This document shows positions 1-64,000 of a DNA stretch of 64,000 nt, piece by piece. The DNA is taken from contig OY775914.1 in the NCBI GenBank assembly GCA_963675215.1, positions 3,848,149 through 3,912,148 on the forward strand. The letters run 5' to 3'. This DNA is from Bacteroidales bacterium (GTDB taxonomy: Bacteria; Bacteroidota; Bacteroidia; Bacteroidales; GCA-2711565). The translations under genes were made by a program, and so were the position numbers. Every line of letters begins with the position of its first letter. Position 1 is the first letter of the stretch. Under the pieces are notes generated by a model. The model saw only the letters and a program-made list of their open reading frames with translations, was not told the origin of the DNA and made no database searches.

Positions 1-117
1 AGTGATGCAAGAGGGAGTGAAGAATTTATCAAATCAGAATTTTACAGCGTAAGAGATGAAATTAAAAATGCATTTAACAAATTTTATTTAGAAGAAATTA
101 AACCTAAACTTTCATGA
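1..117 (+). CDS. 3-prime end of a gene truncated by the window edge; tail resembles LMW-phosphatase-type arsenate reductase
   Basis: Frame 1 is open from base 1 to TGA at 115-117 ([38 protein letters not shown]). The F-x-x-VRDEI tail resembles thioredoxin-coupled ArsC C-termini. The stop overlaps the acr3 ATG (ATGA at 114-117). Confidence 0.45.
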
Positions 118-1193
118 AATCATCAAAAAAGAGATTGTCGTTTCTTGACAGATATTTAACACTCTGGATTTTCCTTGCCATGCTCTTTGGTGTTCTTTCC
201 GGATATTTCTTCCCTGATATAGCCTTGTTCTGGGATTCAATGAGTTCAGGAACAACCAATATTCCCATTGCCATTGGCTTAATAATCATGATGTATCCAC
301 CCCTTGCAAAAGTAAGGTATGAGGAACTCGGTGATGTTTTCAAAAACTTTAAAATCTTAGGATTATCACTGGTACAAAACTGGATCATTGGTCCGATTTT
401 AATGTTTGGCTTAGCAATCCTTTTCCTCCAAGATTACCCGCATTACATGGCAGGTTTAATTTTAATCGGCCTTGCACGTTGCATAGCCATGGTGATTGTA
501 TGGAATGAATTAGCTAAAGGCGATACTGAATATGCAGCAGGATTGGTAGCTTTCAATTCCATTTTTCAAGTGTTATTTTTCTCGGTTTATGCTTTCGTGT
601 TTTTAACTGTTCTTCCTGATTGGTTGGGATTACAATCCTTTAAGGTTGATATCACCATCAGTCAAATAGCAAGGAGTGTATTCATTTATTTAGGGATTCC
701 GTTTATTGCCGGATTTCTAACTCGATTTATCTTAATCCGGGTAAAAAGTAAAGAATGGTATCATACCAAATTCATTCCTAAAATCAGCCCCTTAACGCTT
801 ATCGCCTTGCTATTTACCATCATTGTAATGTTTTCGTTAAAAGGAGAAGTAATTATTAAAATTCCTTTTGATGTGATTAGAATTGCGATTCCGCTCGTCA
901 TCTATTTTGTGGTCATGTTTTTAGTTTCTTTTTTTATGGGAAAGAAAATTGGTGCCGATTATTCAAAAACCGCCTCCATTTCATTTACAGCAGCCAGTAA
1001 TAATTTTGAATTGGCAATAGCAGTCGCAATCGCTGTTTTTGGGATTAATAGCGGTGAAGCTTTTGCGGCCGTAATTGGTCCATTGGTTGAAGTTCCTGTA
1101 TTAATTATGTTGGTTAATGTTGCCCTTCGATTTCAAAAAAAATATTTTAAACCAGAAATTGATCATAAAATAAAAGATCCTGATTATTGCTAA
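114..1193 (+). CDS. acr3: ACR3-family arsenite efflux transporter
   Basis: 359 aa polytopic membrane protein. The N-terminus [16 protein letters not shown]...[18 protein letters not shown] is characteristic of the Acr3/ArsB (BART) family. Confidence 0.9.
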
Positions 1194-1209
1194 TGGTTTT
1201 TATGGAACA

Positions 1210-2250
1210 TTAAAAATCTTGGGCTTCTGTATTTTTTTGCATCTCCTTGGTCGAGAGCAATCCACAGGCTGCAAAAATATCTTCCCCGCGCGAAGCACGA
1301 ATGGTAGTGGTAATCCCTTTCGCATTTAGTTTGTCTCTAAATTCAATGATTGCCTTTTCATCAGGGCTTTCGAGCGGTGAATCAGGGATGGGATGAAAAC
1401 GCAATAAATTGATCCGGCACTTTATTCCATTTAAAATTCTGGCCAATTCATTCACATGCTTTTGCGAGTCATTAAAGCCCTTAAACAAAATATATTCGAA
1501 AGAAATCCTTCTTTGCTTTCCCCATTCAAAATCACGAATTGCTTTCAGTAACTTAGGTAGATGATAAACATTTTCGATGGGCATAATTTTCTTTCTATCC
1601 TCCTCAAAAGGCGAATGCAGACTAATGGCTAAATGCGCTTTTGATTCAGCTAAAAACTGTTGCATGGCTGGGATAATTCCAATGGTAGAAACAGTAATTC
1701 GTTTTGGCGACCAGAAATAACCCCAATCGCTAGTCATAATTTCAAGAGATTTCAAAACCTCCGTTAAATTGTCGAAAGGTTCTCCCATACCCATATAAAC
1801 GATATTTGTCAAATTCTCGAATTCAGGTAAACTGTGAATTTGATTGACAATTTCGCCTGCAGTTAACTGCCCCTGAAAACCTTGCTTTCCTGTCATACAA
1901 AATAAACATCCCATCTTACAACCGATCTGCGAAGAAATACAAAGTGTGGCTCTTTCTTTGTCGGGGATGTAAGCTGATTCTATAAAATTTTTTCCTGCAG
2001 TTGGATATAAATATTTTTTAGTTCCATCAACCGAGGTTTGTGCTTTTAACGGGGCTGATAATCCAATTTCGTATTTATCCTGAAGTTTAGATCTGTTTTC
2101 TTTAGATAAATTATTCATTTCTGAAATTTCACTGATATGCTTTTTGTACAACCAATCCGCAATTTGCTTGGCTGTGAAAGCAGGCATCTCCTCCTGAGTT
2201 ACAATTTCCCGGAGCTCATTCAATGTTTTTCCAAATAATTTAGTCTTCAT
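1210..2250 (-). CDS. rlmN: 23S rRNA/tRNA adenine-C2 methyltransferase RlmN (radical SAM)
   Basis: 346 aa with the CKMGCLFCMTG radical-SAM cluster motif, GMGEP, and a conserved C-terminal Cys (FAACG). Confidence 0.92.
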   Translation of the reverse strand: MKTKLFGKTLNELREIVTQEEMPAFTAKQIADWLYKKHISEISEMNNLSKENRSKLQDKYEIGLSAPLKAQTSVDGTKKYLYPTAGKNFIESAYIPDKERATLCISSQIGCKMGCLFCMTGKQGFQGQLTAGEIVNQIHSLPEFENLTNIVYMGMGEPFDNLTEVLKSLEIMTSDWGYFWSPKRITVSTIGIIPAMQQFLAESKAHLAISLHSPFEEDRKKIMPIENVYHLPKLLKAIRDFEWGKQRRISFEYILFKGFNDSQKHVNELARILNGIKCRINLLRFHPIPDSPLESPDEKAIIEFRDKLNAKGITTTIRASRGEDIFAACGLLSTKEMQKNTEAQDF

Positions 2251-2915
2251 TAAAAATAAATTTCTGCAACAATTTGATCAAATGTAATTCCTTTCTGAAT
2301 CAAAATATCTCTTGTTTCAACAACCATTTCGGCACTCCCACAAAGATAGTATTTGTGTGCAGATGGTAATTTTTGAATTGATTTTAAATACGCTGTCAAA
2401 CGTCCTTCATATACTCCTTGACCTTTTTCCTGCGAGCTACAACGCACATACCTTTCTCCCATTGCCTTACTAAAATCATGCTTAAAATAAAATGAATTTA
2501 AAGTCCTCCCACCGTGTATAAGAACTTTATTACGTGCTAAGTTGGAATAAAACATCGAAGCAAAAGGTGCGATTCCGGTTCCCGCTGCAATCCAGTATGC
2601 AGGGTCGACAGATCCAATAAATTTCCCAAAAGGTTTTGAAACAGAGATCTGGTCTCCTTTTTTTAAATTTGACATTTGAGAAGTCAGCTTTCCGGTTGGC
2701 ACCACATTGAATAAAACCCGAACTTCCTCCTCCCCTTCTCCACTAGCTATGCTATAAAGCCTTGGTGCATCATCCAAGTCAATGGTAATTGCTACCACCT
2801 GACCTGCAATAAAATTAAATTGTCTTTGAAAAGACAAGACAAAAACACCATCAGCGATTTCAACCAGTTTTAAAACCTCAGCTTTGAAGAGTTTATATTC
2901 GGTTGAATGACTCAC
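2250..2915 (-). CDS. Ferredoxin-NADP reductase-like FAD/NAD(P)-binding oxidoreductase
   Basis: 221 aa with the RLYSIAS (RxYS FAD-binding) and GTGIAPF (NAD(P)-binding) motifs of the FNR family. Has a TAATG overlap with rlmN and an ATGA overlap with the upstream M28 gene. Confidence 0.7.
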   Translation of the reverse strand: MSHSTEYKLFKAEVLKLVEIADGVFVLSFQRQFNFIAGQVVAITIDLDDAPRLYSIASGEGEEEVRVLFNVVPTGKLTSQMSNLKKGDQISVSKPFGKFIGSVDPAYWIAAGTGIAPFASMFYSNLARNKVLIHGGRTLNSFYFKHDFSKAMGERYVRCSSQEKGQGVYEGRLTAYLKSIQKLPSAHKYYLCGSAEMVVETRDILIQKGITFDQIVAEIYF

Positions 2916-4558
2916 TTCATTGAATTTTCGCGTATGGCTCTAAATTCTGAATTTTCCGACCATTTAGGAAAAGTTTGTTCATTGGCTAATTTCATTCCAA
3001 TTTTGAAAAACAATTTAGCATCGTCAACATTCCCCGAAAAATCAGCTGTTTCCGGATTATACTCATCGGAAGGTTTGTGGTAGGTATTACTCCAATAATA
3101 ATTCACGATCGAAGCTGCATGATCTTTCCCTTTCTCAAGATGATCAGACCACCCTTTAACAAATAAGGATGGAATTCCTTGCTGTGCAAAGCTGAAATGG
3201 TCAGAACGATAATACATTCCTTTTTCAGGATAAGGCTCTTCCATAATATACCTGTCTTGCTCAGCTGCTGCTTCTTCTACGTATTTGTCAAGGTCTGACT
3301 GTCCAAATCCTGTAATCGTCACATCTTTCATTCTTCCCATCGGAATAAATAACTCATAATTTAAATTGGCTGCGGTTTTTTGTGCAGGAATTACCGGATT
3401 ATTGGCGTAATATTTTGACCCCAATAAACCAGATTCTTCTGCCGTGATAGCCAGGAAAATTACGGTCCGTCGTGGTCTTTGCTTCAATTTACTAAAGGCT
3501 TTTGCCGTTTCTAACATACTGGCAACCGGAACCCCATTATCGGCAAATCCATTATAAATTGAATCTCCATCCATAACCGGACCAATCCCAAAATGATCCC
3601 AGTGAGCCGTATATACAATACACTCATCGGCTAAATCTGTTCCATTCAGCTTGGCCAATACATTTTTTGAAGTGGCAAAACGCAAAGTATTATTCATGAC
3701 AACACTGAGCTTTGTATTCAGGTTCACCGATTTAAAATTTCCGCTTAAGGCTTCTTCTGTCAAATCTGTAAAATCCAATCCACATTTTTCAAATAATTTA
3801 ACGGCCGCATTATCAGTTATCCATCCATTTAACGGGCAATTCGATAAGTTGCCGTCATCAGATTGTATGAAGAGCTTATTATCTGCGGTGTTGGTTAATA
3901 CCTGCCAGGGATACCCTGCACCATCCGTACTGTGAATAACCAGTACCCCTTTTGCTCCCTGTCTTGCTGCTTCTTCAAATTTATAGGACCATCTTCCATA
4001 ATAAGTCATTGCATTACCATTAAATAAATCCGGATCCTGGGTTGCAAATCCGGGATCATTAACCAGCACTAATACAACTTTATCCTTACAATCTAAATTT
4101 TCATAATCATTCCAGTTAAATTCAGGTGCAACAATACCATAACCGGCAAAAACCAGTTCCGAATTTTCGATATTGATTTGCTCCACAATATGACTGGTTG
4201 AAAAAATATAATCCTTAATGAGTTCTAATTCCACTTTTCCTTTCGGAGCAATCAGCTCAATTTTTTCAGGAGATCCAAAACTAATCTCAACCATAGGTAC
4301 ATCCTGAAAATAGCTGCCATTATTAGCACCTTCCAATCCAAGTTCTTCGAATGCTGATTTCAAATAATTTATGGTTATTTCTTCTCCTTCAGTAAAGGGC
4401 TGACGACCCAAGAATTCGTCCGACCCGAGTGTTATGGCATGCTTTGCAAGGTCAGTGGCATTAATACTATTTTCAGCCTGTTGAATATCAGACTCTTGCT
4501 GCGTACAACTTCCAAATGCTGCTAATAATAAAATAAAAGGTACAATTTTAAATTTCAT
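2912..4558 (-). CDS. Secreted M28-family aminopeptidase with PA domain
   Basis: 548 aa with a signal/lipoprotein-like N-terminus (LLLAAFGSC). Metal-binding motifs HWDHFG, AEESGLLGS and SDHFSF are typical of M28. Confidence 0.8.
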   Translation of the reverse strand: MKFKIVPFILLLAAFGSCTQQESDIQQAENSINATDLAKHAITLGSDEFLGRQPFTEGEEITINYLKSAFEELGLEGANNGSYFQDVPMVEISFGSPEKIELIAPKGKVELELIKDYIFSTSHIVEQINIENSELVFAGYGIVAPEFNWNDYENLDCKDKVVLVLVNDPGFATQDPDLFNGNAMTYYGRWSYKFEEAARQGAKGVLVIHSTDGAGYPWQVLTNTADNKLFIQSDDGNLSNCPLNGWITDNAAVKLFEKCGLDFTDLTEEALSGNFKSVNLNTKLSVVMNNTLRFATSKNVLAKLNGTDLADECIVYTAHWDHFGIGPVMDGDSIYNGFADNGVPVASMLETAKAFSKLKQRPRRTVIFLAITAEESGLLGSKYYANNPVIPAQKTAANLNYELFIPMGRMKDVTITGFGQSDLDKYVEEAAAEQDRYIMEEPYPEKGMYYRSDHFSFAQQGIPSLFVKGWSDHLEKGKDHAASIVNYYWSNTYHKPSDEYNPETADFSGNVDDAKLFFKIGMKLANEQTFPKWSENSEFRAIRENSMK

Positions 4559-4670
4559 GATTTATGGTTTTTTCCTGAAAATTACGATATTTTCACCATA
4601 AAACTGAAAGATGATTCAATTAATTTGAGAATTCTTTTTTATAAAAATGCATTGTAAATTTTTAAAAGAG

Positions 4671-5813
4671 CTATTGGATTTCCATCCATTTCAGTGCTGA
4701 TTCGAGTGATAAAATGTCAACGTAATGCCCTCCTTCAAAAAGCTGGAGTTTAACATCATAGTCAAACTTTTTTAAGATTTTTTTTGCTGCTACAGCACTC
4801 TTATTCACATTTCCATCATCCTTACCATGGGCGATAAAAACTTTTAACTTATTACCTTTTTCAATATTCTCTTCTGAAAGAAACCAAGGATATTTTTCAT
4901 AATCTGGTAATCTGGCGCCAAAACATATAATCCCATCAAAATGATCCGGATTTTTGATTCCGGTTACATAGGCATAACCTCCACCTTGCGAAAACCCGAG
5001 AATATAACTTTTCCCAATTGAATAATTCTGGGCCATGTATTTTTTTACATTCACAATAAATTCAGGACTAAGATTGTCTGCCCTTTTATATAACTCCAAA
5101 CTACGAACTCCAATCTCCCACGAGAAACTTGTATTTCTTTTATAAGTATCAGGATTTGCCTCATATGGAGCTTCCGGTATAACCAAGATAAATGAGTGAT
5201 TGGTAATATTCGACCATAATTTTGTAAACTCTTCGGCCGTACCTCCAAATCCATGCATCCCGATCACCAATGGATATTCCGTATCAGTTTGATAATTATC
5301 TGGTAACAGCACCCTGCATTTCATCAGCATTTCACCTTTAACATAAATATTCTCTCCTAATTCTTTCCCGAAATCCTGAACATCTTGAAATTGCGTATTA
5401 AAATATGAATCTTGCATTAATGTTTTGAAAGCTGCATCCTCTTTGATAAACGTGAAATTGTTGAAGCCTTCATTAATCGCCATAATTAAAAAATTGGTCG
5501 CATACCTTGATTGGCCAAGATATGCATAACATCTTGCCAAATTATAATGTGAATTAGCATCACTGATATCATGTGAAATGATATATAAATAAAACCTGGC
5601 GGCAAGCATGAAGTCTTTCTGCAACATGGCCTCATAAGCCCTATTCTTTAAATCTGGCAAATCAATTTGAGAGAGCTCAGTCATATCAAAAGTAAGCGGA
5701 CTTATCTTCATAATTTCAGGAAACTTAGCCTGATTATTTTCAGTTTCCTGAGCATTAAGCTTGTTGCTAACGATGGTGAGTGCAACAAATAAAATAAAAA
5801 TCTTTTGGATCAT
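4671..5813 (-). CDS. Secreted alpha/beta hydrolase (phospholipase/carboxylesterase family) with N-terminal TPR-like region
   Basis: 380 aa with a signal peptide. Has the GFSQGG nucleophile elbow, AHGKDDGNV (Asp) and GGHY (His) as a catalytic-triad pattern. Confidence 0.6.
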   Translation of the reverse strand: MIQKIFILFVALTIVSNKLNAQETENNQAKFPEIMKISPLTFDMTELSQIDLPDLKNRAYEAMLQKDFMLAARFYLYIISHDISDANSHYNLARCYAYLGQSRYATNFLIMAINEGFNNFTFIKEDAAFKTLMQDSYFNTQFQDVQDFGKELGENIYVKGEMLMKCRVLLPDNYQTDTEYPLVIGMHGFGGTAEEFTKLWSNITNHSFILVIPEAPYEANPDTYKRNTSFSWEIGVRSLELYKRADNLSPEFIVNVKKYMAQNYSIGKSYILGFSQGGGYAYVTGIKNPDHFDGIICFGARLPDYEKYPWFLSEENIEKGNKLKVFIAHGKDDGNVNKSAVAAKKILKKFDYDVKLQLFEGGHYVDILSLESALKWMEIQ

Positions 5814-5856
5814 TTCTATCAGATTTATTATTGAATACTCACGAAAAAAACATCAT

Positions 5857-7389
5857 CTAAAGAGCTTCAGTAAGCAATGCAACTATGGTTTTAATTCCAT
5901 CATTATAGTTCCCCAACCTTAAATTCTCATTTGGGCTGTGTTGATTATTGTCCAAATTAACGGTTGGCAAAATCAGGGCTTCTATTCCCAGTTTACTAAT
6001 AAATTGTGAAACCGGAACAGTTCCTCCTGTTGTACGAACCCTTACAGGTTTTTCTTCAAATGCCTTGATCATTGATCGATTCACCCATTCTCCAATTTCA
6101 GAATCAAAATCCGTTCGAAATGCCATATTCCCAAATTCATATGAAAACATCGCAATTCGTTGATGTTCTTTTCGTTCTTTATCACTAGGAAGATGATCAA
6201 CGAGGTAAAAACCCTGCGCAACAATATGACTTCTGACCAAATTAATTAAGCGTAACGCATCGCTTTCGAATACTAAACGAATATCAATATTGGCCGTTGC
6301 AGTGCTTGGAACTATGGTTCTGGCTTCATCGCCAATCCAACCCGACGCCATCCCTCTGATATTTAAAGAAGGGTACTGTAATGATTGTTGATAATCTGCT
6401 CCAACTTTATCTGGAATGGCAATTCCAAGTTTCGCATTAATTTCATTGGCATCATCAGGCACTTCATTTAAAATTTCTAAAGTTTGATTATCTAATTTGA
6501 TCCCATCATAAAAACCAGGAATGACCACCTTCCCCTCTTCATCCTTCATTGAAGAAAGCAGTTGTGATAAATTAAGAGCCGGATTGGGAGCATAATTTCC
6601 GTAATGGCCGCTATGCTGTGCGAATTTTGGGCCAAAAACCGTTATTTCAATTTCGGCCAATCCGCGACATCCAAAAAAGATACTTGGCCTATTGCTAATA
6701 TGCCTAGGACCGTCAAAAATCAACATCATATCTGCAGCTAGCAACTCACGGTAATTATCCACAATCTCTGGTAAATTTGGGGATCCTATTTCTTCTTCTC
6801 CATCCATAATTACCTTTATATTAAAGCGGGCTTTATGACTATTTGCATTTAAAACATCCATGGCAGAAAGCAACATCATTATGGGTGATTTATCGTCCGA
6901 AGATGCCCTGCAAAAAATTCTCAATTCATCATTAGACGTTGCATTAATCCGATCCCAATCTATAATTTCCCACAGGCCTGCTTCATTATTTTCCTTCAAA
7001 ACCGGAACATAAGGATTTGGCTGATCCCACTTTGAAGAGTCCACAGCCTGACCATCGAGATGAAAATAAAACAGTACGGTTTTTAAATGAGGGTCTAATA
7101 TTTTCTCAGCAAACAAAGCTGGGTTTCCTGATGACTTTAGCACCTTTGTAGTAAAATCTCTCTTTTTAAAAGCCTGATCAAGCCAATCTATATTTTCCAT
7201 TATCTGATTTAAATAATGAGAATCATTGGGGATACTCAAAAATTCAATTAGTTCAACATAGGATTGTTCAAGATGAGGCTGAACCCAAATATCAATCTTG
7301 CTTTTATCAACGATCTGAGCGTTAATTTGATTAAAAACCGTGAAGAACACAATTGAAAGAAGGGTAACCATTCTACTTCGCGAAACCAT
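5857..7389 (-). CDS. Secreted M20/M25/M40-family dipeptidase
   Basis: 510 aa with a signal peptide. HLDGQ, SSDDKSP and DGEEEIGS motifs are typical of M20 metallopeptidases. Confidence 0.75.
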   Translation of the reverse strand: MVSRSRMVTLLSIVFFTVFNQINAQIVDKSKIDIWVQPHLEQSYVELIEFLSIPNDSHYLNQIMENIDWLDQAFKKRDFTTKVLKSSGNPALFAEKILDPHLKTVLFYFHLDGQAVDSSKWDQPNPYVPVLKENNEAGLWEIIDWDRINATSNDELRIFCRASSDDKSPIMMLLSAMDVLNANSHKARFNIKVIMDGEEEIGSPNLPEIVDNYRELLAADMMLIFDGPRHISNRPSIFFGCRGLAEIEITVFGPKFAQHSGHYGNYAPNPALNLSQLLSSMKDEEGKVVIPGFYDGIKLDNQTLEILNEVPDDANEINAKLGIAIPDKVGADYQQSLQYPSLNIRGMASGWIGDEARTIVPSTATANIDIRLVFESDALRLINLVRSHIVAQGFYLVDHLPSDKERKEHQRIAMFSYEFGNMAFRTDFDSEIGEWVNRSMIKAFEEKPVRVRTTGGTVPVSQFISKLGIEALILPTVNLDNNQHSPNENLRLGNYNDGIKTIVALLTEAL

Positions 7390-7423
7390 AATATTTTATT
7401 TAAGGTGAATAAAAATAAATTGC

Positions 7424-7446
7424 TTCTAAATTAACCAAATTTAGAA
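7424..7446. repeat. Perfect 9-bp inverted repeat (TTCTAAATT-aacca-AATTTAGAA) in the divergent M20/M1 promoter region
   Basis: Read directly from the sequence. Function unknown, and AT-rich palindromes can arise by chance. Confidence 0.5.
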
Positions 7447-7498
7447 TTTAATTACTAAAATGGTTACATTTAAAGCATTAAATTAAAGCTGCTTTAAC

Positions 7499-10090
7499 AT
7501 GAAAAATGCATCCAAAATCCTATCAATACTCCTGATTTGTAGTCTCATATTTTCAGGTTGTAATCAAACCCAAGAAATTGATATTGTTCAAGGAGTTTCA
7601 AAGGCCATTGCTGAATACCGAACCCAGAGCATTTCAAATATTGAATATGATTTAAAATTTATAATTCCTGATTCAATTCATCAGGAAATAAATGCTGAAA
7701 TGGATATTCAGTTTGAATTAAAAACTATTACACAACCATTAATTTTGGATTTTAGTGCATCCCCCGACTTTATCAAAAGTGTTGTAACCAATGAGACCAA
7801 TTCATTTGAAATATTAAACGGCCATGTGCTTATTCCCCGCTCATCTTTAAAAAAAGGAGAAAACAAAATTCAACTGAATTTTAGAGCTGGCGAAACTTCA
7901 TTAAACCGGAATAAAGAATTTTTATATACTTTGTTTGTTCCCGATCGTGCATCAACTGCTTTTCCTTGTTTTGATCAGCCCGACATGAAAGCCAAATACA
8001 CCTTAGAAATTGAGATGCCTGAAAGCTGGACTGCCGTTTCAAATGCTGCGGAAGAAAAAACATATATTAAGGATGGCCGAAATACCATGCGCTTTGCTCA
8101 AACCGAAAAATTAAGCACCTATCTGTTTTCTTTTGTGGCTGGCAAATTCGAGAGAGTTACACGAAACATTGAGAGCAGAGAAATGACCATGCTTCATCGT
8201 GAGCCGGACTCAAATTTAGTGGCGCGTAATCTTGATCAAATATTTGAATTGCACGCTAAAGCACTTAATTGGTTAGAGGACTACACCCAAATTAAATACC
8301 CTTTTCAGAAATTCGATTTTGTTGCCATTCCGTTTTTTCAATATGGGGGGATGGAACATGCAGGTGCAATTCAGTATCGTTCTAATTCTTTATTCTTAGA
8401 AGAAAATGCTACTCAAAATCAAAAACTCGGACGTGCGGGGTTAATCTCACACGAAACTTCACATATGTGGTTCGGAGATTTTGTAACCATGAAGTGGTTT
8501 GATGATGTTTGGTTGAAAGAAGTTTTCGCCGGCTTTATGTCTGATAAAATAGTTGGACCCAGTTTCCCTGATATTAATCACGATCTTAAATTTTTATTGG
8601 GGCATTATCCTGCCTCTTATCAGGTTGATCGGAGTTTAGGTGCCAACCCCATTGGGCAGCAACTTGACAATATGAAAGATGCCGGCACGCTTTATGGCGG
8701 GATTATTTACAACAAAGCACCCATCGTGATGCGGCATCTAGAAGAATTGATGGGTAAAGAAAAATTACAATATGGATTACAGGAATATTTGAAAACGTAT
8801 GCATATGGCGACGCAACCTGGGATCAACTCATTCAAATTTTGAATACGTATACCGAAATGGATTTGGAAGCCTGGAGTAATATTTGGATTAAAGAAGCTG
8901 GGATGCCTACCATCACAACAGTCATCGAATCTGAATCAAATAAAATTACAACCCTCAAAATTAGTCAGGATGACCCTTTTAAGCAAAATCGGGTTTGGCC
9001 ACAATATTTAGCCCTTGAACTGGTTTATGAAGATGCGAATAAAAACATCTTATACAACCTAAATTTTAATAAATCTGAGATTGAGTTAGATGACTTGACG
9101 GATACTGAAACACCACTAATGATCACATCCAATAGTAAAGGAATGGGTTACGGTTATTTCGAGTTGGATGAAATCAGTAAAGCTTATTTAATGCAACATA
9201 TTCATGTGTTGAAAGATCCGCTAAAAAGAGGTATTGCATGGCTAACGCTGTGGGAGAATATGTTAAACAACAATTTAGATAAAACAGCATTATTTAAACT
9301 TCAATTAAGCGCATTATCACAAGAGACTGATCCGCTATTAGTTGGAAAAATTTTATCTCAAACCTCCGAAATATTCTGGCAATTCTTTAATTCAAATGAA
9401 CGAGAGAAATTCGGGATTGAAACCGAACAATTGCTTTGGAATTTGATCAATAAAACCAGAGATGCCGGTCTTAAAAAGAATTACTTCAACACCTTTGAAA
9501 GCGTGGCTTTAAGTCAGGATGCAATTACAAAACTCTACAATATATGGAAAGGTAATTTGAAGGTTGAGAAATTAAATTTATCAGATAACGACCAAACCGG
9601 CTTAGCTTATAATATGGCTTTGAAGACCCCTGAGAAAAGTAAAAATATTTTAGAAGAACAGTTGAGCCGAATAAGCAATCCTGATCGGAAGGAACAAATA
9701 AAGTTTGTTACTCCTGCTTTATCAAATATTGACAGTGAAAGAGATTTGTTCTTTCAAAGTTTAAAGAATCCTGTTAATCGAGAACACGAACGATGGGTGA
9801 TAACCGGTTTAAATTATTTGAACCATCCACTTCGTTCTAACTACTCAATTAAATATTTATATGAAAGCCTGGAGCTCCTGCAAGAGATCCAATTAACTGG
9901 GGATATCTTTTTCCCAAAGCAATGGTTGGATGCAATTATGGGTGGTTATCAATCAAAAGAGGCCAATGAAATTGTGAATCAGTTTTTACAATCACATCCT
10001 GATTATCCTGAAAACTTGAAAGGTAAAATTCTACAATCTGCGGATTTTATAAGGCGTTCACAGTTAATTGTAAATAATTCGATAAATTAG
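7499..10090 (+). CDS. M1-family aminopeptidase (aminopeptidase N-like), lipoprotein
   Basis: 863 aa with a lipoprotein-like signal (IFSGC). Has GGMEHAG (GxMEN-like) and HETSHMWFGD...WLKEVFA (HExxH-18-E zinc site). Confidence 0.88.
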   Translation: MKNASKILSILLICSLIFSGCNQTQEIDIVQGVSKAIAEYRTQSISNIEYDLKFIIPDSIHQEINAEMDIQFELKTITQPLILDFSASPDFIKSVVTNETNSFEILNGHVLIPRSSLKKGENKIQLNFRAGETSLNRNKEFLYTLFVPDRASTAFPCFDQPDMKAKYTLEIEMPESWTAVSNAAEEKTYIKDGRNTMRFAQTEKLSTYLFSFVAGKFERVTRNIESREMTMLHREPDSNLVARNLDQIFELHAKALNWLEDYTQIKYPFQKFDFVAIPFFQYGGMEHAGAIQYRSNSLFLEENATQNQKLGRAGLISHETSHMWFGDFVTMKWFDDVWLKEVFAGFMSDKIVGPSFPDINHDLKFLLGHYPASYQVDRSLGANPIGQQLDNMKDAGTLYGGIIYNKAPIVMRHLEELMGKEKLQYGLQEYLKTYAYGDATWDQLIQILNTYTEMDLEAWSNIWIKEAGMPTITTVIESESNKITTLKISQDDPFKQNRVWPQYLALELVYEDANKNILYNLNFNKSEIELDDLTDTETPLMITSNSKGMGYGYFELDEISKAYLMQHIHVLKDPLKRGIAWLTLWENMLNNNLDKTALFKLQLSALSQETDPLLVGKILSQTSEIFWQFFNSNEREKFGIETEQLLWNLINKTRDAGLKKNYFNTFESVALSQDAITKLYNIWKGNLKVEKLNLSDNDQTGLAYNMALKTPEKSKNILEEQLSRISNPDRKEQIKFVTPALSNIDSERDLFFQSLKNPVNREHERWVITGLNYLNHPLRSNYSIKYLYESLELLQEIQLTGDIFFPKQWLDAIMGGYQSKEANEIVNQFLQSHPDYPENLKGKILQSADFIRRSQLIVNNSIN

Positions 10091-10112
10091 GCTGAATAAA
10101 TGATTAATTGAA

Positions 10113-11072
10113 TTAACCTCTTTGAACCAAATAATAGAGATAAAAGACATACAGAATAACGAATATCACACCCCAGGCACGACCAATTTGATGTTTTTTG
10201 CTTAAAACAATTGCAGGTAAAATCATAACAATTGCTCCGAGCATAACCAAAATATCAACATTATTGATGAGTTCAAAAGGCAAAGGTTTTATCGTTGCAC
10301 TAATCCCGAGCACCCATAAAAGGTTAAAAATATTTGAGCCAATAATATTCCCAACAGCAATATCAATATTTTTACGACGAGCCGCTACCACCGAAGTAAC
10401 CAGTTCGGGCAAAGAAGTACCAATCGCCACAATGGTTAGCCCAATAAATTCCTTACTCAAACCCATATCGGTCGCGATTTTTGTAGCACCTTTCACAACC
10501 CACTCACCCCCAAAAAATAACATGACGATTCCTATCCCGATCAGTATTAAAGATTTAGATGGTGTGTATTCAGGCTTGGATATTTGAACTTCAATCTTTT
10601 GTTCATCCTTAGCCATTCTAAAAATATACATCATAAATAAAATGAAGAAGAACATTAAGATGAAACCATCTGCACGACTAAAAAACAAGCCGGTCTCCGT
10701 TCCCGAAAAAGATGCATTTGCCAAAAATCCTGCCAGTAAAGTAGCAATCATGGCAAAAGGTATTTCGGAATAGAGTGTACTTTTCCGAATGGGCAATGGG
10801 CTAAAAACCGCAGACAAACCAAGTATTAACAAAATATTGGCAACATTGCTACCAAAAATATTTCCAATCGCGATAGATGAATTGTCGTTAAAACTTGCAA
10901 ATAAATTAATGAATAATTCAGGCAAAGAAGTTCCGAGAGAAACAATGGTCAATCCAATTACAATATCGGAGATTTGATATTTTTTAGCAAGGGATGAGGA
11001 ACCTTTAATTAAAAATTGGGCACCTTTGATTAATAAAACAAACCCAATAACAAAAAGAAAATAACTTATCAT
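10113..11072 (-). CDS. CaCA-family sodium/calcium antiporter (YrbG-like)
   Basis: 319 aa polytopic protein with two alpha-repeats, each carrying GTSLPEL. Confidence 0.85.
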   Translation of the reverse strand: MISYFLFVIGFVLLIKGAQFLIKGSSSLAKKYQISDIVIGLTIVSLGTSLPELFINLFASFNDNSSIAIGNIFGSNVANILLILGLSAVFSPLPIRKSTLYSEIPFAMIATLLAGFLANASFSGTETGLFFSRADGFILMFFFILFMMYIFRMAKDEQKIEVQISKPEYTPSKSLILIGIGIVMLFFGGEWVVKGATKIATDMGLSKEFIGLTIVAIGTSLPELVTSVVAARRKNIDIAVGNIIGSNIFNLLWVLGISATIKPLPFELINNVDILVMLGAIVMILPAIVLSKKHQIGRAWGVIFVILYVFYLYYLVQRG

Positions 11073-11170
11073 AAAACACCCCGTTCAGTAAGCGAACAAA
11101 GTTAATAGAATATTTAAAGATACAAGATTGAAATCATTCTATGCTTTCAAAACTCAGGTTTTCTAATATT

Positions 11171-12235
11171 TCACAACCATCGTTTTCGTTTAAAATATCG
11201 GATCATAAATGCAATAATAATGGCCATAAGAATCCAAATGGCAAAATAACCATACTTCCAATGGAGCTCGGGCATATTCTCAAAATTCATCCCATAGATA
11301 CCGGCAATAAATGTGAGCGGAATAAAAATGGTTGCAATGATTGTTAAAACCTGCATCACTTGATTCATCCTATTACTAACTCCTGATAAATACAGATCCA
11401 TGATACTGGCCACCGCATCACGTTGCGAATCTATGGTGTCATTGACCTGAATGATATGCTCATATACATCCCGCAAATAACGCGTTGTGCTCTCATCAAT
11501 CAAACCATTGGCATCTTTTTCTAAATAAGAAACTGCTTCACGTAAAGGCATGATTGACTTTCGTAGTGTAGTAAGTTGCTTTTTTAATCGTTGTATTTCA
11601 TGCAATGATTCCTGATCTTGCTTATTGAGTACACTTACTTCAAGACCGTCAATAACATCCGATAAATGTTCTGTAACAAAAAAGTAGTTATCTACAATGG
11701 TATCAATCAATCGGTAAAACAAATAATCCGATTTCCTGTTTCTGATATTTCCTTTTTTTTCTTTTATTCGTTCTCTGAGCGTATCAAAAACATCACCCTC
11801 TTGTTCTTGAAACGAAAGCACCCAGGTTTTACCTAATATCAAGCTTACTTGTTCCGATATAATCTGCTTTCCATCTTTACTTACTCCAAACATTTTTAAG
11901 GTGAGGAATATACAATTATCGAATTCTTCGATCTTCGGCCTATGGCGGGTGTTCAAAACATCCTCAAGCAAAAGCGGATGTAATTCGTAATGCTTACCTA
12001 TTGACGCGATATCTTCAATTTCATGCAAGCCATCCACATTTACCCAACTAATACTTTTTTTGTCTTTATAGGTAAAGCATGCTTCCGGGGTTTTACATAC
12101 CTCTTCCAAAAAATAATCCTGATCATAATCAATAACAGATATTTTTATCTTGTGTGACTTTCGCTTTCCAATATGAACTAATGCACCAGGCGGAAGACCA
12201 GCTTTTCTTGAAATAGATTTTAGGTTTTCATTCAT
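11171..12235 (-). CDS. corA: CorA magnesium/cobalt transporter
   Basis: 354 aa with two C-terminal TM helices carrying the YGMNF signature. Confidence 0.9.
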   Translation of the reverse strand: MNENLKSISRKAGLPPGALVHIGKRKSHKIKISVIDYDQDYFLEEVCKTPEACFTYKDKKSISWVNVDGLHEIEDIASIGKHYELHPLLLEDVLNTRHRPKIEEFDNCIFLTLKMFGVSKDGKQIISEQVSLILGKTWVLSFQEQEGDVFDTLRERIKEKKGNIRNRKSDYLFYRLIDTIVDNYFFVTEHLSDVIDGLEVSVLNKQDQESLHEIQRLKKQLTTLRKSIMPLREAVSYLEKDANGLIDESTTRYLRDVYEHIIQVNDTIDSQRDAVASIMDLYLSGVSNRMNQVMQVLTIIATIFIPLTFIAGIYGMNFENMPELHWKYGYFAIWILMAIIIAFMIRYFKRKRWL

Positions 12236-13109
12236 CAGTTATGAGTTTATTATTAGCCGGCAAATCTTTTTTGTATACAAGTGTATGATAAGGGAATGGA
12301 ATTTCAACTCCTTCTGCATCAAATCTTTTTTTAATCGCTTTGTTAATATCACTATGCATTTGCATGGCATTAAACGGATCATTAGTCCAAACGTATGCCC
12401 TCAAATTGACGCTAAAGTCTCCGAAAGAAATTAGCCGAACATTTACCTGAGGATCTTTCTTATTCTTTTGTTTTCTCGATCGAACATCAATACAACTGGG
12501 GTGTTTCAAAGCTTCCTCCTGAATTATTTTTGTTGCAAGCTCAACATCACTATCATAGCTAATGCCAATTTCAACCCATTTACATATTTTAGAATCCTCA
12601 ATATTATCATTAATAATCGTTTCTGAGCCAACGACTGAATTTGGGATAATAATGCGTTTATTCTCGAAATTTGTAATGATGGTGTGGCGCAGGGTAATGT
12701 CTTCTACAACTCCATATTCCAATGTACCAACCTTTATCATATCACCTACCCTAAAAGGTTTAAACATAACAATAAATATCCCGTTAATTATATTTGCAAA
12801 AGCTTGCTGTGCAGCAAACCCGATAATTGCCATTAAAATTCCGGCACCTGCAAATAAGGTAATGGCTAATGCTTTAAGTTTAGGGATTAGTGAAATTATC
12901 GCAGCTACTGCAATAACCCAAATGATGAGTGAAGCTGCATTTCTAAAGAATTTATACCGAGTTGGGTCAATCCTTAATTTTTCAGATGAATTAATAAACG
13001 ATTTTGTAATTAACCACCTTACAAATCGGGTTAATATGATCGCACCAATAAAGATTAGAACAATCAATCCAAATTCCCAGTTTAGTTTTAGTTTATCTAA
13101 AAAATCCAT
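12228..13109 (-). CDS. MscS-family mechanosensitive channel
   Basis: 293 aa with three N-terminal TM helices, then the PFRVGDMIKV beta-domain motif typical of MscS. Its end overlaps the corA start by 8 nt. Confidence 0.85.
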   Translation of the reverse strand: MDFLDKLKLNWEFGLIVLIFIGAIILTRFVRWLITKSFINSSEKLRIDPTRYKFFRNAASLIIWVIAVAAIISLIPKLKALAITLFAGAGILMAIIGFAAQQAFANIINGIFIVMFKPFRVGDMIKVGTLEYGVVEDITLRHTIITNFENKRIIIPNSVVGSETIINDNIEDSKICKWVEIGISYDSDVELATKIIQEEALKHPSCIDVRSRKQKNKKDPQVNVRLISFGDFSVNLRAYVWTNDPFNAMQMHSDINKAIKKRFDAEGVEIPFPYHTLVYKKDLPANNKLITDE

Positions 13110-13203
13110 TGGTTAAATATACTACATTTTGAAATAATCATCTTCCGGTTTACTTAATAATTTAATCTACAGTTAAGGAATTCAATAGTTCAATTTTACT
13201 TTT

Positions 13204-13211
13204 TATATTTG
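13204..13211 (+). promoter_or_regulatory. Candidate Bacteroidota -7 promoter box (TATATTTG) upstream of the sensor kinase
   Basis: Matches TAnnTTTG, 39 nt before the ATG at 13250. Confidence 0.35.
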
Positions 13212-13249
13212 TGAATCTGCAAAATCGGATTCCAGTTTAACTTACTTTC

Positions 13250-15079
13250 ATGAAGCAAAGAACTACCATCGTTAAAAAACTAATTGTATATTTTTTATTA
13301 CTAAATATCTTTACGATCATTGTGGTAGGGGCTTATTCATATTATCGGGCTAAAGATGCTTTGGTAAAACGGACTTTTGATCAATTAACGTCCCTGAGAA
13401 TCGAGAAAAAATACAGAATTGAGCGTTTTTTTGAAGATAGAATGTTAGATATTAGTCTTGTTTCAAAATCTGAAGATGTTAAAAACATCATTCATCTAAT
13501 GGATATTAAAGATCAACATTACCAAAATAATGCAGCGCAAATAAAACGGGAATACGATCATTTTCTGCGAAAGCATTTTTTATCGACCAACTACTATAAG
13601 CGTTTTTTCGTGATTAATAAGCTTGGGCAAACCGTTTCATTTACTGCATTAATAGACGAAACCACACAAATTAATTTTCATTCGGTGGAGCGTTTACCAA
13701 TCAATGGCTTGTACCAAAAAATCAACTTCAGTTCAGGCATTTCAATTGAGGATTACAAATTAGATTCAACAACAAATCTCCCAACAATATTTATTGGCAT
13801 GCCGGTGACAGATAATTTCGGCATTCAAAATGGTACTGTAATCATCGAGATTGATATTGATGCCATTAATTCAATCATGTATGAAAACAATCCACACAAC
13901 GGGTTAGGAAAGTCTGGGGAGTCATATTTGGTTGGGAGTGATTCACTGATGCGAAGTACTTCACGTTTTGAGGATCATGCTATTTTTAAAACTTTTGTCA
14001 GAACAACAGGTTTTAAAAAAGCACTAAATGGAGAAACTGGGGCAGAAGTCATTAAAGATTATCGAAATATTACAGTTTTAAGTTCTTATAGCAAAGTTGA
14101 CATCCCCATTCTTGACTGGGCCATTTTGGCAGAGATTGACGAAAAAGAAGCCATGATCCCCATTGATTCTATCCGAAATAACATCCTTTATCTTAGTGTA
14201 TTAATGTCGCTACTACTGTTTGCTTTTGTTTATATAATCGCTAAGCGAATCAGCTTGCCTATTGTTAAACTGAAACATGCAGCGCAAAATATTACAAGTG
14301 GTAATTATGACGAACTTGTTGAAGATATTGTTAGCAATGATGAAATTGGAAGTTTAGTAGATGCTTTTAATGAGATGTCGGCTAAAATTAAGGAGCAAAC
14401 CGAAAACCTGAAGTTGGAACGGTCCATGCGTTTGAGTTCCATGATTGACGGACAGGAACTAGAGCGACAAAGATTGTCACGCGAATTGCATGATGGACTT
14501 GGACAATCAATCCTGGCCATTAAAATGCGACTTGAGCGCACCACAACAGCATCTGCCGAGAAAACAAAAATTATTATGGCTGAAGTGCAGGAACTTTTCG
14601 CCAATACCATTAGTGAAATTCGCAGCATCTCAAATAATCTAATGCCTGCTGTATTAAATGAATTTGGATTGGTTGATGCACTTATAAACCTATGTAGAGA
14701 GATTTCGGAAAACTCAGGATTAGAAATTAAATTAATTCATAAAAACCTCACTACAAAAATTGATGATAAAACAAATACTTATTTGTACCGTATTTCGCAA
14801 GAAGCTTTAAGTAACATTATCAAACATGCCAATGCAATATCTGTAAAAATTGAACTTCTATCAGATGATGAAAACATTTACCTTAATATTTCAGACAATG
14901 GGCAAGGGTTCTGTTATAAAGAAGATAGAAAAGTATGTGGTAATGGAATTTCAAACATGAAAGAAAGAGTACATTTGTTATCTGGTGAAATTGACATAAC
15001 ATCCAGCAAAAAAGAAGGAACAAAAATAAAAATTATAATTCCAATTAAATATGAAGAAGATTCAGGTTATCTTAGTTGA
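13250..15079 (+). CDS. Sensor histidine kinase (Cache-like periplasmic domain, HAMP, HisKA_3, HATPase)
   Basis: 609 aa with two TM helices flanking a roughly 280-aa extracytoplasmic domain. Has a HAMP segment, the H-box ELHDGLGQ, and N/G boxes (NIIKHA, DNGQGF, GNGISNMKER). Confidence 0.85.
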   Translation: MKQRTTIVKKLIVYFLLLNIFTIIVVGAYSYYRAKDALVKRTFDQLTSLRIEKKYRIERFFEDRMLDISLVSKSEDVKNIIHLMDIKDQHYQNNAAQIKREYDHFLRKHFLSTNYYKRFFVINKLGQTVSFTALIDETTQINFHSVERLPINGLYQKINFSSGISIEDYKLDSTTNLPTIFIGMPVTDNFGIQNGTVIIEIDIDAINSIMYENNPHNGLGKSGESYLVGSDSLMRSTSRFEDHAIFKTFVRTTGFKKALNGETGAEVIKDYRNITVLSSYSKVDIPILDWAILAEIDEKEAMIPIDSIRNNILYLSVLMSLLLFAFVYIIAKRISLPIVKLKHAAQNITSGNYDELVEDIVSNDEIGSLVDAFNEMSAKIKEQTENLKLERSMRLSSMIDGQELERQRLSRELHDGLGQSILAIKMRLERTTTASAEKTKIIMAEVQELFANTISEIRSISNNLMPAVLNEFGLVDALINLCREISENSGLEIKLIHKNLTTKIDDKTNTYLYRISQEALSNIIKHANAISVKIELLSDDENIYLNISDNGQGFCYKEDRKVCGNGISNMKERVHLLSGEIDITSSKKEGTKIKIIIPIKYEEDSGYLS

Positions 15080-15695
15080 TGATCACCAAATGTTCAGGGA
15101 TGGAGTTAAGTCCGTTTTGTCCGACGAAGAAAATATTGAAATTATCGGTGAAGTTGGAAATGCAAATGATTTATATGAACTCTTAAAATCAAAAACACCT
15201 GATTTGATTATTACCGATATTTCAATGCCTGATATCTCAGGAATTGATGTCACGAAATATGTTTCTGAAAACTTTCCAAATATCAATATTTTAATCCTGT
15301 CAATGCATTCGAATGAAGAGTTTATCACAAAAGCATTAAATGCCGGAGCCAATGGATATTTACCAAAGGATACGAGTATGAAAGAGCTTCTTGAAGCCAT
15401 TAATATTATTGCTAAAGGTGAAAATTATTTCAACAAAGGGATTTCAGATACAATACTGAAATCAATGGTTAATAAATCTAAGACAACAAAAACCGAAACA
15501 CTGACTAATCGGGAACTGGAAATTGTTTACCGTGTTGTTGAAGGTCTCACCAATAAAGAAATTGCCGAAAAACTAAACATCAGTGTCAGAACAGTTGACT
15601 CACACAAAAATAATGTTTTACATAAACTAAACATTAAATCCTCAGTCGAATTGGTAAAATATGCCATTAAAAACAAACTGGTAAAACTAGACTAA
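15051..15695 (+). CDS. NarL/LuxR-family response regulator
   Basis: 214 aa with receiver motifs (VDDH...DISMPD...K) and a C-terminal LuxR HTH (LTNRELEIVYRVVEGLTNKEIAEKLNISVRTVDSHK). Overlaps the kinase by 29 nt. Confidence 0.9.
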   Translation: MKKIQVILVDDHQMFRDGVKSVLSDEENIEIIGEVGNANDLYELLKSKTPDLIITDISMPDISGIDVTKYVSENFPNINILILSMHSNEEFITKALNAGANGYLPKDTSMKELLEAINIIAKGENYFNKGISDTILKSMVNKSKTTKTETLTNRELEIVYRVVEGLTNKEIAEKLNISVRTVDSHKNNVLHKLNIKSSVELVKYAIKNKLVKLD

Positions 15696-15814
15696 TATTT
15701 AAGCCGTTTCTAAAAAAAATATAAACCTCTAAGTAATATTACCTAGATCCTCTCCAAGTTTTTCTGATATCATTTTCAGCTTTATTACCGATTGTAGGAG
15801 TGCATCTCAATTGA

Positions 15815-15822
15815 TAGTTTTG
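15815..15822 (+). promoter_or_regulatory. Candidate -7 promoter box (TAGTTTTG) upstream of the porin-amt pair
   Basis: Matches TAnnTTTG. A TTG lies about 20 nt upstream, which would leave a roughly 100-nt leader before the ATG at 15933. Confidence 0.35.
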
Positions 15823-15932
15823 CATTATGCGCAATAGATCAATCAAGAGATATTATGCCATTTCTAAATCTATTAGAGCATTCCGCTCTTGTATAATTCA
15901 TTTATTAAAATTCACCTTAACCTATAATTACT

Positions 15933-16763
15933 ATGAATCAAACAACTAAATTTTTTAGTCTAATACTCATTTTTTTTATGAGTGCAGGTAACTTATTTGC
16001 CCAGGAAGAAATCAAAGAATCGCCTTGGAGTATAGGAGCAGATTTAACAAGCAGATATATTTGGCGGGGGATAAATCTTGGAGGTTCATCACCCAGCATT
16101 CAACCTTATTTGGAGTTTGGATTTGGAACAGACAAGCATGCTTTTACCATTGGTGCCTGGGGTGCTTATTCAACAAGCGGAATCCAAACCGGACAAGAAG
16201 CCGATGTTTATTTGTCCTATACCTTAAATGAAACTTTTTCATTCACCTTAACTGATTATTTTTTCCCTGATGAAATATCAGGACGAAATGATTACTTCAA
16301 TCGGAATATGAATTGGGAAAAGATTAATACTGGAGAAAAAGATCAAACTGGTCATGTTGTTGAAGCAGCTATAGCTTTCCATGGAGTTGAAGATTTTCCA
16401 ATCAGCATCATGTTTGCCATGAATATTTGGGGAGCTGATGCACAAAAACATTTTGAGCAATCAGGTAATATGGTTGCTGATGATAAAATTGTGATGTCAA
16501 AATATCTGGAGTTTGGCTATTCAACCGAATTCCAAGACCTTTCACTCAATCTTTTCGCCGGTTTGGCATTAGATAATCCTGAAATTGATAAAGGTGAACC
16601 AACTGGTTTTTACGGACAAGAAAATGCTGGTCTTATCAATCTGGGATTAACCTTATCTAAAGAAATTCAGATTACAGATAAATATGCATTGCCGATTTCA
16701 GCATCATTAATTACAAATCCTGAAGCCGGAAATATTTTTATGGTATTTGCAGTATCCTTTTAA
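15933..16763 (+). CDS. Outer-membrane beta-barrel protein, TorF/Gcw_chp-like putative porin
   Basis: 276 aa with a signal peptide (NLFAQE). The early motif LTSRYIWRGINLG...IQPYLEF resembles the TorF-family porin signature, and the protein ends with an aromatic residue (AVSF). It sits directly upstream of amt. Confidence 0.5.
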   Translation: MNQTTKFFSLILIFFMSAGNLFAQEEIKESPWSIGADLTSRYIWRGINLGGSSPSIQPYLEFGFGTDKHAFTIGAWGAYSTSGIQTGQEADVYLSYTLNETFSFTLTDYFFPDEISGRNDYFNRNMNWEKINTGEKDQTGHVVEAAIAFHGVEDFPISIMFAMNIWGADAQKHFEQSGNMVADDKIVMSKYLEFGYSTEFQDLSLNLFAGLALDNPEIDKGEPTGFYGQENAGLINLGLTLSKEIQITDKYALPISASLITNPEAGNIFMVFAVSF

Positions 16764-16796
16764 TTCAATTAAACATCCAACTTAAAAAACACAATT

Positions 16797-18008
16797 ATGT
16801 TCGACACAGGTTCAACAACATTTATGATTTTATGTACAAGCTTGGTTATGCTTATGACACCAGGCTTAGCTTTCTTTTATGGCGGTTTAGCCAGTAAAAG
16901 AAACATATTAGGAATCATGGTACAAACTTTTGTATCTCTTGGAATTACAACAATTATGTGGGTAACCATTGGTTATTCTCTATGCTTTAGTGGTGGTGAA
17001 GGAGGCATCATTGGAAACCTTGACTTAGCCTTTTTAAAAGGAATTGCTTTCGACCAGGCCTACGATAATGGAAAATATCCTGTATACATTTTTATTGCTT
17101 ACCAAATGATGTTTGCAATTATTACACCTGCACTCATAACAGGTGCTTTTGTAAATCGAGTAACATTTAAGGCCTATCTCATTTTCTTGGTGGTATGGCA
17201 AATTTTTGTTTATTATCCTTTTGTACATATGGTATGGGGTGGAGGAATACTTGCAGATTGGGGAGTTTTAGACTTCGCAGGAGGCATTGTTGTTCATGCA
17301 ACTGCAGGTTTTGCAGCGCTAGCATCCGTATTTTATGTAGGTAAACGTCGTGACACTAATTCACCTCCCAATAGCATTCCGTTGGTTGCCATTGGTACAG
17401 GTTTATTGTGGTTTGGATGGTATGGTTTTAACGCAGGTAGCGAATTAGATGCCGATGCCATTTCTACGCTTGCCTTTTTAAATACCGATGTCGCCGCATC
17501 CTTTGCTGCAATCACCTGGTTAATTATCGAATGGATCAAAGAGGGACAGCCTAAGTTTGTCGGATTATTAACCGGAGCAGTTGCTGGTTTGGCAACCATA
17601 ACCCCTGCCGCAGGATATGTTCCAATTTGGGCAGCAATGCTCATTGGAATTGCTGCCGGAGCGGTTTGTTTCCTGGCTGTTCAAATGAAAAACAAATGGG
17701 GATGGGATGATGCATTAGATGTATGGGGAGTCCATGGAATTGGTGGAACCCTTGGTACAATCTTGTTAGGCGTTTTTGCATTTTCACATATAAATGGTCA
17801 GGGTGGTTTACTTGAAGGAGATGTAGGATTCTTTTTAAAAGAACTAACTGCTGTTACTATTGCTGCTGTTTATGCCTTTGGATTTACTTATTTAATGCTG
17901 GTAGTGATTAATTTAATCTCACCAGTAAAAGCAACAGAAGAAGAAGAAGAATTAGGCATTGATCAGGCACTTCATGGTGAAGTTGCCTATGACGAAGGTG
18001 CCCTATAA
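16797..18008 (+). CDS. amtB: Ammonium transporter (Amt family)
   Basis: 403 aa polytopic protein with conserved FAGGIVVHATAG and DVWGVHGIGG (twin-His) motifs. Confidence 0.92.
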   Translation: MFDTGSTTFMILCTSLVMLMTPGLAFFYGGLASKRNILGIMVQTFVSLGITTIMWVTIGYSLCFSGGEGGIIGNLDLAFLKGIAFDQAYDNGKYPVYIFIAYQMMFAIITPALITGAFVNRVTFKAYLIFLVVWQIFVYYPFVHMVWGGGILADWGVLDFAGGIVVHATAGFAALASVFYVGKRRDTNSPPNSIPLVAIGTGLLWFGWYGFNAGSELDADAISTLAFLNTDVAASFAAITWLIIEWIKEGQPKFVGLLTGAVAGLATITPAAGYVPIWAAMLIGIAAGAVCFLAVQMKNKWGWDDALDVWGVHGIGGTLGTILLGVFAFSHINGQGGLLEGDVGFFLKELTAVTIAAVYAFGFTYLMLVVINLISPVKATEEEEELGIDQALHGEVAYDEGAL

Positions 18009-18047
18009 TATTTACCTCACTATTTGAGGAATTTGAGCTATTTCCCC

Positions 18048-18080
18048 AAACAGACTGCATGTTTTTGTAGTCTGTTTTTT
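18048..18080 (+). terminator. Rho-independent terminator after amt
   Basis: CAGACTGCA / TGTAGTCTG forms a 9-bp stem (one G-U) followed by a T-run. Confidence 0.7.
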
Positions 18081-18118
18081 TATTTAAATTTTAAGGATGC
18101 AAGGTTCACAACCGAATT

Positions 18119-18170
18119 ACTTATAAGTAGCCAAAACTTATATTTATTATGTACATTTGGCTAAGTATAA
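18119..18170. repeat. Palindromic element copy U (TTATAAGTAGCCAAA...TTTGGCTAAGTATAA) just upstream of the ATPase gene
   Basis: Its first 20 nt (ACTTATAAGTAGCCAAAACT) match 19594..19613 at 19 of 20 positions. Arms at 18121-18135 and 18156-18170 form an imperfect 15-bp inverted repeat. Confidence 0.75.
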
Positions 18171-18179
18171 TTATGTGCC

Positions 18180-19601
18180 ATGCAGAAATTAATTGGGCGA
18201 AAAAATGAGATAAAAACCTTATCAAAAGCCCTAAATAGTAACAAATCAGAACTTATTGCAGTCTATGGACGCCGCAGGGTTGGAAAAACATTTCTAATTC
18301 GAAATGTATACAAGAATCGCATTCTCTTTGAAATTTCAGGTATTTATAAAGTTCCTTTAAAGCAACAACTTTACAATTTCCATCTTACACTTTCGGTCAA
18401 AAACACCAATTTCAAAAAACCTTCAGGTTGGATAGAAGCCTTTCATCAATTGTCGAAATACATAAGCAGCCAAAGGTCTGAGAAGAAGAAAGTGATTTTT
18501 ATTGATGAATTCCCATGGCTTGATACCCGAAAATCAGGATTTCTTCCTGCATTCGATAATTTCTGGAATAGCTTCGCCTCAAAAAGAGATGATTTAGTTG
18601 TAGTTATTTGCGGTTCAGCAGCCTCATATATGATTCAAAACATAATCAAAAGCAAAGGTGGGCTCCATAATAGATTGACTGAAAAAATCCAATTAGCACC
18701 ATTCAATTTATATGAAACTGAAGCGCTTTTAAAACAAAATAAAGTAAAGCTTACCAGATACGATATATTGCAAATTTATATGGCTATGGGAGGAATTCCA
18801 CATTATCTGGAACGAATTTCATCAGGGGAAAGTGTCGCCCAGGCCATAGATCGGCTCTGTTTCAGAAAGGATGGGTTTTTAAGATCTGAATTCAAAAATA
18901 TTTTTGCTTCCCTCTTTAACCAGTACGAAAATCATGCATTGATCATCAGAATATTGGCATCCGTAAGAAAAGGTTTAACCAGAACCGAAATTGTACATCG
19001 CGGGAAGATCAGATCCGGTGGCACATTAAGCAAGACCCTGATTGAATTGGAGGAATCAGGTTTCATTGAAAAATACATCCCTTATCGGGGGAATAAAGAT
19101 GCGCTTTATAGGTTATCTGATGAATACTCAATGTTTTATATCAAATATATTGAAAACACAAAAGCATCCGATAATGATATCTGGATGAAGATGCATCAGC
19201 AAGCATCCTACAAAATCTGGTCGGGTTTTAGTTTTGAAACCATCTGCATGAAACATCTTGCACAAATAAAAGAAGGCTTAAAAATTTCAGGAATCAATGC
19301 AATTCAAGGCAGTTGGATCGAGAAAAATACACCAAACAGTACTCAGATTGATTTACTGATTGATAGAGATGACAATGTGATCAATCTTTGTGAAATGAAA
19401 TTTTATAATACTGAATATGCCATCGACAAAAAATACGCCAATGAAATAGCAAAAAAAGTGAATGCTTTTTCTATCAGCACCAAAACGAAAAAAAGTGTAT
19501 TTGTAACTTTCATCACAACTTACGGACTTATTCAAAATCAATACAGCAATCAATTCGTACAAAACGAACTTACAATGGATCACCTTTTTATTGACTTATA
19601 A
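18180..19601 (+). CDS. AAA/STAND-like ATPase (Arch_ATPase-type) with wHTH and a C-terminal PD-(D/E)xK-like nuclease motif
   Basis: 473 aa. Walker A GRRRVGKT (18267-18290), Walker B VIFIDEFPW, a wHTH-like LTRTEIV...LIELEESGFIEK segment, and IDLLI...LCEMKF (D-x13-E-x-K, about 19350-19400). Confidence 0.8.
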   Translation: MQKLIGRKNEIKTLSKALNSNKSELIAVYGRRRVGKTFLIRNVYKNRILFEISGIYKVPLKQQLYNFHLTLSVKNTNFKKPSGWIEAFHQLSKYISSQRSEKKKVIFIDEFPWLDTRKSGFLPAFDNFWNSFASKRDDLVVVICGSAASYMIQNIIKSKGGLHNRLTEKIQLAPFNLYETEALLKQNKVKLTRYDILQIYMAMGGIPHYLERISSGESVAQAIDRLCFRKDGFLRSEFKNIFASLFNQYENHALIIRILASVRKGLTRTEIVHRGKIRSGGTLSKTLIELEESGFIEKYIPYRGNKDALYRLSDEYSMFYIKYIENTKASDNDIWMKMHQQASYKIWSGFSFETICMKHLAQIKEGLKISGINAIQGSWIEKNTPNSTQIDLLIDRDDNVINLCEMKFYNTEYAIDKKYANEIAKKVNAFSISTKTKKSVFVTFITTYGLIQNQYSNQFVQNELTMDHLFIDL

Positions 19602-19645
19602 CTAGCCAAAACTGCAAAATAAACATGGCTTTTGGCTGGCTATAA
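19594..19645. repeat. Palindromic element copy D (TTATAACTAGCCAAAA...TTTTGGCTGGCTATAA) overlapping the ATPase stop codon
   Basis: Direct repeat of copy U. Arms at 19596-19611 and 19630-19645 form an imperfect 16-bp inverted repeat. Confidence 0.75.
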
Positions 19646-19666
19646 ACACTATAATAAAAACTCATT

Positions 19667-19921
19667 ATGCAACAAAAGAATTGGAAACTCAAACTCGGAT
19701 TAATCCTCATTATTGTATCTATACCTCTGTTTCTCTCGCTACCAATAATCCCATTTCTTCATTTAGAAAGCAATCAAAAAATTACCATAACATCAATTAT
19801 TTTTATTTCTGCCGAAATTATATTTTGGTCGGGAGGACTATTGGTTGGCAAAGAATTATTTCAAAAATATAAATCGAAGCTTAATCCCAAAAGCTGGTTT
19901 AAGAAGAAATCTGAAAAATGA
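19667..19921 (+). CDS. Small two-TM membrane protein, function unknown
   Basis: 84 aa with two hydrophobic helices and a Lys-rich tail. It starts 21 nt after repeat copy D. Confidence 0.5.
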   Translation: MQQKNWKLKLGLILIIVSIPLFLSLPIIPFLHLESNQKITITSIIFISAEIIFWSGGLLVGKELFQKYKSKLNPKSWFKKKSEK

Positions 19922-19929
19922 GATCTTTC

Positions 19930-19937
19930 TAATTTTG
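19930..19937 (+). promoter_or_regulatory. Candidate -7 promoter box (TAATTTTG) upstream of the MBL hydrolase gene
   Basis: Matches TAnnTTTG, 57 nt before the ATG at 19995. Confidence 0.4.
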
Positions 19938-19994
19938 CTAAACTGCAGATTGTGTAATATATTTGATTAACCTAATAATCCTTATATAAAACCC

Positions 19995-20738
19995 ATGAAA
20001 AAAACAGTCAAAAGAGTACTCCTAGTAATAGGTATCATTTTCATTTTAATCATAATTTTCTTTGTTGGATACATGTTCAAGGCAAAATCAGAAATCAAGA
20101 AAATGACTCCTACTGAAACGAAAGAAATCACTACGAATATCTTTTCGATTAAGGACTCATTCACAAATATGTATCTGATAAAAGATAGTACCTCGTATAT
20201 TGCAATTGATGCGGGAAATAATATTGAGGTAGTTGCTGAAGAGCTTAAAAAAATGAATATTAATCCAAGCATGGTTACAGCAGTGCTATTGACCCATACG
20301 GATGGTGATCACGTTGCTGCACTTAGATTGTTTAAAAATGCTAAAGTCTATCTCTCAAAACAAGAAGCGCAACTCCTTACCGGAGAAAAATACAGATTCT
20401 TATTTTTCGGAAATACAATTGATGCAGAAGAATATACCCTGATAGAAGATCAAGAAATTTTTAATATTGGGAATTTAAAAATCCAAGGGATATTAACTCC
20501 TGGTCATACCGTTGGAAGTATGTGTTATTTGCTTGATGATAAATATTTGTTCGTTGGCGATGCATTAAGTTTAAAGGATGACAAAATTGACAAATTCAAT
20601 AAATTTGCAAATACTGATACCAAAGCCGCTACAAATTCAATCGCTCTGATCACAGAATTACCAACGGCAAAATATATTTTTACCGCTCATTATGGCTTCA
20701 CTGATGATTACAAAAAAGCTGTCGAGTCATGGAAATAA
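19995..20738 (+). CDS. Membrane-anchored metallo-beta-lactamase-fold hydrolase
   Basis: 247 aa with an N-terminal TM anchor (VLLVIGIIFILIIIFFVGY). The MBL-fold pattern is LLTHTDGDHV, then TPGHTVGS, then VGDAL. Confidence 0.8.
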   Translation: MKKTVKRVLLVIGIIFILIIIFFVGYMFKAKSEIKKMTPTETKEITTNIFSIKDSFTNMYLIKDSTSYIAIDAGNNIEVVAEELKKMNINPSMVTAVLLTHTDGDHVAALRLFKNAKVYLSKQEAQLLTGEKYRFLFFGNTIDAEEYTLIEDQEIFNIGNLKIQGILTPGHTVGSMCYLLDDKYLFVGDALSLKDDKIDKFNKFANTDTKAATNSIALITELPTAKYIFTAHYGFTDDYKKAVESWK

Positions 20739-20815
20739 GCATTTTTACAGACAAGTCATTACTCCCAAGGTAAAATTAGAATGTGATTATTCCGTTAAAC
20801 AATACGAAATAAAAA

Positions 20816-21403
20816 ATGAATGCTCAAATTGAAGAAAGAATAAAAATTATCAGGCGGTTTAAATCCGTTTATAGCACGCAGGAAAAGAACCCGCAAAAAA
20901 TGAACTTCTGGTTCAATTTTAGTGCCGCATTTGAATATTGGGTCACTATGCTCTTATTAATTTTCCTGATGTTCTTGTCATTCAGCGCCATTTTCCATAT
21001 CGAACCCTTTAATGAAAAATGGCAAACTTCAGGACTAATTGTTTTGATGACCTTTGCCATTGCAATAAAATCACCGTACTCTTTTATTGAACTTTTTTTG
21101 CTAAAGCATGTCAAAAAAATAATAAAACTTGATTTGAGCTTTCCTCAATCTTTAAACCAAGAATTAAAGGAAATCATAACTAAAATAAATAGTAAAAAAA
21201 ATCGAATGAATATTATAGGACTTCCTTCAATACTTATCATGCTTGGGGGATTGCTTAAGGTGCTTGACCTTAATCCTTATTGGAATTATTTTACTTACAT
21301 TGTTTTGGTATTTTCTCCAATTCTACTAATTCGAATAAATTTCCAAATTAGCATAGTCAAAAAAAATCTTAATAAGTTTGATTCAATAATCATTAATCAA
21401 TAG
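20816..21403 (+). CDS. Hypothetical polytopic membrane protein
   Basis: 195 aa with about four hydrophobic helices. I recognise no motif. Confidence 0.5.
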   Translation: MNAQIEERIKIIRRFKSVYSTQEKNPQKMNFWFNFSAAFEYWVTMLLLIFLMFLSFSAIFHIEPFNEKWQTSGLIVLMTFAIAIKSPYSFIELFLLKHVKKIIKLDLSFPQSLNQELKEIITKINSKKNRMNIIGLPSILIMLGGLLKVLDLNPYWNYFTYIVLVFSPILLIRINFQISIVKKNLNKFDSIIINQ

Positions 21404-21408
21404 TTATT

Positions 21409-21813
21409 ATGAATTCAATGATGATAGCCCCCTGTGGGATGAACTGCAATTTATGTTATGCCTTTCAAAGGGATAAAAACAAATGCGATGGTTGTTGGGG
21501 TGCTTACGATCGCAAACCAAATTCATGCAGAAAATGTGGCATCACCAACTGTGAACACCTAGCGAAAACCGATTCTAAATTTTGTTACGACTGCGAAAAA
21601 TTTCCATGTACCCGATTAAAACAACTTGACAAAAGATATCAGGCAAAATATCACATGAGTATGCTCGAAAACCTTTCAAATATTAAAACGCTCGGATTAG
21701 AAGCTTTCATTAAAAATGAAATCGAAAGGTGGACATGTCCTGATTGTGGGAGTACATTTTGTGTTCATCATCATCATTGCCCTGATTGTAAAAAAGAAAT
21801 AAACTTTGCTTAA
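21409..21813 (+). CDS. Cys-rich DUF3795-like protein
   Basis: 134 aa. The CGMNCNLCYAF start, multiple CxxC pairs and FCYDCEKFPC are typical of the DUF3795 family. Confidence 0.6.
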   Translation: MNSMMIAPCGMNCNLCYAFQRDKNKCDGCWGAYDRKPNSCRKCGITNCEHLAKTDSKFCYDCEKFPCTRLKQLDKRYQAKYHMSMLENLSNIKTLGLEAFIKNEIERWTCPDCGSTFCVHHHHCPDCKKEINFA

Positions 21814-21821
21814 ACTTACTT

Positions 21822-24146
21822 ATGAAAAAATTAATAGCCCTTATTTCAGTTATCAGTTTATTGAGTTCTTGCCAATCTCAAAGAGATGAGCGTCATATTG
21901 CTACTGATACGATAACTCAAAATAAAAATTTCATTCAGTTTGTGAATCCATTGATTGGAACCAAAAATATGGGCCATACTTTCCCAGGTGCTACTGCTCC
22001 ATTTGGGATGGTTCAGCTAAGTCCCGAAACGAATCAACAGGTAATGTATATTGATGGTAGATACAATCCCGATACTTACAAGTACTGTTCGGGGTATCAG
22101 TACGACGACAATACTATTTATGGATTTAGCCACACCCATTTCAGCGGTACAGGACATTCGGATTTAGGTGATTTTTTAGTAATGCCTACCACCGGAAAAC
22201 TAAATCTGAACCCCGGTGACTCAAGAAAACCAAAAAGCGGATTTCATTCGCAGTTTTCACACGAAAATGAACTTGCTGAACCCGGATATTATAAAGTTAA
22301 TCTGGACGATTACAGTATTACAGCTGAATTAACGGCTTCCGATCGTGTTGGATTTCATCAGTATACTTTTCCGAAATCAGATAGTTCACATATCATTCTG
22401 GATTTGATTTCCAATATTTATAATTACGAAGATAAAAATGTTTGGACTTTTGTTCGCGTAGAAAACGATTCACTTGTAACGGGATATCGTCAAACCCATG
22501 GCTGGGCCCGAACCCGAACCGTTTATTTTGCCATGCAATTTTCAAAACCCTTTTATCAATATGGCCATAAAAAATATGATGAGGTAACGTATAATGGATT
22601 TTACAGACGATTTAACGAAGAAGAAAATTTTCCGGAAATGGCGGGCAAAAACCTTCGTGCTTACTTCGACTTTAAAACCAATGAGGATGAAAAAATTCAA
22701 ATCAAGTTTGCACTGTCATCAGTGAGTACAAATGGAGCCTTAAAAAATCTGGAAGCTGAAATTCAACATTGGAATTTTGATCAGGTGAAAACCGAAACGC
22801 AACAAAAATGGAATACCGAACTCTCAAAGATTGAAGTAGAAACTGAAACTTTAGAACAAAAAGAAACCTTTTATTCGGCCATGTATCACAGCATGCTTAG
22901 CCCAATTATTTACGAAGATGTGGATGGTTCTTATCGAGGACTGGATCAAAACATCCATCAATCAGATGGATTTACCAATTATACCATTTTTTCCCTTTGG
23001 GATACTTACCGCGCACTTCATCCATTATTCAATATCATTCAGCCAAAACGCAATAACGACATGATTAAATCAATGCTGGCGCATCATGATCAAAGTGTGC
23101 ATAAAATGTTGCCTGTTTGGAGTCATTATGCCAACGAAAACTGGTGCATGATTGGCTATCATTCGGTTTCGGTAATTGCAGATGCCATTGCCAAAGGCAC
23201 TACAGACATTGATTTAAACAGCGCGCTAAAAGCTGCTGAAAACACCTCCACCCTATCCTACTTTGATGGCTTGGATTATTACATGAGTAATGGGTTTGTA
23301 CCGGAAGACAAAAGTTCTTCCTCTGTATCAAAAACGCTAGAGTTTGCCTACGATGATTGGTGTATTTCCCAAATTGCATTGAAAGCCGGGAACGAGAAAT
23401 CCTATTCGATTTATCAGAACCGTGCTAAAAATTACGTGAATGTTTACGATCCGGAAATCGGCTATATGCGTCCCAAGTTAGCTGATGGCACATGGCGTTC
23501 TGACTTCAGTCCCATCGATACACACGGGCAAGGTTTTATCGAAGGTAATGCCTGGAATTATGGTTTATACGTGCCTCACGAAATTGACAACATGATTGCC
23601 ATGATGGGAGGAAAAAACAAATTTTCAGCGCATCTGGATATGATTTTTAACACCCCCATCGAAGATAAATTTATTGAAAAAAATGAAGACATTACTCGTG
23701 ATGGAATTATTGGGAATTATGTTCATGGAAACGAACCAGGACATCACATGCCCTATTTATACAACTGGACCAACGATCACTGGAAAACACAAGAACGCGT
23801 GCGAATGATCATGGAAACCATGTATAGCAATAAAGAAGATGGATTATGCGGTAATGATGATGCGGGACAGATGAGTGCCTGGTATGTTTTCAGTGCACTT
23901 GGATTTTATCCTGTGACTCCCGGATCAGATGAATATGCGATTGGTAGTCCGATGGTAAAAAAAGCCACAATCAAACTCGACAACGGAAAAACATTATTGA
24001 TCAAAACCGTTAATCAAGGTAAAGAGAATGTTTATGTAGAGAAGATAACCATCAATGGAGAAGAACTCTCAGGGACCAAACTTAAACACAGCGATATCGT
24101 TAACGGTGGTGAAATTATTTTTTATTTAAAAAGTTTTCATTCTTAA
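21822..24146 (+). CDS. GH92-family alpha-mannosidase, lipoprotein
   Basis: 774 aa with a lipoprotein signal (LLSSC). Carries GHTFPGATAPFGMVQLSP, GNEPGHHMPYLY and CGNDDAGQMSAW, which are GH92 hallmarks. Confidence 0.9.
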   Translation: MKKLIALISVISLLSSCQSQRDERHIATDTITQNKNFIQFVNPLIGTKNMGHTFPGATAPFGMVQLSPETNQQVMYIDGRYNPDTYKYCSGYQYDDNTIYGFSHTHFSGTGHSDLGDFLVMPTTGKLNLNPGDSRKPKSGFHSQFSHENELAEPGYYKVNLDDYSITAELTASDRVGFHQYTFPKSDSSHIILDLISNIYNYEDKNVWTFVRVENDSLVTGYRQTHGWARTRTVYFAMQFSKPFYQYGHKKYDEVTYNGFYRRFNEEENFPEMAGKNLRAYFDFKTNEDEKIQIKFALSSVSTNGALKNLEAEIQHWNFDQVKTETQQKWNTELSKIEVETETLEQKETFYSAMYHSMLSPIIYEDVDGSYRGLDQNIHQSDGFTNYTIFSLWDTYRALHPLFNIIQPKRNNDMIKSMLAHHDQSVHKMLPVWSHYANENWCMIGYHSVSVIADAIAKGTTDIDLNSALKAAENTSTLSYFDGLDYYMSNGFVPEDKSSSSVSKTLEFAYDDWCISQIALKAGNEKSYSIYQNRAKNYVNVYDPEIGYMRPKLADGTWRSDFSPIDTHGQGFIEGNAWNYGLYVPHEIDNMIAMMGGKNKFSAHLDMIFNTPIEDKFIEKNEDITRDGIIGNYVHGNEPGHHMPYLYNWTNDHWKTQERVRMIMETMYSNKEDGLCGNDDAGQMSAWYVFSALGFYPVTPGSDEYAIGSPMVKKATIKLDNGKTLLIKTVNQGKENVYVEKITINGEELSGTKLKHSDIVNGGEIIFYLKSFHS

Positions 24147-24158
24147 ATCCAATTGAAA

Positions 24159-24749
24159 ATGAAAATTTACGAGCATGTCCACTTTAAAAAAAGAACTGAC
24201 TTTCGAGAATGGCTAAAGATAAACCACGACAAAAGTGATGGCATTTGGATGATTTTCTTTAAAAAACACACCAAGAAAGAAAATATCACTTACCCTGAAG
24301 CCCTCGATGAAGCACTTTGTTTTGGATGGATAGACAGCACTAAAAAAGGAATTGATGATGAAAAATATATTTGGAAATTCACCCCAAGAACAAATGTCAA
24401 AAACTGGTCGGATATAAATAAATTAAAGGTTATTAAGCTGATTAAGTCTGGTCAAATGAATGAAGCCGGTTTGAACAAAATTGACCTTTATTTAAAAACC
24501 GGTAAAGTTGATTGGAAGGTTGAGCCTAAACAAAAAAGCAAAAAAGCTGAGATTAAAATCCCTAAATTTATTCTAGACTACTTTTCAAGAAATGAACCCG
24601 CACTTGCTAATTTTAACAAACTAGCACCTTCGCATCAAAGAAATTATGTGCTGTGGATAAGCGATGCTAAAAGACAAGAAACAAGACTTAAAAGACTTGC
24701 CGAATCGGTAGCGTTATTATTAAAAAATAAAAAATTAGGAATGAAATGA
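24159..24749 (+). CDS. YdeI/OmpD-associated family protein
   Basis: About 196 aa with a FREWL...GIWM...ALCFGWIDS pattern and a C-terminal ...YVLWI..AKR.ETR..R segment typical of the YdeI family. The ATG at 24159 is preferred over the TTG at 24153. Confidence 0.6.
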   Translation: MKIYEHVHFKKRTDFREWLKINHDKSDGIWMIFFKKHTKKENITYPEALDEALCFGWIDSTKKGIDDEKYIWKFTPRTNVKNWSDINKLKVIKLIKSGQMNEAGLNKIDLYLKTGKVDWKVEPKQKSKKAEIKIPKFILDYFSRNEPALANFNKLAPSHQRNYVLWISDAKRQETRLKRLAESVALLLKNKKLGMK

Positions 24750-25678
24750 AAATTGCGATAATTGGCAGTGGAGGGGTTGGTGGTTACTTTGGTGGGAAAA
24801 TAGCACATGCCGGATATGATGTGACCTTCTTTGCAAGAGGAGAACACCTAAAACAAATTCAGACAAATGGACTGACCATTAAAAGTGTTAATGGAAACAT
24901 TAATATTGGTGCTCCAAAAGCAACTGATCAGATCAAGAATATTGGATCAGCTGATTTAATACTTATAGCTGTAAAAGCCTGGCAGCTGAAAGAACTAGCA
25001 ATTGAATTAAAGTCGATCATTCACGAAAAAACATTGATAATTCCCTTACTAAATGGAATTTTAGCTATTGACGAATTAAAGACCCAAATCAGTGAACAAA
25101 ACCTGATTGGTGGTTTATGCCGGATCATCAGTAAAATTGAGTCTCCCGGAATCATCAACCATCTCGGCGTAACTCCAACCATTGTTTTTGGGAAAATCTC
25201 AAATACAAAGCCAGAAAAACTTTTAGCGATTAAAGAAATTTTTGATGAATCAGGAATAAAGTCAAGTATTGCTAATGATATTCATGCCGAATTGTGGAAA
25301 AAATTTATTGCTATTTGTGTGAGTGGATTATTGGCTGTTACAAAAACAACCTATGGTGAACTCAGAGAACTTAAAGAAACCCGGCAAATGATGGTAGCGT
25401 TATTATCTGAAATTTTTCACTTATCTCAAAAAGTTGGAATAAAGCTGGAAACCGACTTTTTAGACAAAACCATATCATTCATAGATTCATTCCCTTATGA
25501 TACCACCTCATCTCTCACCCGAGATATATGGGAAGGTAAACCTTCAGAAATCGAATATCAGAATGGAACAGTTGTTCGACTTGGCGAAAAATATGGGATT
25601 CCGACTCCAATCAACCGATTTGTTTATTACTGCATTTTACCTATGGAAATTAAGGCAAGAAATAAATACATCTATTAA
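24746..25678 (+). CDS. panE: 2-dehydropantoate 2-reductase
   Basis: 310 aa with an N-terminal Rossmann motif (MKIAIIGSGGVGGYFG) and ApbA/PanE-like organisation. ATGA overlap with the upstream gene. Confidence 0.8.
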   Translation: MKIAIIGSGGVGGYFGGKIAHAGYDVTFFARGEHLKQIQTNGLTIKSVNGNINIGAPKATDQIKNIGSADLILIAVKAWQLKELAIELKSIIHEKTLIIPLLNGILAIDELKTQISEQNLIGGLCRIISKIESPGIINHLGVTPTIVFGKISNTKPEKLLAIKEIFDESGIKSSIANDIHAELWKKFIAICVSGLLAVTKTTYGELRELKETRQMMVALLSEIFHLSQKVGIKLETDFLDKTISFIDSFPYDTTSSLTRDIWEGKPSEIEYQNGTVVRLGEKYGIPTPINRFVYYCILPMEIKARNKYIY

Positions 25679-25790
25679 ATTAGCTATTTTTCACACAAAA
25701 TAATGCCCTTTGAACTAAATAAAGATATCCTGCAATCAAGTAATTGATAAATATTTAATTGTTTTTTCAGAATGCTACTTTAAAATTATA

Positions 25791-25798
25791 TAATTTTG
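25791..25798 (+). promoter_or_regulatory. Candidate -7 promoter box (TAATTTTG) upstream of pruA
   Basis: Matches TAnnTTTG, 64 nt before the ATG. It is followed by an 8-bp hairpin at 25803-25826. Confidence 0.4.
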
Positions 25799-25862
25799 TA
25801 CCCGTTATGTTTTTTATTACATAACGAAAATTTATTTATAAATGAATTAACAAATCATTACA

Positions 25863-27491
25863 ATGAACAACGCAATTTTTGATTTTAAAGAGCCCAAAAA
25901 CGAACCGATCTACAATTATTTACCAGGAAGTACAGAACAAGAGCTTCTTTTAAAAGAATTAGAAAAACAGAGTAATCAGGAAATAGAAATCCCTTTAATT
26001 ATTGGAGGTAAAGAAATATTTACAGGAAACACTGAAAATGTTGTATCTCCGCATCAGCATCAACACGTAATTGCAAAATATCACAAAGCCAGAACAGAAG
26101 ATGTTAAAAGTGCAATTGAAGCGGCTCTAAAAGCTAAAACAGAATGGATGGAAACCTCCTGGGTTGAACGTGCTTCGATTATGCTGAAAGCAGCCGAATT
26201 GATATCGAAAAAATACCGTTATGTTTTGAATGCGGCTACCATGCTTGGTCAGGGGAAAAATGCTTATCAGGCTGAAATTGATGCTGCTTGTGAAACCATC
26301 GATTTTTTGAGGTTTAACGTACATTTTGTGTCAGAGATCTTTGAAAACCAGCCAACCATTGGTTTAGATAATATTAACCGACTCGAATACCGTCCGCTCG
26401 AAGGATTTGTTTTTACCATTTCTCCTTTTAATTTTACAGCTATTGCGGCAAACTTAAATACTTCCGTTGCTTTGATGGGTAATACAACCGTTTGGAAACC
26501 TGCCACTACTTCTTTACTCTCGAGTTACTACCTCATGAAAATTTATAAAGAAGCCGGCATACCAGATGGAGTTATCAATTTTATTCCGGGTTCAGGAGCC
26601 ATGATTGGCGATATCGTTTTAAAACATCGTGATTTGGCGGGCATCCATTTTACAGGTTCAACCGGTACTTTTAATGGATTGTGGAAGACGGTTGGACAAA
26701 ATCTGGAACTTTATAAATCTTACCCTCGCTTGGTAGGAGAAACCGGAGGTAAAGATTTTATTTTTGCACATCATTCAGCCAACCCTGAACAACTGGCAAC
26801 TGCTATCGTAAGTGGGGCTTTTGAATACCAAGGCCAGAAATGTTCGGCAGCATCACGGGCTTATATCCCACAATCAATTTGGGCCAAGACCAAACAATTC
26901 ATTTTAGAGAAAGTTTCAAGAATAAAACAAGGAGATGTTACTGATCTGAATAATTTTATGAATGCAGTGATTGATGAAAAGTCTTATGATAACATCATGA
27001 GTTATATCAACTATGCAAAAGAAGCAACGGATGCTGAAATTTTATTTGGCGGAGAAGGTGATAAATCTATTGGCTATTTTATTAAACCAACCATTATCGA
27101 AACTACCAATCCAAATTTCAAAACCATGCAGGAAGAAATTTTTGGACCGGTAATGACCATTTACATCTACGATGATGATCAATTTGAGGAGACGTTAAAA
27201 ATCTGTGATGAAACTTCACCTTATGCCCTAACTGGTTCCATTTTCTCAAACGATAAGTATGCAACAATCAAAGCTTGTAAGATGCTTCGCTATGCTGCAG
27301 GAAACTTTTATTATAACGACAAACCAAGTGGTGCAGTGGTAGGCTTACAACCTTTTGGCGGAGCGCGCGCTTCAGGCACAAACGACAAAGCCGGTAGTTA
27401 TTTAAACCTGCTGCGATGGACCAGCCCACGAACAGTTAAAGAAACCCTTTTACCACCAACTGAAATTGAATACAAGTACATGAAAGGATAG
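25863..27491 (+). CDS. pruA: L-glutamate gamma-semialdehyde (1-pyrroline-5-carboxylate) dehydrogenase
   Basis: 542 aa ALDH-superfamily protein with the catalytic GETGGKD and YQGQKCSA motifs. Its length and N-terminus are typical of single-domain P5C dehydrogenases. Confidence 0.88.
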   Translation: MNNAIFDFKEPKNEPIYNYLPGSTEQELLLKELEKQSNQEIEIPLIIGGKEIFTGNTENVVSPHQHQHVIAKYHKARTEDVKSAIEAALKAKTEWMETSWVERASIMLKAAELISKKYRYVLNAATMLGQGKNAYQAEIDAACETIDFLRFNVHFVSEIFENQPTIGLDNINRLEYRPLEGFVFTISPFNFTAIAANLNTSVALMGNTTVWKPATTSLLSSYYLMKIYKEAGIPDGVINFIPGSGAMIGDIVLKHRDLAGIHFTGSTGTFNGLWKTVGQNLELYKSYPRLVGETGGKDFIFAHHSANPEQLATAIVSGAFEYQGQKCSAASRAYIPQSIWAKTKQFILEKVSRIKQGDVTDLNNFMNAVIDEKSYDNIMSYINYAKEATDAEILFGGEGDKSIGYFIKPTIIETTNPNFKTMQEEIFGPVMTIYIYDDDQFEETLKICDETSPYALTGSIFSNDKYATIKACKMLRYAAGNFYYNDKPSGAVVGLQPFGGARASGTNDKAGSYLNLLRWTSPRTVKETLLPPTEIEYKYMKG

Positions 27492-27520
27492 AAATTTAAA
27501 TTATCCAGTCACTTTTATTG

Positions 27521-27556
27521 AAAAAACCCACACCTAAATTAAGATGTGGGTTTTTT
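27521..27556. terminator. Bidirectional intrinsic terminator between pruA and tRNA-Glu
   Basis: AAAAAACCCACA ... TGTGGGTTTTTT forms a hairpin flanked by an A-run and a T-run. Confidence 0.6.
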
Positions 27557-27563
27557 GTTTTTG

Positions 27564-27637
27564 TAGTCCGTACGGGATTCGAACCCGTGTTACCAGGATG
27601 AAAACCTGGCGTCCTGACCTGACTAGACGAACGGACC
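27564..27637 (-). tRNA. tRNA-Glu (anticodon UUC)
   Basis: The reverse complement reads GGTCCGTTCGTCTAGTCAGGTCAGGACGCCAGGTTTTCATCCTGGTAACACGGGTTCGAATCCCGTACGGACTA. It folds as a cloverleaf with anticodon loop TTTTCAT and closely resembles E. coli tRNA-Glu. CCA is not encoded. Confidence 0.93.
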
Positions 27638-27653
27638 ATTCGTTTTGTGCGTG

Positions 27654-27661
27654 CAAAAATA
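27654..27661 (-). promoter_or_regulatory. Candidate -7 promoter box (TATTTTTG on the minus strand) for tRNA-Glu
   Basis: CAAAAATA on the plus strand, 16 nt upstream of the tRNA 5-prime end. Confidence 0.4.
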
Positions 27662-27692
27662 ATACTTTTTTGATTGCACCAAAGAAAAATCT

Positions 27693-28412
27693 TTAAAAAA
27701 GATCATTTTTTTTAAGCTTATTTATTTTATCCTTCTCGTTCTGAAATTGGAATCCAAGCCGCTTGCCTGTTTTCAAACTCATCGAATCTAAGTTTGATAA
27801 AAATTCGTGCACATTTACCTCATTTACTTTTTCATAAGGTGGCGTTAATAAATCAAAATTGATGGTGAATTTTATGGCTGACTCAACAATGTCGCAAGCA
27901 ACGTCCTCATTCATCTCAGCAGTTACAAAATTATTATAGAGTTGGCCAATTTCACGCTTACCTTCAATAAAATAATGCATGTCTTTATTCACAAAAATTC
28001 TGCCTATCAAATATCCACTATCGTTTAACCGGTTATATTTAAACGAATCGGCCAGAAAATTATAAATATTTATGATTCCACAAAATGCACGATCAGGGTC
28101 TTCTTTCACATAAGAACTTTTCATCACAAAATGATCGCGAGGAAATTCAAAAACATTGGTATGCATCATAAAAATTAAAACATCACCCGCAAACTTCATT
28201 TCAATTTCAAAATCACCTCGTTTACGAAATTCAAAAGGAATTTCATGCTTTAATTTTTGAAGCATCGCTTTTTCGCGAAAATCATCAATGACATTTTTAA
28301 TACTTGTTTTAAAGAGCTCAAATGTATCTAATGTATTCTGATAAACATCCTGTTTAAGGCTGGCTTTTGTGATCAGGCTGTTCAATAACTCTTTTTTATT
28401 GGCTTCGTCCAT
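27693..28412 (-). CDS. Hypothetical cytoplasmic protein, function unknown
   Basis: 239 aa ORF with no signal peptide and no motif I recognise. It starts 17 nt downstream of the PorT-like gene, so it is probably co-transcribed. Confidence 0.55.
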   Translation of the reverse strand: MDEANKKELLNSLITKASLKQDVYQNTLDTFELFKTSIKNVIDDFREKAMLQKLKHEIPFEFRKRGDFEIEMKFAGDVLIFMMHTNVFEFPRDHFVMKSSYVKEDPDRAFCGIINIYNFLADSFKYNRLNDSGYLIGRIFVNKDMHYFIEGKREIGQLYNNFVTAEMNEDVACDIVESAIKFTINFDLLTPPYEKVNEVNVHEFLSNLDSMSLKTGKRLGFQFQNEKDKINKLKKNDLF

Positions 28413-28429
28413 AATTTCAAATTTAATCT

Positions 28430-29206
28430 TTACTCAAAGGTAAAAGAAATTTGAAATAGTTTGGAATTTAAACTGGTGATTCCGTCGGTATAAATATTAT
28501 TTTCGGAGATGAGTAAATCATTAAATCCATAAGACATTTTAAGCTCGACCCCAAATTTAAAATAGGGGAAGTAAAAATCAAAACCACCGCCGGCTTCAAC
28601 AAGCCAATCATGCCTGTTCAGCAATAGCAAATCTCCATTTGCTTCCTCGTTCTTTTTTGAATTTGCAGCCAGATCGTAAGTGTATTTCACACCTCCTAAG
28701 ACATAGGCTCTAATATTATGGGCTCGTTTTGATTTGTATTTAATATATAACGGCAGGTCAATATGCGTCGATCGAATACTCTTTTGGACAGGTTGATTGA
28801 TGGGATCATCTTCACCTTTATAATTTATAAATGAGTAATTCAATTTTCGTTCGCCAAAAGATAACGAAGGGATAAACCTTAAGTCGAGCAATGGTGCTAT
28901 TCTCAAATTGGTAACTATTCCAACTGTAAATCCAACGACCGGCTCATTATTTACGCTTAGGAATTTCACAGAGTCGGCATTGGGAAACTCATATACATCA
29001 GGGCTTAGCGTTACCTTTCCAATAGCATCCTCATTAACTTTCAAAGAAAAATTCATTTGATTAACCGAAAGTATGAATCCAAAATGGTATGGATTAAAAT
29101 CACGTTGTACCAAATTTTCAATATGATTGCCTTGGGCATTACTACTTGGAGAAACGAAAAGCAAGCCAATTATAAAACTGAAGCCTAATTTAAAAATGAA
29201 TTTCAA
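28430..29206 (-). CDS. PorT-like outer-membrane beta-barrel protein (T9SS-associated family)
   Basis: 258 aa with a signal peptide (SSNAQG) and alternating beta-strand hydrophobicity. I recall the position directly downstream of ubiE as a conserved ubiE-porT arrangement in Bacteroidota; this was not checked. Confidence 0.5.
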   Translation of the reverse strand: MKFIFKLGFSFIIGLLFVSPSSNAQGNHIENLVQRDFNPYHFGFILSVNQMNFSLKVNEDAIGKVTLSPDVYEFPNADSVKFLSVNNEPVVGFTVGIVTNLRIAPLLDLRFIPSLSFGERKLNYSFINYKGEDDPINQPVQKSIRSTHIDLPLYIKYKSKRAHNIRAYVLGGVKYTYDLAANSKKNEEANGDLLLLNRHDWLVEAGGGFDFYFPYFKFGVELKMSYGFNDLLISENNIYTDGITSLNSKLFQISFTFE

Positions 29207-29269
29207 GTCAAGTATATTTTTGATTTAATGGATAACGCTCAATAAATATTTTTATTTCTTTACAAAAAA

Positions 29270-29983
29270 CTATTGCTTCTCGCCTATGTAAATACTCGCA
29301 ATACCAAATGATAGTTTTATTTGAATTGGGTTTTTAAATCCTGCCTTTTGCAAACGATTTAAAAAAACCTCACCCGACGGAAACTCCTGCACCGAATCGT
29401 GAAGATAAACATAGGCTCCTCTATCCTTCGAAATTAATCTTCCGATCAGCGGTAAAATATTTTTGAAATAAAAATGATACAATTGTTTAATTGGGAATTT
29501 TTCGGGCATTGAGAATTCTAAAACATATATTTTTGATTGCGATTTTAAAACGCGATTCATTTCTGATAAACCCAAATCGAGGTTTTCAAAATTACGAACG
29601 CCAAAAGCAACCATAGCTGCATCAAAAAATTCATTTTCAAAAGGAAGGTTTTCGCTATCGCCGAACTTAAGCTCTATTTGCTCATTCAATCCTTTTCGTT
29701 GAATCTTTTTTCGGCCAACGGCCAGCATATCTTCAGCAATATCAACTCCCACAATTTTCACATTTTTAATGGAAGTTGCTGTTATTGCAAGATCACCGGT
29801 TCCTGTTGCAACATCAAGAATGTGTTTTGGTTGTTGTTGTTTAAGGCGTTTTATTAGTTTTTTTCTCCACAAAATATCAATACCAAGAGATAAAAAATGA
29901 TTCAAAAAATCATAGCTCCCTGCAATTTTATTGAACATGGTTTGCACTTGCTCTTTCTTTCCTGATTTATCCTGCACCGCCAT
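29270..29983 (-). CDS. ubiE: Demethylmenaquinone/ubiquinone methyltransferase
   Basis: 237 aa with FNKIAGSYDFLNHFLSLGID...WRK and the SAM motif LDVATGTGD, typical of UbiE/MenG. Confidence 0.9.
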   Translation of the reverse strand: MAVQDKSGKKEQVQTMFNKIAGSYDFLNHFLSLGIDILWRKKLIKRLKQQQPKHILDVATGTGDLAITATSIKNVKIVGVDIAEDMLAVGRKKIQRKGLNEQIELKFGDSENLPFENEFFDAAMVAFGVRNFENLDLGLSEMNRVLKSQSKIYVLEFSMPEKFPIKQLYHFYFKNILPLIGRLISKDRGAYVYLHDSVQEFPSGEVFLNRLQKAGFKNPIQIKLSFGIASIYIGEKQ

Positions 29984-29990
29984 GATTCTT

Positions 29991-31007
29991 TTATTTAGTG
30001 AGTAATTTTATTGCTTCATCCAAAAGTCTTTGTTTTCCAATTGAAGCAACGCCTACTTCTTCGCACACGATGCCTCCTGCCAAATTTGAGAGGGAAGCAA
30101 TTTGTAGTGCCGACTGATTTAAAGCAAGGCAGAGTGTGGCAACACTAATAACGGTATCTCCGGCACCGGATACATCAGAAATAGACCTTTTATGAGCAGG
30201 GATAATTTGTGACTTTGTTCTTTGAGTTTTTGATTCTTCTCTTATAAAAACACCATGCTCTGATAAAGTTGTCATTAGCATCTTAGCGTTCAGAATCTCA
30301 TTCAATTTTTCAGTGAGCATCGAAAGGTTTTCGGAATTCACTTCTTCAATAAAAAGACCCAGGCCTTCCTGAAGTTCCTTTAAATTAGGCTTGAACAAAC
30401 TTACATTTTTAAATTCAAAGAAATTCTTACTTTTCGGATCAACAGTCGTGATAATTCCTCTTTCATTAGCCAGCTTAATAACTTCTGTAATTACATTTTT
30501 GCTCAGGTTACCTTTGTTGTAGTCCTGAAAAATAATGGCATCGATTTTTCCTGAATTAAAAAAGCTTATAATTTTTGCAATCAATTGTGTTTCTTCATTC
30601 ACATTCAAATCATGTGTGTCTTCTTCGTCAACTCGTAACATTTGTGCATTGTTGCCAATAATCCTGAACTTTGTTGTTGTAATTCTATCGGCACTTTTAA
30701 TAATCCCATCAGCAGTCAATGATTCGACATTCAAAACCTCGATTAATTCTATTGCTTTTGAGTCATCTCCAACTACTGAGCAAATAATAGGCTCAGCTCC
30801 TAAGGATTTCAAATTCAGCGCAACATTAGCAGCACCACCAAGTTTATTGATTCGTTTTTGAATGGCAACAATTGGAACAGGAGCTTCAGGAGAGATCCGG
30901 TCCACTTTTCCCCAAACATAGGCATCCAACATGATATCTCCTATCACAAGGATCTTCAATTTATTAAACGAATCGAATAATTGATTTAGCTTCTCTTTTG
31001 AAAACAT
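29991..31007 (-). CDS. PfkB-family sugar kinase, RfaE domain-I-like (heptose-7-phosphate kinase-like)
   Basis: 338 aa. VIGDIMLDAYVWG...RISPEAPVP and the C-terminal DVSGAGDT motif are typical of the RfaE/HldE kinase domain. Confidence 0.75.
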   Translation of the reverse strand: MFSKEKLNQLFDSFNKLKILVIGDIMLDAYVWGKVDRISPEAPVPIVAIQKRINKLGGAANVALNLKSLGAEPIICSVVGDDSKAIELIEVLNVESLTADGIIKSADRITTTKFRIIGNNAQMLRVDEEDTHDLNVNEETQLIAKIISFFNSGKIDAIIFQDYNKGNLSKNVITEVIKLANERGIITTVDPKSKNFFEFKNVSLFKPNLKELQEGLGLFIEEVNSENLSMLTEKLNEILNAKMLMTTLSEHGVFIREESKTQRTKSQIIPAHKRSISDVSGAGDTVISVATLCLALNQSALQIASLSNLAGGIVCEEVGVASIGKQRLLDEAIKLLTK

Positions 31008-31056
31008 GAAAATTATTTATTGATATTTTAACAAAAATAGTTAAAACGCCGGGATA

Positions 31057-31088
31057 ATAAATAAAAAATCCCGGCAGAACCGGGATTT
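31057..31088 (-). terminator. Rho-independent terminator after the aminotransferase gene
   Basis: The minus-strand RNA reads AAAUCCCGG-uucug-CCGGGAUUU followed by a U-rich tract. Confidence 0.65.
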
Positions 31089-31100
31089 AAAATATTGCAA

Positions 31101-32309
31101 TTAGTTTAGCTTGCTTAATGCTCGCTTAATTCGTGTAATCGCTTCTATAAGTATCTCTTTTGATGTGGCATACGAAATACGGATACATTTATCATTGCCA
31201 AAAGCACCTCCTGAAACCATGCCAACATATTCGGTTTCTAATATGTACATGCAAAGGTCATCCGAATTTTTAATTTGGTAATTCTCGAAAGATTTTCCGA
31301 AATAAGAATCAACTTCTGGAAAAACATAAAATGCACCATCCGGAATATTTGTTTTAATTCCCGGAATTTCTTTTAATAAATCAATTACCATATCCCTTCG
31401 CTCTCTGAAAGCTTTAACCATGGTTTGGATTGAATCCGAAGTTGAGGGGTCCTCCAGTGTTGCCTCAAGTGCTGCCATCTGTGCGATTGACGATGCACCT
31501 GAAGTGTATTGTCCTTGTAATTTAATACACGCTTTTGAAATAAATAACGGAGCAGCCATATAACCAATTCTCCAACCGGTCATGGCGAAACCCTTTGATA
31601 CGCCATTAATCGTGATTACCCTATCCTTTATCTCTTCAAATTGAGCAATACTCTCATGCCTTTCTTTAAAAATAATGAACTCATAAATTTCATCAGCAAT
31701 CACAAATAAATTTGGGTGCTTAGCAACTACCTTTGCGATAGCTTGTAATTCGGCTTTTGAATAAACTGACCCCGTTGGATTACATGGTGACGAAAATAAT
31801 AAGACCTTACTTTTTTCGGTTATTACTGATTCTAATTGAGCTGCTGTAAATTTAAAATCTGTGTCTACATTTGTATTAATATCAATCACTTTTCCCCCTG
31901 CAAGTTTAACCATTTCAGGATACGAAACCCAATAAGGCGACGGAACAATTACCTCATCACCATCGTTAACTAAACAAAGAATGACATTCGTAATGGATTG
32001 TTTTGCACCATTAGAAACCACAATTTGCGCAGCCTCGTAGTCGAGTCCGTTATCTCTTTTAAACTTTTTAGCAATGGCTTCACGCAATTCCTGATAACCA
32101 GGAACCGGAGTATAGCGCGTCATATTATTTTCAACAGCTTTAATTGCTGCATCTTTAACATTTTGTGGTGTGTTGAAATCAGGCTCTCCAATAGTTAGCG
32201 CAATTACATCATGTCCCAAGGCTTTAAGCTCCCTGCTTTTCTGAGTCATTTTTAAAGTTTCCGACTCAGATAAATTATTCACCCTATCTGATAAAAAATC
32301 TTTATTCAT
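31101..32309 (-). CDS. Class I PLP-dependent (aspartate-type) aminotransferase
   Basis: 402 aa with the PLP-lysine motif SKGFAMTGWRIGY and the conserved NPTG and SNGAKQ segments. Confidence 0.88.
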   Translation of the reverse strand: MNKDFLSDRVNNLSESETLKMTQKSRELKALGHDVIALTIGEPDFNTPQNVKDAAIKAVENNMTRYTPVPGYQELREAIAKKFKRDNGLDYEAAQIVVSNGAKQSITNVILCLVNDGDEVIVPSPYWVSYPEMVKLAGGKVIDINTNVDTDFKFTAAQLESVITEKSKVLLFSSPCNPTGSVYSKAELQAIAKVVAKHPNLFVIADEIYEFIIFKERHESIAQFEEIKDRVITINGVSKGFAMTGWRIGYMAAPLFISKACIKLQGQYTSGASSIAQMAALEATLEDPSTSDSIQTMVKAFRERRDMVIDLLKEIPGIKTNIPDGAFYVFPEVDSYFGKSFENYQIKNSDDLCMYILETEYVGMVSGGAFGNDKCIRISYATSKEILIEAITRIKRALSKLN

Positions 32310-32505
32310 AATTTTAGTTATTAATTCAAATCTGGTTAATTAAGTGGTTACAAAGTTAGTAATTATAGCTGAAATAATTGGGGTATAAATAGATTCCTAA
32401 AATATTGAAGAAGTTTAGATGTTTTGATTTTGAATCATAAATTTGAATACAATTCTAAATATCATATTGGTTATAATTTCGTATTTTCGCTTCTGATTTA
32501 ACAAT

Positions 32506-33294
32506 ATGAGTACAAAAGATATACATCAGATAGTCATTCTCGGTTCAGGTAATGTGGCCACCCATTTATCTCTTGTATTAAAAAGCGCAGGACTTGAAAT
32601 TTTGCAAATTTACAGTCGGGAAATTAAGCATGCAAAAACACTTGCTAAGAAGTTAGGAATCGGCTACACTGATGACCTAAAATCGTTAAATACTTCGGCT
32701 GATCTTTACATTTTATGTGTGAGTGATGATGCATTGTTTAATGTGATAAGAAATATTTCAGTAAAAGATTTATTTATTGTTCACACTTCCGGAACAACTT
32801 CTATTGATATTTTTGATTCGTCCTATCATAATTGTGGCGTTTTCTATCCCCTTCAAACTTTTTCGAAAGAAAAAGATATTGACTTTAGCAATATTCCAAT
32901 CTGCATTGAAGCCAATACTAATCATAACGAAATGAAACTTGTAGCACTTGCCAAGAAAATTTCGGGAAATATCCAACTCATTAACTCAGATCAACGAAAA
33001 ACTTTGCATGTTGCCGCTGTTTTTGCTTCAAATTTTACCAATTATTTTTACCTTATTGCCGACGAAATTTTAGCAGAAAAAAAACTTTCATTAGATTTAA
33101 TAAAGCCCTTAATAACCGAAGTGGCTTTAAGAATGCATGACAGCAAACCAAAGGATATTCAAACAGGTCCCGCTAGAAGAGGCGATGATTTAATTGTTGA
33201 AGCGCATTTAGATTTCTTAAATTCGCATCCTGAATATCAGAAATTATACAAACTAATCTCAACTCAAATCAAGGAAAAATTTTCAAACCAATGA
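32506..33294 (+). CDS. Rossmann-fold plus DUF2520-like protein
   Basis: 262 aa with an N-terminal ILGSGNVATHL dinucleotide-binding motif and a C-terminal PARRGD segment typical of DUF2520 proteins. Confidence 0.6.
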   Translation: MSTKDIHQIVILGSGNVATHLSLVLKSAGLEILQIYSREIKHAKTLAKKLGIGYTDDLKSLNTSADLYILCVSDDALFNVIRNISVKDLFIVHTSGTTSIDIFDSSYHNCGVFYPLQTFSKEKDIDFSNIPICIEANTNHNEMKLVALAKKISGNIQLINSDQRKTLHVAAVFASNFTNYFYLIADEILAEKKLSLDLIKPLITEVALRMHDSKPKDIQTGPARRGDDLIVEAHLDFLNSHPEYQKLYKLISTQIKEKFSNQ

Positions 33295-33812
33295 TAAATT
33301 ACAAAGAAGCACTAGTACACATTAACACCTTCGTTTTCGATTATGATGGTGTTTTCACTAATGGAACTGTGATTTTACAGAATAGTGGAGACCCTTTAAG
33401 AACAGCAAATGTTAAAGATGGTTATGCCTTGCAACTTGCCATCAAAAAAGGTTACCGAATTGTTGTAATTTCAGGTGGAAGATCAGATTCTATTTCGAAT
33501 AGATTTGATACTTTAAACGTTACTGATGTTTTTTTAAGTGTGGATAACAAGATTGAGGTTTACAAAAAATATTTGAATGATAATGGTTTAGAAGCGAAGA
33601 ACGTACTCTATATGGGTGATGATATTCCCGACTATAAAGTCATGAAAGAAGCCGGTGTAGCTACCTGCCCGGCTGATGCGGCCGAAGAAATAAAAGCAAT
33701 CTCTCACTATATTTCACATTTTAATGGTGGTGAAGGTTGCGTTAGAGATATACTTGAGCAGGTAATGAAAGTTCAGGGGAAATGGATGACTGATGAAGGG
33801 TTTCATTGGTAA
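33291..33812 (+). CDS. kdsC: KDO 8-phosphate phosphatase (HAD family)
   Basis: 173 aa with HAD motif I FDYDGVFT, plus GDDIPD and a KdsC-like length. ATGA overlap with the upstream gene. Confidence 0.8.
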   Translation: MINYKEALVHINTFVFDYDGVFTNGTVILQNSGDPLRTANVKDGYALQLAIKKGYRIVVISGGRSDSISNRFDTLNVTDVFLSVDNKIEVYKKYLNDNGLEAKNVLYMGDDIPDYKVMKEAGVATCPADAAEEIKAISHYISHFNGGEGCVRDILEQVMKVQGKWMTDEGFHW

Positions 33813-33830
33813 TTTAATAAACTCTTTTTT

Positions 33831-34415
33831 ATGATCGCACCAAATCCCATTCAAACTAAAATTATATTGGCCTCCGGGTCACCCAGGCGCCAATCACTTC
33901 TAAAAGAGATGGGTCTTGATTTTCAAATCACTCAACGTGAAGTTAATGAAGTATATCCTCCGGAATTAAAAGGAAAAGAAATTGCCGAATACCTGGCCGG
34001 ATTAAAGGCTTCTGCTTTTAATATCGAAGAAATACCTGATAATGAAATTTTGATTACTGCCGATACCATTGTCTGTTTGGGCGAGAAATTACTGGGAAAA
34101 CCGAAAAACTTCAAACAAGCTCAGGAAATGTTGAAGTTATTATCGAATAAATGGCACGAAGTGATTACGGGTGTTTGTTTAAAATCTAATACTAAAGAAA
34201 AAATATTTTCAGCAACAACACAGGTCAGGTTTAAAAAATTGAGTGCTTCTGAAATCAATTATTACATACACCATTACAAACCCTTCGATAAAGCAGGAGC
34301 CTACGGCATACAAGAATGGATTGGATTTATTGGAATTAAGGAAATTTCAGGTTCATTTTATAATGTAATGGGGTTACCCGTTCAAAAACTTTACGAGGAA
34401 ATACAAAAATTCTAA
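33831..34415 (+). CDS. maf: Maf-family nucleoside triphosphate pyrophosphatase
   Basis: 194 aa with ILASGSPRR, the DTIV segment and a KAGAYGIQ motif. Confidence 0.88.
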   Translation: MIAPNPIQTKIILASGSPRRQSLLKEMGLDFQITQREVNEVYPPELKGKEIAEYLAGLKASAFNIEEIPDNEILITADTIVCLGEKLLGKPKNFKQAQEMLKLLSNKWHEVITGVCLKSNTKEKIFSATTQVRFKKLSASEINYYIHHYKPFDKAGAYGIQEWIGFIGIKEISGSFYNVMGLPVQKLYEEIQKF

Positions 34416-34506
34416 GCTAATTTATTCATTAATTAGTAAACCAAAAAGGTTCGGTAAATTATTCTATTTTTGTTCTTCTAATAATTCAACTAAACTTTTG
34501 ACTTTT

Positions 34507-35289
34507 ATGGGTAAGCCAACTATACTAATAACCAATGATGACGGCATTCATGCCAAAGGACTCAGATATTTAATTTCAGAGATGAGAAAGCTTGGTGATG
34601 TTACCGTTGTAGCTTCTAAACACCCAATGTCTGCGATGGGGCATGCCATCACGGTCAGATCACCATTAAGGCTAAAAAAAATAACCAAAGAGCCTGGTTA
34701 TCAAGAGTATGAGTGTAATGGAACCCCCGTAGATTGCATGAAACTTGGCGAGCAAGTGGCCATGAAGAAAAAGCCCGATTTGTTAGTTTCTGGCATTAAC
34801 CATGGCTCAAATGCCTCAGTTAATGTAGTTTATTCAGGTACGATGGCAGCTGTGATTGAAGGTTGCATCTCAGGTATAGCAAGCATCGGTTTTTCATTAC
34901 TTGATTATGATCATGATGCAGATTTTAGCGATTGTGGTAACTTTGTAAGTGAAATAGCAAAGAAAGTACTGAAAGAAGGGCTTCCTGAAAACACCTGTTT
35001 GAATGTGAACATCCCGGCAATCTCCGAGCAAAAAATTAAAGGAATAAAAGTTTGTCGTCAATCAAAAGCCAGATGGGTTGAGGAGTTTGATGCAAAAAAA
35101 GATCCACGAGGTCAGGATTATTTTTGGCTAACCGGTTATTTTGAAAAGCAGGATGTCGAGTCTGACACAGACCAATGGGCACTAGACAATAATTATGTTT
35201 CTGTCGTACCGATGCATTATGATTTTACAGCTCACAAAGAAATCGACACCATTAAAAAATGGCAACTAAATGGGCAAACTATTAAATAA
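34507..35289 (+). CDS. surE: 5-prime/3-prime-nucleotidase SurE
   Basis: ILITNDDGIHAKG and SGINHGSN motifs. The ATG at 34507 is preferred over the TTG at 34498. Confidence 0.9.
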   Translation: MGKPTILITNDDGIHAKGLRYLISEMRKLGDVTVVASKHPMSAMGHAITVRSPLRLKKITKEPGYQEYECNGTPVDCMKLGEQVAMKKKPDLLVSGINHGSNASVNVVYSGTMAAVIEGCISGIASIGFSLLDYDHDADFSDCGNFVSEIAKKVLKEGLPENTCLNVNIPAISEQKIKGIKVCRQSKARWVEEFDAKKDPRGQDYFWLTGYFEKQDVESDTDQWALDNNYVSVVPMHYDFTAHKEIDTIKKWQLNGQTIK

Positions 35290-35554
35290 AGACAGTCATC
35301 TTACTGGAGTATTTATTGGCCTCATTTTACCAATATTGGGATTCCTATTGGTATTTGGGATTACTTCACTCATCGACATTATTGGAAAAACCAATCTCAA
35401 TCACAATCTTCAGGAATTCAAAATAATTGGAATCGCATTTAATCTTTGGCCCATAAGGTATTATTTTGTGAAGAAAAAATATGAGCTGACAGGAAGAGGG
35501 ATCTTACTAGTCACCTTCGTTTATGTGGTTATTTATTTTTGGCTTCAACAATAA
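35270..35554 (+). CDS. Small hypothetical membrane protein
   Basis: 94 aa with three hydrophobic helices, wedged between surE and lpxB and overlapping the end of surE. Confidence 0.45.
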   Translation: MGKLLNKDSHLTGVFIGLILPILGFLLVFGITSLIDIIGKTNLNHNLQEFKIIGIAFNLWPIRYYFVKKKYELTGRGILLVTFVYVVIYFWLQQ

Positions 35555-35558
35555 ATTT

Positions 35559-36668
35559 ATGAGATATTACATCATTGCCGGAGAAGCATCTGGAGATCTG
35601 CATGCATCAAATCTTATTCGAGAAATTAAGGTTCTTGATAAAGAAGCAGAATTCAGAGCCTGGGGTGGCGATTTGATGGAAAAAGAAGGAGCCACTCTGG
35701 TAAAGCATTATCGCGATCTGGCATTTATGGGGTTTAAAGATGTGATTGCGAATTTGAATACCATTCGTAAGAATTTAGATTTCTGTAAAGAGGATATACT
35801 GAATTACAATCCAGATGTAGTTATTTTGGTCGATTATCCGGGATTCAATTTGCGAATTGCAGAATTTGCGAAGTTGAATAATATTCGCACGGTGTACTAT
35901 ATTTCACCACAAGTATGGGCTTGGAAAAAATCTCGGATCAAAAAGATTAAACGTGATGTTGATCAGATGTTAGTCATATTACCTTTTGAAGAAGCTTTTT
36001 ATAAAGACTTAGATTATGAGGTGAATTTTGTAGGACATCCTTTGCTTGATGTGATTAATCAACGAGAGCTTTCGAATAAACAAAACCTCACTGAACAAAA
36101 TGGGTTAGATCATCGGCAAATAATCGCCGTTTTACCCGGAAGTCGGAAGCAGGAAATTTCACGCATGCTGAAAATCATGTTATCTGTTGTTCCGCTGTTT
36201 AAAGATTATCAGTTTGTGGTAGCCGGAGCACCGGGAATAACAGAAGAATATTATTTTTCGATACTTGGGAAAAGTGATGTTAAAGTCATCCACGCTCAAA
36301 CCTATAATTTACTTGATCACGCTAAAGCAGCGATCGTATCATCCGGAACAGCAACCCTCGAAACTGCACTTTTTAATGTTCCTGAGGTGGTATGTTATAA
36401 AGGAGATGCTATTTCTGTTTTCATTGCTCGTCAGTTGATAAAAATAAAATACATTTCGCTTGTTAATTTAATCATGGATAAAGAGGCAGTTAAAGAACTC
36501 ATCCAAAATGATTTTAATACAGAAAATTTACGGGTTGAACTTCAGAAATTATTAAATAATTTTGAATATCGAAATGCAATGATTACCAACTTCCAAGAAT
36601 TAAAAAAGACCTTAGGTAACGAAGGCGCTTCTAAAAAGGCAGCACATCTGATTGTTTCTAATCTTTAA
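35559..36668 (+). CDS. lpxB: Lipid-A-disaccharide synthase
   Basis: MRYYIIAGEASGDLHASNL is the canonical LpxB N-terminus. The ATG at 35559 is preferred over 35523. Confidence 0.9.
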   Translation: MRYYIIAGEASGDLHASNLIREIKVLDKEAEFRAWGGDLMEKEGATLVKHYRDLAFMGFKDVIANLNTIRKNLDFCKEDILNYNPDVVILVDYPGFNLRIAEFAKLNNIRTVYYISPQVWAWKKSRIKKIKRDVDQMLVILPFEEAFYKDLDYEVNFVGHPLLDVINQRELSNKQNLTEQNGLDHRQIIAVLPGSRKQEISRMLKIMLSVVPLFKDYQFVVAGAPGITEEYYFSILGKSDVKVIHAQTYNLLDHAKAAIVSSGTATLETALFNVPEVVCYKGDAISVFIARQLIKIKYISLVNLIMDKEAVKELIQNDFNTENLRVELQKLLNNFEYRNAMITNFQELKKTLGNEGASKKAAHLIVSNL

Positions 36669-36725
36669 TTTCTAAGAGGACAAAATCAAAAAAACGGAAT
36701 AAAAGGAAAAGTAATTTTTTCTTTG

Positions 36726-38813
36726 ATGATTTCATGGCAACAATTTCCTTTTGTTCGTATTCTTATGTTTTACTTGTTAGGCATTTTTGTCAATGAGTTT
36801 TTGGAAATAGAAAATCCAAAACAGTTTCTCGTTTACTCACTCATCTTACCAATAAGTATCCTCATTCTTTGCAGAATTAAATTACGAAATTATAAGTTCC
36901 GACTTATTCCGGGTTTTTGCATAGCAACACTTTTGATCTTATTAGGCATTGCTATGAGTAACCGACATCATTTTACAGAACAGCAGCCGTCTCTAAATCA
37001 ACATCATGACTATTTATTTTTGATCACAGAGCAACCCATCGTAAAAACCAAATCAATAAAAATAATTGGAGAAATTTATGCGCATCAACCTGAAAATACC
37101 AGCTTTGGTAAAAGTATTTTTTATATCGCAAAGGATAGTATGGCATTAAACCTAAAATATGGTGATTTATTAAAAATAAATATGCGATTGAATCATATCA
37201 AACCTCCTCAAAACCCTCATGAATTTGATTACAAAAAGTATTTAAAGAATCGAAAAATCTACTATCAGGGCTATATCCCTTCAGATTCCTGGTCATTATT
37301 AGATCGAAAACAAGCAAATCAAATTAAGCAACTCGCATTGGATGCCAGACAATACTCAATGACAGTTCTGCGAAATTCAAATTTATCGAAATCAGAGTAT
37401 GCCGTTGCAATTGCCATTCTATTAGGCCAGGATGAAATTTTAGATGATGAAACGAGGCAGGATTACGCCGGTGCAGGCGCCATGCATGTTTTATGTGTTT
37501 CGGGCTTACACGTCGGAATTATTTATTTGGTCTTCACCTTTCTGTTCAGTTTTTTAAAAAAACGCGGGGTACAGCAGCTATTAAAAACATTTTTCCTGAT
37601 CTTACTTATATGGGGATATGCTTTGATTACAGGGTTTTCGCCTTCAGTACTCCGTGCCACAGTGATGCTGACTTTTATCATTGGGGGTGACGCATTAAAT
37701 AAAAAAGGAAATATTTACAATTCTATTGCAGCATCGGCTTTTTTGCTTCTCCTTATAAATCCACTCATGATAAAAGAAGTTGGATTTCAACTTTCATATG
37801 CAGCGGTTGTTGGAATTATTTCAATTTATCCCTTATTAAAAAAACACCTGCGTCATTCAAACCAAATTATTGATAAATCACATTCAATACTTATCGTTTC
37901 ATTGGCAGCACAAATTGGCACTTTCCCTTTGGCTATATATTATTTTCATCAATTTCCGGTTTATTTCCTATTGACAAACCTTGTGGCTATTATATTGTCC
38001 ACACTCATTATTAATCTAGGATTTCTTTTTTTACTCACGTCATCTGTACCCCTTATTTCGATCTGCTTTCAATACGTTTTCAAATTCCTTGTAAAAAGCA
38101 TGAATACCTTTGTAGCGTTTATTGAATCCCTTCCTGGGTCGACCTTCAAATATTTGGTGTTAAATCCTGTTGAAATAATAATTATCTATTTAGGAATTAT
38201 AAGTATGACACAAATGCTATTGAGAAAATCGAAAACGTGGTTTGTTGCAAGCTTTATATCTATTCTGCTGATTGGGTTTGGATTTACTTATCGAAATTAT
38301 TCTCAACTTAAACAAAGAAAAGTAATCATTTATAATATTAAAGGGCATACAATTTTTGAATTTCTAAAAGCGAAGCGTAGTGTTGTTTTTATGGATTCAA
38401 TATTGATTGATGATGAGCAAAAAATTAATTATCATTTATCGTCAAACTGGATTTATTCTGGGCTTAAAAGGCCACAGTTAATTTCAATTCTTAAAAGAAA
38501 TTATAAGAGAAATGAATTGGGGTTGATGAAAAACGGAAGCATTTATCAATTTGAAAATAAAATATTTTTACAAATTAATCGAGAAAATTGCCAACGGATA
38601 AAAAACTTCCAAACATCTGTTGATTACATAATTATTTCGGAAGACGTCAGAATTTCAATTAAAGATATTTTCAAACAATTTCAACCCAAACTAATTATTA
38701 TGGATTCCTCAAATTCATTTTATTATGAGAAGGATCTAATAGAGGGAGCAGTTAAAAATGAGATTCCTATTTATTCAGTTAACACTAAAGGAGCATTAAC
38801 TATTTCTCTTTAG
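36726..38813 (+). CDS. comEC: ComEC/Rec2-family membrane protein
   Basis: About 695 aa polytopic protein with a DUF4131-like N-terminus and the Competence-domain motif GAMHVLCVSGLHVG. Confidence 0.85.
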   Translation: MISWQQFPFVRILMFYLLGIFVNEFLEIENPKQFLVYSLILPISILILCRIKLRNYKFRLIPGFCIATLLILLGIAMSNRHHFTEQQPSLNQHHDYLFLITEQPIVKTKSIKIIGEIYAHQPENTSFGKSIFYIAKDSMALNLKYGDLLKINMRLNHIKPPQNPHEFDYKKYLKNRKIYYQGYIPSDSWSLLDRKQANQIKQLALDARQYSMTVLRNSNLSKSEYAVAIAILLGQDEILDDETRQDYAGAGAMHVLCVSGLHVGIIYLVFTFLFSFLKKRGVQQLLKTFFLILLIWGYALITGFSPSVLRATVMLTFIIGGDALNKKGNIYNSIAASAFLLLLINPLMIKEVGFQLSYAAVVGIISIYPLLKKHLRHSNQIIDKSHSILIVSLAAQIGTFPLAIYYFHQFPVYFLLTNLVAIILSTLIINLGFLFLLTSSVPLISICFQYVFKFLVKSMNTFVAFIESLPGSTFKYLVLNPVEIIIIYLGIISMTQMLLRKSKTWFVASFISILLIGFGFTYRNYSQLKQRKVIIYNIKGHTIFEFLKAKRSVVFMDSILIDDEQKINYHLSSNWIYSGLKRPQLISILKRNYKRNELGLMKNGSIYQFENKIFLQINRENCQRIKNFQTSVDYIIISEDVRISIKDIFKQFQPKLIIMDSSNSFYYEKDLIEGAVKNEIPIYSVNTKGALTISL

Positions 38814-39572
38814 TTAAAATCTTAGTGAAAGGCAGCTTAGGCCACCATCCAATTTTTGATATTCACTCATATCTAATTCAATTATTTTGAAACCAGCCTC
38901 AACATAACTCTTCTTCGCCATTTCAAATCCTTTGGCAATGAGCAAATAATCATTGATCAAAACACAATTTGCCGCATAAGCTTCATTTTCAGGAATACTT
39001 ATTTTATTAAATTGTTCAAATCCTGGCATCGATAATAAAGTTTCAATCATCACCAGCCGTTGATTTCCAATATAATTAATTCCGGTTTTAAGATGGAGCA
39101 TCTCACCTATTTCAACTACCGAAGCAGTGTAACCGTATTTTGTTAAAGAATTTGTTAGCTGAGCAGCGCCTTCTTTATTGGTTCGATCAGATAATCCGAT
39201 ATAAAAATGATTCTCAACGCGCATGATATCACCGCCATCTAACAATCCTGGAGATTTAATGTATTCAAGTTTACGATACTCTTTGAGCTTTGAAGCAATG
39301 CTGAGCTCCTCACCTCTTCTTCGTTCGTGGCCAGGTCTTGTTATAATTGCACATTTTTCTGTCACAATGGCCGTATCTTCAACAAATACGCTATCAGGAA
39401 ATTGCTGTTCAGGTTCAACTTCTATTAATTCCAATCCGCATTTTATAAGTGCTTCGCAATAAGCCTGGTGCTGAATTAACGCTTTTTTAAATTCTGGTTT
39501 ACCCAAATTGGCACTGGTTATTCCTTCAATTAACGACTCACTGGGCTTACGTACTAATGCATATTTAAACAT
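38814..39572 (-). CDS. Dimethylarginine dimethylaminohydrolase-like amidinotransferase-fold enzyme
   Basis: 252 aa with the FVEDTA segment and a C-terminal catalytic-Cys motif DGGLSCLSLRF, typical of the DDAH / arginine deiminase fold. Confidence 0.7.
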   Translation of the reverse strand: MFKYALVRKPSESLIEGITSANLGKPEFKKALIQHQAYCEALIKCGLELIEVEPEQQFPDSVFVEDTAIVTEKCAIITRPGHERRRGEELSIASKLKEYRKLEYIKSPGLLDGGDIMRVENHFYIGLSDRTNKEGAAQLTNSLTKYGYTASVVEIGEMLHLKTGINYIGNQRLVMIETLLSMPGFEQFNKISIPENEAYAANCVLINDYLLIAKGFEMAKKSYVEAGFKIIELDMSEYQKLDGGLSCLSLRF

Positions 39573-39629
39573 ATCCTGGTTTTTGACTCAAAAGTAGAAA
39601 AAGAAGACGGAATTATTTTTATATTTTTT

Positions 39630-39659
39630 CAATTTTTTGTTTTGTGAAACAAAAAATTG
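39630..39659. repeat. Perfect 13-bp inverted repeat (CAATTTTTTGTTT-tgtg-AAACAAAAAATTG)
   Basis: Read directly from the sequence. It lies between the divergent DDAH-like gene and tRNA-Asp and overlaps the putative -33 element of the tRNA promoter. Confidence 0.6.
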
Positions 39660-39670
39660 AATTATCTTTG
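39641..39670 (+). promoter_or_regulatory. Candidate Bacteroidota promoter for tRNA-Asp (-33 TTTG, -7 TATCTTTG)
   Basis: TTTG at 39641-39644, an 18-nt spacer, then TATCTTTG at 39663-39670. The tRNA starts at 39714. Confidence 0.45.
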
Positions 39671-39713
39671 CCCGCTCTAAGCAGCGATGTTAAGATGTTC
39701 TTTACATTAAATT

Positions 39714-39788
39714 GGTCTGGTAGTTCAGTCTGGTTAGAATACGTGCCTGTCACGCACGGGGTCGCGGGTTCGAGTCCCGTCCAGACCG
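39714..39788 (+). tRNA. tRNA-Asp (anticodon GUC)
   Basis: GGTCTGGTAGTTCAGTCTGGTTAGAATACGTGCCTGTCACGCACGGGGTCGCGGGTTCGAGTCCCGTCCAGACCG. The anticodon loop is CCTGTCACG, and the sequence is very close to E. coli tRNA-Asp. Confidence 0.93.
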
Positions 39789-39828
39789 CAAAAAAAGGTT
39801 CTTAATTGAAAAATTAAGAACCTTTTTT
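39789..39828. terminator. Bidirectional intrinsic terminator shared by tRNA-Asp (+) and cysK (-)
   Basis: A 13-bp perfect stem AAGGTTCTTAATT-gaaa-AATTAAGAACCTT, flanked by an A-run on the left and a T-run on the right. Confidence 0.75.
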
Positions 39829-39890
39829 ATTATCAACACTTAACTTATTATATGAATTGCCGTTTTTACTGTTCATGTAGTAAATTAAGA

Positions 39891-40799
39891 TTATTCAAAC
39901 AATCCATTGACAGATAAGTACCGATCCCCTCTATCGTAAGAAACAGTAAGAATGATCTTACCTTTTATCTCATTCGCCATTTTTGAAATTGCAGCAAGTG
40001 AAGCTCCTGTTGAAATCCCTACAAATAATCCTTCCAATTTTGCAGCTTTTTTGCAAAATTCATACGCTTCTTCATTAGTAACCGCAATTGAATCATCGAT
40101 TACAGACAAATCCAGATTATCAGGGATGAAACCTGCTCCGATGCCTTGGATTGCATGAGGACCAGGAATCCCACCTCCAATCACATTTGAAGTAAAGGGT
40201 TCAACTGCGATAGTTTTAAGCTGAGGGAATTTCCTTTTTAGTGTTTTCGAAATCCCTGAAATATGCCCACCAGTTCCAACTCCTGTGATGAAATAATCAA
40301 TCCCTTGCTCAAAATCATGAATAATTTCAACCGCAGTTTTTTCAACATGAATTTGTGGATTCGCTTTGTTCTTAAATTGCATCGGCATCCAGGACGTTCC
40401 TTCCAATAATAATTCTTCCGCTTTCCGAATGGCACCATTCATCCCTTCAGTTTTTGGAGTTAGAACCAATTCTGCGCCATAAGCTTTCAATATGTTTCTC
40501 CTTTCTATCGACATTGAATCTGGCATCACCAGCACTAAATCATACCCTTTTACAGCTGCAACCATTGCGAGTCCAATTCCCGTATTTCCTGAGGTGGGCT
40601 CAATAATTCGCATTCCTTTTTTTAATATTTCTTCTTTTTCAGCAGCTTCAATCATGGCCAATGCAATTCGGTCTTTAATACTTCCTCCTGGATTTAGATG
40701 TTCCAGTTTTATCCACACATTCATTTCCTTATCGAATAGATTATTGATTTTCACAACCGGAGTATGTCCAATTGCTTTTAAAATATTTTCTGTTTTCAT
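39891..40799 (-). CDS. cysK: Cysteine synthase A (O-acetylserine sulfhydrylase)
   Basis: 302 aa with the PLP-lysine motif NPGGSIKDR, plus [10 protein letters not shown] and GTGGHISG. Confidence 0.92.
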
Positions 40800-40877
40800 G
40801 TGTAATTTTATTTATAAATTGATGGGATAAAATCCATATTTGATTTTTTCTTATATTTTTATAAGAAAATGCTCACC

Positions 40878-41717
40878 TTAGATATAATAAATATTGTTTT
40901 TCTGTGGATTTAATTTATTCCCATTTTTTTGTTTGATTTGAACTTTATGACTATGTGTTACCAATGAGTTTGGAACAACACTTTCAACCACCCATACATT
41001 ACCTCCAATAACCGAATTTTTACCTACAATGGTATTCCCTCCTAAAATAGAAGCACCAGCATAAATGGTCACATGATCCTGAATATTGGGGTGGCGAACA
41101 CCTGTATTGTTTTTACTACTTACACTTAATGCTCCAATGGTTACCCCTTGATAAATCTTAACATGATTCCCAATTTTAGCCGTCTCACCAATAACAACAC
41201 CAGTACCATGATCAATCGAAAAAGAATGTCCGATTACAGCTGAAGGATGAATATCAATCCCTGTTTTACCATGTGCATATTCTGATATTATACGTGGGAT
41301 TAAGGGAACCTCTAGCAGATCAAGCTCATGGGCTAAACGATAAATGCAAATGGCCCAAAAGCCCGGATAAGAGAGCACCACTTCTTCAATGGATTTGGCT
41401 GCCGGATCACCCTCATATATCGCTTGAGCGTCTGTTAACAGCAAACTGTAAACTTCCGGAAGGCGATTCATAAAATGCCGACTAACATCTTGTGCTGTGT
41501 CTACATTATACCTCATCGGAATTAACAACTCAACTAATTGTTGTTGTATTTTCTCAAATTTCGATTCTGCCTTTTCGCAATGATTCTCTGAAAGCACAGG
41601 AAATAAAAACTTCGATAAATTTTCGGTAAAAGCAATGCTTTTGGTTACCGATGGCAACTTCCCTTTTACATTCTTCCGGAACTGCCCAATTTGATTAAAA
41701 AAATCTTTCTTATCCAT
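40878..41717 (-). CDS. cysE: Serine O-acetyltransferase
   Basis: 279 aa. An N-terminal helical domain is followed by left-handed beta-helix hexapeptide repeats (IDIHPSAVIGHSFSIDHGTGVVIGETAKIGNHVKIYQGVTIG). Confidence 0.88.
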   Translation of the reverse strand: MDKKDFFNQIGQFRKNVKGKLPSVTKSIAFTENLSKFLFPVLSENHCEKAESKFEKIQQQLVELLIPMRYNVDTAQDVSRHFMNRLPEVYSLLLTDAQAIYEGDPAAKSIEEVVLSYPGFWAICIYRLAHELDLLEVPLIPRIISEYAHGKTGIDIHPSAVIGHSFSIDHGTGVVIGETAKIGNHVKIYQGVTIGALSVSSKNNTGVRHPNIQDHVTIYAGASILGGNTIVGKNSVIGGNVWVVESVVPNSLVTHSHKVQIKQKNGNKLNPQKNNIYYI

Positions 41718-41731
41718 CTTATATTTTATTC

Positions 41732-41761
41732 AAAAAAAAAGACCCTGAATTTCAGGGCCTC
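41732..41761 (-). terminator. Strong intrinsic terminator 14 nt upstream of the cysE start codon
   Basis: The minus-strand RNA reads AGGCCCUGA-aau-UCAGGGUCU, followed by nine U. It lies about 155 nt after the M14 stop and immediately before the cysE ATG. Confidence 0.75.
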
Positions 41762-41794
41762 TAATAAATATTATGTTTAACTACAAAAATTACA

Positions 41795-41866
41795 TCATAT
41801 CATAACCCATCTTTTTATAAAAGGGTTCCAACAACAATAATAAAAATTTGGGTTGCTATTTTTCAT
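41795..41866 (-). promoter_or_regulatory. Candidate 23-codon leader peptide ORF with tandem Cys codons (MKNSNPNFYYCCWNPFIKRWVMI*)
   Basis: ATG at 41866-41864, TGT TGT at 41836-41831, TGA at 41797-41795. It lies between a promoter-like box and the terminator that precedes cysE-cysK. Confidence 0.35.
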
Positions 41867-41870
41867 CTCG

Positions 41871-41901
41871 CAAAATTAGGGTTATTTTTAATTCAAGCAA
41901 A
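41871..41901 (-). promoter_or_regulatory. Candidate Bacteroidota promoter (-33 TTTG, -7 TAATTTTG) for the cysE leader
   Basis: On the minus strand: TTTG (41901-41898), a 19-nt spacer, then TAATTTTG (41878-41871). Confidence 0.4.
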
Positions 41902-41914
41902 TGTTTATTTCAAA

Positions 41915-44470
41915 CTAAATTATATTTCCGAAGAATACCGCATTAGCAAATACCTTATTCGTCCCGTACCAAATACCTCTAAAATTGGTATTATCCATGA
42001 TGGAAATCACAATTCCTGTTCCAATTTTATGGGTTGAAATAAAAGCAGCACCTTTTATTCTCTCATGGTTTTCATCCGAACAAAAACCACTTTTCAAAGG
42101 GTCTTTTGTGTATCTGAAAGGAGAATTATAAGGATCTTTTGTTAACTCGGCAACCATTGTTCCGGTTTTAAATACCGAAAGGATTTCACGTTTATAACCA
42201 AAGGCAAGCGGATGAGAAAGATCCATTTCAACTTCGAAAATGGCTCCATTAATGGCTTGAGAATTTGCGTCTGAACTTTTTTTATCATATTTCGGCCATT
42301 CATCGGTTAACTTAACATTTTCCTTAAATTCTTGTTCAAGCTTCATTACTTTGTTTACCCATTGGGTTGCGTTTTTGTATGCAATAAAATTTCCTCCATC
42401 CGCAACCCAAGTTCTGATTTTACTTACTTGCGATTCATGAATATCGTTATAGGTTCCTCCCGGTAAAATAAGTGTATTGTAAGCATTTAAATCTATACTA
42501 CTTAATCTTGAGGTTGGTAGTAAGGTGATCGGTGTCGCATATCTTGTATCAAACAAATGCCAGATTTCTCCCGCATCCGAACTATTTGTTCCGCCTTCAA
42601 CTAACAATAAGATCTCTGGTTTTTGCAGTACCACAAAATCGCTACTTCCAATGTCAATCCCGGCGTCAACCCATGAAGTTTTCAATCCGTATATATCTAA
42701 TCCATCTCGTTTTGCAATTTTCGAAAGCATTGCTTTAATTTCTTCAAGACTCATTTTCTGGTGCTCGACCGGGATTTGAATACTTCCGTAGTCGAAATCA
42801 ACGCGAACAGATTCAGCTCTATATTTAAAGGGACGTTTTGCAACCTTAACTACCAGCCCATTATCTAACAATTCCGATACAGCGCGCGGGGCATAATATT
42901 CATCCCAGGCAAAAACCCAGGCAACCGGATCATCTGATCCCGTTACCTTTCCTTCATAAAACTCAACTTCATCCAAACCTACCCCAGCTATTTGCTTTAC
43001 AGTTTTATCATTTTTTATTTCTGCAAATGGAATATTAAAAGACATAGGAAAATTCCATGTAGAAACATCATAAAAAGTCACATCTTTAAAATACCGTGCT
43101 TTTTCGAATAATGATTTGAGTAATAAATAGTTTTTCTGCTTACAAACAACGATATAAGAATTATCTTTTCCAAAATGATTTGTACCATCTACATAGTCTT
43201 CTTTAAGTTGATGAACTTCAATTTGATGTCTTTTCAGCAAATCCAAAAATTCAGAAGTTTTTCTTTTATCTGTTGATTCACCAAAAACATAAGCCTTAAC
43301 TTCATCTTTATCAGCTTCTTTAAGTGCGATATTATAAAATTCTTTCTGATGATTAAGGAGTTCATTTTTGTTCAACAAAGCTGCTTCAATTGTTGATTGA
43401 ACAACTGTGAACTGATTTTTAATGGTGTATGGAAAATCTATTACGCCATTATTTCCAGCTCTTTTAAAACCTCTTAAACTCGTTTGTTCAAATAAAATAC
43501 CAATGCCTCCATTAATATCCGGATAGGAAGAACCTTTTCCAAAATAGAAATCATCAAACACTTCCTCCGAAAAATACAAGGTTTTTATATTATCGAGGTA
43601 ACTTGCATGATAGGAACCAATTTTTTTTGTAAGCTCATAATTTTTCGTAGGCGTTAAGGGGTTGTTTCTACTTGGCACTCCAGGCTGAAAAAAGAAGGTA
43701 GAATTAGCACCCATTTCATGATGATCAGTCACCACATTGGGCAACCACTCATGAAGTCTTTCAACCCTGCCTCTGCTTTCAGGATGTGCAAGTAATAAGT
43801 AATCTCTATTCAAATCAAACCAATAGTGATTGGTACGCCCACCCGGCCAAGTTTCATTATAAATCCTACTGTTGGCATCGCTTAAATCCGCTTTACTTTT
43901 ATTCGCATTAACCCAGGATGCATGTCGATTAAATCCATCAGGGTTTAATGCAGGGTCGAGAATAATTACAGCATTTTCTAAAAGCTTATCGATTTCGGCT
44001 CCTTCAGCTGCAGCCAAATAATAAGCAGTTAACATGGCTGAATTTGCACCACTTGGTTCATTCCCATGCACGGTATTACCCAGAAGAATAACCACAGGCA
44101 TATCGTCAACATTAATGTCCTTGGAAATTTCAGGATAAGATAATTTTTTATGCTCGGCCTTAATTTGCTCCAGATTTCTTTGATTTTTTGGAGATGTAAA
44201 GATTAGCTGAATCAAAGGCCGGTTCTCATGACTCCTGGCATATTCTTTAAATATAACCCGATCAGAAACGCTGGAAATCGTCTTCATGTACTCAACCAGT
44301 TTATCATGACTTACCATCCACTCTCCCACCTGAAAACCAGCAATTGATTCCGGTGTTGGGATAGATTGGTTATAACTTACATTATTGGGCAAATAATAAT
44401 CTAAACTGATTTGCGCCTGGGTTAAAACGGCAAATAAAACTGCCACAAAAAATAAAATTATTTTCTTCAT
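41915..44470 (-). CDS. Large secreted M14-family zinc carboxypeptidase
   Basis: 851 aa with a signal peptide (LTQAQ) and the zinc motif HGNEPSG, followed by a long C-terminal extension. Confidence 0.82.
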   Translation of the reverse strand: MKKIILFFVAVLFAVLTQAQISLDYYLPNNVSYNQSIPTPESIAGFQVGEWMVSHDKLVEYMKTISSVSDRVIFKEYARSHENRPLIQLIFTSPKNQRNLEQIKAEHKKLSYPEISKDINVDDMPVVILLGNTVHGNEPSGANSAMLTAYYLAAAEGAEIDKLLENAVIILDPALNPDGFNRHASWVNANKSKADLSDANSRIYNETWPGGRTNHYWFDLNRDYLLLAHPESRGRVERLHEWLPNVVTDHHEMGANSTFFFQPGVPSRNNPLTPTKNYELTKKIGSYHASYLDNIKTLYFSEEVFDDFYFGKGSSYPDINGGIGILFEQTSLRGFKRAGNNGVIDFPYTIKNQFTVVQSTIEAALLNKNELLNHQKEFYNIALKEADKDEVKAYVFGESTDKRKTSEFLDLLKRHQIEVHQLKEDYVDGTNHFGKDNSYIVVCKQKNYLLLKSLFEKARYFKDVTFYDVSTWNFPMSFNIPFAEIKNDKTVKQIAGVGLDEVEFYEGKVTGSDDPVAWVFAWDEYYAPRAVSELLDNGLVVKVAKRPFKYRAESVRVDFDYGSIQIPVEHQKMSLEEIKAMLSKIAKRDGLDIYGLKTSWVDAGIDIGSSDFVVLQKPEILLLVEGGTNSSDAGEIWHLFDTRYATPITLLPTSRLSSIDLNAYNTLILPGGTYNDIHESQVSKIRTWVADGGNFIAYKNATQWVNKVMKLEQEFKENVKLTDEWPKYDKKSSDANSQAINGAIFEVEMDLSHPLAFGYKREILSVFKTGTMVAELTKDPYNSPFRYTKDPLKSGFCSDENHERIKGAAFISTHKIGTGIVISIMDNTNFRGIWYGTNKVFANAVFFGNII

Positions 44471-44773
44471 GAGTTAAATTTAAGATGAGCTGCTAAAGCA
44501 TTATAATCTAACAAGAACATATAAACTTGTACTTTCTAGATAATGACAGTTAAACATCTGCTAATTACAAATTTGAAAGTTCGAATTTATTAAAATTACT
44601 GACCCATACCGGGTTCGTATCTAATTATTTAATTTTATAAATAATAAAATAGATAAAACTTACATTATGCTATATCAAATGACCATTAAATAACGATTTG
44701 TAAGAATTAGTATTTGCATAGGGTAAATTTATGTAGAAGTAATCATTTATAATTAACCTTAATCTTCCTAATT

Positions 44774-46471
44774 ATGAAACTTAAAAAATTCAAATTATTT
44801 ATTTTAACGATTTCTATTCTTCTATCAAACTCCTTGTTTTCACAGGAAATTTTCACCGCAATTATGCAGGGAGACATAACAAAAACAAAAGAGTTGATTG
44901 AATTTGATTCTTTAAATGTCATCACAAAAAACGCTCGAGGCTTTGCACCCATTCATTTTGCAGCCAATTTTAAACAATTTGAGATCACAAAACTCTTGGT
45001 TGAAAACGGAGCTAATCCTTTTGAGCTTGGCACATTCGGCCGTCAGCCCATCCATTGGGCTGCCGCAGGAGGAAGTTACGAAACCCTCAAATGGTTGCAT
45101 GGAGTTGGCGCCGATTTAAATGCCAAAGATGAAACAGGCAAAACCCCTATTTATCTGGCAGCTACCCGAGGACACAAAGAAAATGTAGCTTATTTACTTT
45201 CTCAAAATGTGGATGTTCAGACTTCAGGTGATGGTGCCTTTGAATTGCTATATTTCTCAATCACAATGGGTCATCAAGGTATTATTTCGAGATTCCTTGA
45301 ATCAGATTTTGACCTGAAGGAAGTTTCAAAAGATGGTACTACTTTGTTAATGGCTGCTGCCTTGGTTGGAAATTCAAACTTAATTTCAACACTTGTTAAC
45401 GAAGGCTTATCTATTAATAAGCTTAATGATTTTGGTGAATGTGCGCTTCATCTTTCTATCATCAATAAGCATTTTGATGCGATGAAAAAACTGATTGAAC
45501 TCGGGGCTGATATTCATATCAAAAACTATATTGGTGAAAATGCCTTGAGTTTTGCTGAAAATATTGAAACGAAAGAATTTGCAAATTATCTCTTATCGAA
45601 AGGTGCAAATGATTCAGAAAAACCTGAACTTAAAGGGAAATATCCTGATTTTAATAATCCTCCAGGACTTATCCCAGAACTTCTAGCACCGAGCTTAATT
45701 TCAACTTCTGATTTTGAAGAACGGGATGTTATGTTCTCACCAGATTTTAAAGAATTTTATTTTACTAAATATTCACGCACCCAACAGATACCAATGACTG
45801 TTCATATAATGAAGCGAGATAATGGGGAGTGGTCAAAACCGGAACCTACCGGTTTCTCTGGCAAATTTAATGCTGCAGAATGTTTCATTACCAGTGACAA
45901 TAAAAACCTGTACTTCATTTCACAGCGCTCGCAAGATGGAGCCGAAGTGCCATCTCCGTGGGAAATTTGGATTGCTGACAGAATTAACGGTGATTGGGAT
46001 AACTTCAGGTTATTTGACACAACTCAGTTAAAAGGATGTTTTTACCCAAGTATTACCAAAAACGGAGAGCTTCTTTATACAGGAGTTGGAAATGATCTTT
46101 TCTTATCAAAAATAACAGATGGGAAAGTCACTAATCTTCAAAAATTAGGACCCGAAATTAATACAAAAGATGGCGAGTACAATGCGATGATTTCGCCTAA
46201 TGGAGATTATATCATTTTCACATCTCACGGTTTTGAAGACCATTACGGAGGTGGTGACCTTTATATCAGTTTTAGAAAAGATGATGATAGTTGGACGCCA
46301 TCCATCAATATGGGAGCTGAAATAAATACTGAAGCAACCGAGTATTGCCCTAATGTTTCGCCCGATGAAAAATATTTTTTCTTTACCAGTAATAAAAAAG
46401 GAACCGAAGATATTTATTGGGTAGATGCGGCTATTATCGAACCTTTAAGGCTCAAGTCATTCAATAAATAA
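44774..46471 (+). CDS. Secreted ankyrin-repeat / PD40 (TolB-like beta-propeller) fusion protein
   Basis: 565 aa with a signal peptide (SNSLFSQE). It has about 6-7 ANK repeats (G-x-xPIH-AA..G....-LL..GA pattern, residues about 50-290). The C-terminal half carries PD40-like repeats (EINT..GEYNAMISPNGDYIIFTS, EINTEATEYCPNVSPDEKYFFFTS). Confidence 0.8.
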   Translation: MKLKKFKLFILTISILLSNSLFSQEIFTAIMQGDITKTKELIEFDSLNVITKNARGFAPIHFAANFKQFEITKLLVENGANPFELGTFGRQPIHWAAAGGSYETLKWLHGVGADLNAKDETGKTPIYLAATRGHKENVAYLLSQNVDVQTSGDGAFELLYFSITMGHQGIISRFLESDFDLKEVSKDGTTLLMAAALVGNSNLISTLVNEGLSINKLNDFGECALHLSIINKHFDAMKKLIELGADIHIKNYIGENALSFAENIETKEFANYLLSKGANDSEKPELKGKYPDFNNPPGLIPELLAPSLISTSDFEERDVMFSPDFKEFYFTKYSRTQQIPMTVHIMKRDNGEWSKPEPTGFSGKFNAAECFITSDNKNLYFISQRSQDGAEVPSPWEIWIADRINGDWDNFRLFDTTQLKGCFYPSITKNGELLYTGVGNDLFLSKITDGKVTNLQKLGPEINTKDGEYNAMISPNGDYIIFTSHGFEDHYGGGDLYISFRKDDDSWTPSINMGAEINTEATEYCPNVSPDEKYFFFTSNKKGTEDIYWVDAAIIEPLRLKSFNK

Positions 46472-46568
46472 ATTTTCAGGATTTTAGAATAATTATAAGT
46501 AGTTGTGAAACAATTATCTGCGTAAAAAACAGACAAACCGCACTTTATAAAAAAGCATTTTTATTCTG

Positions 46569-46609
46569 TAACCCCTTCTGGGTAATACCGGTCGGGGTTA
46601 GTATTTTTT
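46569..46609 (+). terminator. Probable intrinsic terminator after the ANK-PD40 gene
   Basis: TAACCCC ... GGGGTTA stem with an 18-nt loop, followed by GTATTTTTT. Confidence 0.45.
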
Positions 46610-46651
46610 ATTTAATTAAATTTCTCAATAATACAGGACGAGAAATAATAA

Positions 46652-46659
46652 TACCTTTG
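46652..46659 (+). promoter_or_regulatory. Candidate -7 promoter box (TACCTTTG) upstream of the MORN gene
   Basis: Matches TAnnTTTG, 23 nt before the ATG at 46682. Confidence 0.4.
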
Positions 46660-46681
46660 CATTTCAATAACACTTTTTTCG

Positions 46682-47374
46682 ATGATGCATTACTATTCTT
46701 TGATTCTAATCATACTTCTACCACTTTTTACGCTTGGTCAGGATACCGATCCCTGCAAAGTATTGGTTCCAAATCTGGAGGGCAAATACAGTGGCGAATG
46801 CAAAAATAACTTAGCTGATGGACAAGGCACGGCGCGTGGCATACATATTTATGAGGGCGAATTCGATAAAGGGTATCCTCATGGAGAAGGGAAATACATC
46901 TGGGCAGGTAATGATTATTATGTCGGTACTTTTAAAAAAGGCAAGCGAAGCGGATATGGCAAACATTATTTGATCATTGACGATAAACGTATTTTTAGTG
47001 ATGGCTATTGGGAAAACGATGCTTACATCGGGAAAGAAAAAAAAGCACGTAGTTATTCAACAGAGATAAAAACCGGTATCAATCATGTTTTTTATACTTA
47101 TAAAGGTACTAACGACGGTTCCAACGAAATTATGATACAATTTAAAAAAAGTGAGAATGGATCAAAAGCTATGATTTCAGACACTTCAATTAAGAATTCA
47201 AGTGGAAATTTGATTGATCATGAAGAAAAATACGGTTTTGAAAATGTTATATTTCCTTTTACTGCAAACGTGAGTTTTAATGTAGCAAACAAAAATAAAG
47301 CTACAATCAACTTGGCTACTCTTAATTTTAAAATTATGAAACAAGGAAACTGGGATGTAATTGTTTATTTTTAA
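46682..47374 (+). CDS. Secreted MORN-repeat protein
   Basis: 230 aa with a signal peptide (LFTLGQD). Has tandem YxGxxxxGxxxGxG repeats (YSGECKNNLADGQG, YEGEFDKGYPHGEG, YVGTFKKGKRSGYG). Confidence 0.72.
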   Translation: MMHYYSLILIILLPLFTLGQDTDPCKVLVPNLEGKYSGECKNNLADGQGTARGIHIYEGEFDKGYPHGEGKYIWAGNDYYVGTFKKGKRSGYGKHYLIIDDKRIFSDGYWENDAYIGKEKKARSYSTEIKTGINHVFYTYKGTNDGSNEIMIQFKKSENGSKAMISDTSIKNSSGNLIDHEEKYGFENVIFPFTANVSFNVANKNKATINLATLNFKIMKQGNWDVIVYF

Positions 47375-47543
47375 TTTCCGAATTAAATGTTTTACCAATA
47401 AATATCCCATATTTTTTCTTTTTAAATCTTTTTATTCATCCCATTATTTATTTGAAGAAGCCAGAAGATTATGGTTAATCAAAATAGAAAGTTATTGAGT
47501 GAATTAATATTTCATAAAAATTTTGATGAATAATAAATTTATG

Positions 47544-47551
47544 TATCTTTG
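47544..47551 (+). promoter_or_regulatory. Candidate -7 promoter box (TATCTTTG) upstream of rpsT
   Basis: Matches TAnnTTTG, 48 nt before the ATG. Confidence 0.45.
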
Positions 47552-47599
47552 CAGCCCAAAATTCACGGAGAGATAACCATTTAATAACAGAAAAATAGT

Positions 47600-47851
47600 A
47601 TGGCTAATCATAAATCAGCAATCAAGAGAATCAGGACTAACGATGCAAAAAGAATCCGTAATCGTTACCATGCGAAAACAATGAGAAATGCTATTCGCAA
47701 ATTCAGAGCTATTACTGAAAAAAGTGAAGCAGTGGAGCAACTTCCAAAACTTTCATCTATGATTGATAAATTGGTTAAGAAATCCATTATTCATAAGAAT
47801 AAAGCAGGTAATCTGGTTTCAAAATTAACTAAGCTTACGAATTCTTTATAA
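47600..47851 (+). CDS. rpsT: 30S ribosomal protein S20
   Basis: 83 aa. MANHKSAIKRIR... is the canonical S20 N-terminus. Confidence 0.93.
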   Translation: MANHKSAIKRIRTNDAKRIRNRYHAKTMRNAIRKFRAITEKSEAVEQLPKLSSMIDKLVKKSIIHKNKAGNLVSKLTKLTNSL

Positions 47852-47875
47852 GCTTTTTTAACACAAAAATATTTA

Positions 47876-47902
47876 GAAGCCTCTGAATCAGAGGCTTTTT
47901 TT
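47876..47902 (+). terminator. Rho-independent terminator after rpsT
   Basis: GAAGCCTCTG-aat-CAGAGGCTTT followed by a T-run. Confidence 0.8.
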
Positions 47903-47914
47903 GTTTTAAAATCT

Positions 47915-47922
47915 TATCTTTG
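47915..47922 (+). promoter_or_regulatory. Candidate -7 promoter box (TATCTTTG) upstream of radC
   Basis: Matches TAnnTTTG. It overlaps the TTG start of the ORF-track model, which argues for the ATG at 47947. Confidence 0.4.
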
Positions 47923-47946
47923 TTAGCGCAATCAATTTTTCTTACA

Positions 47947-48639
47947 ATGGATAAGAAATATACCACCATTAAACAATGGGCTGAAGACGATCGCCCACGA
48001 GAAAAACTACTTTTAAAAGGGAAAAATGCTTTAAGTGATGCTGAATTGATAGCTATTTTATTACGCTCTGGTAATCAAAATGAAACCGCTGTGGATATAT
48101 CAAAGCAAATTCTTAAAAAAGCAAAAAACAATCTCATCGAATTATCCAAATTTTCAACGGTTGACCTTCTAAAATTCAAAGGGATAGGTGAGGCCAAGGC
48201 CTTATCCATTATCGCAGCCCTCGAACTTGGCCGAAGAAGAAGAAGTGCCGAAGTGTTAGAAAAGTCTGTCATTAACTCATCAAAAGATGTGTTTAATTAT
48301 TTCATGTCTATTGTTGAAGATTATCAGTACGAAGGATTCTGGATACTCCTGCTCAATCGTGCCAACAAAATAATTAATCACCTTCGAATTAGTGAAGGAG
48401 GAGTTTCAGGAACGGTAGCTGATCCAAAAAAAATATTCAGGTTGAGCATCGAGAATGGCGCCAGCGGAATCATTCTTTGTCATAATCATCCTTCAGGTAA
48501 CACCAAACCAAGCGAACAAGACCTGAAACTAACCAAGAAAATCAGCGACGCTGGTCAATTGCTCGACATAAATGTTTTAGATCACCTCATCATAGGCGAA
48601 GAAAAATATTTTAGCTTTGCAGACGAGAATTTAATCTAA
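47947..48639 (+). CDS. radC: RadC-family JAB/MPN-domain protein
   Basis: About 230 aa with a helix-hairpin-helix region (FKGIGEAKA) and the JAB motif CHNHPSGNTKPS. Confidence 0.85.
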   Translation: MDKKYTTIKQWAEDDRPREKLLLKGKNALSDAELIAILLRSGNQNETAVDISKQILKKAKNNLIELSKFSTVDLLKFKGIGEAKALSIIAALELGRRRRSAEVLEKSVINSSKDVFNYFMSIVEDYQYEGFWILLLNRANKIINHLRISEGGVSGTVADPKKIFRLSIENGASGIILCHNHPSGNTKPSEQDLKLTKKISDAGQLLDINVLDHLIIGEEKYFSFADENLI

Positions 48640-48702
48640 AGCTTAATTGCTTAAATATCAATTTTTCAACGTATTGATATTGGTAAAACCAAATAAATTT
48701 TC

Positions 48703-48710
48703 TATTTTTG
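48703..48710 (+). promoter_or_regulatory. Candidate -7 promoter box (TATTTTTG) upstream of rpsF
   Basis: Matches TAnnTTTG. It would leave a leader of about 75 nt before the ATG at 48790. Confidence 0.4.
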
Positions 48711-48789
48711 CACACCATTTTATGGGCACCATTGAAAAATGGATATAACTGTATTAAAATCAAAACAATAACAAACAAATTAATTAAAA

Positions 48790-49152
48790 ATGATGAACCA
48801 ATACGAAACCGTTTTCATTATGACTCCCGTTTTGTCTGATGAACAGATGAAGGAAGCGGTAAAAAAGTATCAGGATTTCTTGAAAGAGAAAGGGGCTGAA
48901 ATTGTACACGAAGAACATTGGGGCTTAAAAAAATTAGCTTATCCAATTCAAAAAAAATCAACAGGATTTTATCACCTAATTGAATTTAAAGATTCAGGTG
49001 AAGTTATTCGTGACTTAGAAGTTGCTTACAAACGTGACGAGAGAATCTTACGCTTTTTAACCGTCAAACTCGACAAACATGCCGTTGCATACAACGAGAA
49101 AAAACGTAGAAATGCGAAAGAAAAGCAAGCTGCCGAAACAGAAAGCAAATAG
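48790..49152 (+). CDS. rpsF: 30S ribosomal protein S6
   Basis: 120 aa. The YETVFIMTP...[10 protein letters not shown] pattern is canonical for S6. Confidence 0.93.
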
Positions 49153-49177
49153 TAATTAACCCTTAAAATCATCAAAA

Positions 49178-49447
49178 ATGGCACAATCAAATTCAGATAT
49201 AAAATATCTAACGCCTATTGCGGTTGATACTAAAAAGAAAAAGTATTGCCGATTCAAAAAAAGTGGAATTAAATACATCGATTATAAAGATGCTAATTTC
49301 CTTTTGAAGTTTGTAAATGAGCAAGGTAAAATTCTACCTCGCCGTCTTACTGGAACTTCAACAAAATATCAAAAGAAAGTTTCTCAGGCTATTAAACGTG
49401 CACGTCACTTGTCGTTAATGCCTTATGTTGCAGATTTATTAAAATAA
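49178..49447 (+). CDS. rpsR: 30S ribosomal protein S18
   Basis: 89 aa. The [13 protein letters not shown]...L..F....[10 protein letters not shown]....QKK...AIKRAR pattern is canonical for S18. Confidence 0.93.
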
Positions 49448-49459
49448 GGAGGTGAAGTC

Positions 49460-49909
49460 ATGGAAGTAATTTTAAAACAAGATGTTCAAGGCCTGGGTTA
49501 TACCAACGACCTTGTTACTGTTAAAAATGGTTATGGCAGAAATTTCCTTATCCCAACAGGGAAGGCAATTTTAGCTAATGAATCAAGTAAAAAAGTAAGA
49601 GCAGAGGATCTCAAACAAAAATCTTACAAAGAAGAAAAAATCAGAAATGAAGCTGAAACTTTATTAGCTGCACTTCAGGATATTACTGTAAAAATAGGTG
49701 CTAAAGCTGGTACTTCAGGTAAGATTTTCGGATCCGTAAATGCAATGCAAGTTTCAGATGCACTTAAAGAACAATTCAAATTTGAAATCGACAAAAAACA
49801 AATTTCTGTTGATGGAGACGCAATTAAAGAAATTGGAACCTATAAGGCAACTATAAAAATCCACAAAGAAATTTCAGCTGAAATTAATTTGGACGTGATT
49901 GCAGAATAG
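49460..49909 (+). CDS. rplI: 50S ribosomal protein L9
   Basis: 149 aa. MEVILKQDVQGLGYTNDLVTVKNGYGRNFLIP is the canonical L9 N-terminus. Confidence 0.93.
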   Translation: MEVILKQDVQGLGYTNDLVTVKNGYGRNFLIPTGKAILANESSKKVRAEDLKQKSYKEEKIRNEAETLLAALQDITVKIGAKAGTSGKIFGSVNAMQVSDALKEQFKFEIDKKQISVDGDAIKEIGTYKATIKIHKEISAEINLDVIAE

Positions 49910-49937
49910 TTTTATCGCACAATATTTTATTATCTTT

Positions 49938-49969
49938 AAATCCCGGTTTCGATCGGGATTTATTTTTTT
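49938..49969 (+). terminator. Rho-independent terminator after rplI
   Basis: AAATCCCG ... CGGGATTT stem followed by ATTTTTTT. Confidence 0.75.
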
Positions 49970-49980
49970 AATGGAATAAG

Positions 49981-50745
49981 ATGATTTCAAAAGCCCAAAT
50001 AAAACATTTAAATTCACTTAAGCTTTTAAAATTTAGAAAAGCATATGGTGAGTTTGTTGTTGAAGGTGAAAAGATGGTTAACGAACTCATCATGAGCAAT
50101 TACCAAATTAAGGCTTTGTATGCACTCCCAGCATGGCTGCTAGCCAACCAAAACAAGCTAGCTTCAAAAAAAATAAATTCAGAAAAAGTATCACCCAAAG
50201 AGCTTGAACGGATCAGTTCATTTAAAAGCCCCAACCAGGTTTTAGCAACGGCTGTAATTCCTGATCAGTCAATTCAAAAAATAGATTTTGAGGATTTGGT
50301 TTTGGTTCTAGACAATATGCAAGATCCCGGAAATATGGGAACAATTATCAGGGCTGCTGAATGGTTTGGAATTAAAAACATCATCTGTTCTAAAGAGAGT
50401 GTTGACCTTTATAATCCGAAAGTAATACAATCAACCATGGGCTCTTTTTTGAGGCTTAAAACTCATTATACTGATCTTAGAAATTTCTTTGAAAAAGATG
50501 TGCCCAAAAATCTAAACATTTATGGTGCCTTGCTTACCGGGAAAAACATTTACGAGAAAACACTCACAAAAAAAGGTATCCTCATTATTGGGAATGAATC
50601 AAAAGGAATTTCTGAAGAGATTTCCAATTTTGTGACTCACCCAATTTATATCCCTGCTCATTCAAACAGCAAGGCAGAATCTTTAAATGCTTCTATTGCT
50701 GCCGCCGTTTTGATGAGTGAGTTCAGAAAAGGAACTATTATTTAG
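49981..50745 (+). CDS. TrmH/SpoU-family RNA 2-prime-O-methyltransferase
   Basis: 254 aa. The SpoU methylase core has DNMQDPGNMGTIIRAAEWFG, IIGNESKGIS and SLNASIAAAVLM motifs. Confidence 0.8.
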   Translation: MISKAQIKHLNSLKLLKFRKAYGEFVVEGEKMVNELIMSNYQIKALYALPAWLLANQNKLASKKINSEKVSPKELERISSFKSPNQVLATAVIPDQSIQKIDFEDLVLVLDNMQDPGNMGTIIRAAEWFGIKNIICSKESVDLYNPKVIQSTMGSFLRLKTHYTDLRNFFEKDVPKNLNIYGALLTGKNIYEKTLTKKGILIIGNESKGISEEISNFVTHPIYIPAHSNSKAESLNASIAAAVLMSEFRKGTII

Positions 50746-50816
50746 ACCATTAATCAAATAAGTATTCTATCATTGCTAATTAAAAGATTGTTGGTACTTT
50801 TGTAAAAAAATAAATT

Positions 50817-51002
50817 ATGCTACTCAAATTAATCTTAATAACTGTTGTCCTTATCGCAATCGCTTTTGCTTTTATCGGAATTAAAATGTTTGTAAAAAAA
50901 GACGGTAAATTTACCAAACAATGTAGCACAGTTGATCCGGAAACGGGCCAACGAATGGGGTGTACCTGTGGATCACAAGAATCGACTTGCCATAACGATT
51001 AG
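50817..51002 (+). CDS. Small protein with one TM helix and four Cys; candidate NqrM-like Na+-NQR maturation factor
   Basis: 61 aa with an N-terminal TM helix (LILITVVLIAIAFAFIGI), a basic stretch, then exactly four Cys (C36, C49, C51, C58; C-x12-CxC-x6-C). It is convergent with apbE, 83 nt away. Confidence 0.4.
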   Translation: MLLKLILITVVLIAIAFAFIGIKMFVKKDGKFTKQCSTVDPETGQRMGCTCGSQESTCHND

Positions 51003-51085
51003 ATTTTTAGATATATAGATGCTAGACTTTAGATTAAATAATAGCACAAGAAAGGTTTAAGGTCTTTTTAAATGAATATTTTATA

Positions 51086-52087
51086 TTATTTATTGATTAT
51101 TCTTTCCAATCCATCCGTATTAAAAGCTTTCATTTCTCCATCTTCCTGAAAAACAAAATAGGCTTCCAAATCATTTCTTTTACTTAGAAAGGCTATGGCT
51201 TTTTCTAGTCCCATCACCATAAATGCTGTTGCATAGGCATCAGCTTCGGCGCAATTGTCAGCAAGCACACTAACACTAAGCAATGTGTGAGTTACGGGAT
51301 AACCGGTTGAAGGATCAATCATGTGAGAGTATCGCACCCCATTTTTCTCATAATATTTCCGGTAGCTTCCAGAAGTAACCAATGCCTTATCATTTAAACT
51401 GATAACTATTTCTGCCTCAATCGCACCATATTCATCTTCAGTCGGCTTCTGAATTCCTACATTCCATGATTCGGAATTAAGCTTATTACCGCTTGCCAAA
51501 ACCTCTCCTCCGACATCAAGAATGAAATTACTAATCCCTTTATCCTTTAAAAACTGCCCAAGCAAATCAACAGAATAACCCTGGGCAACAGCATTAAAAC
51601 TCAATTCCATCCTGGGATCATCTTTAAGTAAAACACCATCTTCGATTTTTGCCTTTCTAAAACCAACGAATTGCTGAATGCTATCGATCATTGATTGATC
51701 TAGTTCCACGCCTTTCCTAAAACCAAAACCCCAGGCTTCGATAAGTGGGCCAACTGTACAATCGAAAGCCCCATTTGTTTCTTCTGAAATTCTTTTAGAT
51801 AAATTAAAATTATCAATGAAATACTTATCCAGAATTACGTTTCTTTCATTTCGATTAACCCTTGAAATAATTGAATTTGGCACCCAGGATGACAGAGATT
51901 GATCAAATTTTTTCAAAATTGAATCTATTTCAGCTTGCAGATTTCTCTCTTGCTCATCAAAATAAGTCACCATATAATAGGTTCCCTGTGCTTGGCCCTG
52001 AAAGCTTATTTTTTCCAATTTCTCCTGTTTAAGATTACAGGAAGAAAGCATAATCAAGGCTAAAAAAAGAAGTTTATTTGTTTTCAT
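51086..52087 (-). CDS. apbE: FAD:protein FMN transferase (flavin transferase), lipoprotein
   Basis: 333 aa with a lipoprotein signal (IMLSSC) and ApbE-family motifs (AVAQGYSVD, SGSYRKY, HMIDPSTGYP). It lies downstream of nqrF. Confidence 0.88.
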   Translation of the reverse strand: MKTNKLLFLALIMLSSCNLKQEKLEKISFQGQAQGTYYMVTYFDEQERNLQAEIDSILKKFDQSLSSWVPNSIISRVNRNERNVILDKYFIDNFNLSKRISEETNGAFDCTVGPLIEAWGFGFRKGVELDQSMIDSIQQFVGFRKAKIEDGVLLKDDPRMELSFNAVAQGYSVDLLGQFLKDKGISNFILDVGGEVLASGNKLNSESWNVGIQKPTEDEYGAIEAEIVISLNDKALVTSGSYRKYYEKNGVRYSHMIDPSTGYPVTHTLLSVSVLADNCAEADAYATAFMVMGLEKAIAFLSKRNDLEAYFVFQEDGEMKAFNTDGLERIINK

Positions 52088-52121
52088 TTATGAAAGAAAT
52101 TAAGTCCTCAAAAATAGGTAT

Positions 52122-52164
52122 AAAATAAAAAGCCTCAAACCCAATAATTCTGGTTCGAGGCTTT
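52122..52164 (-). terminator. Intrinsic terminator between nqrF and apbE
   Basis: The minus-strand RNA has a 12-bp AAGCCUCGAACC ... GGUUUGAGGCUU stem (one G-U) followed by UUUUAUUUUA. Confidence 0.6.
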
Positions 52165-52185
52165 TACGCAATTTAAAGGTATCTT

Positions 52186-53442
52186 TTATCCACCGAAATC
52201 ATCAAATGCGATCATTTCTTCGGGCACTCCGTAATCATCCAGCATTTTCAAAACTGCGTCGTTCATCATAGGAGGGCCACATAAGTAAAATTCAATTTCT
52301 TCCGGCTCAGGATGATTTTTTAAATAGTTATCCATAATTATTTGATGGATAAATCCGGTATAACCATCCCAATTGTCTTCAGGTAATGGCTCAGATAGTC
52401 CGATATTGAATTTGAAATTTGGAAAATTCTTTTCTATTTCTTTAAACTGATCAACATAAAACAATTCTCTTGATGATCTTCCGCCATACCAAAACGTAGC
52501 TTTACGTGTAGTCTTTTTTGTGTTAAACAAATCAAAAATATGAGAACGCATAGGCGCCATTCCTGCACCACCACCAATGAACATCATTTCGCGTTCGGTT
52601 GGTTTGATAAAAAACTCACCATAAGGTCCGGAAACAGTCACTTTATCTCCAGGTTTACGAGAGAAGATATAAGAAGAACAAATGCCAGGGTTCACATTCA
52701 TGAATTGGTTTTTAGCTCTATCCCAAGGCGGGGTGGCAACCCTAATATTTAACATCACAATATTACCTTCAGCAGGATGATTTGCCATGGAATAAGCACG
52801 GAAAATGGGTTCCGGGTTTTTCATTTTTAAATCCCACATATTAAAGCTATCCCAATCTCCACGATATTCTTCTTCAATTTCAATATCCTTATAATCAACT
52901 TCACATTTAGGAACATCAATCTGTATATAACCTCCGGAACGAAAATCGAGGGTTTCACCTTCAGGAAGCCTTACTACAAATTCTTTAATGAAAGTGGCTA
53001 CATTTCTATTTGAGATAACTTCGCACTCCCATTTCTTAATTCCGAAAATTTCTTTTGGGATCCCAATTTTCATATCTTCTTTCACCTTCACCTGGCAACC
53101 AAGCCTCCAATTATTTTGCTGCTCTTTACGCGTAAAGTAACCTACCTCGGTTGGCAAAATTGATCCACCACCTTCAAATACCTGACATTTACACATGGCG
53201 CAAGTTCCACCACCACCGCATGCCGATGGCAAAAATATCTTTTGATCGGCCAAAGTGGTCAAAACCGTTGACCCTGGATTTACAACAAACTCCTTATCAT
53301 CGTTAATGGTAAGTTTAATTTCACCAGATGGCATGAGTTTTTTTCGGGCATATAACAATACCGAAACCAACAACATGATAATTGATAAGAAAACGACGAT
53401 GCTGATTAATACAACCAATCCTATACTAATATTTAAAATCAT
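52186..53442 (-). CDS. nqrF: Na+-translocating NADH:quinone oxidoreductase subunit F
   Basis: 418 aa with an N-terminal TM helix, the 2Fe-2S motif [12 protein letters not shown], the FAD motif RAYSMAN, and an NADH-binding GGGAGMAP segment. Confidence 0.95.
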
Positions 53443-53469
53443 ATCTAATTTATTATCTAGTTATCAAGA

Positions 53470-54087
53470 TTATAATTTTATTCCTAAGAAACTCATAAAT
53501 GCAATTCCCATTAAACCGGTAATGATAAAAGTGATCCCAAGGCCTCTTAAGGGTGCAGGAACATTTGAATATCTGATTTTCTCACGTATGGCTGCAATAC
53601 CAACAATAGCTAACAACCAGCCAACACCAGATCCTAAACCAAAGGAAGTTGCCTGCCAAATACTTTCATACTCTCGTTCTTGCATAAATAACGAACCACC
53701 TAAGATGGCACAGTTAACGGCAATAAGTGGGAGGAAAATTCCCAATGAGTTATACAAGGCCGGGGTAAACTTCTCTACAATCATTTCGACCAACTGAACC
53801 ATAGATGCAATAACTGCGATGAACATGATGAAACTTAAAAAACTTAAATCAACATCAGCAAACTCAGGCCCTAACCAGCTTAAAGCTCCTGCCGAGAGCA
53901 AATACTCATTCATCAAATAATCAACCGGAACGGTAATTGCGAGTACGAAAATAACTGCCAAACCAAGCCCCATTGAAGTTTTAACCGTTTTTGAAACAGC
54001 TAAATATGAACACATGCCCAGGAAATAGGCAAATACCATATTATCAATAAAGATGGACCTTACGAATATGTTAAATAATTCCTGCAT
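53470..54087 (-). CDS. nqrE: Na+-NQR subunit E
   Basis: 205 aa polytopic protein of the NqrE/RnfA family, in the expected operon position. Confidence 0.93.
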
Positions 54088-54110
54088 ATCTTAATTATTA
54101 TAAATTCTTA

Positions 54111-54770
54111 TTATTTTCCTTCAATTAATGTTTTATCCTTTGATCGTTGAACCCAAATAATTACACCTACGATAATTAATGCCATTGGAGGTAAAATCAT
54201 AAATCCATTGTTTTCGTATCCGAAGTTGTAAACTCCCAATTTTTCCATTATTGGATAATCCCAAAGAGTTCCAGAGCCAAAAAGTTCGCGAAAAAAAGCA
54301 ACGACTATCAAAATCCAGCCATAGCCAAATGCATTTCCCAGCCCATCTAAAAATGATTGCCAAGGGCTATTTGCCATTGCAAAGGCTTCGAATCGACCCA
54401 TGATGATACAGTTGGTAATGATCAAACCAACAAAAACTGAGAGTTGTTTGCTGACATCAAAAACAAATGCTTTTAATACCTGATCGACTAAAATGACAAG
54501 CGCAGCAATTACAACCAGCTGAACGATAATCCTAATTCGTGGTGGAATTCCGTTTCGCAAGAGCGAAATAATAACATTACCTATGGCTAAAACGGCCATA
54601 ACTGATAAGGTCATAACGAATGCCGGTTTAACTTTTGCGGTTACCGCCAAAGCTGAGCAGATCCCCAAAACCTGAGTTGTAATCGGGTTATCTTTATGAA
54701 GGGGATTAATTAAGAGTTTACGGTTTTTAGCCGAAAACAAAGGTTCCTTTTCTTTTTTCACTTCACTCAT
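54111..54770 (-). CDS. nqrD: Na+-NQR subunit D
   Basis: 219 aa polytopic protein of the NqrD/RnfE family (LGICSALAVT), in the expected operon position. Confidence 0.93.
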   Translation of the reverse strand: MSEVKKEKEPLFSAKNRKLLINPLHKDNPITTQVLGICSALAVTAKVKPAFVMTLSVMAVLAIGNVIISLLRNGIPPRIRIIVQLVVIAALVILVDQVLKAFVFDVSKQLSVFVGLIITNCIIMGRFEAFAMANSPWQSFLDGLGNAFGYGWILIVVAFFRELFGSGTLWDYPIMEKLGVYNFGYENNGFMILPPMALIIVGVIIWVQRSKDKTLIEGK

Positions 54771-54773
54771 CGC

Positions 54774-55511
54774 TTAGTTTCGTTTTTTGATATATGGAAC
54801 ATAATTTTCTAAACAATTGGTAAGCATTTCACTTACCGCATCACTGGTAATGGTACCTCCAGAAATAGCATCTACACCATGGATGTGCATTTCAGCGGGA
54901 AGTGTTGCAACCCCACCTTTAACAACTTTCACAGATTGAAATTCCCCATCTTTAAATACCTCTTTGCCTATAAACTGAAGTTGAAAGTTCTTAGTGTCGA
55001 TTTCGGCACCCAGTCCAGGAGTTTCTCCTTTATGACCAAAGGTAGCACCGACAACAGTACTAAAATTATCCTTAACAGCTATATTTCCCCAGATGGGTCC
55101 CCAAAGCCCGGTGCCACGAAGTGGAATTATGTAGGTTTTAGCCCCATTGCTTTCTGCTACAAGTAATGAAATATTATAGGCTTGGCCTTTGCTCTTTTTG
55201 TATAATTCTTTCTTTAGGTCTAAATTAAAGGCCATACTTGTACCCGGCTCAACATCGCCGGTTTTATTAACTTCCACAACTTCACCAGTATTACTTATTA
55301 CAATCTCTTCAATAATATTATTTTTGTAAAGATCGATGGCATTTTCTGAAGTTGCTTCAATATTTGCTGATGCAAGAATGCCTTTCATTTTATCGATGGC
55401 TTCATTTTTTTCCTGAAGCGGTTTTAGGAACATGGCAGCCGAAGATAAAATGGCAGCAACAATGATCACCATCACACTTGCATATCGAAAAATATAAAAA
55501 TTACTATACAT
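54774..55511 (-). CDS. nqrC: Na+-NQR subunit C
   Basis: 245 aa with a single N-terminal TM helix and the FMN attachment motif DAISGGTITS. Confidence 0.93.
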   Translation of the reverse strand: MYSNFYIFRYASVMVIIVAAILSSAAMFLKPLQEKNEAIDKMKGILASANIEATSENAIDLYKNNIIEEIVISNTGEVVEVNKTGDVEPGTSMAFNLDLKKELYKKSKGQAYNISLLVAESNGAKTYIIPLRGTGLWGPIWGNIAVKDNFSTVVGATFGHKGETPGLGAEIDTKNFQLQFIGKEVFKDGEFQSVKVVKGGVATLPAEMHIHGVDAISGGTITSDAVSEMLTNCLENYVPYIKKRN

Positions 55512-55539
55512 AAGTTTATGTTTTATTTTTCTTTATAAA

Positions 55540-56676
55540 TTAAGCCTTAGCTCGTTTTAGTCGTTTCTTGATATTTGATTCAACCACATAATGATCGATA
55601 AGCGGTGCAAATACGTTCATCAGTAAAATTGCCAACATCATACCTTCGGGGTAAGCAGGATTGAATACCCTGATCAAAACGGCAATAAAACCAATTAAGA
55701 ATCCATATATATATTTACCCTTATTGGTTTGTGAAGCCGTAACAGGATCAGTAGCCATAAACACTGCTCCGAATGCAAATCCACCCATAATTAAATGGTA
55801 ATGAACAGGAAGGTTCATATAATCGTTATAGCCCCATAAATTGAAAAGTAAACCCATAACAACCGCACCGGCAATAGTTGAGAATAAAATCCTCCAGCTA
55901 CCCACTCCTGTGAACAGTAATATTAATGCACCTATTCCAATTGCAATGATAGAAGTTTCGCCGACAGAACCGGGTATTGTTCCTATCATCATCTCCATTG
56001 GGCTTGGTAATTTATCAAGATTCCCAACCAAGGCATCACCAAGTGGTGTGGCTCCTGAAAAAGCATCTGCTTTGGCAGAAATCCAAACTTTATCGCCCGA
56101 CATAAATGAGGGGTAAGCAAAGAATAAAAAGGCGCGAGCAGTTAAGGCCGGATTTAAAATATTCATTCCGGTTCCACCAAAAACTTCTTTCCCAATTATT
56201 ACCGCAAAAGCAGTAGCTACTGCCACCATCCACAATGGAATGTCCGGTGGAAGAATCAAAGGAATAAGCATCCCTGAAACAAAGAATCCTTCGTTTACTT
56301 CATGACCACGCTTCTGTGCAAAAATTATTTCAATGCCTAAACCAACTACGTAAGTCACAATTAAAATTGGGAGAACTTTTAAAAATCCATACCAAAATGC
56401 CGGCCAGATTGCCACCGTTTCGCCCAACGACAAAAAGTGCTGATAACCCACATTCCACATGCCAAAAAGCATGGCAGGAATTAATGCGATGAAAACCGTA
56501 ATCATCGTTCTTTTCATATCCACCCCATCGCGGATATGACTACCCTTAAGCGTTACATGATCGGGAACAAAAAACAACGTTTCGATCGAGTCAAAAGTCG
56601 AACGGAACATTTCAAATTTGCCACCCTTTGCAACATGCGGTTTGATATTATCTAGTATTTTTCTAAGTGCTTTCAT
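55540..56676 (-). CDS. nqrB: Na+-NQR subunit B
   Basis: 378 aa polytopic protein with the FMN attachment motif FSGATPL. Confidence 0.94.
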   Translation of the reverse strand: MKALRKILDNIKPHVAKGGKFEMFRSTFDSIETLFFVPDHVTLKGSHIRDGVDMKRTMITVFIALIPAMLFGMWNVGYQHFLSLGETVAIWPAFWYGFLKVLPILIVTYVVGLGIEIIFAQKRGHEVNEGFFVSGMLIPLILPPDIPLWMVAVATAFAVIIGKEVFGGTGMNILNPALTARAFLFFAYPSFMSGDKVWISAKADAFSGATPLGDALVGNLDKLPSPMEMMIGTIPGSVGETSIIAIGIGALILLFTGVGSWRILFSTIAGAVVMGLLFNLWGYNDYMNLPVHYHLIMGGFAFGAVFMATDPVTASQTNKGKYIYGFLIGFIAVLIRVFNPAYPEGMMLAILLMNVFAPLIDHYVVESNIKKRLKRAKA

Positions 56677-56703
56677 TAATATATATAATGATTAAACAAA
56701 CTT

Positions 56704-58050
56704 TTAACTCATTTCTTTTCTAATCATGTCCAACCCTTGTCGAACTATCGATTGAATTTCAATTTTTGAGGTGCTGATGTATTCGCATAATGCAAAATCC
56801 TCTTCATCCACTTCGTAAATTCCAAGGTTTTCCATCGCATCGATATCTTCAACCATAATGGCCTTTATTAATTGCATTGGAAAAATATCCATCGGCAAAA
56901 CTTTTTCGAATTCACCCGTCATTACAAAGGCACGAATACCTCCATTCAGATTGGTATTCAATCTATACTCTTTCTTTGGCATTAACCATGAAAGTGCAGT
57001 TCGATAAAAACTATGCTTTTTCAAACTTGGTATTAACCAACCCATAAATTCATGTTGATCGCCTTCCGGAATTACCGTTACATGTGTATGATAAGATCCA
57101 ACATAACCGGTTCTGTCAATTTTTGTTCCTGTAAGTACATTGCCACTGATATAACGTTTTTTTACTTTGGTCACATTATTTTCGGCCATGGCTTCAACAC
57201 AAGCACCCAGTTTGGTTTTATAATAGATTGGCTTTAAAACTTCCGATCCGGTAAATGCAACCAATCGTGTGGTATCATATTTCCCTTCAAGGAATAATCT
57301 TCCAATCGTTAACACATCTTGTGGGTATAGATACCAAACAATATCTCCCTTGTTAATGGGATCAATATGGGCAATTTGTGTACCCACATTACCCGCTGGA
57401 TGTGGCCCCGAAAACTCATTGATTTGAACATTTTTACAGTTTGTAAAAACCTTAGATGGAGCCGCTTCATTAATATTCAAATGAATTTTACCATTGCTTA
57501 GTTTGGCAAGTGCGTCGATACCAGCCTGAAAAGTTTCACCTTGTCCGTGAACAGCCAAATCAAAATCAGGAGCAAGTGGATGCGAATCAAACGCAGGAAT
57601 AAAAATGGCTTTTGGTTCATCAGCCGGATTAGCAATGACTGAATAAGGGCGCTGTCGAATAAATGGCCAAACACCACTTTCTAACAATTTTGCACTTACA
57701 TCCTCACGAGTTAAATCCTTTGGGTTGGCTTTACCAAAATCAACAAAACTATCCTGTCCGTCAGCCTCGATTTTTACTTCAAGTAAAATTCGTTTAGGCC
57801 CACGCTTAAGCTCAGTGATTTTACCGCTTACCGGAGCTGTGAATTTGATATTTTCTCTATATTTATCAAAAAATAAAGGTGAGCCCGCCTTTACAGAATC
57901 ACCTTCTTTAACTAACATTTTAGGGAATACACCAATAAAGTCGGTAGGTTTAATGGCGTAGCTATTGACACCCAGTTTAGCAACTGTCTTCTCAGCGCTT
58001 CCTACCAGTTTGATGTCCAATCCCTTCTTAATTTTTATCATTGTCGGCAT
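56704..58050 (-). CDS. nqrA: Na+-NQR subunit A
   Basis: 448 aa soluble subunit with the N-terminus IKIKKGLDIKLVG, first gene of the nqrABCDEF order. Confidence 0.94.
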   Translation of the reverse strand: MPTMIKIKKGLDIKLVGSAEKTVAKLGVNSYAIKPTDFIGVFPKMLVKEGDSVKAGSPLFFDKYRENIKFTAPVSGKITELKRGPKRILLEVKIEADGQDSFVDFGKANPKDLTREDVSAKLLESGVWPFIRQRPYSVIANPADEPKAIFIPAFDSHPLAPDFDLAVHGQGETFQAGIDALAKLSNGKIHLNINEAAPSKVFTNCKNVQINEFSGPHPAGNVGTQIAHIDPINKGDIVWYLYPQDVLTIGRLFLEGKYDTTRLVAFTGSEVLKPIYYKTKLGACVEAMAENNVTKVKKRYISGNVLTGTKIDRTGYVGSYHTHVTVIPEGDQHEFMGWLIPSLKKHSFYRTALSWLMPKKEYRLNTNLNGGIRAFVMTGEFEKVLPMDIFPMQLIKAIMVEDIDAMENLGIYEVDEEDFALCEYISTSKIEIQSIVRQGLDMIRKEMS

Positions 58051-58207
58051 TTAGTTAATGTCAATCTAAAAAGTGCAATTTTACAAAATAAACCTTAATT
58101 TATTCTGTTTTACAATAAGTAAAGTGTAAGATAACACCTTATTTTTATTTTTATATAAATAAGCTTTAAAAAAATCTAATTTTATGGCAAAATTATAATA
58201 TTAAGCA

Positions 58208-59533
58208 ATGGAACATTCAAATATAAAAAAGTATACACCAGCTTTTCGAATGACATATATCATGTTTTTTACTGTTTTCATAACCCTGCCTTTTACAATA
58301 TTTGCATATCCGATAATTAAAAAGAACATTAAGAGTGATTATGCTGCAGATATTTACGATCATAAAAATATTAAATCTGTACTTATACATCGGTTTGGCT
58401 TTGAACTATCAGACCCGATAATTGAACTCAACACCAATGAGAAATTATTGCTTTCTTTTGATGATCTGGAGGATGAAGTTAAAAGTTACTCATTTAAAAT
58501 ACAACACTGCAATTCAAATTGGGAAGCATCAGAATTAATGCCCAATGAATATGTTGATGGCTTTTTAACCGATCAAATTAATGATTATCAATTTTCATTA
58601 AATACCACCACACCTTATATCCATTATGAGTTGGTATTTCCAACAGATTATATGCGCCTGACCAAATCTGGGAATTATATCATTAGTGTTTTTGTTGATC
58701 AGAACGAAGATGCTCCGTCATTCGTCAGAAAATTTCATGTGCTTGAACCTAAAATTAAAATAGAAGCAGAAGTAAGACCACCGCTTTCTATCAAGGATAA
58801 GTTGAATAAACAGGAGATCGGGTTCAAAATATACCTAGATGATTTTTATGTGCCAAATCCTGAAGCATATTTAAAAGTTGTGATTAAGCAAAATCAAGGA
58901 ACCGGATATCGCATTACTGATCTGAAACCAGTCAGGAACCAAGGAACTGTTTTAGATTATTATTTCAATAATAAAAGTGTTTTTTATGGTGGAAACGAAT
59001 TCAGACCCCTCAATATTAAAAGTTTAAAATATAAATCTGAAAGAATTAGTGCCATCGAATATTTTAGTGATGGTTATCATATTCACCTTTATGAAGATCA
59101 ACTCCGAGATAGAAGCAATTACATTTTAGAACATGATATTAATGGACAGAAATTGATTAAAACGGAAGATGATCAAGACAGTTCAACAGAAGCCAATTAC
59201 ACATGGGTGCATTTTAAACTTCAGGCCAAACCTCATCTGCTCGGCAAAAATATTTTTCTTGTCGGAAAGCTGGTGGAGGGACTAAACGCTGAAGATTCAA
59301 AAATGAATTTTAATGCCGAAAACAATTCCTACGAAGGATTACTGCTTTTAAAACAGGGTTATTATGATTATCAATATCTGGTTATAGAACCGGGTTCATC
59401 TTCTTATAATATTTGTTTGACAGAGGGAAGTCATTATGAAACCAATAATGAGTACACTTTATTTGTTTATTATCGAGAACCTGGGACAGTCTATGATCAG
59501 CTAATCGGTGTTGAAAAGGTTACCGGACTTTAA
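58208..59533 (+). CDS. Conserved Bacteroidota protein, possibly DUF5103 / T9SS plug-domain family
   Basis: 441 aa with an N-terminal hydrophobic segment. The LLLSFDDLEDEVKSYSFKIQHCNSNWEAS...EYVDGF pattern matches my recollection of the DUF5103 family signature. The family assignment is uncertain. Confidence 0.4.
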   Translation: MEHSNIKKYTPAFRMTYIMFFTVFITLPFTIFAYPIIKKNIKSDYAADIYDHKNIKSVLIHRFGFELSDPIIELNTNEKLLLSFDDLEDEVKSYSFKIQHCNSNWEASELMPNEYVDGFLTDQINDYQFSLNTTTPYIHYELVFPTDYMRLTKSGNYIISVFVDQNEDAPSFVRKFHVLEPKIKIEAEVRPPLSIKDKLNKQEIGFKIYLDDFYVPNPEAYLKVVIKQNQGTGYRITDLKPVRNQGTVLDYYFNNKSVFYGGNEFRPLNIKSLKYKSERISAIEYFSDGYHIHLYEDQLRDRSNYILEHDINGQKLIKTEDDQDSSTEANYTWVHFKLQAKPHLLGKNIFLVGKLVEGLNAEDSKMNFNAENNSYEGLLLLKQGYYDYQYLVIEPGSSSYNICLTEGSHYETNNEYTLFVYYREPGTVYDQLIGVEKVTGL

Positions 59534-59571
59534 TTCCAAACCCTACGAGGATTCCTTTTCCCATCTAAAAA

Positions 59572-60813
59572 TTATTCATAGCGCAGGGCTTCGATAGGAT
59601 CAAGACGTGCAGCTTTATTAGCTGGAATAATACCCGAGACAATGGCTACTACAAAGCACAAAAACACCCCTAGCAATATCCATAGCCAAGGCACTATAAA
59701 AGCACTTCCTATTGCCAGTGACAATATATTCCCAATCATAATCCCCAGGAATATCCCAAGAAAGCCCCCCAATTGTCCGATAACAATGGCCTCTACAAAA
59801 AATTGATTCCTGATGGTTCTTTTGGTGGCACCCATTGCTTTTCTAATCCCAATTTCGCGGGTACGCTCAGTTACTGAAACCAACATAATATTCATTAAGC
59901 CAATGGCTGCACCAAGCAATGTGATGAGACCGATAAATGTGGCAGCAAGGGTAACAAAGCTCATCAAATCAATTAAAGTATTTGCAATTAAATCACTTTT
60001 TGCCATTCCAAAAGTATCATCTTCCCCAAGTTCTACTTTTCGTATCACCCTAAACAGACCCGTTGCTTCGCCAATGGCAGGTTCAATATCTTCCTGATTT
60101 TGTGTCATCACAATAATAGAGTAATTCATATTGGCCCGCGAAAAATATTGACGCACATTATTTAGTGGTATAATGGCCATTCGATCACTACTTCCAATAC
60201 TTGATCCTCTTTCCTTGGTTACCCCAATAATTCGATATTTACCAGGGCCAACGGAAATGATTTTATCGATGGGATCGACATTTGATTTAAATAATCGTGA
60301 AGCTATTTCGCTTCCGATGATCACAACACCACTTCCAAAATGAACTTCATTGTCATTAAAATTTCTCCCCTTTTCAATCTCCAAGCCTGATGAGCTCAGA
60401 TAATTCTCGTCTGAACCAACAACTTGTACATTGGGATCCGTTTTTTCTGACTGATACTTTAAGGTCGCAATCCCTGACCCTACTGTATAAATTGAAACGG
60501 CTGAAGGGAAAGTAAATTGTTCCTTAAAAGTAGTCGCCTCTTCTAAAGAAATGGGTTCATATCTCTTGGCATTACCTCCACCTCCACCAATTTGGATTCT
60601 TATTTCACGATTTCTGATGGTAAATGAATTTGCTCCCATCATCGCAAAATTCTCGGTTAGAGAATATTTAATTGAATCGATGGCCGTTAAAATTCCAACA
60701 AGCGCCATGATACCGAAAGCAATAATGAGTACGGTTAAGATACTCCTTAATAGGTTGGCTCGAATTGACTCAAGTGATATCCTTATATTTTCAAAAACTA
60801 ATTGGTTCTTCAT
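59572..60813 (-). CDS. FtsX/MacB-type ABC transporter permease
   Basis: About 413 aa from the internal ATG ([11 protein letters not shown]...). It has a TM helix, a large periplasmic domain, and a C-terminal FtsX domain with 3 TM helices. The longer track model would overlap upp by 47 nt. Confidence 0.82.
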
Positions 60814-60826
60814 AAAGGTAAAATTT

Positions 60827-61492
60827 TCAGGAATTGTTTTTCTTACCATAAGCCAAATCTCCGGCATCCCCAAGTCCGGGTACTATGTATGATTGAGCAG
60901 TTAGTTCATCATCAACCGCACCAACCCACAAAGTAACTTTGGTTGCAGGCAAATGTTTTTTAATATACTCTACACCTTCGGCACTAGCTAAAGCAGCAAC
61001 AATATGGGTATGTTTTGGTTTGCCCATGTTTAGCAATTCTTTATAGGCAAGAACTACTGAAGCTCCCGTGGCTAGCATAACATCCGAAATAATTAAAGTT
61101 CTATCGGTCAAATCGGGACTGGATGCATACTCGATTCGGATATCAAACTTTTTGTTTTTATGATATTTTCGATAGGCAGAAATAAATGCATTATCCGATT
61201 GATCGAAAAAACTCAACATGCCTTGATGAAGCGGCAATCCGGCTCTAAAAATCGTGGAAAGAACCGGAAACTCCTTTAACAAATTCATTTTAGCCACTCC
61301 AAGAGTTGTCATGATGTCTGATTCCTCATACTCCAATTTTTTACTTATCTCATAAGCAAAAATCTCACCCAGCCTTTCCAAATTTCTTCTGAAACGAAGC
61401 CGATCTAATTGGATATCTTCATCTCGGAGTTCGGATAAAAATTGATTTAACAAACTGTTATGCTTCCCTAGTATATAAACCATATGCATCAA
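60827..61492 (-). CDS. upp: Uracil phosphoribosyltransferase
   Basis: 221 aa with a PRPP-binding loop (DVMLATGAS) and the C-terminal [11 protein letters not shown] motif. Confidence 0.88.
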
Positions 61493-61546
61493 TTGTTGAG
61501 AGATTCACAAATGTACAAAAAAGAAGATAATTACTTTAAGATTTAT

Positions 61547-62497
61547 TTACGGCCTGAGATTAACTCTGAATTTACGTGATAGTTTCATCCCAATTCTATA
61601 CATTAAATTTAAGTTATTTATAATTATTTTGAAATAGGTCGTTTCTTCTGACCCAAAACTTTTGTAAAATCTAGCCAGTCCAATATTATTAGAACCTTCA
61701 AAATCAAAGGTTAAATGCTTGCCACTATTTCGCTGAATCACATAATCAAGCAGAAAAGCAGAAGCATTCAAATCTCTTCCTTCAACACTTAAACCTGAGA
61801 AAAGAAAAGTCATTTTATGATTGGCAAGCACAAAAAAACCACCGGCACACAGCACATTCTTTTCATCATACACTCCATAAACCTGGGCTGAACCCCTATG
61901 AATAGCGAAATATATGAGTCTTCGGAGGGTGATATAATCATTTTCGCGTAAATGCTTTAGCTCCTTCCCTTTGTTTTGGCTAAAGAGTTTTATGATTTCA
62001 TCAGGTTTTGTGCTTGGGTTGATAAAAAGACCCGATTTTGTGGTTTGCTTCAACTTCCTTCTTAAATTTTCAGAATATTTTTTGGAGATGTTTTTATAAC
62101 TGTTTATAAGATCAAGCTCATGATTCAACTGCGTTTTTATTTTAAAATTTGAGTGATCTATTTTATTATAACTATTTAAATTTATCTCAACATGGTTAAA
62201 CTTGGAAGGAATTGCATTTAAAAACTGCGATACGATGTTTTCGGTTAGAATGCTCTTCGAGATAATACCCAACTGCTGTGTAAAGAAAGGCTGATAAATA
62301 AGATACACCCCAAACTTTTGCTTGAAAGGCATCGGAAATACGCGTTCGTAGTCACCATCCACCAAGGCATCCCAATCTTCACTTACAATATCTAAATACC
62401 AAGAATAAGCATACACAATACCATTAAAAGACTCAGCAATGCACTTATCCCATTTAACTTTATCAATATGGTGATTTTGAATATATTTAATGTTCAT
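61547..62497 (-). CDS. FemAB-like / GNAT-fold acyltransferase family protein (function unknown)
   Basis: 316 aa. The C-terminal half (LRRKLKQ...GVYDEKNVLCAGGFFV...TFLFSGLS...LLDYVIQ...FDFEGSN) resembles the Acetyltransf_6/FemAB-like fold. It directly abuts the upstream gene. Confidence 0.45.
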   Translation of the reverse strand: MNIKYIQNHHIDKVKWDKCIAESFNGIVYAYSWYLDIVSEDWDALVDGDYERVFPMPFKQKFGVYLIYQPFFTQQLGIISKSILTENIVSQFLNAIPSKFNHVEINLNSYNKIDHSNFKIKTQLNHELDLINSYKNISKKYSENLRRKLKQTTKSGLFINPSTKPDEIIKLFSQNKGKELKHLRENDYITLRRLIYFAIHRGSAQVYGVYDEKNVLCAGGFFVLANHKMTFLFSGLSVEGRDLNASAFLLDYVIQRNSGKHLTFDFEGSNNIGLARFYKSFGSEETTYFKIIINNLNLMYRIGMKLSRKFRVNLRP

Positions 62498-63805
62498 CTA
62501 TTTTAGGGTTGATAAAGTTTTTATATAAAGGTTCTTCATTTCTTCATCGGATGCCAATGTTGAATTATGCCAAATTCCAATTAGGTCTCCCCCAACTTCT
62601 TTGACTGAATGGGAGAGCTGTTGTACAAGCTTTGTTGATTCATCTGAGTTCAGTTTCATATAGTCAGTTAATGTACCATCCATAAAAGCAAAAGGACGAA
62701 TCATTAAATTTGTTTCTTCTTCATTTAATAAATCATAAAATTTATAGGGTGTACAGATGCTTGCCCTAAACCCGGCCTGTGAAGCATAACCAAGCGAATA
62801 ATCTTCAACTATACCCTCTTTAATTAGGTTTCGATAAGTTTCCGGCCAATTCAAAATCAAAAAATGCTGACGCGAACGTATCACTTCTCCACCAATAATA
62901 TGTTCTAGTTTTGCGATTTCATCTTTCAATAATTCGGTATTAAAATTTGAGGCATATGAAGGATGAATATTAAGTTGTGCCTTTTCAGCTAATGATTGCA
63001 GAAGGCGAAAGAACTTTAAGTTTTTAAATGAAACATTTTTATCATATTTACCATAACTACCTAAATTTATAAATAGGATCGGCTCATAATCATTTGACTC
63101 GAGTGACTTAATGATAAAGTCAAAATTATTAAACGGATCAGGAGCCTTTCCGCTAAGCACGTTTATTCTTTCAGTTATTTTCTCAAATTCAAATTTTAAA
63201 ATTGAACGTATTAAACCTCCGGCATTTCTCCAAAATCCTTTCGCAACATAAGAAAAAGCCATATCAACATCAAAGCTTGGGACATATCGATAAGCCGATT
63301 CATGAAACGCAAATTCAGGAAATTGCTCAATTATTTTATCTTTTAATTTCAGTACAATTTGATTGACCAAAGGCTGTCGGAGAAAATTATTTTTAAAAGC
63401 CAAAGATGACTCAGCTCTGAACCTACCATGTTTATCAACATTGTTTTGATCAGCATACTCCTCATATCTCGTAACGAGGTAAAAAATCATGGCGAAAACA
63501 TCACAAGGAACATCTGCATTTTGATCTGTTTCAAAAAAAACAGGCATTGATTCCCATCTGCTTATAAGTAGTTTTTTCTTAAAAATTCCCTTTTCGAAAA
63601 GCAATTCAGAAGGCCAAATTGAGATCGAATCATCATCCTGAAGATCTGAATAATTAATTTTTACCGAAGTACTTGCTTTAAATTCATCAAAATTATTACA
63701 TAGTTTGAATTGGGTTTTTAAGATATTCTGAAAAATCAAACCCAAAGTATATTTAAGTCTGGAGGAAGTTTTTTTCGCGTAAATAATAATTCCTTGCTCT
63801 TCCAT
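62498..63805 (-). CDS. Putative polysaccharide deacetylase (NodB-like) family protein
   Basis: 435 aa. SFDVDMAF (DxD-like motif 1) and IHPSYAS / RSRQHF His-containing segments suggest a divergent NodB/CE4 fold. The family call is tentative. Confidence 0.4.
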   Translation of the reverse strand: MEEQGIIIYAKKTSSRLKYTLGLIFQNILKTQFKLCNNFDEFKASTSVKINYSDLQDDDSISIWPSELLFEKGIFKKKLLISRWESMPVFFETDQNADVPCDVFAMIFYLVTRYEEYADQNNVDKHGRFRAESSLAFKNNFLRQPLVNQIVLKLKDKIIEQFPEFAFHESAYRYVPSFDVDMAFSYVAKGFWRNAGGLIRSILKFEFEKITERINVLSGKAPDPFNNFDFIIKSLESNDYEPILFINLGSYGKYDKNVSFKNLKFFRLLQSLAEKAQLNIHPSYASNFNTELLKDEIAKLEHIIGGEVIRSRQHFLILNWPETYRNLIKEGIVEDYSLGYASQAGFRASICTPYKFYDLLNEEETNLMIRPFAFMDGTLTDYMKLNSDESTKLVQQLSHSVKEVGGDLIGIWHNSTLASDEEMKNLYIKTLSTLK

Positions 63806-64000
63806 TAAAGCACTTTATTTTCAAACAAATATACTGTTAAATTAACTAATCTTAAATAAAACACAATGCCTCTGTCAACCTCGTCCAATTCAAATATCTT
63901 TTGTAAACACAAGTATACAGATGTATTCTTAATTCTTCGAAATGATTCATCAGAGCTGAAATTTTCTTATTTTTGAACTGAATTTTCAGACCTCAAAACC

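Follow-up and report, generated by a model that had tools for sequence, protein, structure and literature searches.

A candidate cysteine-sensing leader-peptide transcription attenuator upstream of cysE-cysK in a Bacteroidales lineage

The leader of the cysE-cysK operon in this Bacteroidales genome probably acts as a transcription attenuator of the ribosome-mediated, leader-peptide kind, with charged tRNA-Cys as the signal sensed. Within the window, by which we mean the whole 64-kb stretch of DNA that was analyzed, the leader lies on the minus strand, and all features below are given on that strand. It precedes cysE (serine O-acetyltransferase, 40878–41717) and cysK (cysteine synthase A, 39891–40799), the first and second regulated genes in the model. 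The cysE-like product matches TIGR01172 at 2.6e-46, which is under the curated cut-off, and its start codon was confirmed by homologues that align from residue 1; the cysK product matches TIGR01139 with 399 bits, over the cut-off. In the relatives, too, a PALP-family gene follows cysE. The gene upstream of the leader encodes an M14 peptidase (PF00246) and is located 150 nt upstream in the same direction. Each of the features that an earlier note had described for this leader was confirmed at its minus-strand coordinates. To our knowledge, the regulation of cysteine synthesis in Bacteroidota is largely uncharacterized, and the element offers a testable mechanism of cysteine regulation for one Bacteroidales lineage.

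Ten distinct relatives with a complete leader and cysE proteins of 57–85% identity were compared (L001, L161–L165, L167, L168, and L170); L166, a duplicate of L165, and L169, which is cut within the leader, were not counted. These closer relatives came from the protein database and contig look-ups, and a metagenome scan with cysE returned only relatives of at most 54% identity, none with the leader of this clade. Following the earlier note, we looked for loss of the short ORF or of its Cys codons in orthologous leaders, and all ten relatives were found to keep the ORF, the Cys run, and the terminator. The shared layout runs from a -7 box through 4 nt to an ATG and a 22–25-codon ORF with 2–4 consecutive Cys codons at codons 9–13 and a stop in a conserved block, ending in all complete relatives with a hairpin and T-run and then 9–22 nt to the cysE ATG. 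Across the clade, sequence conservation within the leader is highest in the block ATGATGTGATTTT..GTA..AAACATA.TATT. Between the window and L001 the conserved block differs at 2 of about 75 nt and the ORF at about 20 of 69 nt. The upstream gene is a co-directional M14 peptidase at five loci and a divergent ankyrin-repeat gene at four, and the element stays with cysE-cysK; because of the divergent orientation in these four loci, the hairpin cannot be the terminator of the upstream gene. The element is absent from most Bacteroidota cysE genes examined, and it was not found in Limibacter armeniacum, the one cultured organism checked.

The putative promoter, read from the sequence, is of the Bacteroidota sigma-A type and comprises a -33-like TTTG at 41901–41898, a 19-nt spacer, and the -7 box TAATTTTG (TAnnTTTG) at 41878–41871, as had been claimed. 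The -33-like TTTG is loosely conserved among the relatives, and the -33 element is weak across Bacteroidota (PMC6847099). The -7 box is kept, and a TAnnTT(G/A) box separated from the leader ATG by exactly 4 nt is found in all clade members and in L002, a Chlorobiota metagenome-assembled genome (MAG). In Flavobacterium johnsoniae the -7 box ends at -5, 4–5 nt from the transcription start (PMC6847099), and this published spacing predicts a leaderless leader ORF and a start of transcription at or beside the A of the ATG (41866). The nearly leaderless start had been listed as a weakness of the attenuator; it is instead an invariant feature, as the 4-nt gap in every member equals the published Bacteroidota distance from box to transcription start. 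Leaderless mRNAs are a minority of about 4–13% in the Bacteroidota studied. The invariant spacing suggests that the sensor ORF is placed at the very 5' end of the RNA, which parallels the mycobacterial case and bears on the synchrony of ribosome and polymerase. There is no room for another promoter, as also noted earlier, since the 14 nt from the T-run to the cysE ATG contain no -7 box.

The leader ORF (41866–41795) has 23 codons and a stop, encodes MKNSNPNFYYCCWNPFIKRWVMI, and carries TGT TGT, the proposed regulatory codons, at codons 11–12 (41836–41831), in agreement with the first reading of this locus. The motif TTGTTG is invariant in alignment A1, and the relatives have 2–4 consecutive Cys codons. 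The window leader has just two, and most relatives have three or four: the codon after TGT TGT is TGG in the window and L001, ATG in L163, and TGT or TGC in 7 of the 9 other complete leaders. Cys makes up 0.72% of the residues in the long ORFs of the window. Although the relatives show many substitutions, a 3-nt indel, and changes of frame in the 3' half of the ORF, where L162 and L165 read conserved nucleotides in another frame than the window, its length stays at 22–25 codons in every one of them; the conserved block around the leader stop carries stop codons in two frames. The leader peptides of the window and L001 differ at 10 of 23 residues, compared with 85% identity of the cysE proteins. 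As judged from these alignments, codon-like constraint is limited to the ORF start, the Cys run, and the position of the stop. The divergence of the peptide and the shifted 3'-half frame over conserved nucleotides fit a leader peptide and not a functional peptide. The latter explanation, in which the product would be a Cys-containing micropeptide with a function of its own, such as metal or redox activity, or the roughly 135-nt terminated RNA would act in trans, draws on the N-terminal pattern M-[KI]-N...N-[HY], which together with the Cys run is fairly conserved, and on peTrpL and rnTrpL of Sinorhizobium as examples of the trans functions that leader peptides and terminated RNAs can have elsewhere. 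It is, however, very improbable given that the C-terminal half lies in different frames among members, that only 13 of 23 residues are identical where the cysE proteins are so similar, and that the Anaerolineae leaders L065 and L148 are related by a frameshift just past the Cys run; moreover, a role in trans would be additional to attenuation and not a replacement for it.

The intrinsic terminator (41762–41732) is present with the T9 run and the 14-nt distance to the cysE ATG (41717) that had been reported, but the 9-bp GC-rich stem was not confirmed, there being 7–8 strong pairs extended to 11. The hairpin (41762–41738) comprises 11 pairs including G-U, with 5 G-C pairs and a loop of 3, and is followed by nine T ending at 41732. 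In alignment A3 (9 sequences) pairing holds in 98.9% of the terminator cells, and of the 10 pairs 3 have changed on both sides; the T-run after the hairpin consists of 7–10 T in the members of the Bacteroidales clade. The start codon of cysE is positioned outside the hairpin. These features bear on translational attenuation of the mycobacterial type, in which stalling would change the accessibility of the cysE start and the hairpin would block translation or stabilize the RNA. Although the closest experimentally proven Cys-sensing short ORFs are leaderless and act on translation, and although the hairpin lies just 14 nt from the cysE ATG, the T-run is the signature of an intrinsic terminator, the start codon is not sequestered in the hairpin, the phylum has no Shine-Dalgarno sequence to sequester, and the independent lineages L002 and L065/L148 likewise carry hairpin and T-run terminators, which together make a translational mechanism improbable. 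The absence of Shine-Dalgarno sites in the host phylum is taken from PMC6847099. Among the mycobacterial polycysteine leaderless short ORFs, Ms5788A acts by exposing the Shine-Dalgarno site of the gene that follows it (Canestrari et al. 2020, bioRxiv 10.1101/834739), and the earlier study, with predictions for Actinobacteria, emphasized that terminators were absent (Seliverstov et al. 2005, PMC1262725). The cysE leader resembles these short ORFs in being the first cistron of a cysteine-metabolism operon, in having at least two consecutive Cys codons, and in its predicted leaderless start, and the sensor proposed here, pausing of the ribosome at Cys codons, is the same. In contrast to them, it has a canonical intrinsic terminator in every member, belongs to another phylum, and shares no sequence similarity. 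If the proposed transcription attenuator is correct, classical attenuation gains cysteine with an intrinsic terminator, earlier sensing of Cys by leader ORFs being mycobacterial, translational, and terminator-less.

Folding of the leader with ribosome masks predicts a 1:2/2:3/3:4 attenuator in which the short antiterminator is the weakest link. Segment 1 (AACCCA, 41854–41849) is the predicted partner of the core of segment 2 (UGGGUU, 41809–41804) when there is no stalled ribosome, and segment 2 has two alternative partners, segment 1 and the terminator 5' arm, pairing with the latter forming the antiterminator. The GGCCC core of segment 3 (41759–41755) in the terminator 5' arm is thus the partner of segment 2 in the antiterminator or of segment 4 in the terminator. 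Enclosed by the antiterminator is an inner A/U-rich hairpin (41802–41762), whose 5' arm contains the leader stop UGA (41797–41795). When a ribosome mask was placed on the Cys codons, all 10 complete clade sequences were predicted to fold GGG:CCC closing the stop-codon hairpin, with helices of 3–6 bp, and when the mask was placed at the stop codon this antiterminator fold was lost. The GGGUU:GGCCC contact pointed out in the earlier note is thereby predicted in every clade member, with a matched three-way change in L164. In this member segment 2 and both the 5' and 3' arms have changed together, and the cognate duplex has an energy of -7.6 kcal/mol compared with -2.1 to -4.7 kcal/mol with foreign arms; this compensatory change represents one evolutionary event. 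Covariation of the antiterminator was scored by a duplex cross-matrix, as column-wise counting was dropped because the short helix shifts register between members, with the GGG aligned one column apart. The GGG at segment 2 (GGAG in L164) is conserved as nucleotides in all members and is read in differing frames. The UGA is found 6–11 nt past the GGG core within the 5' arm of the inner hairpin, and the leader stop always falls within the same conserved block, whatever the frame.

The caution that the antiterminator is short was justified, as it has 5 pairs in the window, two of them G-U, and in the window the antiterminator with the inner hairpin amounts to about -10 kcal/mol compared with -14 kcal/mol for the terminator. 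The fold check that had been proposed gave a mixed outcome: mutually exclusive antiterminator and terminator structures are predicted under the ribosome masks, whereas shuffle support in the window and recovery by RNAalifold were lacking. In the shuffle test of upstream pairing of the 5' arm, neither the window (0.44 compared with 0.38 in shuffles) nor most clade members were significant; significance was reached in L002 and L164, with L163 and L148 borderline, and in no others. RNAalifold on the MAFFT alignment recovered the terminator and nothing else. A further hairpin suggested earlier, between AACCCUUUU (41827–41819) and AGAUGGGUU (41812–41804), is correct in its positions but not conserved, AACCC being absent from the relatives, and a ribosome stalled on the Cys codons would cover most of the AACCCUUUU segment. 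In folding without a ribosome, segment 2 is paired upstream with a probability of 0.70 in the window (minimum free energy and ensemble) and of 0.32–0.92 in the relatives. The pairing of segment 1 in the window is not conserved; the relatives pair ORF codons 4–9 with the block just past the stop, in a helix that favors its own partner (permutation fraction 0.0008) and is weak in the window (-2.8 kcal/mol).

In the proposed mechanism, transcription would begin from the TAATTTTG promoter with the first nucleotide at or beside the A of the leader AUG, and the 23-codon ORF would therefore be translated from a leaderless 5' end. With plentiful cysteine, the ribosome would pass both Cys codons and reach the UGA, where it would hide segment 2 and the 5' arm of the inner hairpin, allowing the terminator with its U9 to fold and transcription to end 14 nt short of cysE. 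When Cys-tRNA is scarce, the ribosome would stall at codons 11–12 and cover the mRNA only to about nt 47, taking segment 1 away as a partner and leaving segment 2 free. The free segment 2, stacked on the inner hairpin, would then pair with GGCCC in the 5' arm of the terminator while the 3' arm is still to be transcribed, and RNA polymerase would continue into cysE-cysK. Without translation, segment 1 would pair with segment 2 and termination would again be the default. The weakness of the predicted antiterminator leaves some room for a different agent, and the stop-to-terminator block is more conserved than its weak A/U hairpin seems to require, as would be expected of a target for a trans-acting RNA-binding protein or of a small-molecule-binding RNA fold (for cysteine, O-acetylserine, or sulfide) that controls termination, with the ORF incidental or auxiliary. 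This is nevertheless unlikely. No member has lost the ORF, the spacing of its start, the Cys run, or the position of the stop; two lineages without such a block in their leaders also have Cys runs; and for a ligand-binding fold this large one would expect more G+C and more covariation. Rfam scans also gave no family match: at the gathering thresholds no family (riboswitch, T-box, or leader) was reached in the window, L002, L065, L164, or L165, and in a permissive scan of the leader region the best match was Phe_leader, at 21.1 bits compared with a gathering threshold of 55 and with E = 4.4.

The trpL, hisL, pheL, thrL, leuL, and ilvL leaders of E. coli and Salmonella are the classical leader-peptide transcription attenuators of amino-acid operons. 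The cysE leader resembles the trpL/hisL class in its tandem codons for the end product within a short ORF, its predicted 1:2, 2:3, and 3:4 pairings with a U-run, a stop placed such that a terminating ribosome would occlude segment 2, and its position directly before biosynthetic genes. It differs in that it would sense cysteine, in that its start is predicted to be leaderless and not of the Shine-Dalgarno type, and in its unusually short and A/U-rich antiterminator; there is no sequence or Rfam relationship with this class. In Bacillus subtilis cysE-cysS is under a T-box(Cys), and sulfur genes in Firmicutes are under S-box/SAM riboswitches. These systems likewise rely on early termination upstream of cysteine-pathway genes that is relieved at low charged tRNA or end product, but they sense uncharged tRNA or SAM directly by structured RNA without translation, and no T-box or riboswitch match is present here. 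Among Bacteroidota, the reported leader-peptide attenuators are a Bacteroidetes tryptophan leader and the his and ilv leaders of Flavobacterium psychrophilum (PMC9723704 and supplement). The cysE leader shares with them the phylum, the promoter type, a short ORF rich in the regulatory amino acid, a terminator hairpin, and a biosynthetic operon; unlike it, they respond to Trp, His, or Ile, PMC9723704 lists none for cysteine, and the published his and ilv leader transcripts open with a 5' untranslated stretch. No terminator-based leader-peptide attenuator for cysteine was found in the literature searched, and the sequence evidence gives good support to the cysE leader being a new Cys-specific leader-peptide transcription attenuator without an Rfam family. 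The alignment and covariance model from this analysis could seed such a family and flag cysE-cysK operons in metagenome-assembled genomes as cysteine-regulated.

Comparable arrangements were found outside the clade. L002 has a Cys-run ORF (MIKWEKMNCCCCFCYH...) and a terminator before cysE and a PALP-family gene, with a clear predicted 8-bp antiterminator (GAAAGGGU:GCCCUUUC), and its 5' arm was paired upstream more often than in 100 of 100 shuffles. The Anaerolineae loci L065 and L148 have the leader MLAVHVCC[VI]CCSDGTC... and 14-bp terminators, also before cysE and a PALP-family gene. The leaders of L002 and of L065/L148 are unrelated in sequence to those of the clade, and their upstream genes are divergent and unrelated. 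It is conceivable, if doubtful, that leaderless Cys-run ORFs are a recurring and readily evolved device for cysteine sensing and arose independently in Bacteroidota, where they would be coupled to terminators, in Chloroflexota (L065 and L148), and in Actinomycetota, where they are coupled to translation, that the Bacteroidales lineage might also have a "Cys ribulon" of several sulfur operons like the mycobacterial one, and that the leader RNA could act in trans.

The least probable explanation is coincidence, in which the hairpin would terminate the peptidase gene or a separate small RNA, the CC ORF would have arisen by chance in an A+T-rich spacer, and expression of cysE would depend on constitutive read-through or an unrecognized promoter. 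Chance would fit with the A+T-rich nature of the TGT codon in a genome of 35% G+C, with the roughly 20 copies of TGTTGT on each strand of the window, and with the nearby co-directional peptidase gene. Against this, the element persists where the upstream gene is divergent, the ORF and Cys run are kept in all relatives down to 57% cysE identity, the short interval before cysE lacks a -7 box, and the pattern is strongly enriched upstream of cysE. The pattern, defined as an ATG-started 8–45-codon ORF with CC that ends 0–100 nt ahead of a strong terminator, has a single occurrence in the window with both strands counted, and 12 occurrences in 1.86 Mb of fetched sequence, with 10 of the 12 directly upstream of cysE. 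About 0.05 occurrences are expected in the cysE-upstream space, with a chance of about 1.6e-5 for at least three independent lineages. In a set of 92 cysE loci whose upstream gap measures 60 nt or more, a Cys-run ORF is present at 4 of the 6 that have a terminator no more than 60 nt from the ATG, compared with 3 of the 86 without (Fisher p 1.8e-4; 1.6e-3 when collapsed to lineages). In L058, L059, and L078, CC ORFs some 310 nt ahead of cysE were dropped, as they lie inside a long upstream coding gene. The terminator-less CC ORFs in L029, L061, L111, and L171 match the chance expectation of about 2–3 per 80 loci.

An earlier note had proposed that cysE-cysK in the window is preceded by a short leader ORF with Cys codons and an intrinsic terminator, and a reading of the minus strand from 41930 to 41700 recovers all elements of that proposal in place. 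On this strand, a -33-like TTTG (41901-41898) is separated by a 19-nt spacer from the -7 box TAATTTTG (41878-41871), which lies 4 nt before the ATG (41866) of a 23-codon ORF that ends at 41795, encodes MKNSNPNFYYCCWNPFIKRWVMI and contains the tandem Cys codons TGT TGT (41836-41831). The terminator hairpin (41762-41738, minus strand) has 11 pairs including G-U, five of them G-C, and a loop of 3, and its run of nine T ends at 41732, 14 nt ahead of the cysE ATG at 41717. The first downstream gene matches TIGR01172 (serine O-acetyltransferase; 2.6e-46, under the curated cut-off) and the second is cysteine synthase A (TIGR01139, 399 bits, over the cut-off), and the gene upstream of the leader carries a Peptidase_M14 domain. 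An Rfam scan of the spacer returned no family, the top score being 21 bits for Phe_leader against a threshold of 55. On the opposite strand, a tRNA-Asp (GTC; 39714-39789, plus strand) lies between cysK and a dimethylargininase-like gene, and a tRNA occupies the equivalent position and relative orientation in the related locus L165.

The window has a G+C content of 35%, with TGTTGT occurring about 20 times per strand, and Cys makes up only 0.72% of the residues in its long ORFs. Taken as one pattern, an ORF of 8-45 codons that starts with ATG, contains Cys-Cys and stops 0-100 nt before a strong hairpin plus T-run occurs once in the 64-kb window with both strands counted. In the 1.86 Mb of sequence gathered for the comparison it occurs 12 times, 10 of them directly before a cysE homologue; by coincidence, about 0.05 would be expected in cysE-upstream space, at the rate given by the two occurrences elsewhere.

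When genomes and metagenomes were scanned with the cysE protein, 160 loci were found, including a sole close relative, L001, a Bacteroidales MAG with a cysE 85% identical to that of the window. Intermediate relatives (57-77% identity) were taken from the protein database and their DNA obtained through contig look-ups. The complete-leader set comprises the window, L001, L161, L162, L163, L164, L165, L167, L168, and L170; a duplicate of L165 (L166) and a locus cut inside the leader (L169) lie outside it. The earlier note had asked whether relatives keep the Cys-run ORF and terminator, and all 10 complete leaders do, each with a TAnnTT(G/A) box followed by exactly 4 nt and ATG, an ORF of 22-25 codons with two to four consecutive Cys codons at codons 9-13, a stop codon within a conserved block, and a hairpin whose run of 7-10 T is separated from the cysE ATG by 9-22 nt. 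Sample leader peptides of this clade are MKNRYRNFNHCCWMTSLKGWVMI, MITKNLNHNNCCCMRHQNGWGYELM, MKNAIQNHSNCCCPLIFIRWSI, and MIHIKKNTYCCCCTQSAWGGVCI. Upstream of the leader, five loci have an M14 peptidase gene on the same strand and four have an ankyrin-repeat gene that is divergent, and because this neighbour varies the hairpin goes with cysE-cysK rather than with the upstream gene. The element is absent from Limibacter (cysE 55% identical) and from most other Bacteroidota cysE loci examined. In the Bacteroidota loci L058, L059, and L078, a long ORF on the same strand ends 8-12 nt before the start of cysE, which is therefore an internal operon gene without its own leader.

Between the window and L001, 10 of the 23 leader-peptide residues have changed, despite the 85% identity of their cysE proteins. 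In the 3' half of the ORF the nucleotides are conserved and the reading frame differs among members: most read GGATGGG in the frame ..TGG.., L162 reads it as ATG-GGT, and L165 is put out of frame relative to the window by a 1-nt indel. The block ATGATGTGA (in the window ATGATGTAA, 41801-41791, minus strand; with flanks TATGATGTAAT) contains overlapping stop codons in two frames, and the ORF end is therefore fixed even when indels shift the frame. Of the ORF, only the start, Cys run, and stop position behave as codons do, a pattern of constraint that is the signature of a regulatory leader peptide and not of a functional peptide.

The terminator is well supported by the alignment, with 98.9% of cells paired and both sides changed in 3 of 10 pairs. 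Each leader was folded up to the terminator loop without a ribosome, with a mask at the Cys codons, and with a mask at the stop codon. Segment 2 has the core UGGGUU (41809-41804, minus strand), and in the 5' arm of the terminator a CCC core lies within GGCCC (41759-41755, minus strand). Without a ribosome, segment 2 is predicted to pair upstream into the ORF (P 0.70 in the window, 0.32-0.92 in the relatives). With the Cys codons masked, it is predicted to pair with the 5'-arm CCC core in every clade member, enclosing a long A/U-rich hairpin that has the leader stop codon in its 5' arm, and with the stop codon masked this antiterminator fold is predicted to be impossible, leaving the terminator alone. 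The upstream helix of the relatives joins ORF codons 4-9 to the post-stop GAUUUUGGU block and favours cognate partners (permutation fraction 0.0008, somewhat inflated by relatedness); it is weak in the window, with AACCCA:UGGGUU in its place. L164 shows a joint change of the 5' arm (GGCUCUG), 3' arm (CAGAGCC), and segment 2 (GGAGC), and its cognate duplex is predicted at -7.6 kcal/mol versus -2.1 to -4.7 with foreign arms. The antiterminator predicted for the clade is short, as the earlier note had said of its own candidate pairing: apart from the inner hairpin it has no more than 3-6 bp. Per-sequence shuffle tests of 5'-arm pairing were mostly not significant, and the RNAalifold consensus recovers the terminator alone. 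The features listed in the earlier note are confirmed and its reading of them is supported: the element is probably a ribosome-mediated transcription attenuator that senses Cys. The remaining share of probability is divided among control at the level of translation, action of a trans-acting factor or ligand on the conserved block, a function of the peptide or RNA itself, and coincidence.

In Flavobacterium johnsoniae, the -7 element spans -12 to -5, with 4-5 nt to the start site in bona fide promoters (PMC6847099). Because the distance from box to leader ATG, exactly 4 nt in all clade members and in the more distant locus L002, matches this spacing, +1 is predicted on the A of AUG, giving a putatively leaderless start. 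Since leaderless transcripts make up only a minority of the mRNAs in the Bacteroidota studied (~4-13%), the invariant spacing looks selected. Within the window, a TAHHTTTG box 4-5 nt before an ATG is found only at the leader ORF, a 5-codon ORF at 29228, and a 239-codon ORF (28412-27693, minus strand), the last being a candidate for leaderless expression of a full-length protein.

L002 (2847-2982), labelled a Chlorobiota MAG and with a cysE 54% identical, has TATTTTTG-catc-ATG upstream of cysE, a leader ORF MIKWEKMNCCCCFCYHLTERVLFFHC with four consecutive Cys codons and a fifth (MIKWEKMNCCCCFCYH...), and a terminator 19 nt before cysE. The Bacteroidales-clade covariance model matches it at full length (41.7 bits, rough E 3e-4), and for this reason the L002 leader may share a distant ancestry with that of the clade instead of having arisen independently. 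In the Anaerolineae (Chloroflexota) loci L065 (2804-2964) and L148 (5-161), the leader MLAVHVCC[VI]CCSDGTC... is unrelated to that of the clade. Past the Cys run the two are offset by a frameshift, and a terminator of 14 bp stands just before cysE; the arrangement suggests that another phylum has a cysteine attenuator parallel to this one. The three-part topology is also predicted in L002, L065, and L148, and L002 has the clearest set of alternatives among all loci examined, with an 8-bp antiterminator helix that beats 100/100 shuffles. Both lineages have a PALP-family (cysK-like) gene downstream of cysE, and each has a divergent, unrelated gene upstream (GH123 in one, hydantoinase in the other). 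In the 92 loci whose upstream gap is 60 nt or more, a Cys-run ORF is present in 4/6 with a terminator at most 60 nt from the cysE ATG versus 3/86 without (Fisher p 1.8e-4; 1.6e-3 with loci collapsed to lineages).

Leader-peptide attenuators of trp, his, and ilv have been reported in Bacteroidota (PMC9723704 and supplement), and Cys-run leader ORFs "without obvious terminators" have been predicted in Actinobacteria (PMC1262725). In Mycobacterium smegmatis such ORFs were shown to be leaderless sensors whose effect is to unmask a Shine-Dalgarno site (bioRxiv 10.1101/834739), a translational description still current in 2026. The full-text literature searched, whose coverage excludes most subscription journals, yielded no cysteine leader or attenuator that is terminator-based or from Bacteroidota. 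The window element would share its working mode with trp/his-type attenuators. With the mycobacterial elements it would have in common the sensing of cysteine and, probably, a leaderless start, but not their defining translational, terminator-less action. On these grounds it is placed among the classical leader-peptide transcription attenuators as a new member specific for Cys, distinguished by its predicted leaderless start. The attenuation principle is textbook; what is new, and easy to test, is its keying to cysteine, its occurrence in this phylum, its predicted leaderless design, and the recurrence of such elements in other phyla.

Two further loci carry short ORFs. In L171 (1314-1376), a 20-codon ORF, MRNYALHTIHFSKYCPYCCS, precedes a cysE homologue of 56% identity by ~125 nt, has no recognisable terminator or -7 box, and could be due to chance or be a different, possibly translational, Cys sensor. 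L145 has, from ~150 to 30 nt upstream of its cysE homologue, TTATTTTG-gatc-ATG and a 6-codon ORF (MAARIA) with zero Cys codons, followed by a 9-bp terminator-like hairpin 32 nt before the gene start, and is a terminator-containing leader with a logic other than Cys codons.
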